A stretch of DNA of 64,000 nucleotides from Mayamaea pseudoterrestris (GCA_027923505.1 BROI01000010.1:682001-746000), one strand, 5' to 3'. Positions 1 to 64,000 are shown, numbered from the stretch's first letter. The notes: a model not told the origin generated them from the letters alone. Program-made: numbers and translations.

Positions 1-7
1 GGAAGAC

Positions 8-1741
8 TTGAGCGGAGCTTCTTGTTGCAAAGCAACTTTTACATCTCCGACAACCCGCCACAAGAAAAGCCTATGTCGACAATCCAGCAAGCAAATGAAC
101 GAAACTGTTCGCGCGACAGTGACTCGTTTACTCAAGGCGTTAAAATGCTTTTTCTTTCCAAAATTAGCGGATGATATTTTGGCTGCGAGAAGTAACTCTG
201 CAGTGACTATGGTGCGAGCTGGCATTTTGCTTCATGGCTGTTCGGATGAAACTGAACATTACGCCAAAATTAAGGAGTCTGTTGAGTTGGTGAAAGATTT
301 GCGCGGCGAGGAAGGCCTGCGAGCTTTAGGCTTCGAGTACCGAATGCTGCCATGCGCCAACCATGCACCTACGGACCGTTGCGACGAAGACGACGACGAA
401 GACGAATGCAATGATTTTATTGATCACGAGGATGGCCAATGTCTGGTGGATGTCGTGTATGAGCAACAGCCCGTCGGCCAACCAAAGCAGGTTGAACGAG
501 GGTCCGAAGCGTCATTCCTGCACGAGGCGAAGGAAGATCTGGTCCAGTTAAATGACAAGTCCTCGGACGTAGTCACTACCGATCAAGCATCTGACAATCC
601 ATATTTGTACTCGATGCAGCCATTTTCATACTCTGAATCGTTGCGGAGTGTTGTAACGGACACATGTGACGTTGACGACCTTTTGGACGAGCCAGTATCC
701 GCTTTTTCCTCAGGACCCAAGTGCATGCTATGCATGCGCCGGCTGTACCACATTGCCACGGATACATTGGTAACACTCGCAAATCGAAAGGTTTTTATCG
801 CAGACGGCAACATGTACGAATCAGTGGCTCGCTTGTGCCAGGAAAATGCCATCGACGCCATGTGCCATGAAGCAAAACTGGAATGGCTAGACGTGGATAT
901 ACGCGACGCGAACGGGCCAGGTGGATCTCAAGACGAAAATCTTCGAGTCCTTGTTAACGCAACTCATCCATGTCTGCATCTACAAGCAAGTGATGATGGC
1001 GCACGTGATGCTATGGCTGGCAGGCCATCCCTTTTGATTGCAACGGGCCGAGGCAAGGTTCGGGCTGGAGTATTCAGCCGGGAGCACTTGATGGGATCAG
1101 GCATGGAACTAGCCACGGCACTGCCTATGGTTCGCGAAGCCATGAGGCGCAATATGAATGTCATTATTGTCGATCATAACGTGTGCGGAGAAGTTAATGG
1201 GTTCGCTAACTTCAAAAAGACGATGGACGCGATTGCCAATCGATTAGCAGAAGGCACAACCGGTATGGAGCTCTCGGATCAAGGATTATCTTATCATGCC
1301 TTATATGTCGTGGCTCATTCGGCGTCGGGTGGTCACCTTTGCCGGTATCTCCTTGAGAAACAGACACACTATTTGCCGCGCATTCAAGCCATTGCTTTCA
1401 CCGACTCAACGCACAATATCCAGTGGTGCAAGCGAAAGAGACTAACAGAACTAACTAACTTGCTGGAGTCCAAGAAATGTGTCTACTTTCGCAGTTCCAA
1501 GGCTCGAGAGCAGGATGACAATAGCTTGTGGTATCTCCATCGTTCCGGGGAACCGATTCAAACGGACGAATTCTGGCAGCACCGATTTGGAACAGTCAAT
1601 ACATACTGGGCGGGAACAAACGAGCACTCGCTTACCAATTGGTATGCGCATGTCAAGATTTGGCATCATTTCGACGACATGTTGCGCGAGGCGAGCGCTG
1701 AAAATATGATTCCCAACAGCCGCAATATCCTTCTGGACTAA
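8..1741 (+). CDS. FAM172/Arb2-like alpha/beta-hydrolase-fold protein; start uncertain (first ATG near 73-96)
   Basis: Motifs LLIATGRGKVRAGVFSR, YVVAHSASGG, IAFTDSTH and WAGTNEHSLTNW resemble the FAM172/Arb2 family. Confidence 0.7.
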   Translation: MSGASCCKATFTSPTTRHKKSLCRQSSKQMNETVRATVTRLLKALKCFFFPKLADDILAARSNSAVTMVRAGILLHGCSDETEHYAKIKESVELVKDLRGEEGLRALGFEYRMLPCANHAPTDRCDEDDDEDECNDFIDHEDGQCLVDVVYEQQPVGQPKQVERGSEASFLHEAKEDLVQLNDKSSDVVTTDQASDNPYLYSMQPFSYSESLRSVVTDTCDVDDLLDEPVSAFSSGPKCMLCMRRLYHIATDTLVTLANRKVFIADGNMYESVARLCQENAIDAMCHEAKLEWLDVDIRDANGPGGSQDENLRVLVNATHPCLHLQASDDGARDAMAGRPSLLIATGRGKVRAGVFSREHLMGSGMELATALPMVREAMRRNMNVIIVDHNVCGEVNGFANFKKTMDAIANRLAEGTTGMELSDQGLSYHALYVVAHSASGGHLCRYLLEKQTHYLPRIQAIAFTDSTHNIQWCKRKRLTELTNLLESKKCVYFRSSKAREQDDNSLWYLHRSGEPIQTDEFWQHRFGTVNTYWAGTNEHSLTNWYAHVKIWHHFDDMLREASAENMIPNSRNILLD

Positions 1742-2074
1742 GAGTGAGCGCGAAAGCAAGGATGACTTTATCATGCAAAAGAGTACTGTATGTAAACTAT
1801 CTTCTGTTCGACTGTCTTTGAGGTCTGCGTTATTCGACAAAGACTCTTCCGCCCCATTCATTTTTCGTCGTTCCGTCATGCAGGCGGGCGTTTTTGGGTT
1901 ACAAGGCACAGTTACTTATCATGTTCACTCAACAATAACAACAATATATATGTTTAAACTTTATTCGCTGGCATAATAGATGACTCATCTACGAGTTCTC
2001 CGATAGACGTTTCGAGCGTCGCATATACGAAAAATCATTCATGCTACTTCCGCAATGGTCCGCGTATTTGTTTT

Positions 2075-3140
2075 TTACGCAATTGAAGTGGTGACTCGTG
2101 GATCTTTCGTGGCAAGAAATGCCCGCGTAGTAAACCGATCAAAGCAGAGTAGGCCGCAAACCAAGTAACCGAGAGCGCAGATCGACCTGTACATGGCGAA
2201 AGAAGAAGCTTGGTCAGATTCCCAGACGACATTCTCAAGCAATCCGCATCGTCCAACCTCGGCAGAATACGAAAGAAACGTACAGAACAAAGGCAGTAAC
2301 CATTTGAAAGTTAACCGCGCTAGATGGAATTTCGGAGCTTGGATCCGCCACAGCAACGTAGCCACTGCTGTAGGCATCGTCGCCACCGTTCGCATCGTCA
2401 CCATTGGCCGCGCCATCATCTCCATTTGCATCGTCTCCAGCCGCCGCATCATCCGCATAATACTGCGACTGTTTCTCGTAAAGCGTCTTGTCATAAATGG
2501 GATGGGAGGAAGTAATGGCGGCAATCAGAAACATGAACAGGGCGCGCGCAATAAATCCCTTCAAGCCGGAAAACTTTTTGACAAGACGCGAAACGTCAAT
2601 TTCTACAGCCAGCGCAAGCATACAGAGTCCAAGTCCATAGACGCGAATGACAGTGTCTCTCCAGCCGCCTGCCATGGTCTTGACTGATTCTGGACTAGCC
2701 ATGTGTACAAAGATAATGTACATCGTGTTTGACAGCAAGTTCAACACGAGAAAGCAAAAGGTGATTGCCTTTAGCACGCGAATGATTCCAAGAACTTGTC
2801 GGGGAGTCAAGACATATGCAACGGCCTGTTTAACAATAACAGATCAGGAAGATAATGAGTACCATCATCCATATGCAAATTTGAGGAATTGTATTACAAA
2901 CGAGGAGAGCGAAAAACGATTCCTTGTTGCAAATCGGCGTCGTTGCTCAGTTCTAGGAAGAAAGCTTACCTGACAAATGCTACGAACAAGGTTGGCTTGA
3001 ATGGAATCATCGTCTTCCGGAACGTCGGTATGCTGTGCCTGGAGCCGATCGTTCAAACTCGTCGCCGGTGCCGCCACTGGTTCGGACCTTTGATCACCCA
3101 AAAGTTGCGACGAGTTGGACGACTGGTGAGAGGTGCTCAT
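2075..3140 (-). CDS. Membrane protein, COPI-associated-like; 3 exons (approx. 3140-2970, 2825-2284, 2187-2075)
   Basis: GT-AG introns rejoin ORFs 2865..3176, 2235..2810 and 2075..2524 in frame; hydrophobic segments VIRVYGLGLCMLALAVE and FIARALFMFLIA. Confidence 0.55.
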
Positions 3141-3616
3141 ATTGTCTTTTAATTTCCTGTAAAAGGACTGCTCCACTAGTAGAAGTTACTGTTTGGATTC
3201 GTTATTTTGCTCTTGCAGATAGACTAGCGCAGCACACCCATTGACTCTGTGCCATTGCGGCCAGAAATCACAGTGGACGCTGCTTTTCGCTCGGCCAATG
3301 CTTGCTTCTAATTAGCCATCGGTTGAGCGATGGATACAATGGCGAGCTCGGAATACGGCAAGGCTGGCTCGGAAACAAGTGAACGGCGGGGTTGCTCGCC
3401 GACCTACATTATGCCCTATAGTGATGGTGGCATTTTGTGAACATCAAATTTCAGCTTAGCTACCGTAGCTATATAGTATTTATGGATCAGCTGCCTAACG
3501 CAAAAAAGCAGTTTGATTCCGCATCATCGTAATCCATATACTATGACTTTACGTAAATGGATGCAGACCCATGCTTTGGCACTAAGTGATACGCAGCGCG
3601 AAGTTAGAATCACCTC

Positions 3617-4922
3617 TCACGCAACAATGCCGAGCTCGGTTATCCGAAATGTGAACACGGCCGGAGCCACAACGTTGCTCTTGACAACCGAGCAGCGTCG
3701 AATTATGGATTGATCGTGAATATGCTGCTGCTGGTTGTGCTCTAGTTGCACGCGCGTCGTCACGCAATGATGCCACGCCGTGCCCAAAGCGGCGCTGGTG
3801 TCAATGCTGTCCGCGGTCCCTTGGTTGAAAGCACCGCCCCCTGTCTGGTTGATCACTACGATTGCAAGATTGTAATGATCGGCAAGTCGCTTGAGAATTT
3901 GCGCCGCCTGCATGACAGCAGCCGCTCTCCGAGGAGCACTTCCGGAACCAAAGTCGCGATGGATTGGAGCAGCAATGCTATCCAAAACAATGAGACGGAC
4001 GGAAAACCGATTGGGATCACTGTCGCGCGCAATAATCTCATCCTCGAGGCCAGAGAGGACGTCGAGCAGCCCTTCGGTACTGTTGGGTGTATGGATCGTT
4101 ACGTTTAAAAGTACATGGTGTTCAAATTCTTGACCTTCATAAGCACAATGTAAAGATAACCCTGTTGCATTAGTTTGATTGAATAGTGCAGCTTGATTCA
4201 TTGTGATTTGCCGCAGTCGCGGAACACTTATTTTTTGTTCCGTGTCAATGTAGATGCATCCTTGTTGGAAGCGTGCGGCGCTGACTGCCAATTGCATCGC
4301 TAACTGCGTTTTTCCCGCACTTGCACGTCCGACGAGCTCGGTAATTGACCCAATGCGTATACCCCCCTTCAAATGAGTGTCGAGAGCGGCGAGTGACGTT
4401 GGAATGTGTGTCAATGAGAACCCCGTAGTCGCTCCGTGGGTCAATCGCAGTAACGACAGAGCCGTCCGAGGCTTTGGTGCGCAGTAGACACAGACTTGTT
4501 CAATAAATCGAATGCATTCGCCTATTAAGTGAGAGTGTGTATTTGATGAGAAAGGGAGTGTATATTGTTTATATAAGCAGATGAAAGTAACTACGAGATC
4601 GTAGAGCGTAAGCATCATCTATTCGTCACAACTCACAGTACGTCAACAAGGGATCCAAGACACGAAGTAGAACCAGCGGAGAAAGTTTCAGTAAGCCTCC
4701 TACAGTTGTAACCCTCTCATTAATTGTGTCACTGATGAACGACTTGCTAGAAAACGCTCTTAGTTTCGAGCAAATGTCGTCACGCAGAGTGGCAGCTGAC
4801 TGTGAGTCAGCACCAGTGACAACGATGGAATCATCTACGATTCCGCAGTCATCGGTTTTCTCCTTCAAGTTTTTGTACAGTTCTAGCGGAAGCCTGGTTA
4901 AACTGCGTTGCGCGACGGACAT
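3617..4922 (-). CDS. RAD51 paralog (RAD51B-like); intron 4522-4636
   Basis: Walker A GRASAGKT, Walker B LIVLDSIA, C-terminal AALGTAWHHCVTTRVQLE; GTGAGT...TAG intron joins ORFs 4626..5030 and 3617..4618. Confidence 0.8.
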
Positions 4923-5243
4923 GCTTCGTTCGTTGTCGTCGCTTGCATGATGCAACAAGGTCGCAAGATGAGATTGGCACGCAGATTTGCGATTGACCGC
5001 GCCAATGCGTGAATGAATTTCGAATTTCAATACCGTTTAGGATCATGAATGAAGTTGTCATTCTGGACCTTTTGGTCGTACCGTTACACAACCTGCGGTG
5101 CAGGATGGTTAGTAACGCGGTAAGTGGTTTCGACGGTATCATCGTCATGCTCAACATCCTCTCACCAATACTTGTTATCAGCAATCTCGTCGTATCTAAT
5201 AAACATACTACGGTAGCTACCTCGAAACAGTCCATCCATTATC

Positions 5244-6316
5244 ATGTCAACAGAGACTCTTGTACTACGAGGAACATTGAAGGGCCACGGTGACTGGGTG
5301 ACGAGCCTTGCCACCACCCCCGAAGACCCCAACCTCTTGTTGTCGTCGTCGCGTGACAAGTCGGTGGTTGTCTGGCAGCTTACGCACTCGTCCACGACGG
5401 GAGACGATGATTCGTATGGTTATGCGCGTCGGGCTCTTCGTGGCCATTCTCATTTTGTGAGTGACGTCGTCATTTCGTCCGATGGAGCCTTTGCCCTTTC
5501 GGCTAGTTGGGACTCGGAGCTTCGACTCTGGGACATTGCCACGGGAAAGACGACCCGACGCTTTGTCGGACATGAGAAGGATGTTCTCTCTGTGGCCTTT
5601 TCGGTGGATAACCGTCAAATTGTTTCCGGTAAGCTAAAGGCGGCATCAATCGAGAATTCTCTGGAAGTTTCACCTGTTCTGAGCATCTTCTCACTCCACC
5701 ATTATTTCTCGTTTTTCTTTCTCCTTTGCTTTCATCAGGCTCCCGAGACGGAACTATTCGTCTCTGGAACACGCTCGGAGAGTGCAAGTACACCATTTCG
5801 GGAGACTCCGAAGGCCACAAGGACTGGGTCGCGTGCGTGCACTTCTCGCCTTCCCAGCAAGTCCCCCTCATTGTTTCGGCGGGATGGGACCGACTGGTCA
5901 AGGTATGGAACCTTTCCACCTGCACCTTGCGCAACGATTTGGTAGGACACACTGGATACCTCAACACTGTATGTGTGTCACCTGATGGGTCGCTCGCGGC
6001 ATCGGGAGGCAAGGACAATACGGCCATGCTTTGGGACCTGAACGAAGGCAAGCGACTTTACTCGCTCGATGCGGGAGAGATCATCAATGGACTCGTCTTT
6101 TCACCCAACAGATACTGGCTCTGCGCGGCGACGGATGACTCCATCAAGATTTGGGATTTGGAATCAAAGGTGGTTGTTGACACGCTTCGCCCGGAGGAGA
6201 CTGAAAATGGCAAGGTGCCGGCCTGCACCTGCTTGGCCTGGTCGGCGGATGGATCAACTCTCTTTGCTGGATACACGGACAATGTCATTCGCGTATATGC
6301 TGTCACATCAATTTAA
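5244..6316 (+). CDS. RACK1: RACK1, WD40 ribosomal scaffold protein; intron 5629-5738
   Basis: [47 protein letters not shown]...CAG intron restores [14 protein letters not shown]. Confidence 0.97.
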
Positions 6317-6343
6317 ATAGTAATGATGAACTGTTATTATTAA

Positions 6344-8455
6344 TTACTCCACGTTGGTGTGGGTTGTTTGTAAGCTACCTACCGTAGTTCCGATTGCGAG
6401 ACTGCCTGCCTTGTCGTCGCTAAGAAAATTTAGCAATGCTTCGGTTGCCACATACGATAACTCACCGTCAGATTCAGCTTCCAAAACTCTTTTTAGCGCA
6501 TGGACACACTTGCGATAGTGCGGCACTACATTGCAAACAAGTTGTTTCTTGATCCCGACTTGGTGGACCGATTCGGGTGACTGGATGAGTCTCCTCATTT
6601 TATGGAACTGAGTCACTTGTCCGCCCTTTAATAGCGTGATAGACTTTCCTTTCTTGCCGGCGCGAGCTGTTCGTCCGCATCGATGTACATACACCTTGGC
6701 ATAAACAGGAACATCGTAGTTAATCACCGTGCTGACAAAAATGTCCATCCCTCGAGACATGCCATCGGAGCAAATCACCAAAGACAAATTGTCACTGACG
6801 TCCTTGCATCGACGGATCAGCGTCGCTCGATCCTTTTGGTTCAATGAGCTGGAAAACTCGGCAATCATCGTGGCGTTGCCGAGCCCCGAGGCGATCCAGA
6901 GGAGCTGCACGAGTCGCGTCAGCCTATGGGTCGACTCCAAGCTCGATGTAAACACGACAACGATACCTTTGGAGTTGGTGCTGCCATCAAATGCCGTTAG
7001 TTTCTTTGCCCCGTGCATACCATCCAGTATCAAAGACAGCAACACCACTGGCTTTTGCTCGGCTGTGCATTCCACAATACATTCCACGAGGTTGCTAGGC
7101 ATGGCATATTTCTTGCCTCCATGAGCAACGTCATCAAGGCCCGATGAAAACTGATGCAGATCAAAATGCCGCGGATTCACTAAATGCAAGGAAGCAAGCT
7201 TTTGAGGATCGCGAGTCAGAGTCGCCGACACCAGAAACTTGCGGAGTTGCACTGGCTGACGGAAACAAGCTGCAGATGTTTTGACCGAACCTGCGTCTTG
7301 ATTTTCTGGCCCTCCATGGTTGCGCCTCCAGGTCGCAGGCGTAAATTTAAAACCAGATCCATCTGGACGCATATGAAACTCTATTCGTCCCACGTCATCT
7401 TTTAATGTGACACGCTGTGGTATTTGCGTCGAATGTGCCGACGCCAGCACGCGGTCGAACCAATTGTGGTACCTTTGGTTCAGCAATCTATCCGCCTCAT
7501 CGATACAAATAAACCTCAAGTGCTGCAGTGTGAATCCAGGTGTTGACTCCAAATGATCGACAAGTCGACCCGGTGTGCAAATAAGTATGTCAATCGGTGA
7601 AGCTATTGGTTGAACGTCGTCCAATGCTGCAGTAAAATCAGAAGGTGTGTGATAGGCCTTGAGCGCCAGCTCAAGGTTACCTGGATCAAAGTACAGACGT
7701 TGACGCAAGGATGCCGAGCTAGTGCTTTTGGAGTCAACCGTCAATGCAATCTGCTCCGCCTTGAAATCAGACTGCCCAACCGCCAGTCCCACCCGTATAT
7801 TAGAGCCTTGCGTGTAAGTGTCAAAGACGCGATAAACTTGGTCGGCAAGGTCACGACTTGGAAGAACGATAAGAGCTCTCAATTTGCGAAACTGTCGATG
7901 CGCCAGCGAATTGAGAATGGGAAGAACGTAGCTCAGTGTTTTTCCACTGCCTGTGGGCGCGGTAATGCAAACGTCTCGCGCTTGAATGTGAGGGTGACGT
8001 TCACTGGCAATCACATCCGGAATAGTAAGTGCCTGTATGGAAAAGAAAGTCTCGAAGCCTTCGCGTATTAAATTATCAATTAAAAATGGAGCCAAATTCC
8101 ACGCCTCTGCTGTCTTCTGCATAGGCATTTCAGATATACGCATGGCTGCTTGAATCTCGTCTCGCGATAATCTAGAACCTGTTGATTGATCTGTCACTCG
8201 CGTGTCGTCCGCAACTGCATGTGACCAGGTATGCTCCTCATCTTCAATGATGTCCATGTCATCAAAAGCTTCCTCCTTTACATTCGCGCTCTGTTTATTA
8301 CGATTAGATGACTCGTCGGGAGCAATGACACGACATGAACTGTTCGGCTGATCGCTCGAGGCCGCAGATGACGATGATAAATTTCGCCGTCGTCTCTTCG
8401 TTGCTGCCGTTTCCTTCAGCACAGCGTGCGGATCAAATTGAGTCACTTGAAACAT
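6344..8455 (-). CDS. DDX51: DEAD-box RNA helicase DDX51/Dbp6-like
   Basis: APTGSGKT, PSRDLA, TPGRLVDH, DEADRLL, SATLT, SRGMD, YVHRCGRTARAG. Confidence 0.85.
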   Translation of the reverse strand: MFQVTQFDPHAVLKETAATKRRRRNLSSSSAASSDQPNSSCRVIAPDESSNRNKQSANVKEEAFDDMDIIEDEEHTWSHAVADDTRVTDQSTGSRLSRDEIQAAMRISEMPMQKTAEAWNLAPFLIDNLIREGFETFFSIQALTIPDVIASERHPHIQARDVCITAPTGSGKTLSYVLPILNSLAHRQFRKLRALIVLPSRDLADQVYRVFDTYTQGSNIRVGLAVGQSDFKAEQIALTVDSKSTSSASLRQRLYFDPGNLELALKAYHTPSDFTAALDDVQPIASPIDILICTPGRLVDHLESTPGFTLQHLRFICIDEADRLLNQRYHNWFDRVLASAHSTQIPQRVTLKDDVGRIEFHMRPDGSGFKFTPATWRRNHGGPENQDAGSVKTSAACFRQPVQLRKFLVSATLTRDPQKLASLHLVNPRHFDLHQFSSGLDDVAHGGKKYAMPSNLVECIVECTAEQKPVVLLSLILDGMHGAKKLTAFDGSTNSKGIVVVFTSSLESTHRLTRLVQLLWIASGLGNATMIAEFSSSLNQKDRATLIRRCKDVSDNLSLVICSDGMSRGMDIFVSTVINYDVPVYAKVYVHRCGRTARAGKKGKSITLLKGGQVTQFHKMRRLIQSPESVHQVGIKKQLVCNVVPHYRKCVHALKRVLEAESDGELSYVATEALLNFLSDDKAGSLAIGTTVGSLQTTHTNVE

Positions 8456-8790
8456 GATTTGTACAAATTAACATTAACGCCGTAGACAGCGCCACAAGGT
8501 TCCAGAATGTTGAGCGTTTAGCAGAAGCATCGAGTCAATGTGAAACGAGAAAGATTGGTCGTGGTGAGATGAAGCAGCCTTTTGTCTGACCGGTTATGAA
8601 CATTTTACAACGTGGCAGCGTGGATGCCCGCCAATCAGATCCATCGGCTCGCTAGCATCGCCAGAAACGATCGAAGGTTTCTACGGCGACGGCGGTCCAA
8701 CAAGAATGGAGACGACGACCAAGTTGCACAGCATCATTGTCAGTCTCTTGATTGCTTCGTTTCTATAAATACAGAAATTGATCTCTTATC

Positions 8791-9632
8791 ATGTCGGAAG
8801 TCCCGCCGACGCGTATGAACCAGCAAATCTTCAAGGGGAAGTTGAAGGCTGCCGTTGGAGGACACAAGCTTCTCAAGAAAAAGGCCGATGCATTAAAGGT
8901 AAGGCTTTTGTCGCTTGTAATGGAGAAGGTAACGAGAAAGGACTTAATGTCATGCAATATATTTCAATCCTACAGGTCAAGTTCCGTGACTATGCCAAGA
9001 TGATTGCCGAAACCAAGTCCAATATGGCGGCTGATGCGTCGGGCGCCTTTTTCTCGCTCACGCAGGCCGAGTATGCTGCCGGAAACTTTAAGCGCAAGGT
9101 GGCCGAAGGTTCCCTTCAAGCTCGGATTCGCGTCGGTGCTGGCGTTGATAACGTAGCCGGTGTCAAGTTGCCAGTTTTTTCCAAGTACGATACGGGCGCT
9201 GTTGCGGACAATCAGAGTCTTGGACTGGTGGGCGGAGGCAAAAAGATTGTTGCAGTTCGCGAAAAGTTTACTATTCTTTTGGAAAATCTGATTAAGCTGG
9301 CGTCGCTTCAAACTAGTTTCATGACGCTAGATGAAGCATTGAAGGTGACGAACAGACGAGTCAACGCGCTTGAGAATGTCACCATTCCAAAGATTGAAGC
9401 CGTCCTAGATTACATTAGTCGAGAGCTTGACGAATTGGAGCGAGAGGACTTTACTCGTCTCAAGCTCGTGCAGGGGAAAAAGCAAGTCGAGATTGCAGCG
9501 GAAAATGCTCGCAAGGACGCCATGAAGCGAGAAGCGCTCTTGGAGGGCACTCCTTTACCAATTGGGAAGGAGAATGACGAGGACATCACGGCAGCATATG
9601 ATGCTAATGATGACCAGGATGTTGTCTTTTAA
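8791..9632 (+). CDS. ATP6V1D: V-type ATPase subunit D; intron 8899-8975
   Basis: PTRMNQQIFK...GHKLLKKKADALK|VKFR, NVAGVKLP, KVTNRRVNALE, ELDELEREDFTRLK. Confidence 0.95.
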
Positions 9633-10043
9633 GGGGACTACCGCGTTAATTTGGAAGTGGTTGGGTGTGCTATTCTTCCCAGCTAAAATTCTGTGTTGCT
9701 GTGGAATTAGCTCGGCGTATCGTTGTGTTTCAAATCTACGAACAAATTTGATCCTTCTATTTAGTACACTTTTAATTTGCTCTGGTCACACCCAATTTAT
9801 ATTTCTCTAGCATTGTTGCAAGCCATTGACCGCGGCGGCCATTGCGCAATTCATTGATCGGCCCTGTGTGGAGGACTTGGCGATAGGTGTTCTAGCTATC
9901 CGTAAGGACACGTGTGCAGGCTCGGCCGGCGCCCTCATCCGCCTAAGTAAGCGTGGCAAAACGCAAAACGAAACCGTCGGCTCACAATTTCTCCACCATG
10001 ACGAAAGGCGATTGCTGTGACACGTCCGAAATACAATTTTACC

Positions 10044-12996
10044 ATGGTGCGAACTTCAAAGCAAGCCAAGGTTGAACCTGTTGAATGGGAAAATCCTATC
10101 TGGGAATATGTGCGAGATGATGAAGAGGAAGTTAAAAGAAAGCGTTCATGGGGGATCGGAAGACGAACCAAGGAGAGACACGATGATCCATCACTTCTTG
10201 GATTCTTGTCCTTTGACAATCGAAACACTAATTCGTCGTCGAGACAAGCATCTTCTAATAGAATGATGAATATGCATCCTATAGCAGCCTTATTTGATCG
10301 CGAGGAGGGCGAGACGACCACTGTCTCACTTCTTGATGCCGAAACGTTAACGAACGTAAATTCGGCTTGGTCGTTCCTCGACCAGCCTTACGAAATATCA
10401 GAAAGGGACTGGAAGAAGCAGTTGAATAAGGAGCACTGCCAAGATTCCAAGACCCTTACAAAAGTGAAGGAGCAAAGAGCTGCGGTAAAAAACTCATCGA
10501 AAGGACGGAAACCTCTCAAGTACAAGGACGCAGAGGATGATTCTTGGTTTGATCTTCTGTTGTCGTTTGAAGGCAGCGCTCCAAAGACGAACAAACTAAA
10601 CCTCACAAACAAACCCAGAATAAGTGAGTGGACTTCTAATAAAGACTCCTCGGGAACGTATTACGACAATCAGCCATACGAAATTTCAGCGCGCGGGTTC
10701 TGGTGGCAAAAAAAGCGGGAAAAGACGCAAATCCAGCGAGACCTAAACCAGGGAAAGAAAGCCCATAAGACTGCGAAAAAAGCAGAGAAAACTGGAATTC
10801 AGTCGACATCGTGCGAACATGATGACGACTATTGGCTTGCCATGTTCTCGTCAGGCGACGAAGGTGACTTCGAACGAAAGATACCAACATCACCCTGGAC
10901 CAAGTCCAAAAAACCGAGCTCATCATGTCAGAATGAAAAAGAAACGGGCCAATGGGTCAAGAACAGCGAACAAATGAGCAGGGACACACCGGCAAAGTTA
11001 TGGGACGGTATTACAGCAACGTTTGAACCTTGGTTGGTCGGCAACGAGTACGACAATTACGACAGTGGCACCAGCAGTTGTTCTGACGTCTCCACAGACA
11101 CTGGAAGAAGCTCACTCAAGGATGACGATAGTCAAGCCGAGTCTGCAAATTCTTTCAGCGATGACCCCGGCAACGGGAACGACATCACGATTGCGTTTGA
11201 CCGAGATGAGAACGATTTTCAGTCACGATATCGAGCAAACACTACATTACTCTCCCCATTAAAGCCAATACTAAAATCTTCTTTTAAAGAAGATCCCCTG
11301 AAGAAGTCCATGCCAACCATCAACCATGATAGCGATTTGTATCTGGGAGGAACAAATATGATCAACAGGGAGGATAGTGTCATATCTACCGTCCTTCCAA
11401 AGATAACTCCAGCAATTAGCCAAGACCAGTCTATACCAGTTTGTCGGCAGACGATAATAACGCCGGTCGGGAAAGTGCACGAGCAAATTGATCACTGGGG
11501 CGCCCCAATATCAGCCGGCCCTGAGTCTAGCAACGACCAAGATTTTCAGTCGTACGCACTCGCTTTAAATTCTGCTCCTAGAGTTGTCTGCTGCAGCATT
11601 AAAGACCTTGACCTAGAGCAGCTCCGGCTTGCTCGCGAGACTGGTCTCCCTATTCATGAACTTTCTCCAGAAGAATTGGCGACAATCTTCCCAAAGCTTC
11701 GATCGGTAGCCAATGAACGAAGCCATGCGCACCCTCGATCTGTAGTCATCGGAAACTCACTCTCATTCGAGAGGGAACTGCCAGCTCACTTTCAAGCAGT
11801 TTTGAAGCGAGAGGGGCCGCAGTCATTATATGAATACGAGTACGAATCCGGGGTTCAGAAGCTTTTGCTGTATGATTCATTTGGTAACAATCCGCGAGAG
11901 CTTTTGAAAATGCATGTCGCTGGTGGGCTGCCTGAGGACGGATTAAACGATGTTGTGCTAGTCCAAGTGGAGGTAAGGAAAAACAAACCTCGCGACAATT
12001 CTCCTGCAGGCAAAACTGACCTCGTCCTTAATTTGACAGGCATCCACCGTTTCTCCCACCGACTGCGCCATCCGTAGAGGCGATACGTTGCACAAGAGCC
12101 ATGTCCCATTGCCAAATAGCCCGGGAGTGGACGCTGTCGGTGTGATATACAGGGTTGACGCACATACAAGAAATAAATTTAATCTGTTAAAGGGACAACG
12201 TGTCATAACGCTGTCCAGGTGGGGAGGAAACTCCCGATATCTAAGTGTAAAACCCGATGATCTAGTCAAAGTGCCAGACGATATCGATCCAGCGGAAGCA
12301 ACTTGTTTACCTGAAACGTATCTCTCGGTCTTTCAGATTCTCCATCACGGCCAGAGTGCCAGCTTAAGATACCGCAACAACGCCTTGAAAGGGAAGTGTT
12401 TCTTGGTAGTCGGTAACATGCAGGCAAATTTTGGCAGGGCCATTGGACAGCTCGCGGCAATTGGAGGTGCTGAAAATGTTTACGCAACAGCCAAGACTAA
12501 GCATGTTCAAAAATTAGTCTCATTCGGTATCCTGCCAGTTAGCAATGACCCCATCGAGTTTTGCGCCCGCCTGGAGAACAGGATTGATATTATTATCAGT
12601 CTGGAAGAGCCGCTTACTCCATTGCATCACAAGGCTCTCAGAACAACGGGTGTAGTGATTACCATGGCTCAAACAGAAAGAAAAACAGTCTCAGCTAGTC
12701 ATCTAGATGAAAAATTGGCACTTTTCAACTGCAGTCGAAACAAGAAAGTAGCAGGACTAGCTGGCTACTGTTACGACGTTTTTATTGAGTGGGACCGCCA
12801 CTTGAAACGCTGCAAGGCAGATTTGCGGTATCTGATTCAAAAGCTTCAAGAGAGCAAAATTTCACCGTATATACTAGATCGCATTCCGCTTGCCAAGGTT
12901 CCGAAGGCGCAAGAGATGATTGAGGCAAAGAAATTGCCAGGATTTATCGTATGTGAGCCTTGGCTCATTTCCAAATCTCGAGCAGTAGCACTCTAG
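10044..12996 (+). CDS. MDR/quinone-oxidoreductase-like protein with a long disordered N-terminal extension; intron 11973-12039
   Basis: Splice gives VLVQVE|ASTVSPTDCAIRRG...PNSPGVDAVG; GGNSRY, VKVPDDIDPAEATCLPETY are MDR GroES-like motifs. Confidence 0.75.
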
Positions 12997-13047
12997 CAAG
13001 AAGATGCGTAGCTAAGACGACAATGTTACATAAAGGCCTTCTTAAGC

Positions 13048-15486
13048 TTATGTTTCATCACAATTCCGTAGGACTACTTGCTTCATCACCCTGTAAGGAG
13101 CCGTGCGATCCGTCCATAGTTCAAACTGGCCGATACCTTGTTCCCAAAGCATTTCCGAGCCTCGTACCACACGGCATCCGGCTGCCTTGGCTTGCAAGAC
13201 AAGCTTCGTGTTAAATGGCTTGTAATTTACGTCAAAAACGACTGGCAGAGCGTCTTTGGATTCCAACACCCAATCAGGTAAAACAAATTCTGCGGCCGCC
13301 GGTAGCGTACTTATTACAACGCAAAGAGCGCCACGCTTGCCTCCGTCGAGTATATTCCCAAGAGCGTTATCCATACTTGACTGCTCGTCGAGACTCGATA
13401 ATACCTGCCCGCCAAATGATGCTGCTAGATGGGTGGCTTTTGACGGTGTGCGGTTGTGAAATAAACATCTCAATCCCAGTTTCTTTACCACATACGCAGC
13501 TGCACGAGCAGTTCCACCAGCTCCTAAAATGAGTGCATAATCGCAGGAGCTGCGGACATTATTGCCAAGCAGTCTTTTTAACGGGTTGTAGATGCCCTTC
13601 CAATCCGTATTATCACCGTACAACACGCGCTGAAAGCCTTCGCCATCCTCAAATACCTCTCTTGTAAGTAGCGTGTTGACGCTACCAATCTCCTTGGCAG
13701 CATCACTCAAAATATCGACGTATGGCATGATGGCCTGCTTATGCGGAATCGTCACACTCGCGCCACCAAAATCGCCCGATTTAAAGAGATTGGAATTGAT
13801 AAATTCCTCGATGCTCTCTGTATCCACACGAATGTAATCGTGCGGAAGCTTCGTCGCGGCGAATGCTGCACCATGCATCTGTGGACTCACAGAGTACGCA
13901 ATCTTGTGTCCCACTATACAGTACTTTCTCGGTGTGAAAATCTTGGTTAAGATTCGAGTAGTCATTATTTCAGAAGACGTCATCTGCCCCGGAGCGGCCT
14001 TCATCGGAAGGGATTCGTGTGTAACAGGCGTGAATGGAAGATTGATCACTCGCGAGAATTTGCCAATGTCCCCGAGTATGAGTGAAATATGTGGAATTAT
14101 CGGTTTGCCGTCAGCCAATGCCAACGAGGAAGCAATTAAGGCCGCTTCATGTGCCATTCGATCCTGCCCTTCTCGATCAATCGACAGGACAACTTTTGCT
14201 CCATGGGCGCGTCCATCCAACGCGCATTGCTGAAATAACGTTACAGCGTCAGTGGTTGTAACAGAGCGGCCGACGACATGCTCGCTACCAAGAATTTGGC
14301 TCGCGTATCTTTCCCTGGCACAAAGTAGCAAAGAGTTTATTTCTTCCTTTACCCATGCACTCTCCACATCAAGAACTTCAACGCCAGCTCGAAGACCCCA
14401 GCGCAACAAACTAAACATTTTCGCAATGCCAGCGTCATCGTCCGGATACGTTCCAGCTTGATGTTTCGTCCGCACTGTGTAAACAATGGGCATGACATCC
14501 TCCAAAGCGCGCTCACCAAAGGGAAGAGCAGGCACGCGTACGCAGTGGGGACGACAATAGCGACGCAATAGTTGCATGCCATATATTAAATCAAATCTAT
14601 TGTCGCGGCAATCCAGTAGGTCCGCTCGATATTCCATGGCATCTACGTCCCTAGACATTTCCTCAACAAACGGTTCGACTTGTGTGATATTGGGAAAACT
14701 TAGTGACAGAAAGAATGTATGCTTTCCCATAGTGAGATGCGGCGAGTTTGCAGTTTGATTAAATGTTTCCCCTGGTATTGCGGGAATGAGGCGGGCGCGA
14801 GCAAGGAGGCGTTGAAATTCCCACTCGATGTGTTCCCACTGTTCATTACCCTCCAGACCTTCGTCTCGAATGCAAATTTCATAGTCAGAGTATTTGATAA
14901 GATGATTGTCTTCCAATTGAGCCTTTCGATGAGCGACAGCTTCCGGCATGTTACTGGATGCGCGGTCGACGTTGACGTAGACAGACAAAAGTCCACACTC
15001 ATAAAGACGTCGAGCCACGCTCAATTGGTGCTCCGTCGTTTTGTCGTCGTCAACGTCCAAGCCCGCTCCATTAAAGTCAACAAGTAAGATTTGAGGCCAT
15101 CTCAGAGAGAGTTCATTTATTTGTTTAATTAGATTGTCTTCGTTGGTGTCCATGTTGACTCGAAGAATGCGTTCGATGTTGTCCATCGCCCCACGTCGCG
15201 TATGAAAGGACGAAGCAAGTCGGCTCATCTCACTGCCGGCACCTGAAGCACCAATGAGAACAATTGGCTTATCATAGTCATAAAATATTTGTCGAACAAC
15301 TTGATCTTCGGTCACTGAGTTAGCAGATAGTTGTCGTCGCATTCTCGCGTGAGGAAAGATTGAGGTGGTTGATGGCATCATGATATGGAATCCTTGAATC
15401 GGTGATACCGGTATGAAGCATAGGGAAAAAGCAATAGAAAAAACATGCGCACTTCCACAGAAATAACTTATGGTTGATGTACGCAT
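13048..15486 (-). CDS. Plastid-targeted type I 3-dehydroquinate dehydratase / shikimate dehydrogenase
   Basis: [26 protein letters not shown] (DHQase I); [47 protein letters not shown] (SDH); N-terminal signal peptide. Confidence 0.9.
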
Positions 15487-15805
15487 AGTAGGACTTTACT
15501 AAAATTCACCGGAGGCCTACCTAGACCGATGCCCATGGTGAATTGCGATTGATGTTTGTGGTTGCAGCGCTTTTGTCGCGATGTCGCACCAAGCAAAAGA
15601 TCGTCTTACCGTTACTCGGATTGCACTCACGTATGACTTACCGGTATTCTAAAATAATGGGTAATGAATTACGCTACCGGTACTTTGAGTGTCCGGATGC
15701 GCATTGCATTACAGTACATTACCGTACTATGCAACACCGTTTTTTATACAGCGCAATAGTGATACAATTAAACGGAGCGGTTAAAGGTAACTCGTCCCCC
15801 ATTTT

Positions 15806-18800
15806 TTACTCGAGCTGATTCAGACCTGCCTTGACCTTAGCATCCTGCTCTTCTAATTCTTTCAATTCGGCCTTAACCTTGTCAACAACATCTTGTGGGG
15901 CCTTGTCTACGAACCCTTTCGATTGCAATCGGCCGGCAAGCTTAACAATTTCCTTGCTAAGCTTCTCGCTTTGTTTTTCGAGTCGAGCTCGCTCCTTTAC
16001 AGGATCGATCAAATCTGAAAGTGGCAAATAGGCTTCAATCCCGTCCCGAACAACAAGCTGGACAGATTGCACGGCAATCGCCTCTTTACCTTCTTGTGAA
16101 CCAAATTCGTAGACATATACTTGGCCAGGATCGAGTCGCGCCAAGGCGACTAGAGATTTGGTCTCCGCCTGCAACATTTCGCGCAATGCCCCACTGGCGA
16201 CAATAATGGCACTAATGCGCTTTCCAGGCTCCACGTTATACTCGGACCTAGCATTTCGAATGCTTCGCGTTAGCGCCTGGAATGCTTCAAACTGATCGAC
16301 GGCGTAATCGCTGGTGACCAGTGGCCTGCCATCGTCCATTTGCGGCCAGTCGGCAAGCATCAATGCGTTAGCAGCCTTGTGCTTATCGGCGGCAGCCCGA
16401 GGAAGTTGATGCCATAGCTCCTCGGTAACGAAAGGCATGTATGGATGGAGTAGTCGCAAACTCGTGTCGAGAATATAAACTAAGATGCGACGCGCGTTTT
16501 GAGCTTCTTTGCCGCCTACACCTCCGGCGCCTTCGTATAACCGCGTTTTTGATATTTCGATGTACCAATCTGCGTATTGATCCCAAAGAAACTCGTACAC
16601 TTTGCTTCCAGCCGCGCCAAGCTGATAATTTTCAATGTCCTTCGTCACGCTCTTGACAACCGAATGGCATCTTGACACAATGTACTTTTCCGGAAGTGCT
16701 AGCGAATCAAACTCTTCCTCGGTGATGGGCCCTGACACGCCCAACGAAGCAAGTTCATCGCCAGAAATGTCCTTGAGCGCGTTCCCGGTGACAAATTTGC
16801 AACAATTCCAAAGCTTATTCGCGAAGTTGCGATTAGCTTCTATTTTTTCCATGTTCAATGGAATGTCTTGCCCCGGTGTGACACCAGTAACGAGAGAATA
16901 ACGCAAGCTATCAGCCCCATATTGTGCGACTGTATCGAGAGGATCGACTACGTTGCCTTTCGTTTTCGACATCTTGGTTCCATCTGCGGCGCGCACCAAT
17001 CCATGAAGATAAACGACTTGAAAAGGACTTTTGCCAGTAAGCTCCAGTCCCATCATGGCCATTCGTGCAACCCAAAAGAAAAGTATATCATATCCAGTTT
17101 CCAAGCAAGTGGCGGGGTAGAATCGGGCCAAGTCACTGTTTGGGTTCCCCTCGTCGGCGGGCCATCCAACGGTAGCAAATGGCCAGAGACCGGAACTAAA
17201 CCATGTATCCAGCACATCTTCATCCTGTCGAAGAATTACATCCGTCGAATGCCCGAGTTTTACTGCCTGTGACCGGGCGGCCTCCTCGCTGCGAGCGACG
17301 ATATACTCCGTCTCATCATCGCCGATGTAGTAAACTGGGATTCTTGAAGGAAGCGTAAAGTGAAACGATGTAACATGTGGATACGGCAAATGATTTGAGA
17401 AGACTGTTTGATGACAATTCCCCATCGGATGCATCAAATAATGATTTCGAAAACGCGCCTAACAACAACAAGGAACGAACCGACAGTATGACGTACCTGT
17501 GCCCCCATACCAGTTGACGCGACACGCACCAATCATGAATATCCGAAAGCCAGTTGTACCAAACCTTGTTAAATCGCTCGGGTACAATCTTGATATCGCC
17601 GTCTTCAACAGCTTTTAGCGCCTTGCTGCCCATGCCAGACGTCTTGACGAACCATTGACTACTGACGAGAGGTTCAATCACATCGCCGCCGCGTTGCGAT
17701 CTAGGAACTCTTTGCGAATGAGGATCCACTTTGATCGTCAAGCTTTCTTTTTCCATGTCAGCCCATATTTGTTCGCGGCAGGCAAATCGATCAAGATTGT
17801 TATAGTCACCAGCGTTGGCATTCATCGATCCATCCTTGTTCATAATGTTGATAATTGGCAAGTCATACTTCTTTCCCAGTGCATAATCGTTCGGATCGTG
17901 GCCAGGAGTAATCTTGAGCGCCCTGCAAAGAGGTGTAGAGCGTCAATCAAAAAGTGAACTCGATACGGGCGACAAAACATCTCGCGTTCATTGCACTCAC
18001 CCTGTTCCAAACGCCATATCAACATATTCGTCAGCAATGACCGGGACAGATCGACCCCCACTCATTGGCACCACAACCAGTTTGCCAATTAAGTGCCTGT
18101 AACGTTCATCATCGGGATGGACACAGACAGCAGTATCGCCAACAATGGTTTCGGGACGCGTTGTAGCGACAGGAATGAACTCTGCAAACGATTTACAGGA
18201 TAAACGAGTCAATCATAGTAGGAAGCCTAGCACATTCACATACGAGACATCCATCGCCCCCATATCATACCTTCCGAGCCTTCGACCATGTACTTGAAAA
18301 AGTACAGCAAGCCCTGCTCCTCTGAATATTCCACTTCTAGGTCGCTGACCGCCGTCTGGAGCATTGGTGCCCAGTTGACCATGTACTCGCCACGATACAC
18401 CAATCCCTTTTCATGCAACCGGCAAAAAGCTTCAACAACTGCCTCACTCAAATCTTCATCCATGGTAAACTTTTCACGTGACCAATCCGCCGACGCGCCG
18501 AGTGATCGAAGTTGTGAAGTAATGAACCCTCCTTGCTCCGCCTTGTATTGCCAGACTCGCTTCAAAAATTCCTCGCGACCAACTTGTTCGCGTGTCTTCC
18601 CTTCCTCCTTCAAAAGCTTTTCTACCTGTAGCTGCGTTGCAATGCCCGCGTGATCCGTGCCAGGCAGCCAAAGCACTGGCCGTCCTCGCATTCGATGAAA
18701 GCGCGCCAGCACATCTTGGAGTGCAACGAAAATGGCGTGACCCATGTGCAAACGACCCGTGACGTTGGGAGGCGGCATGGGTAAGACATATGGTTGGTTA

Positions 18801-19168
18801 TCTTTGGTGTTTGGTGCGCCCTTGGCGTCGGGCTGAAAGCAGCCAGAGGATTCCCACCACTTGTAAACGTTCGATTCAAACAGAGCTGGTTCATACTTGT
18901 CAAGCATCTTGCGCTGCTGATTGAGGATGTCGTATGGCTGCATCGGTTCTGTAGTTGCATCTGTGTCAGTTGTTGCAGACATCAAGCGTGAATGCAGAAT
19001 GCGACAATGCGATGCAGGCGATGTCAAGAAGCATCTTCGGACCCCAGCTACCGGTAGTCTGAGTCGAAAGGCCAAAGCTCGTCCGCTCATGGATATGCAT
19101 AGCCATGCAGTCATTATGCTAGTGCTTCTTTTATTAGTTTTGCGACTGTTCAAATGGTGACTCGGCAT
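15806..19168 (-). CDS. valS: Valyl-tRNA synthetase (organellar/bacterial type); introns 18182-18270, 17923-18000, 17343-17496
   Basis: [65 protein letters not shown]; the three GT-AG introns restore frame. Confidence 0.95.
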
Positions 19169-19291
19169 GTCGATGTCGAAATTAACGCAAAATTTGGATA
19201 GTCGTGACGGTGAAAAATCTCGTTTGAATTCAAGTTCCTATTATATGTTCACTCGATTTCCACACTTTCTAACGTGCTAAGCAGCGATGAA

Positions 19292-19308
19292 TCTCTCTCT
19301 CTCTCTCT
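19292..19308. repeat. (TC)n microsatellite
   Basis: tctctctctctctctct upstream of valS. Confidence 0.8.
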
Positions 19309-19577
19309 TGAGTTAATGAGACCTTGATCCGCTTCGACAAAGATGGATGGCTCGTCATGACTTCTTCTTGGTTCAAATTGCTTGGTACACGCGATTTTTA
19401 AATTGCGTCGTACCGGTACAGGTTTGCGACTCTCTACTGGAGCGTCCGGTAAAATGACTTTTCGTCACTAAATGTCATACTGGCACTCAAGTTTCCGTTG
19501 ACGTTACGAAGCTCCGTTGAAAGCCATGCCGGCGCGGCGCGCCAGCTCGCCCAGCTGTTTCAAAGTCAGCGATTTAC

Positions 19578-19692
19578 TACTTTCAGACAATGTCTGAAAG
19601 TATCTTTCTGATTCAGACAATGTCTGAAAGTATCTGGCTTAATCAGACATCGTCTGAAAGTGTCTTTTACTTTCAGACAGAATCTGAAAGTA
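19578..19692. repeat. Left subterminal array: 4 x 30-bp units with a TTCAGAC-N3-GTCTGAA palindrome
   Basis: Units start at 19581, 19611, 19641 and 19671 (e.g. tttcagacaatgtctgaaagtatctttctg). Confidence 0.95.
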
Positions 19693-20272
19693 GATTACTA
19701 TGACAAAAAGAGTACTATTTTGAGCAACTATAAATATCAATAGTCACTAAAGTCATTCTTCATGCGCAGCCATCGATGACGGTGAACTTGAGGCCGACGA
19801 CGCTCGTTGCCGTGCATACGCTTACAAGCACTACCACTGTCAACTCAAGCAATTGAAGGCCAATTCTATTGATTGCACCTTCAAAATAGACTAACTAATA
19901 TATGGCGATTGGATCTGTCAAGCTGGTTTGGTCGTAAGGGGCCTGTGTAGCTCGTTACGACACAATTTGTGATCATGGGGGCGCCAGTTCCGCTTCCTGC
20001 AGCCAACACATCGTCCTTTTCCTTGGTAATCATTACTATATTGCCAGGTTCCATGTGATTAAGCAAGCTTCTTGACAAGAATGACCATTTATAACATGTA
20101 TTGCAACAAGCTGTATGGCTAGTCAGTGCTTGTCGAAGGTGCCATGGTCGTCGTCGTCGAAAACTTGGTTGGCGGCAGTCATACCATCGAGACATTTAAC
20201 ATGAAACAGCTGCCTCCACGACCAATCATAAGCCATAAAAATATCATTGAGTTCGCTTTCAGAAGCAGGCAT

Positions 20273-20384
20273 AATCAGACAAAATCTGAAAGTATCTTTC
20301 ACTTTCAGACAGTGTCTGAAAGTATCTTTCTGATTCAGACAACGTCTGAAAGTATCTTTCTGATTCAGACAACGTCTGAAAGTA
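20273..20384. repeat. Right subterminal array: 4 x 30-bp units of the same palindromic repeat
   Basis: Units start at 20273, 20303, 20333 and 20363 (e.g. attcagacaacgtctgaaagtatctttctg). Confidence 0.95.
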
Positions 20385-20642
20385 AGTTTGACGATCCGTT
20401 GGCGCGCAAGCATAGCCTGGGTTTGCACGCGCGCATTTTCGCCAATCAAATCTTATCCACGACTAAAATTAGAAACGGTGCGACATTTTTCGGCGATGAT
20501 GACGTTTTACCGGACGCTCCTGCCATGGCGTTCATCATGTCATTTGAATTGAACTGATCAACAGCATTGGCACGACTAGCGGCCAAAAAGTTGAATTTGT
20601 CAACGTTATACTCTCCTTCCTTCTACAGTATAAACGTTGAGA

Positions 20643-22022
20643 ATGAACTTGCATCGAATAGCGCACAGTCAGCGACTCAGATCCTTGTGCGCCATTGCTA
20701 TACTCGCGAGACCCGTCGCCTCATTTCGCGTGACACCAACAACCATTCTTGGCCGCCGGCTATACTCTGCAGCTTCAACAATCGACGACGATCCGCTCAA
20801 GTGGGAGAGAATGTATCAACAAGGACCCGTGTTTAATAAATCTTTCGTTGGCGAGGATGCACCGCCAAAAGACTCGTCAAGTCAGATCCGCGTCGTAACG
20901 TTTGATCTTGACGACACGATTTGGAGAACCGGCGTCACAATATCCGCGGCCAATGACGCATTAGCCTCGCATCTCGAGACTTTGCAAATAAGACAACCGA
21001 AACGAGTAGAAATTGTAATGGGAGAGCTCTTTCAAGCCGACAGACTTCGGTATGCTCCAGTGCTAGGCGACGAAGCATCGTCGCCCGTCCTTTTGACGCT
21101 TCTACGGATGGACGCTATATCTTACGTAGCCACGGAATACAATGACTTCACCATGGAGGACGCTCGATTCCTTGCAGATAACGCATTTCAAATATGGAAC
21201 CAGGCCCGCCATGATGCGATTGCGTCGTCCTTGGCCGACTCGGTCGTTGATTGTTTACACGCCATTTCAGAGTTAAAGACACTCACAGGTGATCGTGTCA
21301 TTATTGGTGCCATTACGGACGGAAATTCGGATCCGCAACTGGTGGAACACGTTGGAAAATTCTTTGACTTTTGCATAAATGCTGAGACGGTTGGTGTCGG
21401 CAAACCTCATCCACACATATATAAGCGAGCAATTGATTGGGTGCGACAGTCTGCTTCGTTTGCGAGCGACATTGACGCGCTCATTGATCCAGATACATTC
21501 ACGGTTGGCCCATGGTGGGTCCACATTGGCGATGACTTTGTCAAAGACATTGTAGCAGCAAAAGACTTTCGAATGCGTTCGATATGGTCGAGAGAATTGG
21601 TGTTGCACAAGCTTCTAGTTGCCAAGAATAGTGATGCGCCACATTTAGCAGAGCCCATCAAGTCCGTCAATGAGCTTGACGAAAAGATATCGTTGCAAGC
21701 GCCGGTTGTCAAGATGCAAATTGGATCGGGTGACTATTTGACGGAGACTATGCAAAAGGAATTTGCCGATCGTATCGTTGACAACTTTGTCGACATAGTG
21801 CGGGTTTTGACTGAATGGCACGAGGAAGGCATAGCTACTAGTACAAGTACGACTCCAGATGCAGATGCTGGCTTGGGGCTGCAAATTAATGATGCTCTAA
21901 CAACGCCTGCCTCCGAAATGCAGGCCGATACACCTGCCACCGAAATTAAGTTTTGCACCGTGTGCGGGCAAAAGTTGTTGAGCCATGCGAAATTCTGTTC
22001 ATCCTGCGGCGCGCCTTGCTAG
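20643..22022 (+). CDS. HAD-superfamily hydrolase with C-terminal zinc ribbon, probably organelle-targeted
   Basis: FDLDDTIW (motif I), AITDGNS (II), GKP (III), HIGDDFVKDIVAA (IV); C-terminal FCTVCG...KFCSSCG. Confidence 0.85.
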   Translation: MNLHRIAHSQRLRSLCAIAILARPVASFRVTPTTILGRRLYSAASTIDDDPLKWERMYQQGPVFNKSFVGEDAPPKDSSSQIRVVTFDLDDTIWRTGVTISAANDALASHLETLQIRQPKRVEIVMGELFQADRLRYAPVLGDEASSPVLLTLLRMDAISYVATEYNDFTMEDARFLADNAFQIWNQARHDAIASSLADSVVDCLHAISELKTLTGDRVIIGAITDGNSDPQLVEHVGKFFDFCINAETVGVGKPHPHIYKRAIDWVRQSASFASDIDALIDPDTFTVGPWWVHIGDDFVKDIVAAKDFRMRSIWSRELVLHKLLVAKNSDAPHLAEPIKSVNELDEKISLQAPVVKMQIGSGDYLTETMQKEFADRIVDNFVDIVRVLTEWHEEGIATSTSTTPDADAGLGLQINDALTTPASEMQADTPATEIKFCTVCGQKLLSHAKFCSSCGAPC

Positions 22023-22072
22023 CTGACATATCAATAATACGGCGTGTAATAAAACAAGCAAAGATAGCGATG

Positions 22073-24884
22073 TTATAATTGAACTCTATTTAAAGCCTTG
22101 AGTGCTCGCTGTGCTTCATTCAATCCTTCCACGTCCCTCGCCGTTCGACTTTTCTTGAACAGCTTTATAGAGTCCTCTAAAGCTCTCTCGGCATTGACAG
22201 GATCATCAGTTGCCAGAAGAACCTTTCCAAAAGTTAGTAGCGTACAAGCCGTCTCGTATTTCTCATCGCTGGCGTCTCGGTTGTAGGCTTTTAGAAGCTT
22301 GAGTAGAGCCTTGCGCGCTGCCATGAGCTTCGTCAATGATTCGATTGCCTGATTAAGTTCTTCGCAGTCGACAAGCTTCGCCGATTCTCTTTCCAGGCTT
22401 TCTATATCGCCCGAGATTCTCTGATGTTCAGCTCGTGGAAATCGTAATTGCTTGCAGGAGCGCTGACTACCGGGGTTTGAAGTATACAACTCGTCCTTGT
22501 CCGACTTATGCTCGTCGACGTGTTGTTCGGCAAGCTTTGACGTCTCGGCTAATTGTTTTCTTATCATTGATCTGATCGCATGGGTTTCTGGAAGACCTTA
22601 TTTGACAAGAAAGGAAAACAAAACATTCAGATTGGACTCCAAGAAATAAATCGAGATGACCTATTAACAACCTACCATGAGCTTCACAGTACGTCATGGC
22701 GTCCTCAAAAACTGCCCTGGCAGCTTCATATTCTCCCTTGGCCATGTGGACATTCCCTAATCCACGTAGGCACATCGCGCAATGCACCATATTTAAGCGC
22801 TTCTCAGCCCGATGTGCGTCGCTGAACAGCCGCAATTGCATTGACTCGCTGTATAAATTCAGCGCTTCTTCGAAGTCTCCAATCGTCTCGCGCACTTCAG
22901 CAATACAATATAGAGTGTGCGCCAACTGATCTTGACGCTCCGGGAGTACCCGTGACGGTCGACCAGGATGCGCCGCCTGGATAACGTGGCATCGATGCAA
23001 GGCCAGTGCTTCCCCATATACATTCAGCGCCTCGATATGCTTTCCACAATACATGTACGACTTCCCCAGTCGTCGCAAGGTGTCAGCAAAACCTTCCTCG
23101 TCTATCATGTCCCCAAATTGCTGAGATGATGCCCCGGATGTAATCTCCCTCTCCTTATTGGCTTCTCGCTGCATATCAACTGACCTCGAAAACGACGCCG
23201 CAGCCTTTTCATAATCCTTCAATGACGAGTAGCATTCTCCAAGGTTGCGATGAATTTGCGCCGCAATTTCAACAAATTCCCTCTCTTCTAGCATGGCGCA
23301 AGCCTCCAATGCATCATTCAGTAATACCATGGCTTCCATGTACTTTTTATGTCGAATCTCCAGCACAGCCATTTCGTTCAGCGTTGAACCAACCAAAGAT
23401 AATTGCTTTGCTCCGCGAAAAATGGCTATTGCACTATTGTAGTAGTCAATCGCCCTTCGTTCATCGGCTGCTGCATAAATGCGCGCTGCCTGTAGCAAGG
23501 TGTCGCCCGTGGTAGGATGCTGATCTCCCAGTACGCTCACAGCAATGTCCATGGCTTCTTGGATAAACTCACGCGAGGACTCTATTAAGCCGCGCTCAAG
23601 AGCTAGAGTCGCCAGTAAGCAGAGTGTATCGGCAATTTGAGGATGTTTTGGCCCCAGCACGCGTGTTTCAATCGTTAAAGCCTTTTGCACCTTAAGTGTT
23701 GTAGTTGTGAGTAAATCTTGTCGCTGTTTCAAATCTTGTTCTGCGTCAATATGTTTGCGCATCATGACAATTTGCTCATGCATGGCCTTGCGGTCGTCAA
23801 ACGATGCTTGCGACGCCTTCATTGTTTCGAGCAAATGACTCATTTCCTTTATCTGCTCCTTAGTTTCCTGCAATCGCTCTGGATACTTTTTATTTCGTTT
23901 ACTAAGAAAATGCAAGTGTCGTTCTAAAACGTCTCTACCTTCTTTGCCACAAGCAAGGGCCGTTGAGTAGTCGCCGCATCGCTCGCACATGATTGCCATT
24001 TTCGTACGAATTTCGCAGATACACTTTCCCACGTCCAGCCAGTCTTCGTGTAATCGCGAATGGATTGATTGAATTGTCGTTGGGTGCTTGTCATTGACTT
24101 GCTTCAGCTGCAATTTAATCTTGGCAGTCTCTGACCGTGTCAACTTCAATGCAATGCGATACTGCGTAAAGGCAGCCTCGTCGTTGCCATGCGCCGCATG
24201 GTCATCAGCGCGAGCAATCCAAAGAGAAATGCGATCGCGCACCGTTGCGGGTTGTGGTTGCGACAATTTGTGACTTGGATGATGGTTGTGGCGAAAATGA
24301 TCAGATGCATGAGAGGAGGATCCATTTGTTTCTGCCCCAGTCAAAGCTGTTTTTGGACTAATGATGCTCGACGTGAATAATTGAAGTTTGTCTTTGGACT
24401 TTGCTGGAATTACCAATTCCTTGGGAGACGTCGCAGACTCCCTCATTGACTGTGAGTTACTAATCGCACGAGGAGGACTGAGGCTATTTGGATCTATCTG
24501 TTCCTCGTCAAAGGAACTATCCACCTCGCTCGAGTCACTCTCATCCAGTGTCGGTAACCGGTTCGCTCCATATTGGCGGTTGCGTCGACCGGTCATTTTA
24601 GTACTTGGTCGAAAAATGTGATTAATACTTGAAGCCGCATCAGCAGCTTCATCCGCGACAAGAGATGCGGATAACGACGGAGCATTTGCATATTCCGGTG
24701 ATTGTTCCATGGCCTCGGCGCTAACCTGTTTCGTCTTCTTCTTCATAGATAAAATTCCTTGGAACCTTCCGGTAGACGATTTGCTGTCGGTAGAGCAAGG
24801 CTCAGCGTCGACGATTGTATAGTCCAGCTGACTCCCGTTGCTGCTGCAACCGGTAGTACTTCTCGCTACCGCTATGCTTTCCAT
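22073..24884 (-). CDS. TPR-repeat protein (kinesin-light-chain/nephrocystin-3-like repeats); intron approx. 22597-22675
   Basis: Repeats LGPKHPQIADTL, LGDQHPTTGDTL; GTAGG...AAG intron gives EAH-G-LPETHAIRSMIRKQ and joins ORF 22073..22567. Confidence 0.75.
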
Positions 24885-25087
24885 TCCGAGAATTGACCGT
24901 GCTCACCCCACTAAAACCAAAAAGGGGAGCCAAACTTGCTCTTCGAGCGTCGAATCACTCGAGTGATAAGACAAGACCAAGTGTGATGGCCTCGCGCTCC
25001 TCATGGTCGGTTCGACTCGGACACAGTGCGGCGCAACGCGCAAGCCGGCTCATGGAACGCTTCAGGGTCAACAATTTTCACCTGTTT

Positions 25088-25251
25088 TCAATTACGTCAT
25101 AAGGCAATATTGCGAAACGAGTGCCAGTGTCAATTACGTCACAAGGCAATATTGTGAAACGAGTGCCAGTGTCAATTACGTCACAAGGCTATATTGTGAA
25201 ACGAGTGCCAGTGTCAATTACGTCACAATGTGCAATAGAGAAACGAGTGCC
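25088..25251. repeat. 42-bp tandem minisatellite, ~4 copies
   Basis: tcaattacgtcacaaggcaatattgtgaaacgagtgccagtg units at 25088, 25130, 25172 and 25214 (last one diverged). Confidence 0.95.
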
Positions 25252-25370
25252 TGCAACTCGTCGAAACAAAGCCACTCGACATGGGCTCATTTCCACGAAC
25301 CATTTTGTGCCGCTTTCATCGTTTATCTCAAGTTAATTGACGGCCCAATCAAGCATCTATTCGTCCCCTT

Positions 25371-26182
25371 ATGGGCACTTGGCCAAAGTTTCGTCGTAAG
25401 CGACTGCGAGTTATCACAATGGACGTCACTGGAACGGTCATTTCCTTTCGCGGAACACTCGAGGAAAGTACACTGCCTTGGATCGGCACAATGTTGGCGC
25501 GCCGACTTGCCCATAGCACCAGCCTTTTCGCAAGCCTATCGAGAAATAAGAGCAAATTATTCGTGCTATGGTGGGCAGATGATCACTGCGAAGGATTGAT
25601 GGCGTTAGTGTGTGACACTAGACACGATCCTTTACACTTGCGGGCGCCAACAGGACGGACGACCAGGCGGAACGAGTCTTCACATAATATTTACAGTCGA
25701 TTTGGAAGTCACTCGGCCTACGAGATGTTCGATGATGCTTTACCATTTCTGCAGTGGTCACAGCGCAGTAAGTTGGTGCGTGGAAGTCTTTAAAAGGCAG
25801 GTGAAAGATACGGCGACTCCATTCTTCCGATGCTTGATGCTTGGTGTAACACCAGATACGCTGCAGTTCTCATGCTCTAGTAAGGATTTGGGACTCTAAA
25901 TACCTGGTGTGCGTTTCTACTCAGCAGCCTTATGTCGAGCGGAACTGTCGCTGATTTATCAAGCGCCGGACGACAAACTTCTCCCTGCCCACGTGTTGCA
26001 CATTGGGAACGACTACAATAAGACTTTGAAGGCGCACGGCGTGCTGGAAGACATGCCGTTTGTTGGATCGGTACAACGAAGTAGAAAAGGCGGCGGAGTG
26101 GAGACGGCGAGATGCACGTGTATTTCGTGATTTGATCGATGTCGTCTATTGGATTGGGGCTAGTGACGCCAGGCTAGGGTGA
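25371..26182 (+). pseudogene. HDHD3/REG-2-like HAD hydrolase pseudogene
   Basis: Fragments in shifting frames: RVITMDVTGT, AFSQAYRE, TAKD*WR*CV (stops 25597, 25606), IYSRFGSHSAYEMFDDALPFL, VLHIGNDY, DFEGARRAG. Confidence 0.75.
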
Positions 26183-26391
26183 TTGCATGGATAGTTACTG
26201 TTCAATATATATGATGGAGGGAAGAGGCTAGTTGTGATGCTATTTCGATCGAGGTATGCCATTGACAAAAAACAATTAAAAGACTATGCTAGTTGGCCGA
26301 CGCTTCAATGTTCAAGTGACTTTGCGAGGGACACACACACTGGCTCTAGTTTGTAAATACAGTGATAAAATCTATTATGAAAAATTATATG

Positions 26392-29145
26392 TTAACAGGC
26401 CGAATGGCACTTGTATTCAGCCGAAAAGGTTGCTTCGCCAGCAGTTAAGCTGCGCAAGATATTAGCATAGCCCAGAATCTCAACAAGAGGAACTTCTCCT
26501 CTGACGAGTGCTTTCGCTGACACGCCGTCTGTCTGATCACCTAAAAGAACATTTTCGACTCTCCCTCGCCTGCTGGTCAAATCCGATAGTACACTTCCAA
26601 CTTGCTCGTTTGGTAGCGATATTTCTATATTCATTGTCGGCTCAAGCACCTTGCATAACTGCTGCGACTTTGATAGAGCTGTCGACACTGCATTAGCAGC
26701 GACAGCTCGAAGTGTTCCTGGCATTGATTGGAACGACGCAGATCCTCCTTCGGCGTCTATGTCAACAATGACGCATCGAACGTTCGTGAGAGCGTACGAT
26801 CCTATTGGACCACGCTGCAGCGCACCTTGGCAGCTCTGTATTAACGCTTTGACGACTTCGGAAGAAATCAGCAAATCTTCCTCGCGCGCTTCAGGATCCA
26901 GACCAAGAAACTCGCGAGCTTTCTCGCCGATTATTACAACAGGATCAGAGAGAATCATACAGGCCGAATCATCTGCAACTGATAAAGTACAAGTCGGTTC
27001 AAGCAACACATGAACCGCTCCTTGAAGTCGGGTACCTCCAAATGTGCGATCGTACTCGACTAAACCGCCAGTGTGGACAATTTCTGTTATTGTTTCTCGG
27101 TATGCCACCGAGGGAGCGCTTACCATGACGTTCAGCCCATATTCGCGTCGCAAGCGATCTAGCGTTACTTCAATATGGAGCTCGCCAAGTCCGCTCAACA
27201 AAGTTGAGGACCCCGTCTCCTCAATCACAAGACTCGGATCTTCCACTGCGAGTAATACAAGAGCAGATGACAGACGACCCTGAGTTTCCGTCGACTCAGC
27301 TTCTATACGAACAGTCAGAACAGGCTTGGGTGACGAAACGCCAGCTAAGCAAACTGGCAAATCCCTGTTATCCTTTCGCTTCTTTAGCTCGGGCGCCACA
27401 ACAATTGTGTCGCCAGTAACCACTCCTTTTAAACCGACCAGCGCGCATACATCACCGCTTCTGCATACTCCGTCCTGTAAGTGTCCAAACCTTCCACCTG
27501 CTAGTTCTAGCATTCCACCGACACGCTCAATACGAGGTGGAGCCGGTGATTGGCCGATGACAGGAGGAGACGTTGCATGGAGCACGTCGCGATCTTTTAT
27601 CTCACCAGAATAAACGCGAGCAAACACGACCCTGCCATCGCCACTTCCACCACGGCCCTTCATATGAACAACCTTGAATGCAAGAGCAAGCATAGAAGGA
27701 TGCAACGGATGTCCAAGAGTGATTGATGAAGGTGACGTTGATTGTTGCACGGCCATCTTCTCCGAGTCATTCAGTATTGTCAGTGGGGGAGGCGTTCGAT
27801 CGAGGGGCGACGGAAGCAGATCCGCGATGCAGTCCAAGAGAGGCTCCACACCCTTACCTCGAACAGCAGCTGACGCTAACACGGGAAGGATTTGATGGCT
27901 GAGCGTCGCTTTGCGCAAAGCAAGTAGTAATTCTGCATTAGAAGGCTCTTCATCGTTTAGGTAGTACGCTTCCATGCGTTCATCCGTTTCCGCGAGCGAT
28001 TCAATCAGATTCTTCCGCGCATACACGGCCTCGCGTGTTATTTGGCAGTCCACATCAATAAGTTTGTTGGTGCGATCGTCCAACAGCTTGGTGACGCGCG
28101 GCACAAAATCGTCGACCAATAACCCGCTGCCTTGCTCTGGCCAGGTGATGGCTCGCATGTGAATCAAATCCACGACGCCGATAAACTCACCACCCACTGG
28201 ATTCAAGTCCTCTGCAGATACCGCAACGAAATTGTCTTTAAACAAGTGGGACTGATTTGATTTGTTCAATGTCGACTTATATATTGGAATTTGAATCGCA
28301 AGCGGTCTGGCACCAGACAACTTTGATCGCAGACTTTGTATGGCTCTTGCAAAACTTGCTCCTTCCTTGTCCATCTTGTTGACAAGTGCTAGACATGGAA
28401 GCGGCTCATGCGCATGATCCTGTCGTTTTGAAGTCTTGATCGGGTGCATTTCGTGGTTGTTGGCAAAGCGCTTCGTCATGGCTCGCCACACCGTTTCCGT
28501 CTGCGCTTGAACTCCAGCGACGGCATCCACGACAAGAATGGCACCATCCAATACGGCAACGCTACGATTGACCTCAGCAGAGAAATCAACGTGACCAGGA
28601 GTGTCAATGAGACTTATAGTAACATTGTCATTGATCGTCTTGATTGTATCATGGTGTAGCTTGCGCTGCCGCTGACTGTTATGCCACTTCCATTCAAACG
28701 AAACAGCAGCAGCTTGAATCGTGATGCCTCGCTCTCTTTCAGCTGGTAGAAAATCCGTAATGGTGGTTCCATCGTCCACGGAACCAGCGCGTCGAACAAC
28801 CCCCGCCAGTGCAAGCATGCGCTCCGTCACAGTCGTCTTGCCGGCATCCACGTGGGCAAAGACGCCAACGTTTCGAACATGCTGAAGGCGGTGAATCTCA
28901 TTCTGAAGTTGAATATCTACATGATCGTCATCGTATGACGTCAAAGCTGCTGTTGATTTGCATCTCCTTGACGGATCCAATTGACTGTGAGTCCAGTTGG
29001 GATTGACAAGAATTTTGGAGGAAAAGCAAGCACCTTTTATTCTCGTAGTTACGTCATGCTCGGGCAATCCTACGGCTAATGCAGTAGCAAGTCGCCTCTT
29101 TATGTCTCGGCTCACTCGATGAATAGCTCGAGTACTTCGCAACAT
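26392..29145 (-). CDS. GFM2: Mitochondrial elongation factor G2 / ribosome-releasing factor 2
   Basis: RNVGVFAHVDAGKTT, ERERGITI, DTPGHVDF, NKMD, GLGELHIE, VLSDLTSRRG; Arg-rich mitochondrial presequence. Confidence 0.8.
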   Translation of the reverse strand: MLRSTRAIHRVSRDIKRRLATALAVGLPEHDVTTRIKGACFSSKILVNPNWTHSQLDPSRRCKSTAALTSYDDDHVDIQLQNEIHRLQHVRNVGVFAHVDAGKTTVTERMLALAGVVRRAGSVDDGTTITDFLPAERERGITIQAAAVSFEWKWHNSQRQRKLHHDTIKTINDNVTISLIDTPGHVDFSAEVNRSVAVLDGAILVVDAVAGVQAQTETVWRAMTKRFANNHEMHPIKTSKRQDHAHEPLPCLALVNKMDKEGASFARAIQSLRSKLSGARPLAIQIPIYKSTLNKSNQSHLFKDNFVAVSAEDLNPVGGEFIGVVDLIHMRAITWPEQGSGLLVDDFVPRVTKLLDDRTNKLIDVDCQITREAVYARKNLIESLAETDERMEAYYLNDEEPSNAELLLALRKATLSHQILPVLASAAVRGKGVEPLLDCIADLLPSPLDRTPPPLTILNDSEKMAVQQSTSPSSITLGHPLHPSMLALAFKVVHMKGRGGSGDGRVVFARVYSGEIKDRDVLHATSPPVIGQSPAPPRIERVGGMLELAGGRFGHLQDGVCRSGDVCALVGLKGVVTGDTIVVAPELKKRKDNRDLPVCLAGVSSPKPVLTVRIEAESTETQGRLSSALVLLAVEDPSLVIEETGSSTLLSGLGELHIEVTLDRLRREYGLNVMVSAPSVAYRETITEIVHTGGLVEYDRTFGGTRLQGAVHVLLEPTCTLSVADDSACMILSDPVVIIGEKAREFLGLDPEAREEDLLISSEVVKALIQSCQGALQRGPIGSYALTNVRCVIVDIDAEGGSASFQSMPGTLRAVAANAVSTALSKSQQLCKVLEPTMNIEISLPNEQVGSVLSDLTSRRGRVENVLLGDQTDGVSAKALVRGEVPLVEILGYANILRSLTAGEATFSAEYKCHSAC

Positions 29146-29742
29146 GTTTCTTTACGAAACAATATATAGAGTAGTATATGGTACCAGTAGTACGAGTAGC
29201 TGCTAAACGCCATTGGTTGTGGAGGCCATGGTGTTGGCGCGAGCGAACGATTGGCGCTTGCCAGCCGGGACTCTTGTCGCATTGGCACAGAAACAATACG
29301 GTGCAGTAATGCACCCGTTGCTATTCGCAAGAAGCCATGCCATTTCACAAATATGACTACATGGGCATTCCTGCATCAAAACACACTAACTTACAGAAGT
29401 CATGACCTCAAGTTACGCTTACAGCGCCACCAGTAGTTGTTGTGGCGTCATGAGAATAGTACACTCGTACCTCAGACCTTGAGGTCCTGAGGTGGATTTT
29501 TCGTAGTGATATAGCTGGTCAATGGGTTATACGTTATAAGAAAAACTAGTTCACTCTCATTATCTTGTTTGACAGTTGTCGTGGCTTGGAGTTTACGTAG
29601 ATGAAGAGTGTGATAAACGCACTACCATGTCAACCCATTCAACATATCACACGTCACAGTCGTTTCGAAGGCAAGCACACGCGAGTCAGAGGAAGATACA
29701 GTATCAAGTTACAAGAACAATCATTGTTACCTAATGAATCAA

Positions 29743-30222
29743 TTAAATCCAATGACTTCCTCCCGTTATATAGATGAGACGAACAAGCTGTTGCGTGACG
29801 AGCACCAGCACAAACATGTACCCGCCTACCAACAAGGCTTCTGCCGTTTCGTAATCATTCTTTACAAAGTAAGCGAGTCGATATTCAATAGAGTCTTTTA
29901 AGCTGTCGTCGGAGTCTTTGATAGAGTCCAAAATGGCGTCAGGATCGTAAAAAGGTCGGTCTAGAAATGCTTGGATTTGTTCGTCCAAGTCGCCACAAGT
30001 GTCGTCATTCTCCACTGCTTGTAGGGTTAGAGGATTTCTCATTGTAGGCATCTCCTGCAGTGATGCAAAATGGTTTTCAACGAAACTTCTCTTTCGTTGC
30101 GTTTGCGTCGTACATGGCCGAAGGAACGTCCGTTTCCGTTCCATCGAATTTGAAAAGGCCAGAGCGACGTAACTGTCTATGCACCAGAAGACCGCGAATT
30201 GGAGTAGTACAACTTGCTTCAT
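29743..30222 (-). CDS. Hypothetical plastid-targeted membrane protein
   Basis: Signal peptide ending ALA-FSNS, transit-like region, C-terminal TM segment. Confidence 0.6.
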   Translation of the reverse strand: MKQVVLLQFAVFWCIDSYVALAFSNSMERKRTFLRPCTTQTQRKRSFVENHFASLQEMPTMRNPLTLQAVENDDTCGDLDEQIQAFLDRPFYDPDAILDSIKDSDDSLKDSIEYRLAYFVKNDYETAEALLVGGYMFVLVLVTQQLVRLIYITGGSHWI

Positions 30223-30582
30223 ATTTTTTGTGGAGATAATGAGCTGTCATCTACTTTGATGAGCTCGTCGGGACTGTCAAAATGATCGTGGAATGGCAAA
30301 GAAACCAACGCGTCGCATCGCGCTCGACATTCGAATTCAAAATCGTGTCGCATCGGTAGATCTTCCCCTTGTCACACGGCGCGTCGATTCGTTCATTCAG
30401 TGATCAAGCCACGGCTCGCAATGCCCACGAGCTGCTGCTATCCATCTACCACACCTGTTGCCAATGTCTTCCAAGGGTTACTTGTTCTTCATAAGTACAG
30501 GTGCTTTGATGATCAAGCCAATTGGATAATTGTCACTTCTATGCTTCGATATTTGCTTCGAACATAACTCAAGTTACACAAG

Positions 30583-31845
30583 ATGGGAGATTCGGCTAAC
30601 TCGAGAAGAAAAACTCGACAAAGGACAATTGGAACGATTGTTGCAACCGTGGCTCTCGCGTATGGCACGTATCGACTAGCTCGATGGTGGTACTTTAAAG
30701 ACGACGAGGAGAATGAAGTGGGGACGGATGTCTTAGATGAAGCTGGACAAGTCATTGCTTCTGAACAAGATCTAATCAATCAAGTCCAATCTCAAAACAA
30801 TCCACATGAACAGCTGTCACGTCACCCTGATCTATTATCGAAACAAATGCGAACTGCTCGGATAGTCGCCTGTCGCGAACAAGTATCTGCTTCGTTTCCT
30901 GGCTTTGTCGTACAACTCAGACGAATGATTGATCTACAAACGGATGTTTCCAATGAGACACGGCGATTAAAGCAATTGCGATCATCAGATACAAGCGCAA
31001 ACGATGAGTTCCACCAGCAACAAACGGAGCTATGGGAACTCATCAAAATTAAGTCGCTCACACTGGCCATTGCCACCACATACGCTCATACACTTCTGTA
31101 TCTTGCACTTACAGTTTCGACTCATGTAGTGTTTGGTTGGCAGGCCCGTCAGGAAAGAGACCGGCACGATGATGCCTGCAGCAGCAGCGACATCAACGTC
31201 GACGGCGATTTGGAAGACGTAGTTGAAGTGCATAAGTTCGTCCTACATCGTTTGATGTCTTCTCTTATCGATAAAGCTACCGGCGGTGCAAATAGTGGAC
31301 TCGACCGTCTTGTTCATGTCGTTCAAAAGGCAGTGACATCTGATATGGCCGCATGGAACGTTCGGGATCCAGCCTTGCTTCACGTGACATCAGCGCAGCT
31401 GCAGGAAGCCATGGACTCTGTATGGAATCGGGCAGTTGAAATCGAAGCGGCGAGCAGTCATCAAAAAGAAATCGGCTTGATGTGCTTTCTCGTTGATGAC
31501 ACGGTCCATATAGTGGAAGGGGGCCTTGCCAATTCAGCGACGAAGAAGAACAGCGACGTTGTCAAGTCTGCGGCACAGGCAATGTTTGACGAAACATTAG
31601 ATGTGTTGGAAAGCCCTGTATGTAGAGACGCCCAGCGCGAATGCGTTGGTGCATGTCTGCGAATGCTGCAAGGCAAAGTGTTTGGTTGGGATGCTGTAGT
31701 GCCTCCATTGCCATTTGCAAAAATTTTGACTCAGCTGCGCAAGCAGGCAAAGACATTCTACAGTTCCGAAGCAACGAATAAACTTACCACAACATTGGCT
31801 ACCCTTCCCGCAGTCATTGAACTTTGTAACGTTAGTTTCCATTGA
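30583..31845 (+). CDS. PEX3: Peroxisomal biogenesis factor PEX3-like
   Basis: Basic N-terminus followed by a TM anchor (RRKTRQR-TIGTIVATVALAYG), ELWELIKIKSLT, DVLESP, PLPFAKIL. Confidence 0.75.
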   Translation: MGDSANSRRKTRQRTIGTIVATVALAYGTYRLARWWYFKDDEENEVGTDVLDEAGQVIASEQDLINQVQSQNNPHEQLSRHPDLLSKQMRTARIVACREQVSASFPGFVVQLRRMIDLQTDVSNETRRLKQLRSSDTSANDEFHQQQTELWELIKIKSLTLAIATTYAHTLLYLALTVSTHVVFGWQARQERDRHDDACSSSDINVDGDLEDVVEVHKFVLHRLMSSLIDKATGGANSGLDRLVHVVQKAVTSDMAAWNVRDPALLHVTSAQLQEAMDSVWNRAVEIEAASSHQKEIGLMCFLVDDTVHIVEGGLANSATKKNSDVVKSAAQAMFDETLDVLESPVCRDAQRECVGACLRMLQGKVFGWDAVVPPLPFAKILTQLRKQAKTFYSSEATNKLTTTLATLPAVIELCNVSFH

Positions 31846-32006
31846 CGGACATTACTTCTCTACCTCGACTGCGTGGTGATACCCGACTGACAAAAAGCGA
31901 CGTTGGTGTATAGGTGCTTCTGAGTTATGGTGAGCAATATTCAAGTGTCGTTAAAAAACTTATGCATACAGTAAATAATAATCTGCACTAAAACGAAGTC
32001 ATTGTT

Positions 32007-33803
32007 TTAAATGGGTAATACAATTTTTCGAGGCGGCAGCGCGATGGGTGGTTCCCGCTGACGACCCTCTTCATATTCCATCATGTACTCCAGCGCCCCA
32101 CATTGACTCGCCAGCAAACTTGCAATGGCCTCGGTCTGCGCGTGAGTTACAGGCCCAATGCGACTAGTCCCTCGAGAGCGAAGTACATCATTCAGAATCT
32201 CGTCCGTGTCTTCCAACGGCGGACACTCGAGACTCACTCGAACGCGCACCTGAACCGGAAGCGGGCTTGTTGTGGCGCTTGAATTTTTCGAAAAAGCAGC
32301 AGGCGCAATATTATCTAGCGCCGGCGTCAAAGCTTCAAAAATTCCAAATAATAGGCGGTCTGTCACGTTAAACAAAAATATTGTCGACCCTGGAACAATG
32401 AAAGCGGCGGCGTTCTTCATGTGTGCAGGTAATCCAAATATTCCTCTACCCAAACACTCGTCCATAGTATCAGCACTACACCCAAAGATGAACCCCGGAC
32501 CTGGATTAACTGGCCATGATAGCTCGTCCGGTTCGGGACAACGAAAGTCTGTCAAAATATCGTCTATGTGTGGTGGCTCCCTCTCGTCATCAACCCACGA
32601 CTCGTAAAGGCTTACTAGTGGAGAGTTCCAAACGGCTTTCATAAGTGCCTCGCCAGTCTTGGCCGTCATATCCTGGCAAAATTGTGTGCTTTTCATGGGT
32701 AGCAATAAATCTGGCGCAACTTCCAAAGCAGTCTTGATCGGAAGCTCAGTCGTCCGATACCATTCAACATCCACTCGGTAGGCAAAAGCATCCTCGCTTA
32801 CTTCATCACTCCTTTTTGCAATCGCCATGGACGTCATCAGAGCTGTTCCCTGAATATGCCTCGAATCGCTCACTGTGAAAAACAGCATAACCTGTTTCCC
32901 GACGCCAAAAGCTGCGTTCATCTTTTCCGCGTGTCTGCTCTGCACATACCACTCCCCATGCACGGCGCTAATCGACAAATCGCGCTGCGTGGCCGCGCGA
33001 GCAATAAAAAACTCAGCTAGCTCGGTTTCCAATATAGGGATGGGCTTGCCGCCACCAGCGGCGCCTCCTTGGTAGTATTCTCCCGATGCCTCATGATGAT
33101 CTTCTTCAGCCCCATTACCGCCACCAGCAAACTTGTCTCCATCCCTTGGAAAAGCTCGTAACTCAGCTTCTCCATGTGCAAAGTGGCAGTTATCTCCGAA
33201 CGGACAGTTGCCCTGCATGAAGTGTTTACATAGACTAATCTTGAAGAATTCGTTCTTTGGAGGTGGCGGTCGACGAGTATGCATAACCTCCTTGCTGTCC
33301 TTGGACGCTGCTTGCATTTGCGAAAGCCCAAGCGAAAAGTTGGCAACCTGTGGGAGATCCTCACGCTGACGTCGGAGGTGTTTGTAACGACAGTATGGTC
33401 CGTGAATGCAAAAGCCTTGAGTGTAAAAGACGCACTCCATCCTATTCGCCTCAGTGATATGCCGGAATGGACAATCTTTGATTTTGCATCGCTCTCCGTG
33501 CCGACATAAAGGCATTTTGCTTAAATCATATTGATGCAAAAACTCGCAGGCAGTGCCTTTCATGCAAAGGTCTCGCAGCCAGTGGCGACATACGACAGTT
33601 CGAAGGCGTGGATCGTACTTGGCAGACGTCAAGACTGGTTCCAGATTCTCCTCGCCCTCCTGACCAAAGACTGATCCGGATTTTCGATATGGAAGAGGAT
33701 CAAGTGTTTCTGGAATGCCATGCTTCAAGGCGTAGTCTTCAAAGTCATATTCGACCGTGTCGAGGCTGAAAGGTTGCGCTGGAAGAACCGACGACGATGG
33801 CAT
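32007..33803 (-). CDS. CPSF30-like protein: CCCH zinc fingers + YTH-like + DCD domain
   Basis: VCRHWLRDLCMKGTACEFLHQYDLSKMP (CPSF30 ZnF); extra CCCH KISLCKHF...CHFAHG; YTH-like HGEWYVQ...FFTVSDSRHIQG...VEW; DCD GFIFGC...FGLP...IFLFN...LFGIFEA. Confidence 0.8.
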   Translation of the reverse strand: MPSSSVLPAQPFSLDTVEYDFEDYALKHGIPETLDPLPYRKSGSVFGQEGEENLEPVLTSAKYDPRLRTVVCRHWLRDLCMKGTACEFLHQYDLSKMPLCRHGERCKIKDCPFRHITEANRMECVFYTQGFCIHGPYCRYKHLRRQREDLPQVANFSLGLSQMQAASKDSKEVMHTRRPPPPKNEFFKISLCKHFMQGNCPFGDNCHFAHGEAELRAFPRDGDKFAGGGNGAEEDHHEASGEYYQGGAAGGGKPIPILETELAEFFIARAATQRDLSISAVHGEWYVQSRHAEKMNAAFGVGKQVMLFFTVSDSRHIQGTALMTSMAIAKRSDEVSEDAFAYRVDVEWYRTTELPIKTALEVAPDLLLPMKSTQFCQDMTAKTGEALMKAVWNSPLVSLYESWVDDEREPPHIDDILTDFRCPEPDELSWPVNPGPGFIFGCSADTMDECLGRGIFGLPAHMKNAAAFIVPGSTIFLFNVTDRLLFGIFEALTPALDNIAPAAFSKNSSATTSPLPVQVRVRVSLECPPLEDTDEILNDVLRSRGTSRIGPVTHAQTEAIASLLASQCGALEYMMEYEEGRQREPPIALPPRKIVLPI

Positions 33804-34404
33804 GTTAATTGTGTTGTCGTATGGAAATAATAATTTCAAAGAAATGTTATTATATCTGTCAATGGATACGTTTCTACTACTGTTAGACTCTTTAAGTTGA
33901 GTTTGTGTATAAGCGCGAAACAACTGCGTGAACAAGTCCGGAAGAGAGGTACATGTGCTCGTATGGCCTGCCATGGTCGCTCCAAACGTGGTTCGTGTAC
34001 CGATACGATACACATTTTCACGTCCTGAGGTCGAACCGGTTCTCATTGAATCGTGTTCGATTTTGATGCTCCGCCTTTCATTCATCGTCAAACCACACTT
34101 CCAATGCACATCTTAACGTTAACATAATTGATGAACCATGTGCACCCCTTACACAATCCAGTCGCTCATGAAATTCAAGCAATCTTAGAGAGGCTATATG
34201 ATTGGACTACTGTTAGTAGAAAGACAGGGGAAGCTCGAAAGGAGCAAGTCGAGTCGCAAGTAGATGCATTACAAATGAAGGTTAATTCGACAACTAACTT
34301 TGTTCCACTATAATGGGATCTAACTAACGGTAGACTTGTAATTATATAAATAGCAAATGATGGTACTGTACTGGAAGAAGTATATTTGAAATAGTCAGTC
34401 GTCA

Positions 34405-36069
34405 CTAGGAAAAACAGCCTGGCGGCGGAGGCGGTGGGGCAACTGCTGGAGCAGGCGCCGTTGGTTCCAAAACGCCACTTCCTGTCGCTCCACCCATGAT
34501 AAACCCATTTTCAACATCATCGTCGTCGTTGTTGCCTTCGGTTTTCAAAAAGCCTCCCACATGCTCGCTGATTTTTAAAGACGTAGCGGAGTAAGCAAAG
34601 GGTGTTACGGGATTAGTGACAGGTGCACAGAGCGAAACCGTCGACCGCGTTTGAGTCGTCAGCGAATCAAGAGAGGTTCCACCAAGGCCATTCAAACCAC
34701 CTGGTGTTAACAACTGATTGTTTGTTGATGAAGCTGCCACCAACTCGTCCAACGCCGCAAAACGATCCGTATTTTCAGATATCATGGGACTTTTTGTTTG
34801 CAAAAAGGAACTTTCATATTGTAAAGGTTGGTTAGCAGTGTGCATGGAAGTTATAAATGGATTGGCCGTGGAGCTTGTCGAAGCAGCATTTGCCGTTGTT
34901 GGCGAATGAGTTCCCAGCAACGCCGTCGTTGCCCATAATATGTCCAACCGAGCAACTGGAGCTGAAGCAGGTGCCGTCGATGATTTAGTGTCCCACAGGT
35001 TCACTCCTGTCAATGATGGTGCATCCAAGTTATTGGTTCCAGTTAATCCCAACAAGTCGGGGGAAATGGAACCGTTGCCCAGGTTTACTAAACCTAGCAA
35101 GTCTTCCTCAACTACTGGCGGTGCATCATTCAGCGACAGCAGATCCGCAACAAAAGGCAGCGATGTTGGCTCTATGTAAGCACTCGGTGCTGTTAGTCGA
35201 GGCAAAAGTAGGTCGGCGTTTGGCGCAACGTAATCGGCGAATGCATTGGAATCAGTTTCATTGTACCTGTACTTCTGCTGCGAGATCGCCGTCTGCTCGT
35301 CCGAGAAACGCTGCTTTTCCTTTTCAGCAAGCTTTAACATTTCCTCAATTCCATGCGCTGCTCCAACGTGTTTCGTGCCGTCTCGCGACATATAACCTCC
35401 GCCAAAGCCATTGTCCGCTTTGGCAAGGTTGCTCCTGGTGGTAATGGATTGCTCATGCTCCATGCGTTTCTTAAGTGCATACAATCGGACTTCATCCGTG
35501 ACAAAAGCAGCCTTTCTAGATCCAACTGGTACCAAAGATGTTGGATCCGCCTTGGAAGACCTCTCCAGTTGTAGCAAGGTAACGTCGGACAGAAGCGAGT
35601 GGACCGAAGATGCGATGTCGCGGACAGGGCCACCTCGATCAACGCCACCTCCCTTGATCTGTAAGAAAAAGCCTTCAATGCCTTGCTTCTTTTGTGCCAA
35701 TAGTATGGTATTGTAATTTAATAGTGTTTCGACATATCGTCCGAGGCAAATTGCTTGATTGACTACGATTTCGGCTCCATATATCAAAACATGTTTGGTG
35801 ACGGCCAGGGTCTTTTGAAGCGTCAGCGGAGAATAATTCATAGGCTTAGATAGAATCGATTCCAGTAACTGAATCACTAGTTCACACATATCTTCTCCAT
35901 CAGCAATGGATGCTTCATGGTATGTCCAAAAAGCGATGCGATTCAACTCGAGGCTCGAAATAATGTGTTCCGATTCGTCGAGTAGGATTCGTCGTATGCA
36001 CTGGATGACCTCCTTGCTTCCGCCAGTAACTGGCTTTGTTTGGATACCGAATATGTCTGCAATTTCCAT
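34405..36069 (-). CDS. ENTH/VHS-like domain protein with a low-complexity tail (epsin-like adaptor)
   Basis: LQKTLAVTKHVLIYGAE, VDRGGPVR; DLL motifs and NPF in the tail. Confidence 0.6.
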   Translation of the reverse strand: MEIADIFGIQTKPVTGGSKEVIQCIRRILLDESEHIISSLELNRIAFWTYHEASIADGEDMCELVIQLLESILSKPMNYSPLTLQKTLAVTKHVLIYGAEIVVNQAICLGRYVETLLNYNTILLAQKKQGIEGFFLQIKGGGVDRGGPVRDIASSVHSLLSDVTLLQLERSSKADPTSLVPVGSRKAAFVTDEVRLYALKKRMEHEQSITTRSNLAKADNGFGGGYMSRDGTKHVGAAHGIEEMLKLAEKEKQRFSDEQTAISQQKYRYNETDSNAFADYVAPNADLLLPRLTAPSAYIEPTSLPFVADLLSLNDAPPVVEEDLLGLVNLGNGSISPDLLGLTGTNNLDAPSLTGVNLWDTKSSTAPASAPVARLDILWATTALLGTHSPTTANAASTSSTANPFITSMHTANQPLQYESSFLQTKSPMISENTDRFAALDELVAASSTNNQLLTPGGLNGLGGTSLDSLTTQTRSTVSLCAPVTNPVTPFAYSATSLKISEHVGGFLKTEGNNDDDDVENGFIMGGATGSGVLEPTAPAPAVAPPPPPPGCFS

Positions 36070-36194
36070 TGTCTATTGTAGCAACGTATAATACGAGACG
36101 ATAAAGTCTTGCTTGCAAAGAATTGCGGCCCTGGTCGGTCATAACGAAGTCATCCTCACCATCGTCGTTGCGTGAACGCCACTGTGACAAAAAC

Positions 36195-36304
36195 TACACT
36201 CTATTCCATAGTGCCAAGAACTTTGATTTTCAAAGTTCTTGGCCTTACACTCTGCTAGATAGTGCCAGAAACTTTGAAATATTTCAAATTTTTGGTGGTA
36301 CACT
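36195..36304. repeat. Two ~51-bp tandem units, each containing an inverted repeat
   Basis: tacactct...atagtgcca at 36195 and 36246; perfect 14-bp arms gccaagaactttga/tcaaagttcttggc (36213-36243). Confidence 0.8.
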
Positions 36305-36480
36305 AAAAGTCACACTCATTAGGAATCGTAGCGGGACTCGTGCGTTTCGAGGAATCAGCGCGCGGCCATGGAAAAGATTGCGTCGTTTCCTTGGACGATT
36401 ACCACACCTTTAGTCTTACAGAGCTTCTTTTCGACACGAGGCGCATGGTGACAATAATCCTGTCAACTTGATACAACAGG

Positions 36481-36822
36481 ATGGCAGAAAACGCTCCGAC
36501 AGGAGCCGCCCGCTCGCAAATGATGCCGACGTTTTCTCCTTTGTCGAAGTCGAGATCCACAATTGCAGCAACAGCGATTCCTCGCTCCAGCAGCCTCAAC
36601 GCTGACATTACATCTGCATGGATCACGCGTGACGCTTCCGAACGCTTACTGCGTGACCGCGCCAAGCTGGCGGCGTCGCTGCGGGTCAAGGAATGTCCGT
36701 CTCTTGTTGGATTAAATATTTCACAAGCTGCCATGCAGCGAATTGCGCAACACAAGGCAGCGACTGTTCGATTGGCGTTTGATGTAGCTGCGGGAACTGT
36801 GCTTCGGGGAATTCAAGAGCTT

Positions 36823-36861
<39 letters not shown>

Positions 36862-39800
36862 GAAAGTAGTAGTGGAACTAGTAATGATGAAACTGTCATA
36901 CCTGCCGATCTTCCTCACATTCTACGCGACTGGAAGGCACTTGAAGCCATTCGCAACGACAGTTTGGAGCAAACGCACAATAACAAGGACAACTTTAAGC
37001 GAGATACTGCAATGACGCGTACGAAAACAGCCTCTCCTATAGCCGATATGTCGTTGGAAGAATTCACAAATGCAGCAATCGACACTGCGAGTGTAAAACC
37101 AGACACTGCGTCGTCCAAGTCGTCTACCATAATTGCAAAGACCACTGCGGCAAAACTGAGCGGCAACAAATTTTCTACAAATGGACAAGATAAAGGACCC
37201 AAATTTACTCGCAATACTCCAGCCTCATCGGCCGCCGCCCTGGACTATCGCTTCACGTCGTCACGTGCGATTCTGTGCGCCGCTGCGAATTTGCACTTTG
37301 AGGCACTCACACCTGCCTTTCACGATCGAGAATCCATGGACGTGTTAAATATTCCGCAGAATCCGGTCTCTTTGAGTCATAGCAACGCAATTGGTCCTCC
37401 TATCACGGCCCAAATTAATATGGGTGCCGTTCGCGTCGAAGCCATGACACTCGGTCAGCGGAGCATTTCGGTCATGGAGAACGCCGTTCGACGGAGTAAG
37501 CTACGCTACCAGTATCGTCGGGAAAATGCCCTTTATGATCAAAGAGATGAGGATGGGGCGTTTTTGCAGCTGGAGAATCCTTTTTCATGGAATACAGTCG
37601 ACGAGTCTGATGCAGTTTTAACGGACGAGGAGGATTTGATGATTGTTCAACATTTGCCCACAGCGTCGTCGGCGTTGACGCTGTCGTGGAACAATAAGTG
37701 TTTACCACGACTACTCTCCGTTTTAAACAAGGGAGCTGGACATGCAATTTACCATGATGTGGAATTTGCGAGTCGGCATGGACGCATTGCAGATTTGCTG
37801 CGCAGGCTCACCAACGCTGCTGACAGTTATGGTCCCCATTTGATTATTACCGTTGAACCAGAACTCATAAGCTTCGCTCAAGAATTTTGCGACGTAAATA
37901 ATCACTTGGGGTTGATAAATGCATTTGCTCCCGAGAAGATGCGCGTCTTGACCTACCAAGGCTCATCCGCTACTCGACGCAAGCTTCGAAGGTACTTTGG
38001 CACAGCCCATGGCTTGCCAACGTCTCCCTTTCACGTGATGGTGACGACATATGCGAATTTCTTAGCAGACTATTTACACTTTTGTCAGATTCCATGGGAA
38101 GTCGTGGTGCTGGACGACGGTGTGTCGTGGATGAGCGCCGCCCAAGGCGATCAGAATTCGGCCATAGGCACCATTTGGGATAATGGCATTTGGAGTTCCA
38201 ACGATCAGCACGTTGGGCTTGCGGGGACTTCAGCAACGGAATGGAACTATAAGCTGGACATTGTTCCGGAGGCGATAGTTCAAGAAGCGTGGATAGGATT
38301 GACTGCAAGGCACCGCCTCATAACGGCGGCATCGATGACAATCGACCAGCGTTCGACGGCCGACATTGTCCCTGTGACTGGCTTGCTTGGATTTGTTGCT
38401 CCTCATTTTGCTGCGACTGTGCGAGAGGAATGGGACCGAAGCCGCATTACTGCGGATGCTAAGAGCATGGACCATTTCCGCCAGCTGGTGGCAAGGTCAA
38501 CCGTCGTGCACTGCGTCGAAGGACCCTATGATAATATGCATGCGCTCGCTATGCTCGGCTTGACTGGAAAGCTTGGTATTCGTGAGTATCAATCTCTGGA
38601 TATCCCAGAGGTAATGGGTGACGACGCATTTGTGTCGGCGGGTAAAATTAGCTTTGGACGACGTTCCTCGCTCCAGTGGCTTGGGCCAATGGATCGCTCT
38701 TGGCTCCGCTACGAACTTGGAAAGTCTGAGCTGCAACACATTCTTGATGGCATGAAGATTAGCAATAAGCACGGGGCGTTCTGCGAAGAGATTACCACCG
38801 CGTCTTCCACGACATCCTCCGGCGCAACTGGACAGGTGGCTGGATCGTATGCCTACCGCTTGGCTGTGTGTTGTGGCCGACATTTTGGATCAGAGCAAGG
38901 GCTTCGCCAGCACATTAACGCATTGCATGCGCCTCCTGGGACATGGCTTTGTCGCACATGCGGATCTGATTGCATGACAAGCCAGGCGAGGACGCATCAT
39001 GAACGCTCCTGTGGTCAGCCCCCGTCGGGATCGGTTGCTGGAGAAGTAGGAACCACTGTCGGTGCCACTCCTACAGTCGGTCAAGGATCATTAGGGAAAA
39101 GCGGAGTTGGGAAGAAAAAATCAAACCGATCGTCGCAATCAACTACCACAAACGCGGAAATGGATTCAGATGGATCGTTTCGGGTGCCAAGCTATCGCGG
39201 TGTCTGGGTTAATGAAAAAGGTAAGCATTTTATAAAGATTAATGGGAAGCCGGCAACAGAAGATGATGGCGAAAATATATTGTGGTTTGACGAGTCAGAT
39301 GCTGCGGCAAGGGCGTATGACTCTCTCGCAAAGGCTCGAGCGGACGAAGAAAATAATGATCTGGAGCTAAACTTTAATGAGGATGGATCGAGGAGGACTT
39401 TTCAAGACGATATGTTGCAATCAACATCTGGTGGGCTCGGAGGAAGCGCTGTTTCAGTCGTTCCCGCATTGTCTATTATCAACATAAAGGTATGTTTAAA
39501 TGCTTCAATTTTTGCAGCTTAATTCGCATAAAAATGTCTCACGCAGCATATCAACATGAAGGATCTTCCTCCTCATGTAAAGCCGCTACTTCGCGATCCT
39601 CGCCAGACATCGAGGACAGGCGGCAACAGCAAGCGGCATGTCTACGCGTACCGGGGTGTTTGCCGCCAAGCACGTAAAGGTAAGTGAATAATTTTCGACT
39701 TTTCCTCCGTAGCATCGCATTATAGTTTGTGACAGCTGATTACCAAATATTAGGGCACGATCGATGGCAAAGTCAAATTTCGTTTATGGGCGTGAACCAT

Positions 39801-40886
39801 TATCTTGGAACTTTCGACTCGGAATGGGACGCTGCAGCCATCTACTCGTGGGCTCATCTTATATTGTATGGCGAGGAAGCGACCAAGCAGGCTCAAAAAG
39901 AAGGCGAGGAAGCAGCAGCCGCATATGAGCAAGAGCAAAGGGACATCGCCGCCGGCAAGATTCCAGAGCCATTAGCCAAACCCAAGAAGCCAAAGAAAGA
40001 ATACCAAGACGCTTCTAGCAATAAGAAGGAGAAACATGCTAAGGACAAGATTGGGGACAGTTCACCGAAGAAGCGAAAGAACAAGGAGACGAGCACAAGT
40101 AATGAAAAGAAAGCGAAAACGAACACCAAAGCATGCAAGTTGGAGAAGGAAGCGATTGGTTCGACAGTGGCAAAAGGAGTGACTAGAGCACATGTTTTGG
40201 CTCCGCGATTTGAGGACGCCTCCGACTTGGATCTCGTCGAGAATGCTTCACGAAAGCTCATTGCGGCGCGCAAATTGTCATACTGCGTGTCAGCCGAGCA
40301 CGATTTCGCATCCACCATTATTGAGACGCTCCGTCCTTGTGTTCCATTGTGCAATCTAAGTGCTTCGCCCGTGAAAGGATCCGCTTTGCTTGTGGGGCTT
40401 TCACCAAATTTGTACGACTGGGACCTGCAACATTTCGTTTCGTCGCGTTGTGAAAACTCCTCTCAGGATCTTACGACGTTGATACAGATGCTGGCAGTTG
40501 AATATGATGACGACGGTATGAACGAGAGATTTCGTAGTGCTTTACAAGGATCAGTTACCGTCCTGGGTAGAGCAAACGAGACAACAACTCATGCATACAA
40601 AAAGCTAGGTCTCGGAACCGTCGCGATGGGTGGTACAGTTGGTCGAATTGACTGTCATCTTGGAGGAGTTCCTGGCTCCTGCAGTGAAATGGCCGCGTGT
40701 ATTACCTGCTCTCGCCAAAATCCTCAGAGCAATTTCATGCTCTCCTGCCTGTCGGACGAAGACACTGTCACACTGAATGGCAAAGTTGTAAATATTGACA
40801 TGGGACAATTGCCGTTGTTTAACGAAGATGTTATTTCAATTGGTGCCCGAGTAGTGGCTATTCTTTTTGATACAAACTACGAGTAG
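36481..40886 (+). CDS. Large nuclear regulator: degenerate SNF2_N lobe, C2H2 fingers, two AP2-like domains, C-terminal FHA-like region; introns 39490-39561, 39680-39753
   Basis: Splicing yields YRGVCRQARKGHDRWQSQISFMGVNHYLGTFDSEWDAAAIY (AP2); YRGVWVNEKGK...AAARAYD (AP2); CGRHFGSEQGLRQHINALH and CRTCG...HHERSC. Confidence 0.8.
36823..36858 (+). repeat. (CAG)12 encoding a polyglutamine tract
   Basis: Uninterrupted CAG run in frame within CDS 36481. Confidence 0.95.
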
Positions 40887-40943
40887 ATAAATTTGCCATC
40901 ACCTTACTTTTTTATGATACATTATCTGTATTTTCACCTACTT

Positions 40944-43034
40944 TTAATCCTCATCAGTCTCGTCAACAGCTTCGGCGCGCTTGCTGCCATACAACTCGTC
41001 CCATGCTAGATATTGTTCCAAGTCGGAGGGAGCAACGCTTGGATTCATGGACCTCAATGACTGTCGAAAATGCTTGTAAGAAATGGCAGGAACGTCATTA
41101 CAATCTACCTCAAGTGCGCGAGCACCAAGTGCACGTATCGGACCCATAGCAGCGTCTGTGCATAGTGCCTTTAGATCTGCTCCACTGAATCCATCAGTAT
41201 CCTTTGCTAGTCGTTCAATTTCAGCTATAGTGAGCGCATGTTTATTCTTCGCCAAGAGCACCTGCAGCAATACTTTTCGATCATCTTCTTCCGGCAGGGG
41301 TATGTATAATCGTTTCGTAAAGCGTCTTCGTGCTGCTTCATCTAACTCTTGTGGACGATTTGTCGCTCCAATCATGAGCACTCGCCCTTGCCCCTCGGTT
41401 CCCGTGCCGTCCAACTGCACAAGAAATTCCGTCTTAATGCGCCGACTCGCTTCATTCTCATCAGCCTTGCGTTGCGTCAACAGACTGTCAAGCTCATCTA
41501 CAAATATGACAGAAGCCGCGTAGTAGGCTGCCACCGCAAACAAAGTACGAACTAGCTTTTCGCCCTCACCGATCCACTTGCTGGTAAGCGACGAACTTGA
41601 TATCGAAAAAAAGGTGGCTCCCGCCTCGTGCGCTATCGCCTTTCCGATTAAAGTCTTGCCCGTTCCCGGTGGACCAAACAGTAGAAGTCCATTTGGTGCA
41701 CGTCGCAGTCCAGTAAACAAATCAGGTCGCTTCATGGGCCAACACACCACTTCTTGAACTGTCTGTTTCGCGTTCGCAAGTCCGGCAATGTCGTCAAACG
41801 TTATCGTTTCGCTTCCAGCCGGATCCATAATTTCGTCGCGAATTTTATTGACCAGATCCTTCCCATAGCGTTGCAGTGGCTCTGGTAGCTCATCATCGTT
41901 GTCCGCTGCCACTGCATTGTTGTTTTCAGTGGTGGCGTAGTTGCTGGTAGTTGAATTGGCCGCCGGAGGCTGTCGAGTGCGCGCGGTGTTAATGTTCTTG
42001 CTGTTAGCGGTTTGTTCGCCAACGGCACCAATCGGCTTTTTAATGGGCGGTTGATACTTGCGTTTAAGCGAATCGCGAATGACTAGAGCGGGGGGCGGTG
42101 GCGGACTCGATGACACGCTACTGTTGTTTGGGTAATGGCTATTGGCATATGGATTGAACCCAGAATGTTGCATTGGCTGCTGAACATATAGAGACTGCTG
42201 TATTTGCGATGCTTGTGAGCTTCCATATTGCGTTTGCGGTGGCAGTTGATGCTGGCCATTACTTCCAATGCGAGCGTACTCGGCAGCTGTTTGAAACGGA
42301 TTGCCAACGTTGTCTTGCTGGATTGTCCACGACGCGGCGCCGTTTATATCGGTCCGATGGTCATGCGGCTGCTGGAGCTGCTGGGCAGGGAAATGCGCAG
42401 TAGCAGGCGCTATCGCTGTTTGCGACAGTCTTGGAGGAGGTTTCGCCGACGCGTATGAGCTATAAGATGACTGAACATCATAACCTGCAGTTTGCTCATT
42501 GTTGAAATGTGTTCTCGATGTAGCGGAGGATGGCACAGACGGATCATGCGTCTTTAGATTCGTTAGTGGCTCCTGCGATGGCAAGTCTATCTGTTCCTGC
42601 TCGACTTCGTTGTCGCTCATGGATTCATCATCTGATTCCCCTTCCATGATCGACTGACAAGCATGCGGATACGCTTCTAGGAAGTCGTCTATATCCGAGT
42701 CCTTGCAGCGATTAGAATCTCGAAACGATTCTTGTTGACGTAGAGGACGCAGACTATTGATAGTTGCTTCGCCTGGCAGTAGCGAAAGGAAGGCTTTTCG
42801 CTGGGTCGAGGTGGCTGAGAATCTTTCTATCCATTTACGGCCCACTTCCTTGTCTTGCCCCAACATATGAACAGTTCCCATGATGCCAGAGCGAATTAAT
42901 AGGTTTTGGCCGGCAAGACGTTGAAGTGCAGCAATATTAGTGCTTGGTGTCTTTTCGATTTCGGCACTGACGTCCCGACTTTTTCGTAGCCAGTCCTCGT
43001 ACAAAAGACCAGTAGACAATTCGTGAAGAGGCAT
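40944..43034 (-). CDS. FIGNL1: Fidgetin-like AAA ATPase
   Basis: FDDIAGL, WPMKRPDLFTGLR, GPPGTGKT, SSLTSKWIGEGEK, RRIKTEFLVQLDG, ELDEAARRRF. Confidence 0.88.
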   Translation of the reverse strand: MPLHELSTGLLYEDWLRKSRDVSAEIEKTPSTNIAALQRLAGQNLLIRSGIMGTVHMLGQDKEVGRKWIERFSATSTQRKAFLSLLPGEATINSLRPLRQQESFRDSNRCKDSDIDDFLEAYPHACQSIMEGESDDESMSDNEVEQEQIDLPSQEPLTNLKTHDPSVPSSATSRTHFNNEQTAGYDVQSSYSSYASAKPPPRLSQTAIAPATAHFPAQQLQQPHDHRTDINGAASWTIQQDNVGNPFQTAAEYARIGSNGQHQLPPQTQYGSSQASQIQQSLYVQQPMQHSGFNPYANSHYPNNSSVSSSPPPPPALVIRDSLKRKYQPPIKKPIGAVGEQTANSKNINTARTRQPPAANSTTSNYATTENNNAVAADNDDELPEPLQRYGKDLVNKIRDEIMDPAGSETITFDDIAGLANAKQTVQEVVCWPMKRPDLFTGLRRAPNGLLLFGPPGTGKTLIGKAIAHEAGATFFSISSSSLTSKWIGEGEKLVRTLFAVAAYYAASVIFVDELDSLLTQRKADENEASRRIKTEFLVQLDGTGTEGQGRVLMIGATNRPQELDEAARRRFTKRLYIPLPEEDDRKVLLQVLLAKNKHALTIAEIERLAKDTDGFSGADLKALCTDAAMGPIRALGARALEVDCNDVPAISYKHFRQSLRSMNPSVAPSDLEQYLAWDELYGSKRAEAVDETDED

Positions 43035-43447
43035 TGTAATTTTTCGAGCAAATGAAGTGTTTTTTTATTACATGCAAGTGGCGAACGCAACAGCGCCGTG
43101 CGGGTCAAAGGCCATGGTCGAGAAATGCGACGGTTTCCTTTCACGCGTCTCTCTATATAAGCCATTTGAAGTTGTATTCATATTTGTTAAGCCTAAAGAT
43201 TGACAGATTTTATTTTATATTGCCTGTTTACAACGCAGCTAATGAAATCATAAGGCTATTGTACCTCTTGTATTGCCTTGCGAATTGTTTATCTTGTTTT
43301 CCTACTTATGCCTAAAAGTTTCGATGCCTCGTCACTTTCGACGACCTTTTCAACGTTCACGCCATCACATCATCTCTGTGAGCTGTGAGCAATACTCGTA
43401 TACTCGTATATTAGCAATCATCAGACCGGTAGTCTGATCGTTGCTGG

Positions 43448-44672
43448 TTTATAATACGCTTTGATGGCTCAATCAGACGCCCAAGGGATTAAGGCTTTCC
43501 CACGAGTCAGCTCATAACAAGAGCCGCTTGCGCTGCCGTCGTCTCACATGACGACGAAGAGTTGATTGCGGTGGTGTGCGAGGAAAGCGATGGATGATTA
43601 CACATGTTCTATTGAAGCATAAAAGGAAGGAACCCTGCTCGGACTGTAGTTGTTGGTCGGTGTGGAACCTGCGACGGCATTACATTGTCGAGTCCACGCT
43701 CCACATCATTGCCGTGATTCCATTGAACCGGTGACAGGTGACAGTAAAATGGTAATTCAGCAAATTCAAGACAGAGCCAAGCCTCGTCGGTTGCAGGAAT
43801 AGTACAAAAAAGTCATTGAGTTGATTGATCAGTTTCTATAGCGTCGAACTGCAGCGCATTCCATACGAACGGACTGGTATATGCTATGCCGCCATGCCGC
43901 TATGCCCAAGCAGGATTGCTTATTGATTATCGTGCAAATCAGAACAAGCCAGTTATAAGGACTCTTGGACGAGCCTTGCTGGTATTGGAGCAGCAGCATC
44001 AGCAGCATCATTGACGAGTTGCATTCAAGGATGCGTAATGACGAGCAAGAGAAGAATCAGCTCAAGGATTTTGGAATGAGCACATTTCTGGTGGCTCATA
44101 CTCGCGACGGCCTTTCTATCGGCGCATGGCTGCCGTGGCTGTCCATCAAAAGTGATGTTGCTACGCTTGTCTGGATTCGGTCAGAAATGACAACGGAGCT
44201 CGCCACCAATAGAAACAAGGTAAACGCACCAAATGGTCTGGCTCACCATTTTTTTTTAGTGGAAACCGCAGTTGTTGAACTTTTTGGTTTGGAAATGTCG
44301 GCGCAGTTTAAGAAAGTTGATGACTTGCGTCGCAAGAATCGAGCCATGTCGGCACGATATGATGTTATGGCCAAACGTATCCGGTCGAAAGATGCATGCT
44401 ATAGCAAATGCTTCGCAAGCATTATTGAGAAAACTTGCAGCGACGATTCAATGGAAACCGCCTCGTCGGACGTTCGAGCGACACCTATCAATCAGCACGT
44501 ATTGTTTTCGGGTCAAGACTCGTATTGGATCAGTACCAATGCAATGAAAGTCATTGAGTTGCAAATGTTTGTCGATTGTCGAGGTGACGCGCAATGTTCA
44601 CAGATCGTTTCCTTTCAGCAGTACTTTCTCTTTTCTATTATATTCCCATACATTGTATATTTTAACGCGTGA
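43448..44672 (+). pseudogene. RNase HI-domain gene remnant
   Basis: FIIRFDGSIRRPRD*GFPT (43448), SIEA*KEGTLLGL* (43608), GDSKMVIQQI (43737), VELQRIPYER: RNase H D-E-D motif regions broken by stops and frameshifts. Confidence 0.7.
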
Positions 44673-44818
44673 AGTCGGCCGTTTTAATGTCATGCTGGAT
44701 GCTGTATAGCAAACTACCTAGTGTAACTGTAGTTTAGGGTAATGGGGTGATGGCGCCGCATCCGAGTCAATTACTATTCCTCGTCTTAAAGCTTTTAGAA
44801 AGTAAATCCACGTTACTT

Positions 44819-45397
44819 TTACGCCTTATCAACCCTGTTACCAAACTCATCCAGGTAGACCCACTCGCCCGTCTTTTCATCGACAAACTCGGTCCACTCG
44901 GCATTCTGAGGAATCAATCCAGCGTACTTTTCGGCATCATTCTGAACCCACTTTTCCTTTCCAATAATGTCAGTGACCTCGTGTCCCTGCATGGCCAAAA
45001 CCTCCTCAACTTCCTTGCCTGGATGCAAGTCCAAATGTTCAGTCTCAACGACAATGGGAGATTCGTTAAATTGATGGAGGGGTGGCGGCGATGAAAGAGT
45101 GAACTCCAACGAGTTGGCGATCAAAGGGACAATCACATTGTCGCCACCGGATGTCAAGTCAGGATTGGTGGAGAATGAGCGAGCTACTGCAGGGAACGAA
45201 GAAGCAAAAGCATGATGAGGTTGGAAGGAGTTGCCAATGTTGTGTCGTCTGGCTGTCGTAGGCCAATCGCTTCCAGGCCCTTACTGCTCTGCAGATCGAA
45301 CAGAAATCAACGTAAATGACAGGTGTTCTCACTCACCTGCTTGACGCACAGAGCTCGCTACTGGGCGACAGGCTCTACGTAGTGCTAGCGACAACAT
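44819..45397 (-). CDS. Nucleus-encoded Cox1 C-terminal fragment (Cox1-c)-like mitochondrial protein; intron 45187-45336
   Basis: Spliced MLSLALRRACRPVASSVRQAVARSFST presequence, then NSLEFTLSSPPPLHQFNESP, which matches the Cox1 C-tail motif SLEWxxxSPPxxHxF. Confidence 0.75.
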
Positions 45398-45652
45398 AGT
45401 TAAGCAGAGTATAGGCGGACAGAGTGTCGCGAGACTGCCAAGGAGAGCTGCTTTTGGACCGCACCTTCTCGTCGCGCCAATCTCGCGCGTCATCGTCGAA
45501 GGAATGAGAGTCGCGGTAAGACTTATATGTGTCGCAGCGGTGATTAGTCGAGGCCATCGAAACTTCGGCGTGACAGAAGTTTCGATGGATCAACACATTG
45601 CGTAGTGTCGTCATCCTTTTTGTTTCATCTATTAGCATCAACTTTGTGAAAC

Positions 45653-47857
45653 ATGAGTCACTTACTTCAGAAACTGGGTAGTCGACGACCGGCTAATTCG
45701 ATCATCCACTCGAATCCTTTATCTATATCAGTATTCCTTTGCCTCCTCGTCGTCGTCGCAACACAAGCTGAACGATCATGCAGCCCTCATTCATCGCGCA
45801 TCCATCGAGGCGGAGCGACATCGTCTCCATCAACTACAACTCACGATTTGCATAATGAACCAGCAATAATGCGAGTGGCTTATCAAGGAGTTGCTGGCGC
45901 CTATTCGGAGAAGGCGACTCGAGAGTTGCTTGGCGACAAAGTGATTGCTGTTGGAAGACCATCCTTCGAGGATTGCTTTAGGGCTGTTGCCTCCTTGGAG
46001 TGCGATTATGCATGTCTTCCAATTGAAAACTCACTTGGAGGTAGTATTCATGAGAATTACGATCTTATGCTGCGGTACGACTTGACTATCATCGGGGAGC
46101 ACGAGTTTCGCGTCAAGCATTGTCTGCTGGCAACAAGGGGAGTCAAGCGCGAAGACTTGAAGTACGCTATTTCGCATCCACAGGCATTGGCGCAGTGCGA
46201 CAATTTTCTGAGAGGACTAGGAATAAAGCCGATTGCAACATACGATACGGCTGGGAGCGCCAAGATGCTGGCTGAGAACGACAAGTTACCTGATGGATGC
46301 ACGCCGCAAAATACATGCGCCATTGCGTCGGACTTGGCGGGACGAACGTATGGTCTCAATTGCCTGGAAGCTGGGATCGAAGACGACGATACCAACTTTA
46401 CTCGATTCCTCTTACTCGCACGCAAGGGCGTGGTAGAATTTTTATCCAAAAATATACCTGCTAAAACGTCCATTGTATTCACCTTTTCAAACGCGGCTGG
46501 TGCACTCTACAAGGCTCTCGCTTGCTTTGCGCTCCGTGACATTGACTGCTCAAAGATTGAAAGCAGACCGACATCTGCATCCTTGCTTAATTTCCTAAAG
46601 TTCAAGAGCCAGCAAGCTGGCCGCAAGATTCGCAACAAGCAAGAGTCGTCACGCTTTCGATACTGCTTTTACCTTGACTTTCTCGCAAACCAGTTGGACC
46701 CCAAGACTCAAAATGCGCTTGCCCATTTGCGGGAACAGGCCGACTATGTGCGAATTCTTGGCTCCTTTCCGCAAAAGTCTCGTCTCGTTGGACCTGTGGC
46801 GGATGCTGTTGAGCGGCTCAAGCATGTTACTGTTGCCGAGTCAAAGGCAATGTCAATTTCGACGCTCCCGAGTGACACCGAGGATAGCAAGCCTTTGAGG
46901 ATAGGCATTGTTGGATTTGGGCCCTTTGGACAAGTCTTGGCGCAAAAGATGGCACTCAAGCATCACGTCAGCTGCTTGGATCAAGGCGACAAGTCTGCTG
47001 CAGCGGCGGAATTGGGACTAGAATTTTATCCAAGTTTCGAATCAACAAAGTTCTTGGCAGGCGTTGACATTGTGGTTGTGACGGCGGAATTAATCGACTT
47101 TGAAACTGCTGTTCAGGCGCTGCCAGCGTCGTCAATGAAGAGCAAGCTCGTGGTCGAAACTTGTGCGCTGAATACGCATCCAAAATCTGTCCTTCTTCGA
47201 ACATTTAGCGATGTAACCGACATTGATATCCTTTCGACGCATCCCATGCTTGGTCCGGTGCGAGCGGGCGAGAGCGGTGATCCGTACACGTCATCGGTGT
47301 GGGAGGGCCGACCGATGGTGTATGAAAAGGTGCGAGTGTCTAACATGGCGCGCTGTGACAAGTTCTTAAAGATTTTTGAGGAAGCTCGTTGCCAAATGGT
47401 GGAGATGGATGCGGCTGCACATGACGCCACGGTTGCTGACGCTGAATTTGTGACGCACTTGGCCGGGCGACTGTTGGTTGACAAACAACTGCTGCCTCCA
47501 TCTCCAGTGATTTCAAAGGAATATGCCGCACTCTGTGACGTAGCCGACATGACTTCTAGTGATTCGTTTGATCAGTTCTTCGGCATGTTCAAGTACAATG
47601 AGAACGCGAGGACTCACCTGACCAAGATGCGAGACAACCTTGCTCGGCTGGAGCAGCAGCTAGCGGCAAAGGAAGCATACTTGGCAGCTGGCATCGAACT
47701 ACGGAACAGTGATCGGCAAAGGTTACTGGCAGAGACCAAGTTGCTGTTGCAGGAAGTGGCACAAAGTAGCGGATTTTTTAGGAATGAGAGAGAAGCTCCG
47801 CCAAAGATTGTTGCCAAGGACGATTCACAAGTAAAGCCGCCAACGAAGAGTCTATAA
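45653..47857 (+). CDS. Fused prephenate/arogenate dehydratase (with ACT domain) + arogenate/prephenate dehydrogenase
   Basis: RVAYQGVAGAYSE, LPIENS, SHPQALAQC, NFTRF, SKIESRP; then IGIVGFGPFG, THPMLGP, HD...FVTH. Confidence 0.9.
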   Translation: MSHLLQKLGSRRPANSIIHSNPLSISVFLCLLVVVATQAERSCSPHSSRIHRGGATSSPSTTTHDLHNEPAIMRVAYQGVAGAYSEKATRELLGDKVIAVGRPSFEDCFRAVASLECDYACLPIENSLGGSIHENYDLMLRYDLTIIGEHEFRVKHCLLATRGVKREDLKYAISHPQALAQCDNFLRGLGIKPIATYDTAGSAKMLAENDKLPDGCTPQNTCAIASDLAGRTYGLNCLEAGIEDDDTNFTRFLLLARKGVVEFLSKNIPAKTSIVFTFSNAAGALYKALACFALRDIDCSKIESRPTSASLLNFLKFKSQQAGRKIRNKQESSRFRYCFYLDFLANQLDPKTQNALAHLREQADYVRILGSFPQKSRLVGPVADAVERLKHVTVAESKAMSISTLPSDTEDSKPLRIGIVGFGPFGQVLAQKMALKHHVSCLDQGDKSAAAAELGLEFYPSFESTKFLAGVDIVVVTAELIDFETAVQALPASSMKSKLVVETCALNTHPKSVLLRTFSDVTDIDILSTHPMLGPVRAGESGDPYTSSVWEGRPMVYEKVRVSNMARCDKFLKIFEEARCQMVEMDAAAHDATVADAEFVTHLAGRLLVDKQLLPPSPVISKEYAALCDVADMTSSDSFDQFFGMFKYNENARTHLTKMRDNLARLEQQLAAKEAYLAAGIELRNSDRQRLLAETKLLLQEVAQSSGFFRNEREAPPKIVAKDDSQVKPPTKSL

Positions 47858-47918
47858 ATGTCATTGTAGTCACGGTAATTAGTGACTTGAGCATTTCTGA
47901 ACATAAATCGATTATATA

Positions 47919-48962
47919 CTACATGGTGCGCCCACCAAACGCTCGCAGTAAATCATCCGCCGATGACTCGTCCTTGATGACCCGAATTCTGCGAAAATCA
48001 TCAATGTTTTTGTCATGCATGCACTGGCTCGACTGACCAGCAAAAACTGAAGTAATTACATCGTGTCTCGTCCTTCGCTCATCTTTACCTTTACTTGCTG
48101 CAATCGACTGTTTGTTCGCAAAGCGTCTCACTCGATTGCAAAATACCGTGGCGCTCTCCACCATATTGATCAAGATATGCGCCTCACTCGGTCGCTCCTT
48201 CTCCACTTCCACAAGGACATGTTGCAGCAATATTTCGGCTTTCATAAAGTATCCCGCATAAATGCAGTTGTAAGCTTGATTGACAAGGCATTTAAAGTAC
48301 ATGTTTGAATCATTCAGAATGCGCGCCATATGCTGCTGCTGTTGCGCCATGGCAACGGCAGTCTTCCAGTGATGGCACATGAAAAAACCACCTCCTAATG
48401 TCGATAGAAAGCCAGCCATGCTTTGTGCCCGAATCAGCTGGTTCTCAAAGTGAATTAATCGTTGCTCCAGTGATGAATCAAAGGCGACGGTGGCCTTTGG
48501 TTGTATGATGAGGCATGCATTGCGACGCTGTAAAGTGACTGATGTAAAGAGAAGGTGGACTGTTCGACAAATCACGTTCTCGTCTTGATCTTCTTTCTTT
48601 TGTTTGTTGCTTTCCATTTCCTTCTTACTGCTCATTTCCGCGAGGTCAAAACCTTTTACAAACTGCTCCGCGGCGCTGCCAAGCTTTTTCTCTCGACCAT
48701 TATGTATCTCCAATTTCTTCTCTTGCTTACTTGCGAATAAATACAGCAGTAGCCAAGTAGCTCGTCTCGCAAACTGGGGAGAATTATGAAAGAGTAGTGG
48801 ATGGAGAATGCTCCAAACAGCGCGAGGAGGTTCTACGTAAAGCACCAGCGTGTTGCTGCCATCGCTTAGAAGTCGCGACACAGTATCGACACGAAGGGGC
48901 AGCTTGACTGTCACTGGTGTTAAACGTCGCTGTGATCGATGCGCCTTTTCGAAATGTTCCAT
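47919..48962 (-). CDS. Conserved hypothetical protein (DUF4807-like)
   Basis: FLSTLGGGFFMC...AQQQ...ARILND...KCLVNQAYN. Confidence 0.55.
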   Translation of the reverse strand: MEHFEKAHRSQRRLTPVTVKLPLRVDTVSRLLSDGSNTLVLYVEPPRAVWSILHPLLFHNSPQFARRATWLLLYLFASKQEKKLEIHNGREKKLGSAAEQFVKGFDLAEMSSKKEMESNKQKKEDQDENVICRTVHLLFTSVTLQRRNACLIIQPKATVAFDSSLEQRLIHFENQLIRAQSMAGFLSTLGGGFFMCHHWKTAVAMAQQQQHMARILNDSNMYFKCLVNQAYNCIYAGYFMKAEILLQHVLVEVEKERPSEAHILINMVESATVFCNRVRRFANKQSIAASKGKDERRTRHDVITSVFAGQSSQCMHDKNIDDFRRIRVIKDESSADDLLRAFGGRTM

Positions 48963-49112
48963 GGTGAATAGATTTGAATTTGGATGGCACACTCGCAAGT
49001 TTCTCGACCGATTTGTGTCGAAGCGGGAATGAAATATCGGACCGGTTCTCAGATCTTGTCGGACACGTGGCTGTCACACTTGATTTGTGCTGATCCTCCA
49101 CACGAAATGACC

Positions 49113-50010
49113 ATGGCGTTCCTTCGCTCCTTTGCCCTTCTTTTCGCACTGGTGACCTTGCAGTCCACGCATGCTGCGGAGGAGCTGACTCCGGAACGAT
49201 TTCAGGAATTGACGACTTCGGGGAAGAATGGAATGGTCAAGTTTTATCAGGTCCGTCTTCTCTTACTGCCTTTCTACTTCCCTACAATCTTGTCGCTCTA
49301 AACTGAATTACTAAAACTATTATCTCATCTGTTCATCATCTTTAACTAATTTTCAGCCGTGGTGCGGTCATTGTACCAAAATGAAGCCTGATTGGGACCA
49401 GCTTGCTGCGGAGGCTCATCCGTCCGTCTTTATCTCTGACATTAATTGTTCCGAGCAGGAGGAATTGTGTTCGGAGAATAATGTACAAGGCTATCCGACC
49501 ATCAAGATTTACAAGGACGGCAAAGTGGAAGACTACAAGGGCGGTAGATCTCTATCGGATCTGCAGGACTTTGTTGACGCTGAGCTGGCCATCAAGTGCG
49601 ATGTTTCTGATCCAGTCGGAAGTGGATGTAGCGACAAGGCCAAAGCGTATATACACAAATGGTCCAGCAAGTCAGACTTGGCGGAAGCTGCCAAGAAGGA
49701 ACTTGATCGACTTTCCGGCATGTCTGACTCGAGTATGAAGGCTGACTTGAAACAGTGGCTGAATGAGCGCATGGCCATTCTTCGTCAGCTGATGGGTCGT
49801 TGCGATGTCAGCAAACCGGAAGGAACCTGTAGTGAAAAGGCCGTCGAGTTTATCGCCAAATGGAAGGATAAGGGCATTGATGCAATTAAGAAGGAGTTGG
49901 ATCGTTTGCACGGTATGACGGGGGACATTATGGCGGATGACTTAAAGCAGTGGCTACGAGAACGAATCAAGATTCTGAAGCAGTTTGGTGGAGGTAATGA
50001 TGAATTATAA
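49113..50010 (+). CDS. ER thioredoxin/PDI-like protein; intron 49251-49356
   Basis: Signal peptide; splice gives VKFYQ|PWCGHC; VQGYPTIK; duplicated helical C-terminal domain; ends NDEL. Confidence 0.9.
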
Positions 50011-50093
50011 AAATACTTTCTACTACCGGTAGAATTAGTTTATCTTAAGCTGCTTTGATCAAATTTTGTGTCCGCCGCGCTTTGTGCCTTGTC

Positions 50094-53000
50094 CTATGTA
50101 AGCTCAAATCCTGCACCAGACTTGATCGCATACAGCAATCGATCCTTTAGTACCTTCTCACTGCTATATGTCGGAAGCTTAAGCGTGTTAAAGCACGTAG
50201 ATGCGGATGGAAGCTTGTCGCCGTCTCGCATAATGCCAACTCGCTGGATAGTAAACGGAGGATTCATCGACGCAAACCCAAGCGGCGGTGGGCGTTCACA
50301 GCTGGTTACAAATCGAAGTAACTCAGCTTGCTCTCGTGGACCAAATGATTTGATGACGCTCCAAAAACGCGTTACAGTTCTATCAATGCCAGTGTAGCCG
50401 CCAATGTACTTGGTATGCGATTTCATATCGTCCACATCAATCTTGCCGTCGGACGCGCCGCTAATCAACACTTGGAGCTCGGGCTCGTTGAATATGCGGA
50501 GCCATGAACTGTCAATCACTTCCCAAAGACCGCGGGTAAAGGCTTCACTTTGTTCCTTAACGCGGTCAACGACATAATGCTTGGTAACCAGGCCAATATA
50601 ATGGTGCTTGTTAACATTCGTCACTTCAACGTCTGATCCGTTTGAAATTAAATTGATCTGCTCATTGCCACCAAAGTCGCTAGTCGTAATGGTGAATGAA
50701 AGGCATAGGTCCGCCGCATCGCCGTCGTAAGTCTTTAGAAACATCAAGTTGTTGTACAGCTGATAATCCACAGTGCTTAAGTCGGGCAGCATATGCAAGT
50801 AGTTGTAATCGCCGCGAAGGAAGCTTAAAAAGAAATGAGCAAATTTTGGCTGGATAGTTATGCCTTCGTATAACGCTTTTCCTAAGATGCGACCGACAAA
50901 CTCGAACAACTGAATGTGGTCACTACCATGAGCAGCTCCGGAGGATGGGTTAGGATACACGCATCCTGAACCTTCTGTAGCCGTAAACAAGGCGAAGTTC
51001 AAGTCAAAAGCAATGGCGCAAAGGTCAGTCCAAAACTCTTTGAATAGTCCGCCGGCATCCACGCCTGCTTCCCGCGCTCCAGCTTCGTTGACATAGTGGA
51101 CAGAAATGCGCTGGCGCATACGCGTTCCAAGGCTCTTCATAGTTGCAAGTCCATCTTCCAGAAGCCGACCTCTAGTTATATAGACTGGAATGCCAGGCCT
51201 TAAGGGATTATTGTTGAAAGGATTTCCATCATTGACGCCTTGAATGGCGACTCGATTAGTTGTGATTATCCGCTCGAATATCTTGAGACGACGCTTGAAG
51301 GAGACGAGCTGCGGACATACGCGAAGCACCGGTAGTTTCAGCAAAGCAACATAATCATCATGGGTCTTGCAGTGCCGAAGCTCCTTTTCAAGCAAATCAG
51401 GTACCAACCACATTTTTGGATCGCAGATTGGGCGCCGGCTCGAGCGATCGTACAAATCGCGCATTGCTCGCGCCGATACAGCAATGAGACTTAATCCAAA
51501 ACAGTTGGAATTAGCTAGTCCTCGACCATGATCAACGCAGCTCGCGCGATACAGCAGTTTCTTTGCGAGCTGAATGAATCTCCGAAGTTGATGAAGCGGC
51601 AAGGGACGATCCATGTCATGAATTTCGGCGTCATCCGTCACAATTAAGGAATGAGCAAGTGTGTTGGCAAAGATGTACAACAAGATCGGCCCATCGCCGT
51701 TCAGGTATTTAATGGCAGTGTCATTCTGGAAGCAATACTCCGGTCGTGCCTTCAACACCCTTGTCGGTTGCGTTCCTCGATGCTCCGAACCGATCACGCT
51801 TTGTATTTGCAGCACCAACTCGGGCTCCGACTGCAGAACGCCCCAACTAGTTCTCAAAAGGGCGGTCGAGAAAGAGAGCACGTTCAGCAGAGACAATGTA
51901 ATTGATTCAGGCTTGGAGGTTGCTGTAATTTGTTCTGTCAATTCTTGAGCGACTATGTCATTCTGTCCGTTGCCGCCCCAGCGAGCCAACACTACGCCGT
52001 ATAATCGACAAAGTGCTATCATAAATTTTGTGTCACAATGGCCATTGCCCCGATCAAGACACACGCTTAAATTTTCAGATGAAATTGCTACATATGCATT
52101 CGCACCCGAACCACTTTCCCCGCCGGCGAGTTTCTTCGCGACTGATGACGTATTCAATAGTCTCATTGTGCCGTTTCCCTTGGTCTTTGACGCAGAAGCA
52201 CTACTGGAATCGCTCACTGAAAGAAAAGAAGATACACTTTTTGAAAGGTTCTTCGCCCATTTGCTTGAGTTCCAAAAGCTCTTGTTGCGATCAAGCCGCG
52301 CTTCCTTTGCAGCGAAAGTCGCTGCCGACATTGCACCACCTTCCTCGAGCAAATCGACTTCATGCTTGAGGTCCTGCTCATCCTTTTTCGCCAAAAATAA
52401 TTCAATGCCTGAAACATCCCTACCAATTGCCTGCTGAAAAAGTCGTCGCACAAACGAATCCACAAGGAGAAGCTTGCACTGTTCCAAAATGATTGTCGAG
52501 ATAACGATGGGTGTGTGATGCCCCTTTCCATCATCCATCCATTCAACAGATGAATCGCGGGACGAGAAGGTGCTGAGCGGCAGAATATCAACCAAAGTTG
52601 CAAGAAACTTAACGTATAAAGTCATAGTGCCATTGTCCGAGGGCTGATTTCCATTCATGGTCGAATTCGCGTGGGCCATTAGCACAAAGTTAGCGAGAAG
52701 ACATTGCGAACTTGTAGCTGGACAAATAGTCAATGAAACTTCATGAAGAAATAACAAATTGTTTAGTTTGCCAGCTGTCAAAAGGTCCGCATGCAGTTGG
52801 ATCAGTGCTTCTATGCATGCAACGATGGGTGACGGAGTACTATTCGTTCCCTCGGCAAGGAGATATTGGACCATGTCAACCGAAACCTTCCAGGTCAATA
52901 GCGGAACCGTCAGTATCTCCACCAGAAAGCGAATTCGTAGTAGCTTCCGACCCATGTCATTTCTCGTCGCATCAATTGTCTTCCAAGTAAGTTTCACAAA

Positions 53001-54044
53001 GGCTGAAGCTCGATGGCAATTCTCGGGTGAAATACACGCCTCTCGCAGCTCCTTGGCTGCGGCCGGAATTGGAGTCGATCCCACTACAAACATAAGATGA
53101 TGTCGAAGAATCGATATAAGGTCCATGCTGGAGTCGCGCACTGCAAATGATAGTTTCGGAGCAATCGAAGGTGCAAGCAGAGTAGGTGTAATGTGCTTGG
53201 ATAGCAACAAGGATCGACAGTAGCTATGTAATTTTACCCGACCAGCCTTCTCGCTATTACCAACGCCCAACATGGCATTAAGAGAACAAAAAACAGTGTC
53301 CAACATTGGGATACAAAGATCGCTGATTGCTAGCAAGCAGAGGCGAATAAGGTTGTTCAATCGAAACCGACCTTCCGGGGTGTCCGGCCAAGTGGATATT
53401 GGATCCAGTGATGCATCGTTGCCCTTTAAACCAGGTAATAGAGCATTTTCCAAAAATGATAGTAGTAAATTGGCATTTTTAGCGACATCCAAGCAACAGA
53501 TAGCTGGCCTGCCGTCAGTCATTGTGGATAAAAAAATGAGCTGGCTGCACAAGGTCCTCGTCGTCGCTTGAGGTAAAACATATTCTACGCCTTTAGTCTC
53601 TCTGATGATATTGCGAAGCGTTTTCAGATCAGACAGTCGATGAGTAAGCTGCTGGCGAATGTTCCTTCGCCACGTCGTTGTTTCTTTGTATCGGCGAAAG
53701 CTCGCTTGGATGCGAATTGCAGCAGCTGTAAAATGAGCAATTCTGTGGCGCAGCTCACGCTCGCGCTGCGCTCGCTCAACTGCAGATAATTCTTTGGATG
53801 CTGCAATTGGCTTTGGAGCCGAGAATGAAGAATTTGTAAATGGATGAGCAAGTGTAGAAATGCTGGTAATTTGCTGGGTGTTGCATGAAGCTGTAGTTGT
53901 TGCATTTGTTATGCCATACGATGCTGCTGCCGCCAATGTCTTTTGCTTTCGGTTTTGCTCATCCTTCAAACGCTGCCTTCGAATTTTGGTCTCATCTGCT
54001 CTCTTACGAGCCGCGTTACTTCCTTTTAATTCATCAGAAAACAT
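50094..54044 (-). CDS. HECT E3 ubiquitin ligase, UBE3B/UBE3C-like
   Basis: IQ motif AAIRIQASFR, EAGVDAGGLFKEF, LRFVTSCERPP, LPSASTCFNTLKLP...GFELT. Confidence 0.9.
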   Translation of the reverse strand: MFSDELKGSNAARKRADETKIRRQRLKDEQNRKQKTLAAAASYGITNATTTASCNTQQITSISTLAHPFTNSSFSAPKPIAASKELSAVERAQRERELRHRIAHFTAAAIRIQASFRRYKETTTWRRNIRQQLTHRLSDLKTLRNIIRETKGVEYVLPQATTRTLCSQLIFLSTMTDGRPAICCLDVAKNANLLLSFLENALLPGLKGNDASLDPISTWPDTPEGRFRLNNLIRLCLLAISDLCIPMLDTVFCSLNAMLGVGNSEKAGRVKLHSYCRSLLLSKHITPTLLAPSIAPKLSFAVRDSSMDLISILRHHLMFVVGSTPIPAAAKELREACISPENCHRASAFVKLTWKTIDATRNDMGRKLLRIRFLVEILTVPLLTWKVSVDMVQYLLAEGTNSTPSPIVACIEALIQLHADLLTAGKLNNLLFLHEVSLTICPATSSQCLLANFVLMAHANSTMNGNQPSDNGTMTLYVKFLATLVDILPLSTFSSRDSSVEWMDDGKGHHTPIVISTIILEQCKLLLVDSFVRRLFQQAIGRDVSGIELFLAKKDEQDLKHEVDLLEEGGAMSAATFAAKEARLDRNKSFWNSSKWAKNLSKSVSSFLSVSDSSSASASKTKGNGTMRLLNTSSVAKKLAGGESGSGANAYVAISSENLSVCLDRGNGHCDTKFMIALCRLYGVVLARWGGNGQNDIVAQELTEQITATSKPESITLSLLNVLSFSTALLRTSWGVLQSEPELVLQIQSVIGSEHRGTQPTRVLKARPEYCFQNDTAIKYLNGDGPILLYIFANTLAHSLIVTDDAEIHDMDRPLPLHQLRRFIQLAKKLLYRASCVDHGRGLANSNCFGLSLIAVSARAMRDLYDRSSRRPICDPKMWLVPDLLEKELRHCKTHDDYVALLKLPVLRVCPQLVSFKRRLKIFERIITTNRVAIQGVNDGNPFNNNPLRPGIPVYITRGRLLEDGLATMKSLGTRMRQRISVHYVNEAGAREAGVDAGGLFKEFWTDLCAIAFDLNFALFTATEGSGCVYPNPSSGAAHGSDHIQLFEFVGRILGKALYEGITIQPKFAHFFLSFLRGDYNYLHMLPDLSTVDYQLYNNLMFLKTYDGDAADLCLSFTITTSDFGGNEQINLISNGSDVEVTNVNKHHYIGLVTKHYVVDRVKEQSEAFTRGLWEVIDSSWLRIFNEPELQVLISGASDGKIDVDDMKSHTKYIGGYTGIDRTVTRFWSVIKSFGPREQAELLRFVTSCERPPPLGFASMNPPFTIQRVGIMRDGDKLPSASTCFNTLKLPTYSSEKVLKDRLLYAIKSGAGFELT

Positions 54045-54406
54045 AATCGAAATTGTTCAAGTGGATGTGATGCTTCGATGGAACAAGTCTGACTGTGCAG
54101 CCGTCCATCGTTCAGAATTTATGACAAGCAGCAGCTTACATTCAAAGCTACAGTGAGCATTATTCATACGCGCATGCCAATGAATGACGCCAGCTTGCGC
54201 GGACGCGATGAATGATGCGCGCGCCGCTGCGATCCTTCCTTCCGTCATGTTGTTGTTATTAATATTGTTGTTGTGTCATTTCGTCGTCGCTAACCGGTTG
54301 ACGGAGTTAGTCTTCAGGGGCTTGAGACAAAGATAGATACATTAAGAAGCATTGTTCGGAGTCGATCAGTATTCAATCTCACGGCAGCCTCTGTTGTTGA
54401 GTTGAG

Positions 54407-56249
54407 ATGCATTTGCTTTCAGCCAAGGTTTGCCGATGGAATCTTTTTCCACTGCTTCTCTGCTCCTGGCCGCGAGTCTTCTCCTTCCTCGTCAAAGCAC
54501 CGAAAGTGAGCTATTGGTATGAAGGAGGTAGGACCCTTGCTGCAATGTACGCGCAAGAAAAGAGCAAGGAATCCTTTCACGTTCGTCTCCTCAATAAGGT
54601 TGGATTTCCTCAAACGCAACGCTTTAATCAAGAGAAGCAGCCAGGAAAAACAACGAAGAGGAAACAGAAGCTGACTGATAACTTCAATATCACCACGCTT
54701 CAAGATCTTGATGATTATTGGAACGATAAGGCTCATCGATTTCGCAAAGGCAGCAACGATGACGACGAGATTGACTACGATGCATTGATTCGAGCCGTCA
54801 ACGTTTCGGGCGATACGCAGCAAATTGGAACACCAGAATACACGCATCCAGTAGCTCAATTATTACATCAACGCAAGCGGACAGGAATCAAGGATGACGG
54901 ATGCAAAGTGGCACTAGCGATTGAAGGAGGTGGCATGCGCGGATGCATATCGGCCGGCATGGCGGCAGCAATCAACTATTTAAATTTGACGGATGGCTTT
55001 GATGTCATCTACGGAAGTTCAGCAGGGACAGTCATTGGGTCTTACTTGTTGACAGATCAGGTGCCGTGGTTTGGACCTGAATTATACTATGACTGCTTAC
55101 CAACCGCGGGGCGAGACTTTATTGATGCAAGGCGATTGTTGCGTGCCATTGGATTTGGCTTGCTGGACCCGCGACTCTTGAAGGATGTCCTATCGCGAAG
55201 AGGTGGCGGCAAGCCAGTTTTGAGTCTATCGTTTTTGCTAAAGCGATGTTTGCAAGAGCTCAAACCACTCGATTGGGACAAGTTTGTAGCCAAACAAACT
55301 ACACTTCCAATGAATGTCGTCGCGTCAGGATGCAAAAGCGAGAAAGCTATAATTTTGAACATGAAGAACGGAGGCTTTTCGAATCTTTTTGAGCTATCCG
55401 AGGCAATGCATGCCTCTTGCTTGTTACCGGGCCTTGCTGGCCCATTGATCAATATCGACACTAGTGCATTGAAAAGCAACCAGGGGATCAACAAGTTCGT
55501 CCATAGCAATGGTCAAACGGCCGACATTAACCAGTACGAGCCTCTCGCTGATGCGCTTCTTTATGAGCCTCTTCCTTACCGTACTGCCGTTGCTGAAGGA
55601 GCTACGCATGTTTTGGTGACACGCACTCGGCCGGTATGATACTTGAATGGCGTCGATTTTGTTTGAGCTTGTCCAAGCCTCACCAACGTCTTCTATCATG
55701 TAGGACGGGGTGGATGTGACGGGCAAGGGTGGAGTATTCGAAAGACTTATCTTTCGCCGATTCTTTCTCCGCAAGAACTGGCTGCCTCGCATCTTTAACC
55801 GGCTTAAAATGCAGCTCCACAAGAAGCTGTACGCCGAAGATGTCATACGGCTGAATGAGCATGCCAACAGCTCAAGGAACTACATGGACTTATCTGAGCC
55901 GCACTTGATGGCGATGGCAATGCCTCCAGGCTCACCAGAAGTTTCTCGTTTAGAAAATGATCGCAGAACCATCTTCTTCGGTATAAGACGAGGTTTTGCC
56001 CGCGCCTACGATTGTCTTGTCGAAGATTCGGAGGAACGAGGGCAGGGAGCCGAAGTAGCCAAAATCGTCTTTCCCGACGAGATTTTGGACTATGACCCAC
56101 AATTCTTTGGTGCTAGCAAGGAGTCAGCCTTTGCTGTATATTTGCGTGAGAGCGGCATTACTCCGAAGGCATGGACGAACGAGGTTCGCTACGTTGCTCC
56201 TCTCATGCAGTCTTGTCAAACGTTTAAACATTCGCAGCCATCCGTTTGA
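54407..56249 (+). CDS. Patatin-like phospholipase, probably plastid-targeted; intron 55634-55703
   Basis: GGGMRG, GSSAG, catalytic D in LADAL; splice RTRP|DGVDV. Confidence 0.85.
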
Positions 56250-56317
56250 GCCCGCATTTCACAAATATTCACAGTTGCGCACGTAAATACCTTGTCCTAT
56301 CTTTTATAGCTACCATC

Positions 56318-57052
56318 CTAATATACTATTGGAACCAAAGGAGCGGCTCGGTCAAAGAGAGGAGTATTAATGTACACTTCCCATGTCAAGAGCAAAACGA
56401 TGCCCAGCCATGTTCCACCTTCCAACACTTTCAACGGCGTTACTTTACCCGTCGTTTCATCTCTAAAAAATGGAATACTCTCCAAAAATCTAAAAGGGGA
56501 CTCTTTCTCCTCCGTAGCAATGGGTATCGTCGTCTTCTTCGAAGTGCGTTTCCTCTTGCGCGATGATGATGATGACGACGCCACCACTTTTGCCAGGTCG
56601 GGCAATGATCGATCCGTAACTTCATCGTCATCAAAAACAAACTTTGATTCTAGAGCTCGATCTTGGATGAGCTGATTGACTGATCGAGCAGGCCGGGCGG
56701 ACGATCGCGCCATCATTTCGGGCGAAAGTTCATTTGGCTTGATTGGTTTTGCTTTCTTAGTCGTCGTGGCAGACTCGTCGTCGCCTGCGATATCGAAGTC
56801 TGGGAGGTCACCAGAAGTAAAGGATGCTTCGTCAGATTCATCGTTACTGCCATCATCAGAGCTTGTTTTGCGGCGTCGCTTTCGCCTCGTGGCCAAGAGT
56901 GTCGTTGTCGAGAAACGTGAGGTTGTCGCACCATAAGGTCGAAGGGTTGCAGCAATCGGCGCTACGGCGAAAGCTTCACAGGACCATAATATGCTTTTGC
57001 AGGTGCAGAAGAAGAATATGAGCGATATGGTTGATCGTGGCAGGAGCTGCAT
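56318..57052 (-). CDS. Hypothetical plastid-targeted membrane protein
   Basis: Signal peptide ending CEA-FAVAP, Thr/Arg-rich transit peptide, C-terminal TM and WEVYINTPLFDRAAP. Confidence 0.65.
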   Translation of the reverse strand: MQLLPRSTISLIFFFCTCKSILWSCEAFAVAPIAATLRPYGATTSRFSTTTLLATRRKRRRKTSSDDGSNDESDEASFTSGDLPDFDIAGDDESATTTKKAKPIKPNELSPEMMARSSARPARSVNQLIQDRALESKFVFDDDEVTDRSLPDLAKVVASSSSSSRKRKRTSKKTTIPIATEEKESPFRFLESIPFFRDETTGKVTPLKVLEGGTWLGIVLLLTWEVYINTPLFDRAAPLVPIVY

Positions 57053-58080
57053 AGTTAATGAAGTACGCTACGGTAGTTTCGATTTCGACGGAAGGAGCGT
57101 AACGGCACGGTTCATCGCGAAGCGATTGAACATAAAGATCGACTAATTCGTGTCGTAGCGGTTAAAAATTGAGGATGCGGAGATGACGTGGCGAAGCAGT
57201 ACCGGTAAGTTTTCTGTTCCGGCACGATTGAAATCATTAGTTGTTGGCGATCATTGACACGACAGACCTCACTACTCTAACGAGCGCAAACTTTCAGTTT
57301 ATGTCAAGTTAGTAAGCAGCCTCATTATGGGAGATAAATATATGCAATGAAACAAGAAGTACTACCGCTTCAGCCCAATTCAAAATACGGACGAAGATGT
57401 GACAAGGACTATTGGTGCGGGTGAACGACATCGTCATCAGATAGATGGCAATAGTGAGTGCACTCTCATTGCCTGATTTACAATATACAATTAGACGGAA
57501 AATTTGAAGCAGCGCTTACTGAGTACGCCGTCAATTCACAGAACATTTTTGACACGGAAAACACATACGTTCGGATAAATCCGACAGCAAGGAAGATGCC
57601 GAACAAGGCCGCTGACATCGGCGACAATAATCATGCATATGCACTCGTCGAATAGCGCCTGGCTGAGGAACTCGCCAGCCCAGCTCATGCTGAACATGCA
57701 GACTAAATCTTGCAGGAAGCAGCGCAAGTTGAAGAACCTATTGATTTGGCTCGCTGGTTAAAGCAAAACACTGCCCAGCGCGTTCGCCACGTACGGAGAT
57801 TATGGTCGCTCATCTCTTAGATGCAAGGTTGGACGACTATGTGCGCCAACGAGAGTCGTACGGACGAAGAATTGCGGCTGCTCCCATCATCTGCTCCGCT
57901 CCGCTGCAATAAGCGCGTTTGCAGGTCGACTATCTATCGTCGTGTTAGAAACAGGAACATTTTCAGCTATGAAATGGAGGGAGACAACAACAGGAGATAG
58001 AATTCTTTGTAAAGAGTACAAGGTTATCACAAAAGAACTGCATCTACAATGAAATACATTACTTAGCTGTAAAACGTTTG

Positions 58081-59148
58081 TCATGTTGCCGGCTTGGGAA
58101 AATTAGTTCCAACGGGAGCAGGAGATGTCTTTGTATGATCCTGCGCAGCTGCAGTTTCGCTCGCAGTCAATCTGGTACCGTTCATGGCACTGATGTGGTT
58201 GAGGTCTTCCGGCGCTGCATCACCTGCGACTGAGTTTTGGTCGTCCACTATCTGGTCCAAATCTTCCTCGGCATCATCCGGTGGCAACGGTAGCAGCCCT
58301 TGCTTTCCAGGCATATGAAAATCCCATGCCTCCAACGGCTGGACGATATCGCCAAGTATTAGCATGTCAATATCATCGTCGCCGTCAAAAGTGTCAGACG
58401 CCGGAATAATGCTACCACAATGCGCTTGATAATACTCCTCTTCCTGGTCCATCGAGTCATATGAACAATCGTCACCGTCGCCATCGCCATTTTCGTCGCT
58501 CTTGCGTTTGTTGCCGTTGCTAGCAGCCAACGCAGGAGTCTTTTTCTTCTTCGGCTTACTAGTCGCATCACCATCATCTTTGGACTCCACCGTGGTAGTC
58601 GCCTTGCCCTTACTTAATGCTTCGGCAGCTGCAATTGCCGCCAAGTTGTTTCGCTCCCGCCGAAACTCTTTTTCTGCTTTTCGTCGCTCCCGATCATCGC
58701 AATCTGCTTGGTAGTGCTGCAAGTGTCGTCGCTTCCGTTTGGCAGCCTCACGAGCTTGCTCCAGTCCCTTGAGTCGCTGATTTCGACAGACGACCGACTG
58801 CTGGATAATCGTCGCCAAGAATCTATCCGCTGCAGCTGAAACAACGGCAGCAACAGACGTATCCATGTATCCAACGCCTTGTCGTTGCAAGGTGCGACGA
58901 GTCAAAGAGGTTGGCACCGTCGGTCCGTTAACGAAATCAGCGCGACTGTCATCTCGATTTTGTAGTCTGACAATGAATCGTTCCTTGAGCTGATCCTCGG
59001 ATTGAAAGCGAGCCACGGCTGCTTGCTGCGGATCAAGAGTAGTAGCAGCGAGCCCTACTGCTGGTACTCCATTGTGAGCGGCAAGTTTGGCGCCTTTTCC
59101 AACGTTAAGCAGCCGGGCTCTCTGCATTTCAATCATTCGCTCGCTCAT
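58081..59148 (-). CDS. TAF10-like histone-fold protein
   Basis: PTVPTSLTRRTLQRQGVGYMDTSVAAVVSAAADRFLATII resembles the TAF10 fold; later LILGDIVQPL. Confidence 0.6.
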   Translation of the reverse strand: MSERMIEMQRARLLNVGKGAKLAAHNGVPAVGLAATTLDPQQAAVARFQSEDQLKERFIVRLQNRDDSRADFVNGPTVPTSLTRRTLQRQGVGYMDTSVAAVVSAAADRFLATIIQQSVVCRNQRLKGLEQAREAAKRKRRHLQHYQADCDDRERRKAEKEFRRERNNLAAIAAAEALSKGKATTTVESKDDGDATSKPKKKKTPALAASNGNKRKSDENGDGDGDDCSYDSMDQEEEYYQAHCGSIIPASDTFDGDDDIDMLILGDIVQPLEAWDFHMPGKQGLLPLPPDDAEEDLDQIVDDQNSVAGDAAPEDLNHISAMNGTRLTASETAAAQDHTKTSPAPVGTNFPKPAT

Positions 59149-59766
59149 CTTGTATGTATAAGCAAATAATCTTGAGTAGACTTGTCGATGTATTTATTGA
59201 TTGATGATGGTGATGTAAAGGTGAACTAGGAGCGATGCAATCTCTGTGACAGGCAGCGACAAAAGAACCGAAATTCGCTCGCTCTAAGAGGATACAATCG
59301 TAAAAGTACAGCCGTCTAACGTTTCGTCACCATAGCACAGGATCGCTTCCGAGCGTATTGTTGATTGCAGGTAGACGTAACGTAAATATAGGATTGATGC
59401 GAACAACCAGAGGCGAGTCGAGTCCACTATCGAATTGCAGACTACTGAGCGTTTTGAAGTCTTTTAGATAATGACTGTGAAGGTATCTCTGGTCGAGGCA
59501 GTTCCGGCTGACTATTTGGCGTCTACCTGTGATAGATGTTGCCTACCGGTCTCCTTTATTAAGTAGACAAGGCAGCAGCACGGAATGTCGGCTAGGAGCA
59601 GTGTCGACCGACCGCCATTGAAACGTGAGGATCTCCATCAATCCGACACATTTTATGTCGCAGCGCCACTGAAAGTGTGACGCGAAAGGCGAACAAAAGT
59701 TGTTCGGCGCAGACTTTGCGGGAGCAAGGCGCAACACAAGGCACCTCGACTGTGAATGCTGCACCA

Positions 59767-60905
59767 TGAGAAGTTTCTGGCGCAAAGTAATTTTCTTTTC
59801 TATATATGCTTCTTTGCAGTACAACATAGAAATCGAATCATTGCTTCTTCTTCCGACATCACGCTCACTAGCATCCAAACCTAATCCTGAACAATTTTCA
59901 TGTCTAACCGAGCGCCTGCGACAGCGGCCATACTCGAATCAATTAATTTTACATGCACGGCCGGCTCACTATTGGGAAGGAGACGACATTCGATGGTCAC
60001 GCAAGCTTACGAGACGTCTACGACAAATTGTCTTCTTCTCAGGCAAGAATTCTCCAACTCGAACAACTTTGATTGCATTGCATTCATTCATCTTTATTTA
60101 TCAAGTCTTTGTATCAGTCAACTACTTTCGAATCAAGTTTCCAAAATACTGGCCCAGTGGCGCACTAGAAATCATTTTTGATGCAATTCTAGGATCAGCA
60201 CGACCCGGTCCGCTTACGCTCGACTTTGGCTTGGAACCCGATGGACTTGCTAAGTACGTCCAGCCGCATAGATACCTGACGTCAGGCTTCTTGCATGGAG
60301 GAATACTTCATTTGGTTGCCAACATTGATGCATTACAAGGTCTACCAGCATGGTTGGAGACGGGCATTGGCATTCCGCTTTATTTGACAACATTTCTACT
60401 TTCCATGGTGGCTGGAAATGTTGGCGCACATGTCATGAATTACGACACTGCATCCTCATTTTGTCTGGGCGCCAGTGGCGGTATTTCGGGGTTGTATGGT
60501 CTCTTGTTTGTGTCGCTGTCGCGCATGGGCAATCGCCAAGCACTGACGTGGGTAGGACGAGGCATGGGCATGCTGCTGCTCTATGGATTTTTGTTCAAGA
60601 GCGTTAACAATGCGGCACACGTTGTTGGTTTTATGTGCGGGGCAGTCATTGCCATCCTGTTTGGTCCGACATATCGAAAGAGTTACTCGCAGAGGCGAAA
60701 AGGCTCTGTGGCGGCGGATCCAGTGTCCAAAGATTATCGACTCGCCATGGGGTTTGGAACTTTGCCCAAGAGCGGATTAATACCACTGGCAGTTCTGTGG
60801 GTGATGGTACTGGGAAGTATGCTGTCTGTAGCACAATTGCGATCAATTCCTGCTATCATTTTACAAGGATTTCTACGGCCTGGGTCAATTTCTAGGGTGA
60901 TATAA
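59767..60905 (+). CDS. Rhomboid intramembrane serine protease
   Basis: YLTSGFLHGGILHLVAN, GASG, AAHVVG. Confidence 0.85.
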
Positions 60906-60992
60906 AATTTTGATTGTGTAAATATTGTCTCTAACCTTTGTAAAACATTGTTACCTCTAACACTAATGGGCGCAACTTATTTTAGTTTGCAG

Positions 60993-62317
60993 CTACTGGA
61001 AGGCGACATTCTTTGCCATTTCCGGCTTGTTGGCTCCACGCGAGCCTTGTCGAACACTCTCTCGCGACGCCAGTCGAGCGCGAATCTTTTCGGTCTGTCG
61101 GGGATCGCACCGACGCAATACCTCTAAAGTCACAGTGTCGCCTTCATTCTTCTCTTCAATTTCTGCCAGCAAGTCCTCAACTTGCTTGACTTCTTGTCCA
61201 TTGACGCGAACAATCAAGTCTCCAAGACGAACTGAACCATCCCTTTGCATCGTAGTTGGTTGTAGATCCGTGGCAGCTGCTGGAGAACTGGGTAGAATAT
61301 CCGCCACCAAGACGCCTTGCAGGTCTCTACGCATTTGTGCGCCAATTGACCGCGTCACACGGTCGTCCACCACGTTGATACCCAGTGTTGGTCGCTTGAC
61401 GCGTCCGTAGCGTATGATCTGATTGACAACTCGTCGAACCGTGTCGACAGGAATAGCGAAACCAATTCCGACATTGCCGCCACCCCCGGCGCTATAAATG
61501 GCAGTGTTGACTCCAATCAAGCGTCCACGTGAGTCCAGCAGCGGACCGCCTGAGTTTCCAGGATTAATAGCAGCATCTGTCTGTACGCAATTTTTAATTT
61601 TACGACCGCCAAAGCCTTGCACGTCGCGACCAGTTGCTGAAACAATCCCCTTGGTGAGCGTATTATCAAGACCAAATGGATTTCCGACGGCCAGAACCGA
61701 TTGACCCACTTGGAGGTCGTTGGAAGCCGACCCTTTGCCAAAACGGTGGATGCCTTATCCGAGTCCAGTATCTTCAGGACTGCCAGGTCCTTCTCTGGTT
61801 CGACACCAACGACGCGCGCCCGACAAGCTTCCGGCATGCCACTCAACTTGACTTTTACATTGTCCGCCACTCGTCCGTTAGGCGCAATCACATGACAGTT
61901 AGTAACAACATGGCCTTCAGAGTCCCATAGAAACCCAGATCCTGATCCCATCGGAAACTCGGTCGCCGGTAGACCAAATCCACGTGGCATTCCTCCTTGC
62001 TGATGCTGCTGGGTGAGAGTAATGAATGCGACGGATGGCGCAACCTGCTTGAAGGTTTGAATGGTCCAATCTTCGTCAGCCGAAAGCGGTTTTATCGCTG
62101 ACACCCCAAAGGGTGTACGGGATCGGAGTGAATGCGATTCATTGAGACGTGCAACAAGATCACTCTTCTCGAGGCAGTCGCGAAAGTCGACTCCTCGTTC
62201 CGAAAGCAATTGCTTGAGCTCAGTAACACTCAATGATGAAAGGCTGGATGAGGAAGCAAAAGCAACAACACTTTGTGCAAGAATCGTGATCTGCAGGACC
62301 AAGTAAACTACCTTCAT
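60993..62317 (-). CDS. Deg1/HtrA serine protease with PDZ domain; reading frame broken near 61720-61760
   Basis: [23 protein letters not shown] | [33 protein letters not shown]. Confidence 0.85.
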
Positions 62318-62452
62318 GGCTAACAGAAAAGACGCGAAGCAAGAATTGAACGAAACAAGTGTGAAGTGTGACACGATCATGCGTTTGGGCTGCGCGTTCG
62401 AAGCAAAATTGTGACGCAGTCGTACCGGTATAAGCGCGAACAATGCAACAAT

Positions 62453-62575
62453 TACTATTGCCAGTCACGAAGTGTCATTATATACTATTGCCTAGTCAAG
62501 ATTTCATGAAGTCAAATACCATTACTATTGCCTGTGAACGTTTTCAAAAGTAGTACAGTTGTACTTAGTATTGCC
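62453..62575. repeat. Four spaced TACTATTGCC-like direct repeats
   Basis: Copies at 62453, 62483, 62523 and 62566 (tagtattgcc). Confidence 0.7.
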
Positions 62576-62892
62576 TGGCAAGAACTTCTTTATTGGTGCG
62601 ACTTTTTCTGATAGCTTGAGCTTCCGCGTGATGTCTTGCACCATGGTCGTGGTGCCTCCACTTTCCATTCACTCGTCGATCATCATCATCCAGTTGCTAC
62701 AATACTTACAACATCAACCGTTTCCATAGTTACCAAAATTCGAATTGAAGTCGGCCCTTTGGCTGTCGAAGTAAAATTGAAATCTGTTTGTTGCGTCGCG
62801 GCAGAAGTTTACACACTATATTCTCTACTCATACTTGTACGATTGTTTTTCGGTGTACCATTTGGCAACAGTCTCTGCGCAGACTTTTCAAC

Positions 62893-64000
62893 ATGCCCAA
62901 ATTGGCGATCTTTCGAGCAACGAAAGAAGGTTTAGAGCAGGGCCTACGTGAGAAGGACCACTCCCAAACAACCACGGAAGCATATCTGTTCCGTTTCCAA
63001 GAGTACTCAACCGAGTGCTTGTGCCATGCATATGCAAGTGGCGCTGCTGTTCTTCGTGTGGACTCTACGGGCGCATTAAGTTCTTCTCTAACAGAAGATG
63101 TCGTATCACTCTGTTATTTGCAATGGACTGCACTCCGTGACTATAGCAGTACGAACAGATCCTGCAACGAGCAATCGCTAGTGCTCTCCGGTATGCTTCA
63201 CGTTGTCCGGACGATGCGAGTCATGCACCAAAGTAAACTTTCTTTGCATTGGACAACGTTGATGGACTGCTGTCGCGCTGCTAATGACTTCATTCGCATG
63301 GCTGATAAACTGGAAGTATTGTGGTGTAAGTTATGCGTTCAGCATCCATACCTTCAAGCACCATCGGCGCGGAAGCTCCTACAGGACACTGGCATTGACG
63401 CAGACACTGCCAATACAACACTTTTCGATGAATGGAATAATTTCATTTGCATCTTGTCGTGCGACGCAGTGGCGTGTGCCGAGCGAGCACAAGTGTTCAT
63501 GTTACGACACCTGGCCAATCAAACAACGATTGGAACCGATTTTTTCTCGTCGTCCTGGGAGAAAGACTTGACGGACAATCAAGTTATGATAAGATTGATT
63601 AAAGTCATTGATGCTTATTTGGCTGATTTGAAACACTTTCTTGCCAGTGAACACTTGTGGTGTAAGGCTTTGCTGACCACGTGCAAGGCGGTTGTGTGTC
63701 TATATGTGCGCTGCCTCGTGGAAAGGGCGGATGTTGTGACGGGACGTCGGCGCAACCACAACCGTCGGGCTGGAACTAAAAGCGACCGCAAACCGTTCTC
63801 TCACGCGGATCGTGCACTCCGACGCATGCGCGACGATGTTTCCATGCTGCGTGACTTTTTTCTCGTCGAGGCAAACGGCAATCCGGCATTGTCGCGAATA
63901 TTGTCCGATGAGTTACGCATATTGGAAGTGATTCATGAATGCTTGAATGCTGATGATGCCAGTTCTATTGAGTCATTTGTCGTTGTTATTCACAAGCGAA
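62893..64000 (+). CDS. Exocyst Sec6/EXOC3-like protein, 3'-truncated by the window edge
   Basis: Frame +1 is open from 62749 to the end: GALSSSLTEDVVSL, AANDFIRMADK, FFSSSWEKDLTDN, YVRCL, MRDDVSMLRDFF. Confidence 0.6.
   Translation, partial: MPKLAIFRATKEGLEQGLREKDHSQTTTEAYLFRFQEYSTECLCHAYASGAAVLRVDSTGALSSSLTEDVVSLCYLQWTALRDYSSTNRSCNEQSLVLSGMLHVVRTMRVMHQSKLSLHWTTLMDCCRAANDFIRMADKLEVLWCKLCVQHPYLQAPSARKLLQDTGIDADTANTTLFDEWNNFICILSCDAVACAERAQVFMLRHLANQTTIGTDFFSSSWEKDLTDNQVMIRLIKVIDAYLADLKHFLASEHLWCKALLTTCKAVVCLYVRCLVERADVVTGRRRNHNRRAGTKSDRKPFSHADRALRRMRDDVSMLRDFFLVEANGNPALSRILSDELRILEVIHECLNADDASSIESFVVVIHKR

Follow-up and report, generated by a model that had tools for sequence, protein, structure and literature searches.

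An expressed diatom gene joining an INO80-type Snf2 lobe, apparently without its motor, to putative zinc-finger and AP2-like domains and an FHA fold

Related systems and the gene at this locus

The described systems closest to this locus are INO80, a chromatin-remodelling ATPase of the Swr1-like group of the Snf2 family, the plant AP2/ERF proteins ERF096, WRI1 and TEM1, and the FHA domains of the kinesin-3 proteins KIF1A and KIF13B, Rad53, Ki67 and GarA. In INO80, the DBINO/HSA region holds actin and Arps. Sequence-targeted remodellers have reportedly been made in the laboratory by joining a foreign DNA-binding domain to Chd1; the protein described here is similar in concept, with a Snf2 module tied to a putative sequence-specific DNA-binding domain, whereas the hybrid remodellers are active and laboratory-built and the diatom protein is natural and apparently without the means of ATP hydrolysis. 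Gene regulation in diatoms, which are major primary producers, is poorly understood. We know of no AP2 protein with a Snf2 lobe or with an FHA domain, and none was found in the literature, nor was any description of such a lobe combined with zinc fingers, AP2 and FHA domains.

The window is a stretch of 64,000 nucleotides from Mayamaea pseudoterrestris (GCA_027923505.1 BROI01000010.1:682001-746000), and its positions 36481-40886 on the + strand hold one gene, with three exons and 1420 codons (Table 1). The first ATG, at 36481, lies inside a stop-to-stop frame of 36472-39522 with an in-frame stop immediately upstream of 36472, and the 1420 codons stay open only once two introns are removed exactly. 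Their boundaries can be read in the sequence (GT at 39490 and AG at 39560-61; GT at 39680 and AG at 39752-53), and contigs from three of four public runs, X1-X4, all from one study and with the run kind not on record, skip precisely these 72 and 74 nt. In each of X2, X3 and X4, one contig skips both introns, and single contigs (36868-40867, 36868-40858 and 38217-40904) reach from the SNF2-like part to the stop codon; X1 has the unspliced form. Judging by the intron-shaped skips and by a drop in depth outside the gene, X2-X4 are probably RNA. The intron 2 junction agrees with 18 orthologues, and an alternative acceptor at 39546 has no corresponding residues in the 18 when aligned. The locus is thus a single expressed diatom gene. 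The earlier note had proposed these two introns, and its doubt that transcripts might reveal two separate genes is answered by the transcript-like contigs, which show one; it had also tied both introns to the second AP2 domain, but only intron 2 splits that domain, and intron 1 falls before it, within a basic stretch that hardly varies.

Table 1 Features of the gene, in positions of the window
Feature	Position	Strand	Remarks
5' untranslated leader, minimum extent	36401..36480	+	transcript-like contigs begin at 36401 (X4) and 36429 (X2, X3)
Exon 1, coding part	36481..39489	+	1003 codons
N-terminal region, residues 1-394	36481..37662	+	conserved islands, no recognised domain
CAG repeat, residues 115-126	36823..36858	+	12 glutamines
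Putative INO80-derived Snf2 lobe 1, residues 395-684	37663..38532	+	predicted catalytically dead; AF2, Foldseek, VIA, profiles
Walker A equivalent, residues 429-433	37765..37779	+	both glycines, Lys and Thr replaced; Arg at the Lys position
Motif Ia equivalent, residues 451-456	37831..37848	+	well conserved; aligned to INO80 motif Ia
Walker B equivalent, residues 544-548	38110..38124	+	DD where INO80 has DE
Family-specific insertion after motif II, about residues 549-605	38125..38295	+	absent from INO80; mostly confident in the model
Motif III equivalent, residues 609-618	38305..38334	+	degenerate
Helical extension, residues 685-767	38533..38781	+	modelled confidently together with lobe 1; no RecA fold
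Zinc-finger region, residues 768-845	38782..39015	+	atypical C2H2-like finger and C-x2-C-x12-H-x3-C finger
AP2-like domain 1, residues 903-966	39187..39378	+	family profile, Atlas
Gly-rich/basic stretch, first part	39433..39489	+	leads into AP2-like domain 2; continues in exon 2 (39562-39639)
Intron 1	39490..39561	+	72 nt, GT..AG, phase 0; skipped in X2, X3, X4, not X1
Exon 2	39562..39679	+	118 nt
AP2-like domain 2, first strand	39640..39679	+	continues at 39754-39875
Intron 2	39680..39753	+	74 nt, GT..AG, phase 1, within AP2-like domain 2; skipped in X2, X3, X4
AP2-like domain 2, second part	39754..39875	+	nearly invariant across the family
Exon 3, coding part	39754..40886	+	stop 40884-40886
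Acidic, then lysine-rich linker, then weakly conserved helical region ahead of the FHA core	39876..40370	+	
FHA-fold domain (P0002 residues 206-374)	40371..40877	+	with helical insert (40404-40529)

The gene belongs to a large family. A filter-free search over 1.84 billion representatives returned 66 clusters (50% identity) at E<=1e-30, and among 61 retrieved proteins of at least 1200 aa, 43 have the same five-part architecture, the other 18 including 4 true INO80s. Orthologues from transcriptomes, tagged 'type:complete', carry the whole architecture with its parts in the same order, and the named members come from both pennate and centric diatoms. The mean identity over 18 orthologues reaches 82% in the zinc-finger region and 94% in exon 2 plus the second AP2-like domain, where the protein is conserved best. 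Together, the cluster count, these identities and the spread over both diatom groups argue for a gene under selection and not a decaying one, and because a protein present across pennate and centric diatoms keeps one segment 94% identical, it is probably important. Relatives are labelled in the databases only as 'hypothetical' or 'AP2/ERF domain-containing', the source name 'AP2/ERF domain-containing protein' standing on five members; the Snf2 and FHA parts went unnoticed because they fall below Pfam thresholds. As far as our searches show, the combination is widespread in diatoms and has so far been undescribed.

The Snf2-like lobe and the loss of the motor

The AF2 model of the lobe (pLDDT 85.6, pTM 0.87) has a RecA-like lobe 1 with the Snf2-specific helical protrusion, as Foldseek and VIA also found. 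Foldseek matched INO80 (8av6_G, E 3.8e-10), and VIA aligned 227 residues with INO80 at Z 18.7 and rmsd 3.0, all of the best 50 matches listed being Snf2-family chains (Z 16.2-18.7). An SNF2 fold, the lack of which the earlier note had named as a ground for giving up its reading, was therefore matched by both programs, and the SNF2 blocks that it had read in the sequence all lie where it placed them and are aligned to INO80 by HMMER. The structural ranking leaves the Snf2 subfamilies tied within about 2 Z. Against solved chains, the family profile scores INO80 at E 5.6e-13, EP400 and SRCAP at about 1e-6, and CHD1 and ISWI at about 5e-4, and hhalign pairs the family with six INO80s at a probability of 98.3% (E 2.2e-14). 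By sequence, INO80 is the best match for the block bounded by the Walker A position and motif II, in which the segment linking motifs Ib and II is also INO80-style, and it is for this block only that the likeness to INO80 is statistically supported. The filter-free search returned 128 proteins at E<=1e-3, of which 21 were taken to Pfam; eleven of the Pfam-checked proteins matched the Walker A-motif II block only, and each of the six longest has DBINO, SNF2-rel_dom and Helicase_C. These profile comparisons indicate that the lobe descends specifically from INO80. For Pfam itself, the lobe is hardly visible, as SNF2-rel_dom reaches 12.7 bits in the window, below the gathering score of 24.9 (E 0.07), and passes in 2 of 14 orthologues (26.2 and 26.6 bits) with 1 more below threshold. 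Nevertheless, none of the full-length family members retrieved lacks the lobe, which has a mean identity of about 49% over 18 orthologues, above that of the flanking linkers, and 25 invariant columns in a 406-residue lobe piece across 55 sequences.

The differences from INO80 concern the parts that make a motor. The Walker A stretch falls on the INO80 GKT loop in the HMMER and MAFFT alignments, and GKT is kept in none of the 55 family rows; instead, all 55 have Arg, in the pattern aromatic-x-x-Arg-His/Tyr/Phe. By comparison, the G-x-H-L of motif Ia is present in 55/55 rows. At Walker B, every row has the first Asp. It is followed by Glu in 10 of 55 rows and by a second Asp in the window, where DDGV aligns with INO80 DEAQ, in agreement with the earlier reading of DDGV as a replacement of DExH. 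About 55 additional residues follow motif II. Taken alone, the motif III block has no significant sequence match (E 0.13 vs 0.16 for the reversed control); in the model, it falls within the range that the structural alignments cover. Beyond the lobe, past model residue 283, there are only helices (block-mean pLDDT 82-97), so that lobe 2 is absent from the lobe model, which excludes the N-terminal 394 residues, and Pfam finds nothing in this helical extension. Helicase_C was found in none of 14 orthologues and in no piece of the window, and an INO80 lobe 2 profile tested in isolation gave E 0.094 over 7 columns vs 0.25 for its reversed control, in keeping with the earlier reading that no HELICc lobe is present. 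DBINO/HSA is likewise undetectable, the N-terminal region giving E 0.53 and 0.78 in hhalign against the DBINO region of six INO80s and the reversed controls 0.48 and 0.16, and in place of further INO80 parts the zinc-finger, AP2-like and FHA modules follow the lobe.

Because the P-loop is lost and no lobe 2 was found, the protein would be unable to hydrolyse ATP or translocate on DNA, and the lobe, which keeps the Snf2 fold and the region from motif Ia to Ic, is predicted to be catalytically dead. This supports the description of the protein as a pseudo-remodeler. Given DE in 10 of 55 Walker B sites and the Arg at the Walker A Lys position, residual nucleotide binding is formally conceivable.

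Putative zinc fingers, AP2-like domains and the FHA-fold tail

The region after the helical extension had been described as C2H2 fingers, and a putative finger region lies there, but one finger is only half-classical, the other is of the C-x2-C-x12-H-x3-C type, and both are below Pfam thresholds: zf-C2H2_4 reaches 14.4 bits in the window vs the required 27 (E 0.066), and zf-C2H2_6 reaches 16.4-17 bits vs 25 in 2 of 14 orthologues (E 0.006-0.009). In most orthologues, finger 1 has no first Cys at the customary distance, the ligands of finger 2 are nearly invariant, and the Cys/His columns of the fingers as a whole are invariant or nearly so. The family profile matches ZNF423 here at E 1.3e-3, and pLDDT is low for this region in the model.

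At both AP2-like domains, the family profile matches AP2 domains of plant AP2/ERF proteins with solved structures. The match of the first to ERF096 (5wx9) has an E of 1.1e-3, and that of the second has E values of 0.033 for WRI1 and 0.37 for TEM1, with the second domain of orthologue P0025 alone giving WRI1 at E 0.074; phmmer with domain 1 alone found no AP2 in the PDB. In the Atlas, the AP2 (PF00847) set takes 24 of 30 matches for domain 1 (top score 0.92) and 23 of 30 for domain 2 (top score 0.91), although by the tool's own figures scores of 0.91-0.92 are expected by chance in 4 to 10 cases out of 100, and the nearest clusters are AP2 clusters, commonly from diatoms. The two domains differ from known AP2/ERF domains in lying below Pfam AP2 detection (no match in the window, in 14 orthologues or in isolated window segments at E<=10) and in being unlike each other, as they have no mutual profile similarity past the first strand (probability 2.3%). 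The presence of two very different AP2-like domains is thus moderately supported by these profile matches. The columns of the Gly-rich/basic stretch that leads into the second are nearly invariant.

The FHA-like tail suggested earlier was confirmed as a fold. The AF2 model of the tail (pLDDT 82) has FHA domains as its top Foldseek matches (KIF1A, E 6.8e-5), and VIA, which is independent of Foldseek, gave Z 14.2 to 8.7 over the best 50 matches listed, 32 of whose titles name FHA. The beta-sandwich is shared with the FHA domains of KIF1A, KIF13B, Rad53, Ki67 and GarA at Z 12-14, and the best compact VIA matches align about 100 residues with rmsd 2.1-2.6. We conclude from the model that the C-terminal domain adopts a true FHA fold, although Pfam FHA is blind to it (no match on the isolated segment at E<=10 or in 14 orthologues at E<=0.1) and a helical insert of about 40 residues separates the first strands. 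In the 34 rows with residues at the pocket, with equivalences assigned by motif pattern (Gly-Arg, Ser-x-x-His, Asn-Gly) and not by structural superposition, Gly (34/34), Ser (29/34) and Asn-Gly (32/34) stand at the usual positions, whereas Arg is kept in 12 only and His in none, being replaced by Ala in 33 and by Ser in 1. The phosphothreonine pocket therefore appears to be degenerate in the family. The domain in the window keeps Gly-Arg, Ser and Asn-Gly, with Ala for His, and so may still read phosphothreonine in this species.

Possible roles of the protein

We regard it as probable that the gene encodes a nuclear DNA-binding scaffold of 1420 residues for targeting or anchoring, with a non-catalytic INO80-type lobe and an FHA fold. 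We infer sequence-specific DNA binding and docking from the domains: the AP2-like and zinc-finger parts would bring the protein to specific sites, and the dead lobe and the FHA fold would offer docking surfaces for DNA, nucleosomes or partner proteins, which would make the protein a targeting or anchoring scaffold and no remodeller. A working remodeller, with lobe 2 supplied in trans or missed by our tests, is highly improbable. A greedy full-length hhalign did put INO80 motifs V-VI between the two AP2-like domains with locally high posteriors, and 10 of 55 members have DE at Walker B; however, the motif V-VI likeness vanishes in isolation, where the 7 aligned columns fall in another register, no orthologue has Helicase_C, and both Walker A glycines, the Lys and the Thr are missing in all 55 rows. 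Still harder to believe is that the gene is an artefact, whether a pseudogene in decay or two adjoining genes mistaken for one. Among the database relatives, many are shorter, ending after the zinc fingers or after the first AP2-like domain, but these come mostly from metagenome contigs, and we take them to be models cut at introns. The artefact is opposed by single spliced contigs over 36868-40867 in three runs, by the frame that opens only on exact intron removal, by the full-length transcriptome orthologues, and by the strong conservation in segment identities and cluster number.

The remaining alternatives differ in what they make of the lobe. The protein may be a decoy or adaptor for the INO80 complex, in which the dead lobe keeps the subunit-binding surfaces of INO80 lobe 1 and the AP2-like domains and zinc fingers bring subunits or whole INO80 complexes to sites or titrate them away; we consider this rather unlikely. 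In its favour, the lobe is specifically INO80-like and not generically Snf2, is more conserved than its flanking linkers and has a conserved family-specific insertion, but DBINO/HSA is no more detectable than in reversed controls, without a Pfam match, and the INO80 sequence support is restricted to Walker A-motif II. It is equally doubtful that the dead lobe is an inert structural leftover in an otherwise ordinary AP2 transcription factor, whose regulation would run through an FHA domain still able to read phosphothreonine. The canonical fold and the pocket residues kept in the window would fit such a factor, as would the fact that the second AP2-like segment is the most conserved, whereas Arg in 12 of 34 family rows and His in none speak against it, and neither the retention of the lobe in every full-length member nor its invariant columns would be expected of a leftover.

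A more specific and tentative idea, to which we give a small chance, is that of a natural 'half-motor' in diatoms: an INO80 was duplicated, lost its ATP site and second lobe, and kept lobe 1 as a surface for binding nucleosomes or INO80 subunits, permanently wired to sequence-specific AP2/zinc-finger readers. If this were true, the protein would, without spending ATP, label or clamp certain nucleosomes or recruit INO80 subunits to selected sites. Chromatin state would then be coupled to DNA sequence in a new way, and the protein would be the first natural Snf2 pseudoenzyme of a single lobe to have a defined role. In any case, the family is a natural experiment for chromatin biology on what a Snf2 lobe 1 does without ATP and without lobe 2, and the INO80 origin makes tests concrete, namely which INO80 partners or nucleosome surfaces the lobe still binds.

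The segments between and ahead of the domains are less conserved. Pfam found nothing at E<=10 in residues 1-394, which have conserved motifs across the 18 orthologues at mean identities of 27% (residues 1-254) and 41% (residues 255-394), and the linker and helical region ahead of the FHA core has a mean identity of 35-45%, with low pLDDT over residues 1-54 of the tail model. Around the CAG repeat, at 36813-36867, the assembled contigs are interrupted.

Gene model and splicing

In an ORF scan of the window, three long forward-strand frames were found between 36472 and 40886, with 36481 as the first ATG downstream of an in-frame stop, and exact removal of the two GT/AG-bounded stretches listed in the table joined them into a single open frame. 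Both splice junctions agree with an alignment of 18 diatom orthologues, seven of which are transcriptome ORFs tagged "type:complete". A second in-frame acceptor at 39546 would lengthen the protein by five residues, and it was rejected because it has no matching residues in the 18 orthologues and is unused in spliced contigs.

Four public sequencing runs (X1-X4), all from one study and with no recorded run type, cover the stretch. We found that one contig each in X2, X3 and X4 lacks two stretches, of 72 nt and 74 nt, that coincide exactly with the predicted introns and have GT..AG ends; these contigs start at 36868 or 38217 and end at 40858-40904. X2-X4 are inferred to be RNA because of these intron-shaped skips and the drop in depth outside the gene, whereas X1 carries the unspliced form in a contig of 11,881 nt. 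The sole contig break falls at the CAG repeat (36813-36867), and the start codon is covered by separate contig pieces (36401/36429-36812). Since contigs of the public runs skip both introns exactly, and single contigs span both junctions, the earlier note was right in proposing two introns and a single gene. Its further claim that the two introns together reveal the second AP2 domain holds for intron 2, which splits this domain, but not for intron 1.

Features of the gene and its surroundings (window coordinates; residues of the spliced protein)
Feature	Position	Strand	Residues	Description
Gene studied	36481-40886	+	1420 codons	three exons
CAG repeat	36823-36858	+		encodes 12 glutamines; N-terminal region, conservation poor
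Intron 1	39490-39561	+		GT/AG
Intron 2	39680-39753	+		GT/AG
Snf2-like lobe			395-684
Zinc fingers			768-845
AP2-1 (first AP2-like domain)			903-966
Modelled tail, with FHA fold			last 246
Divergent upstream ORF	34405-36072	-	555 aa	C-terminal half low-complexity, Pro/Ala/Ser-rich
Convergent neighbour	40944-43064	-	706 aa	AAA ATPase: AAA (E 1.3e-38), AAA_lid_3, Vps4_C
Intergenic piece in X1	36153-36336			small rearranged/inverted piece, loose end near 36212-36243

The glutamine run is absent from the aligned orthologues, and the contigs of all four runs break there.

The Snf2-like lobe and its likeness to INO80

The Pfam match of SNF2-rel_dom to the window is sub-threshold (E 0.07, 12.7 bits vs a cutoff of 24.9), and the cutoff is passed by two of 14 orthologues. 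When a profile of 55 family members was searched against all solved chains, INO80 was the top match (E 5.6e-13), followed by EP400/SRCAP (about 1e-6) and CHD1/ISWI (about 5e-4); the aligned block extends from Walker A, or its equivalent position, as far as motif II. When 1.84 billion representatives were searched by phmmer without filters, 128 proteins reached E<=1e-3 and 66 of these E<=1e-30, and past a gap the list contains proteins that match solely this block. Pfam was run on 21 of the 128, eleven of which were block-only; the six longest of these eleven each carry DBINO, SNF2-rel_dom and Helicase_C, and are therefore true INO80s. The family aligned with those six at a probability of 98.3% and E 2.2e-14 (hhalign). 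Taken together, these comparisons point to INO80 as the ancestor of the lobe.

AF2 modelled residues 395-800 with good confidence (pLDDT 85.6, pTM 0.87), and the modelled lobe matched INO80 both in Foldseek (E 3.8e-10) and in a separate structure search, VIA (Z 18.7, rmsd 3.0, 227 residues), in which the remaining Snf2 subfamilies lay within about 2 Z of INO80. Given these structural matches to Snf2 motors, the predicted fold is that of Snf2 lobe 1. From motif III to the protrusion, sequence alone gave E 0.13 vs 0.16 for the control (hhalign), all support for that part coming from the structural match.

The five family positions opposite the G-L-G-K-T of INO80 are, in order, aromatic, variable, variable, Arg, and one of His, Tyr or Phe; the Walker A glycines, Lys and Thr are retained in none of the 55 family rows. 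At Walker B, the first Asp is present in all 55 rows and the catalytic Glu in ten, the window having Asp at that place; after motif II the family has an extra stretch of about 55 residues of its own. Pfam found Helicase_C in none of the 14 orthologues and in no piece of the window, and beyond lobe 1 the AF2 lobe model consists of helices only. The earlier note had described an SNF2 lobe with a dead motor and no HELICc lobe, and all three points agree with these results. A possible remnant of lobe 2 was rejected: greedy full-length hhalign had put INO80 motifs V-VI on the stretch between the AP2-like domains, and the same stretch compared in isolation with INO80 lobe 2 aligned over just 7 columns, in another register and at E 0.094 (reversed control 0.25). 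Conserved islands are present in the N-terminal 394 residues, in which DBINO and HSA were found neither by Pfam nor by hhalign (E 0.53 and 0.78; similar values for reversed controls).

Two more distant proteins of the phmmer set, P0183 (591 aa) and P0180 (840 aa), likewise have a lobe 1 that resembles INO80 and contains no GKT. P0183 retains more INO80-like motifs and is without the family's insertion after motif II. The two may represent intermediate forms, or else a sister family of pseudo-ATPases.

Zinc fingers, AP2-like domains and the FHA tail

The zinc-finger region has a mean identity of 82% to the 18 orthologues, and its Cys/His columns are invariant or nearly so. The spacing of finger 2 is classical and its last ligand is Cys; the second half of finger 1 is classical, and its first Cys at normal spacing is usually missing. 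Neither of the fingers called C2H2 in the earlier note is a regular C2H2 unit. Zinc-finger Pfam matches were sub-threshold, and the family profile matched ZNF423 at E 1.3e-3.

With family profiles, AP2-1 matched the AP2 domain of ERF096 (E 1.1e-3), and the second AP2-like domain, AP2-2, matched WRI1 (E 0.033; 0.074 with the orthologue P0025 alone) and TEM1 (E 0.37). In the ESM Atlas, 24 of 30 matches of AP2-1 and 23 of 30 of AP2-2 belonged to the AP2 set, commonly from diatoms. Pfam AP2 matched neither domain, and AP2-1 alone retrieved no AP2 structure from the PDB, the sole row being an unrelated photosystem chain (E 0.14). Judged by sequence, both are probably AP2 domains. An origin of the pair by internal duplication found no support (hhalign probability 2.3%, 9 columns), the likeness being limited to the first strand. 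Exon 2 and the AP2-2 segment show a mean identity of 94% across the family, and no other part of the protein is as constrained.

The tail was modelled by AF2 with a pLDDT of 82, and its structural matches are FHA domains only. The best Foldseek match was KIF1A (E 6.8e-5), and a scan of 48,161 chains that did not rely on Foldseek gave Z from 14.2 down to 8.7 in the best 50 rows, the best compact matches covering ~100 residues at rmsd 2.1-2.6. FHA is named in 32 of the 50 listed titles, and most of the others are FHA-containing proteins. The FHA-like tail seen earlier is thus an FHA fold, into which some 40 residues of helical structure are inserted after the first strand. According to the motif pattern, the window's FHA retains Gly-Arg, Ser and Asn-Gly and has Ala in place of His, and among 34 family rows, 12 have the pocket Arg and none has the His. 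Because of these counts, canonical phosphothreonine reading is unlikely to be the common function of the family, and such reading by the window's own FHA is possible.

Family range, proposed role and surroundings

The 224 proteins retrieved were searched with HMMs of the five modules (lobe, zinc fingers, AP2-1, AP2-2 and FHA). Of the 61 with a length of at least 1200 aa, 43 have all five modules, 11 miss FHA alone, two miss AP2-1, one misses both AP2-1 and the fingers, and the other four are INO80s. Most shorter entries, largely from metagenome contigs, end after the fingers or AP2-1 and are taken to be gene models cut at introns. Members were found in pennate diatoms (Cylindrotheca, Nitzschia, Pseudo-nitzschia, Seminavis, Epithemia, Asterionellopsis, Grammatophora) and in centric diatoms (Thalassiosira, Stephanodiscus, Skeletonema, Attheya and a CCRYP-tagged entry). 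No non-diatom stramenopile appears among the named rows, the majority of rows being nameless. One full-length member, P0238, is labelled as from a dinoflagellate (Alexandrium) transcriptome assembly, and could be diatom contamination or a genuine non-diatom occurrence.

We propose that the AP2 and zinc-finger parts would select DNA sites and that the ATP-less lobe 1 and the FHA fold would serve as binding surfaces, so that the protein may have a targeting or anchoring role with no remodelling. In Snf2 structures, motifs Ia to Ic touch the DNA backbone. Because these motifs lie within the block that is significantly similar to INO80, retained DNA or nucleosome contact would fit, and the block may equally reflect the fold core alone. 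Rival explanations are less likely: the protein may be an adaptor for INO80 subunits, or the lobe may be an inert leftover beside a working FHA fold; a motor complemented in trans and an artefact are both improbable.

In the openly readable literature, passages of PMC7596299 included, we found neither a natural Snf2 pseudoenzyme nor any account of an AP2 protein that also has a Snf2 lobe or FHA domain. The family sequences are public and annotated at most as "AP2/ERF domain-containing" or "hypothetical".

The neighbouring genes gave no functional link. The gene encoding the AAA ATPase converges on the gene studied with a stop-to-stop gap of about 58 nt. Pfam found nothing at E<=0.001 in the divergent upstream ORF, the 5' part of which is covered by transcript-like contigs. 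In X1, the summed depth is high (191) in the bin 36084-36267, and the rearranged intergenic piece is possibly a repeat.
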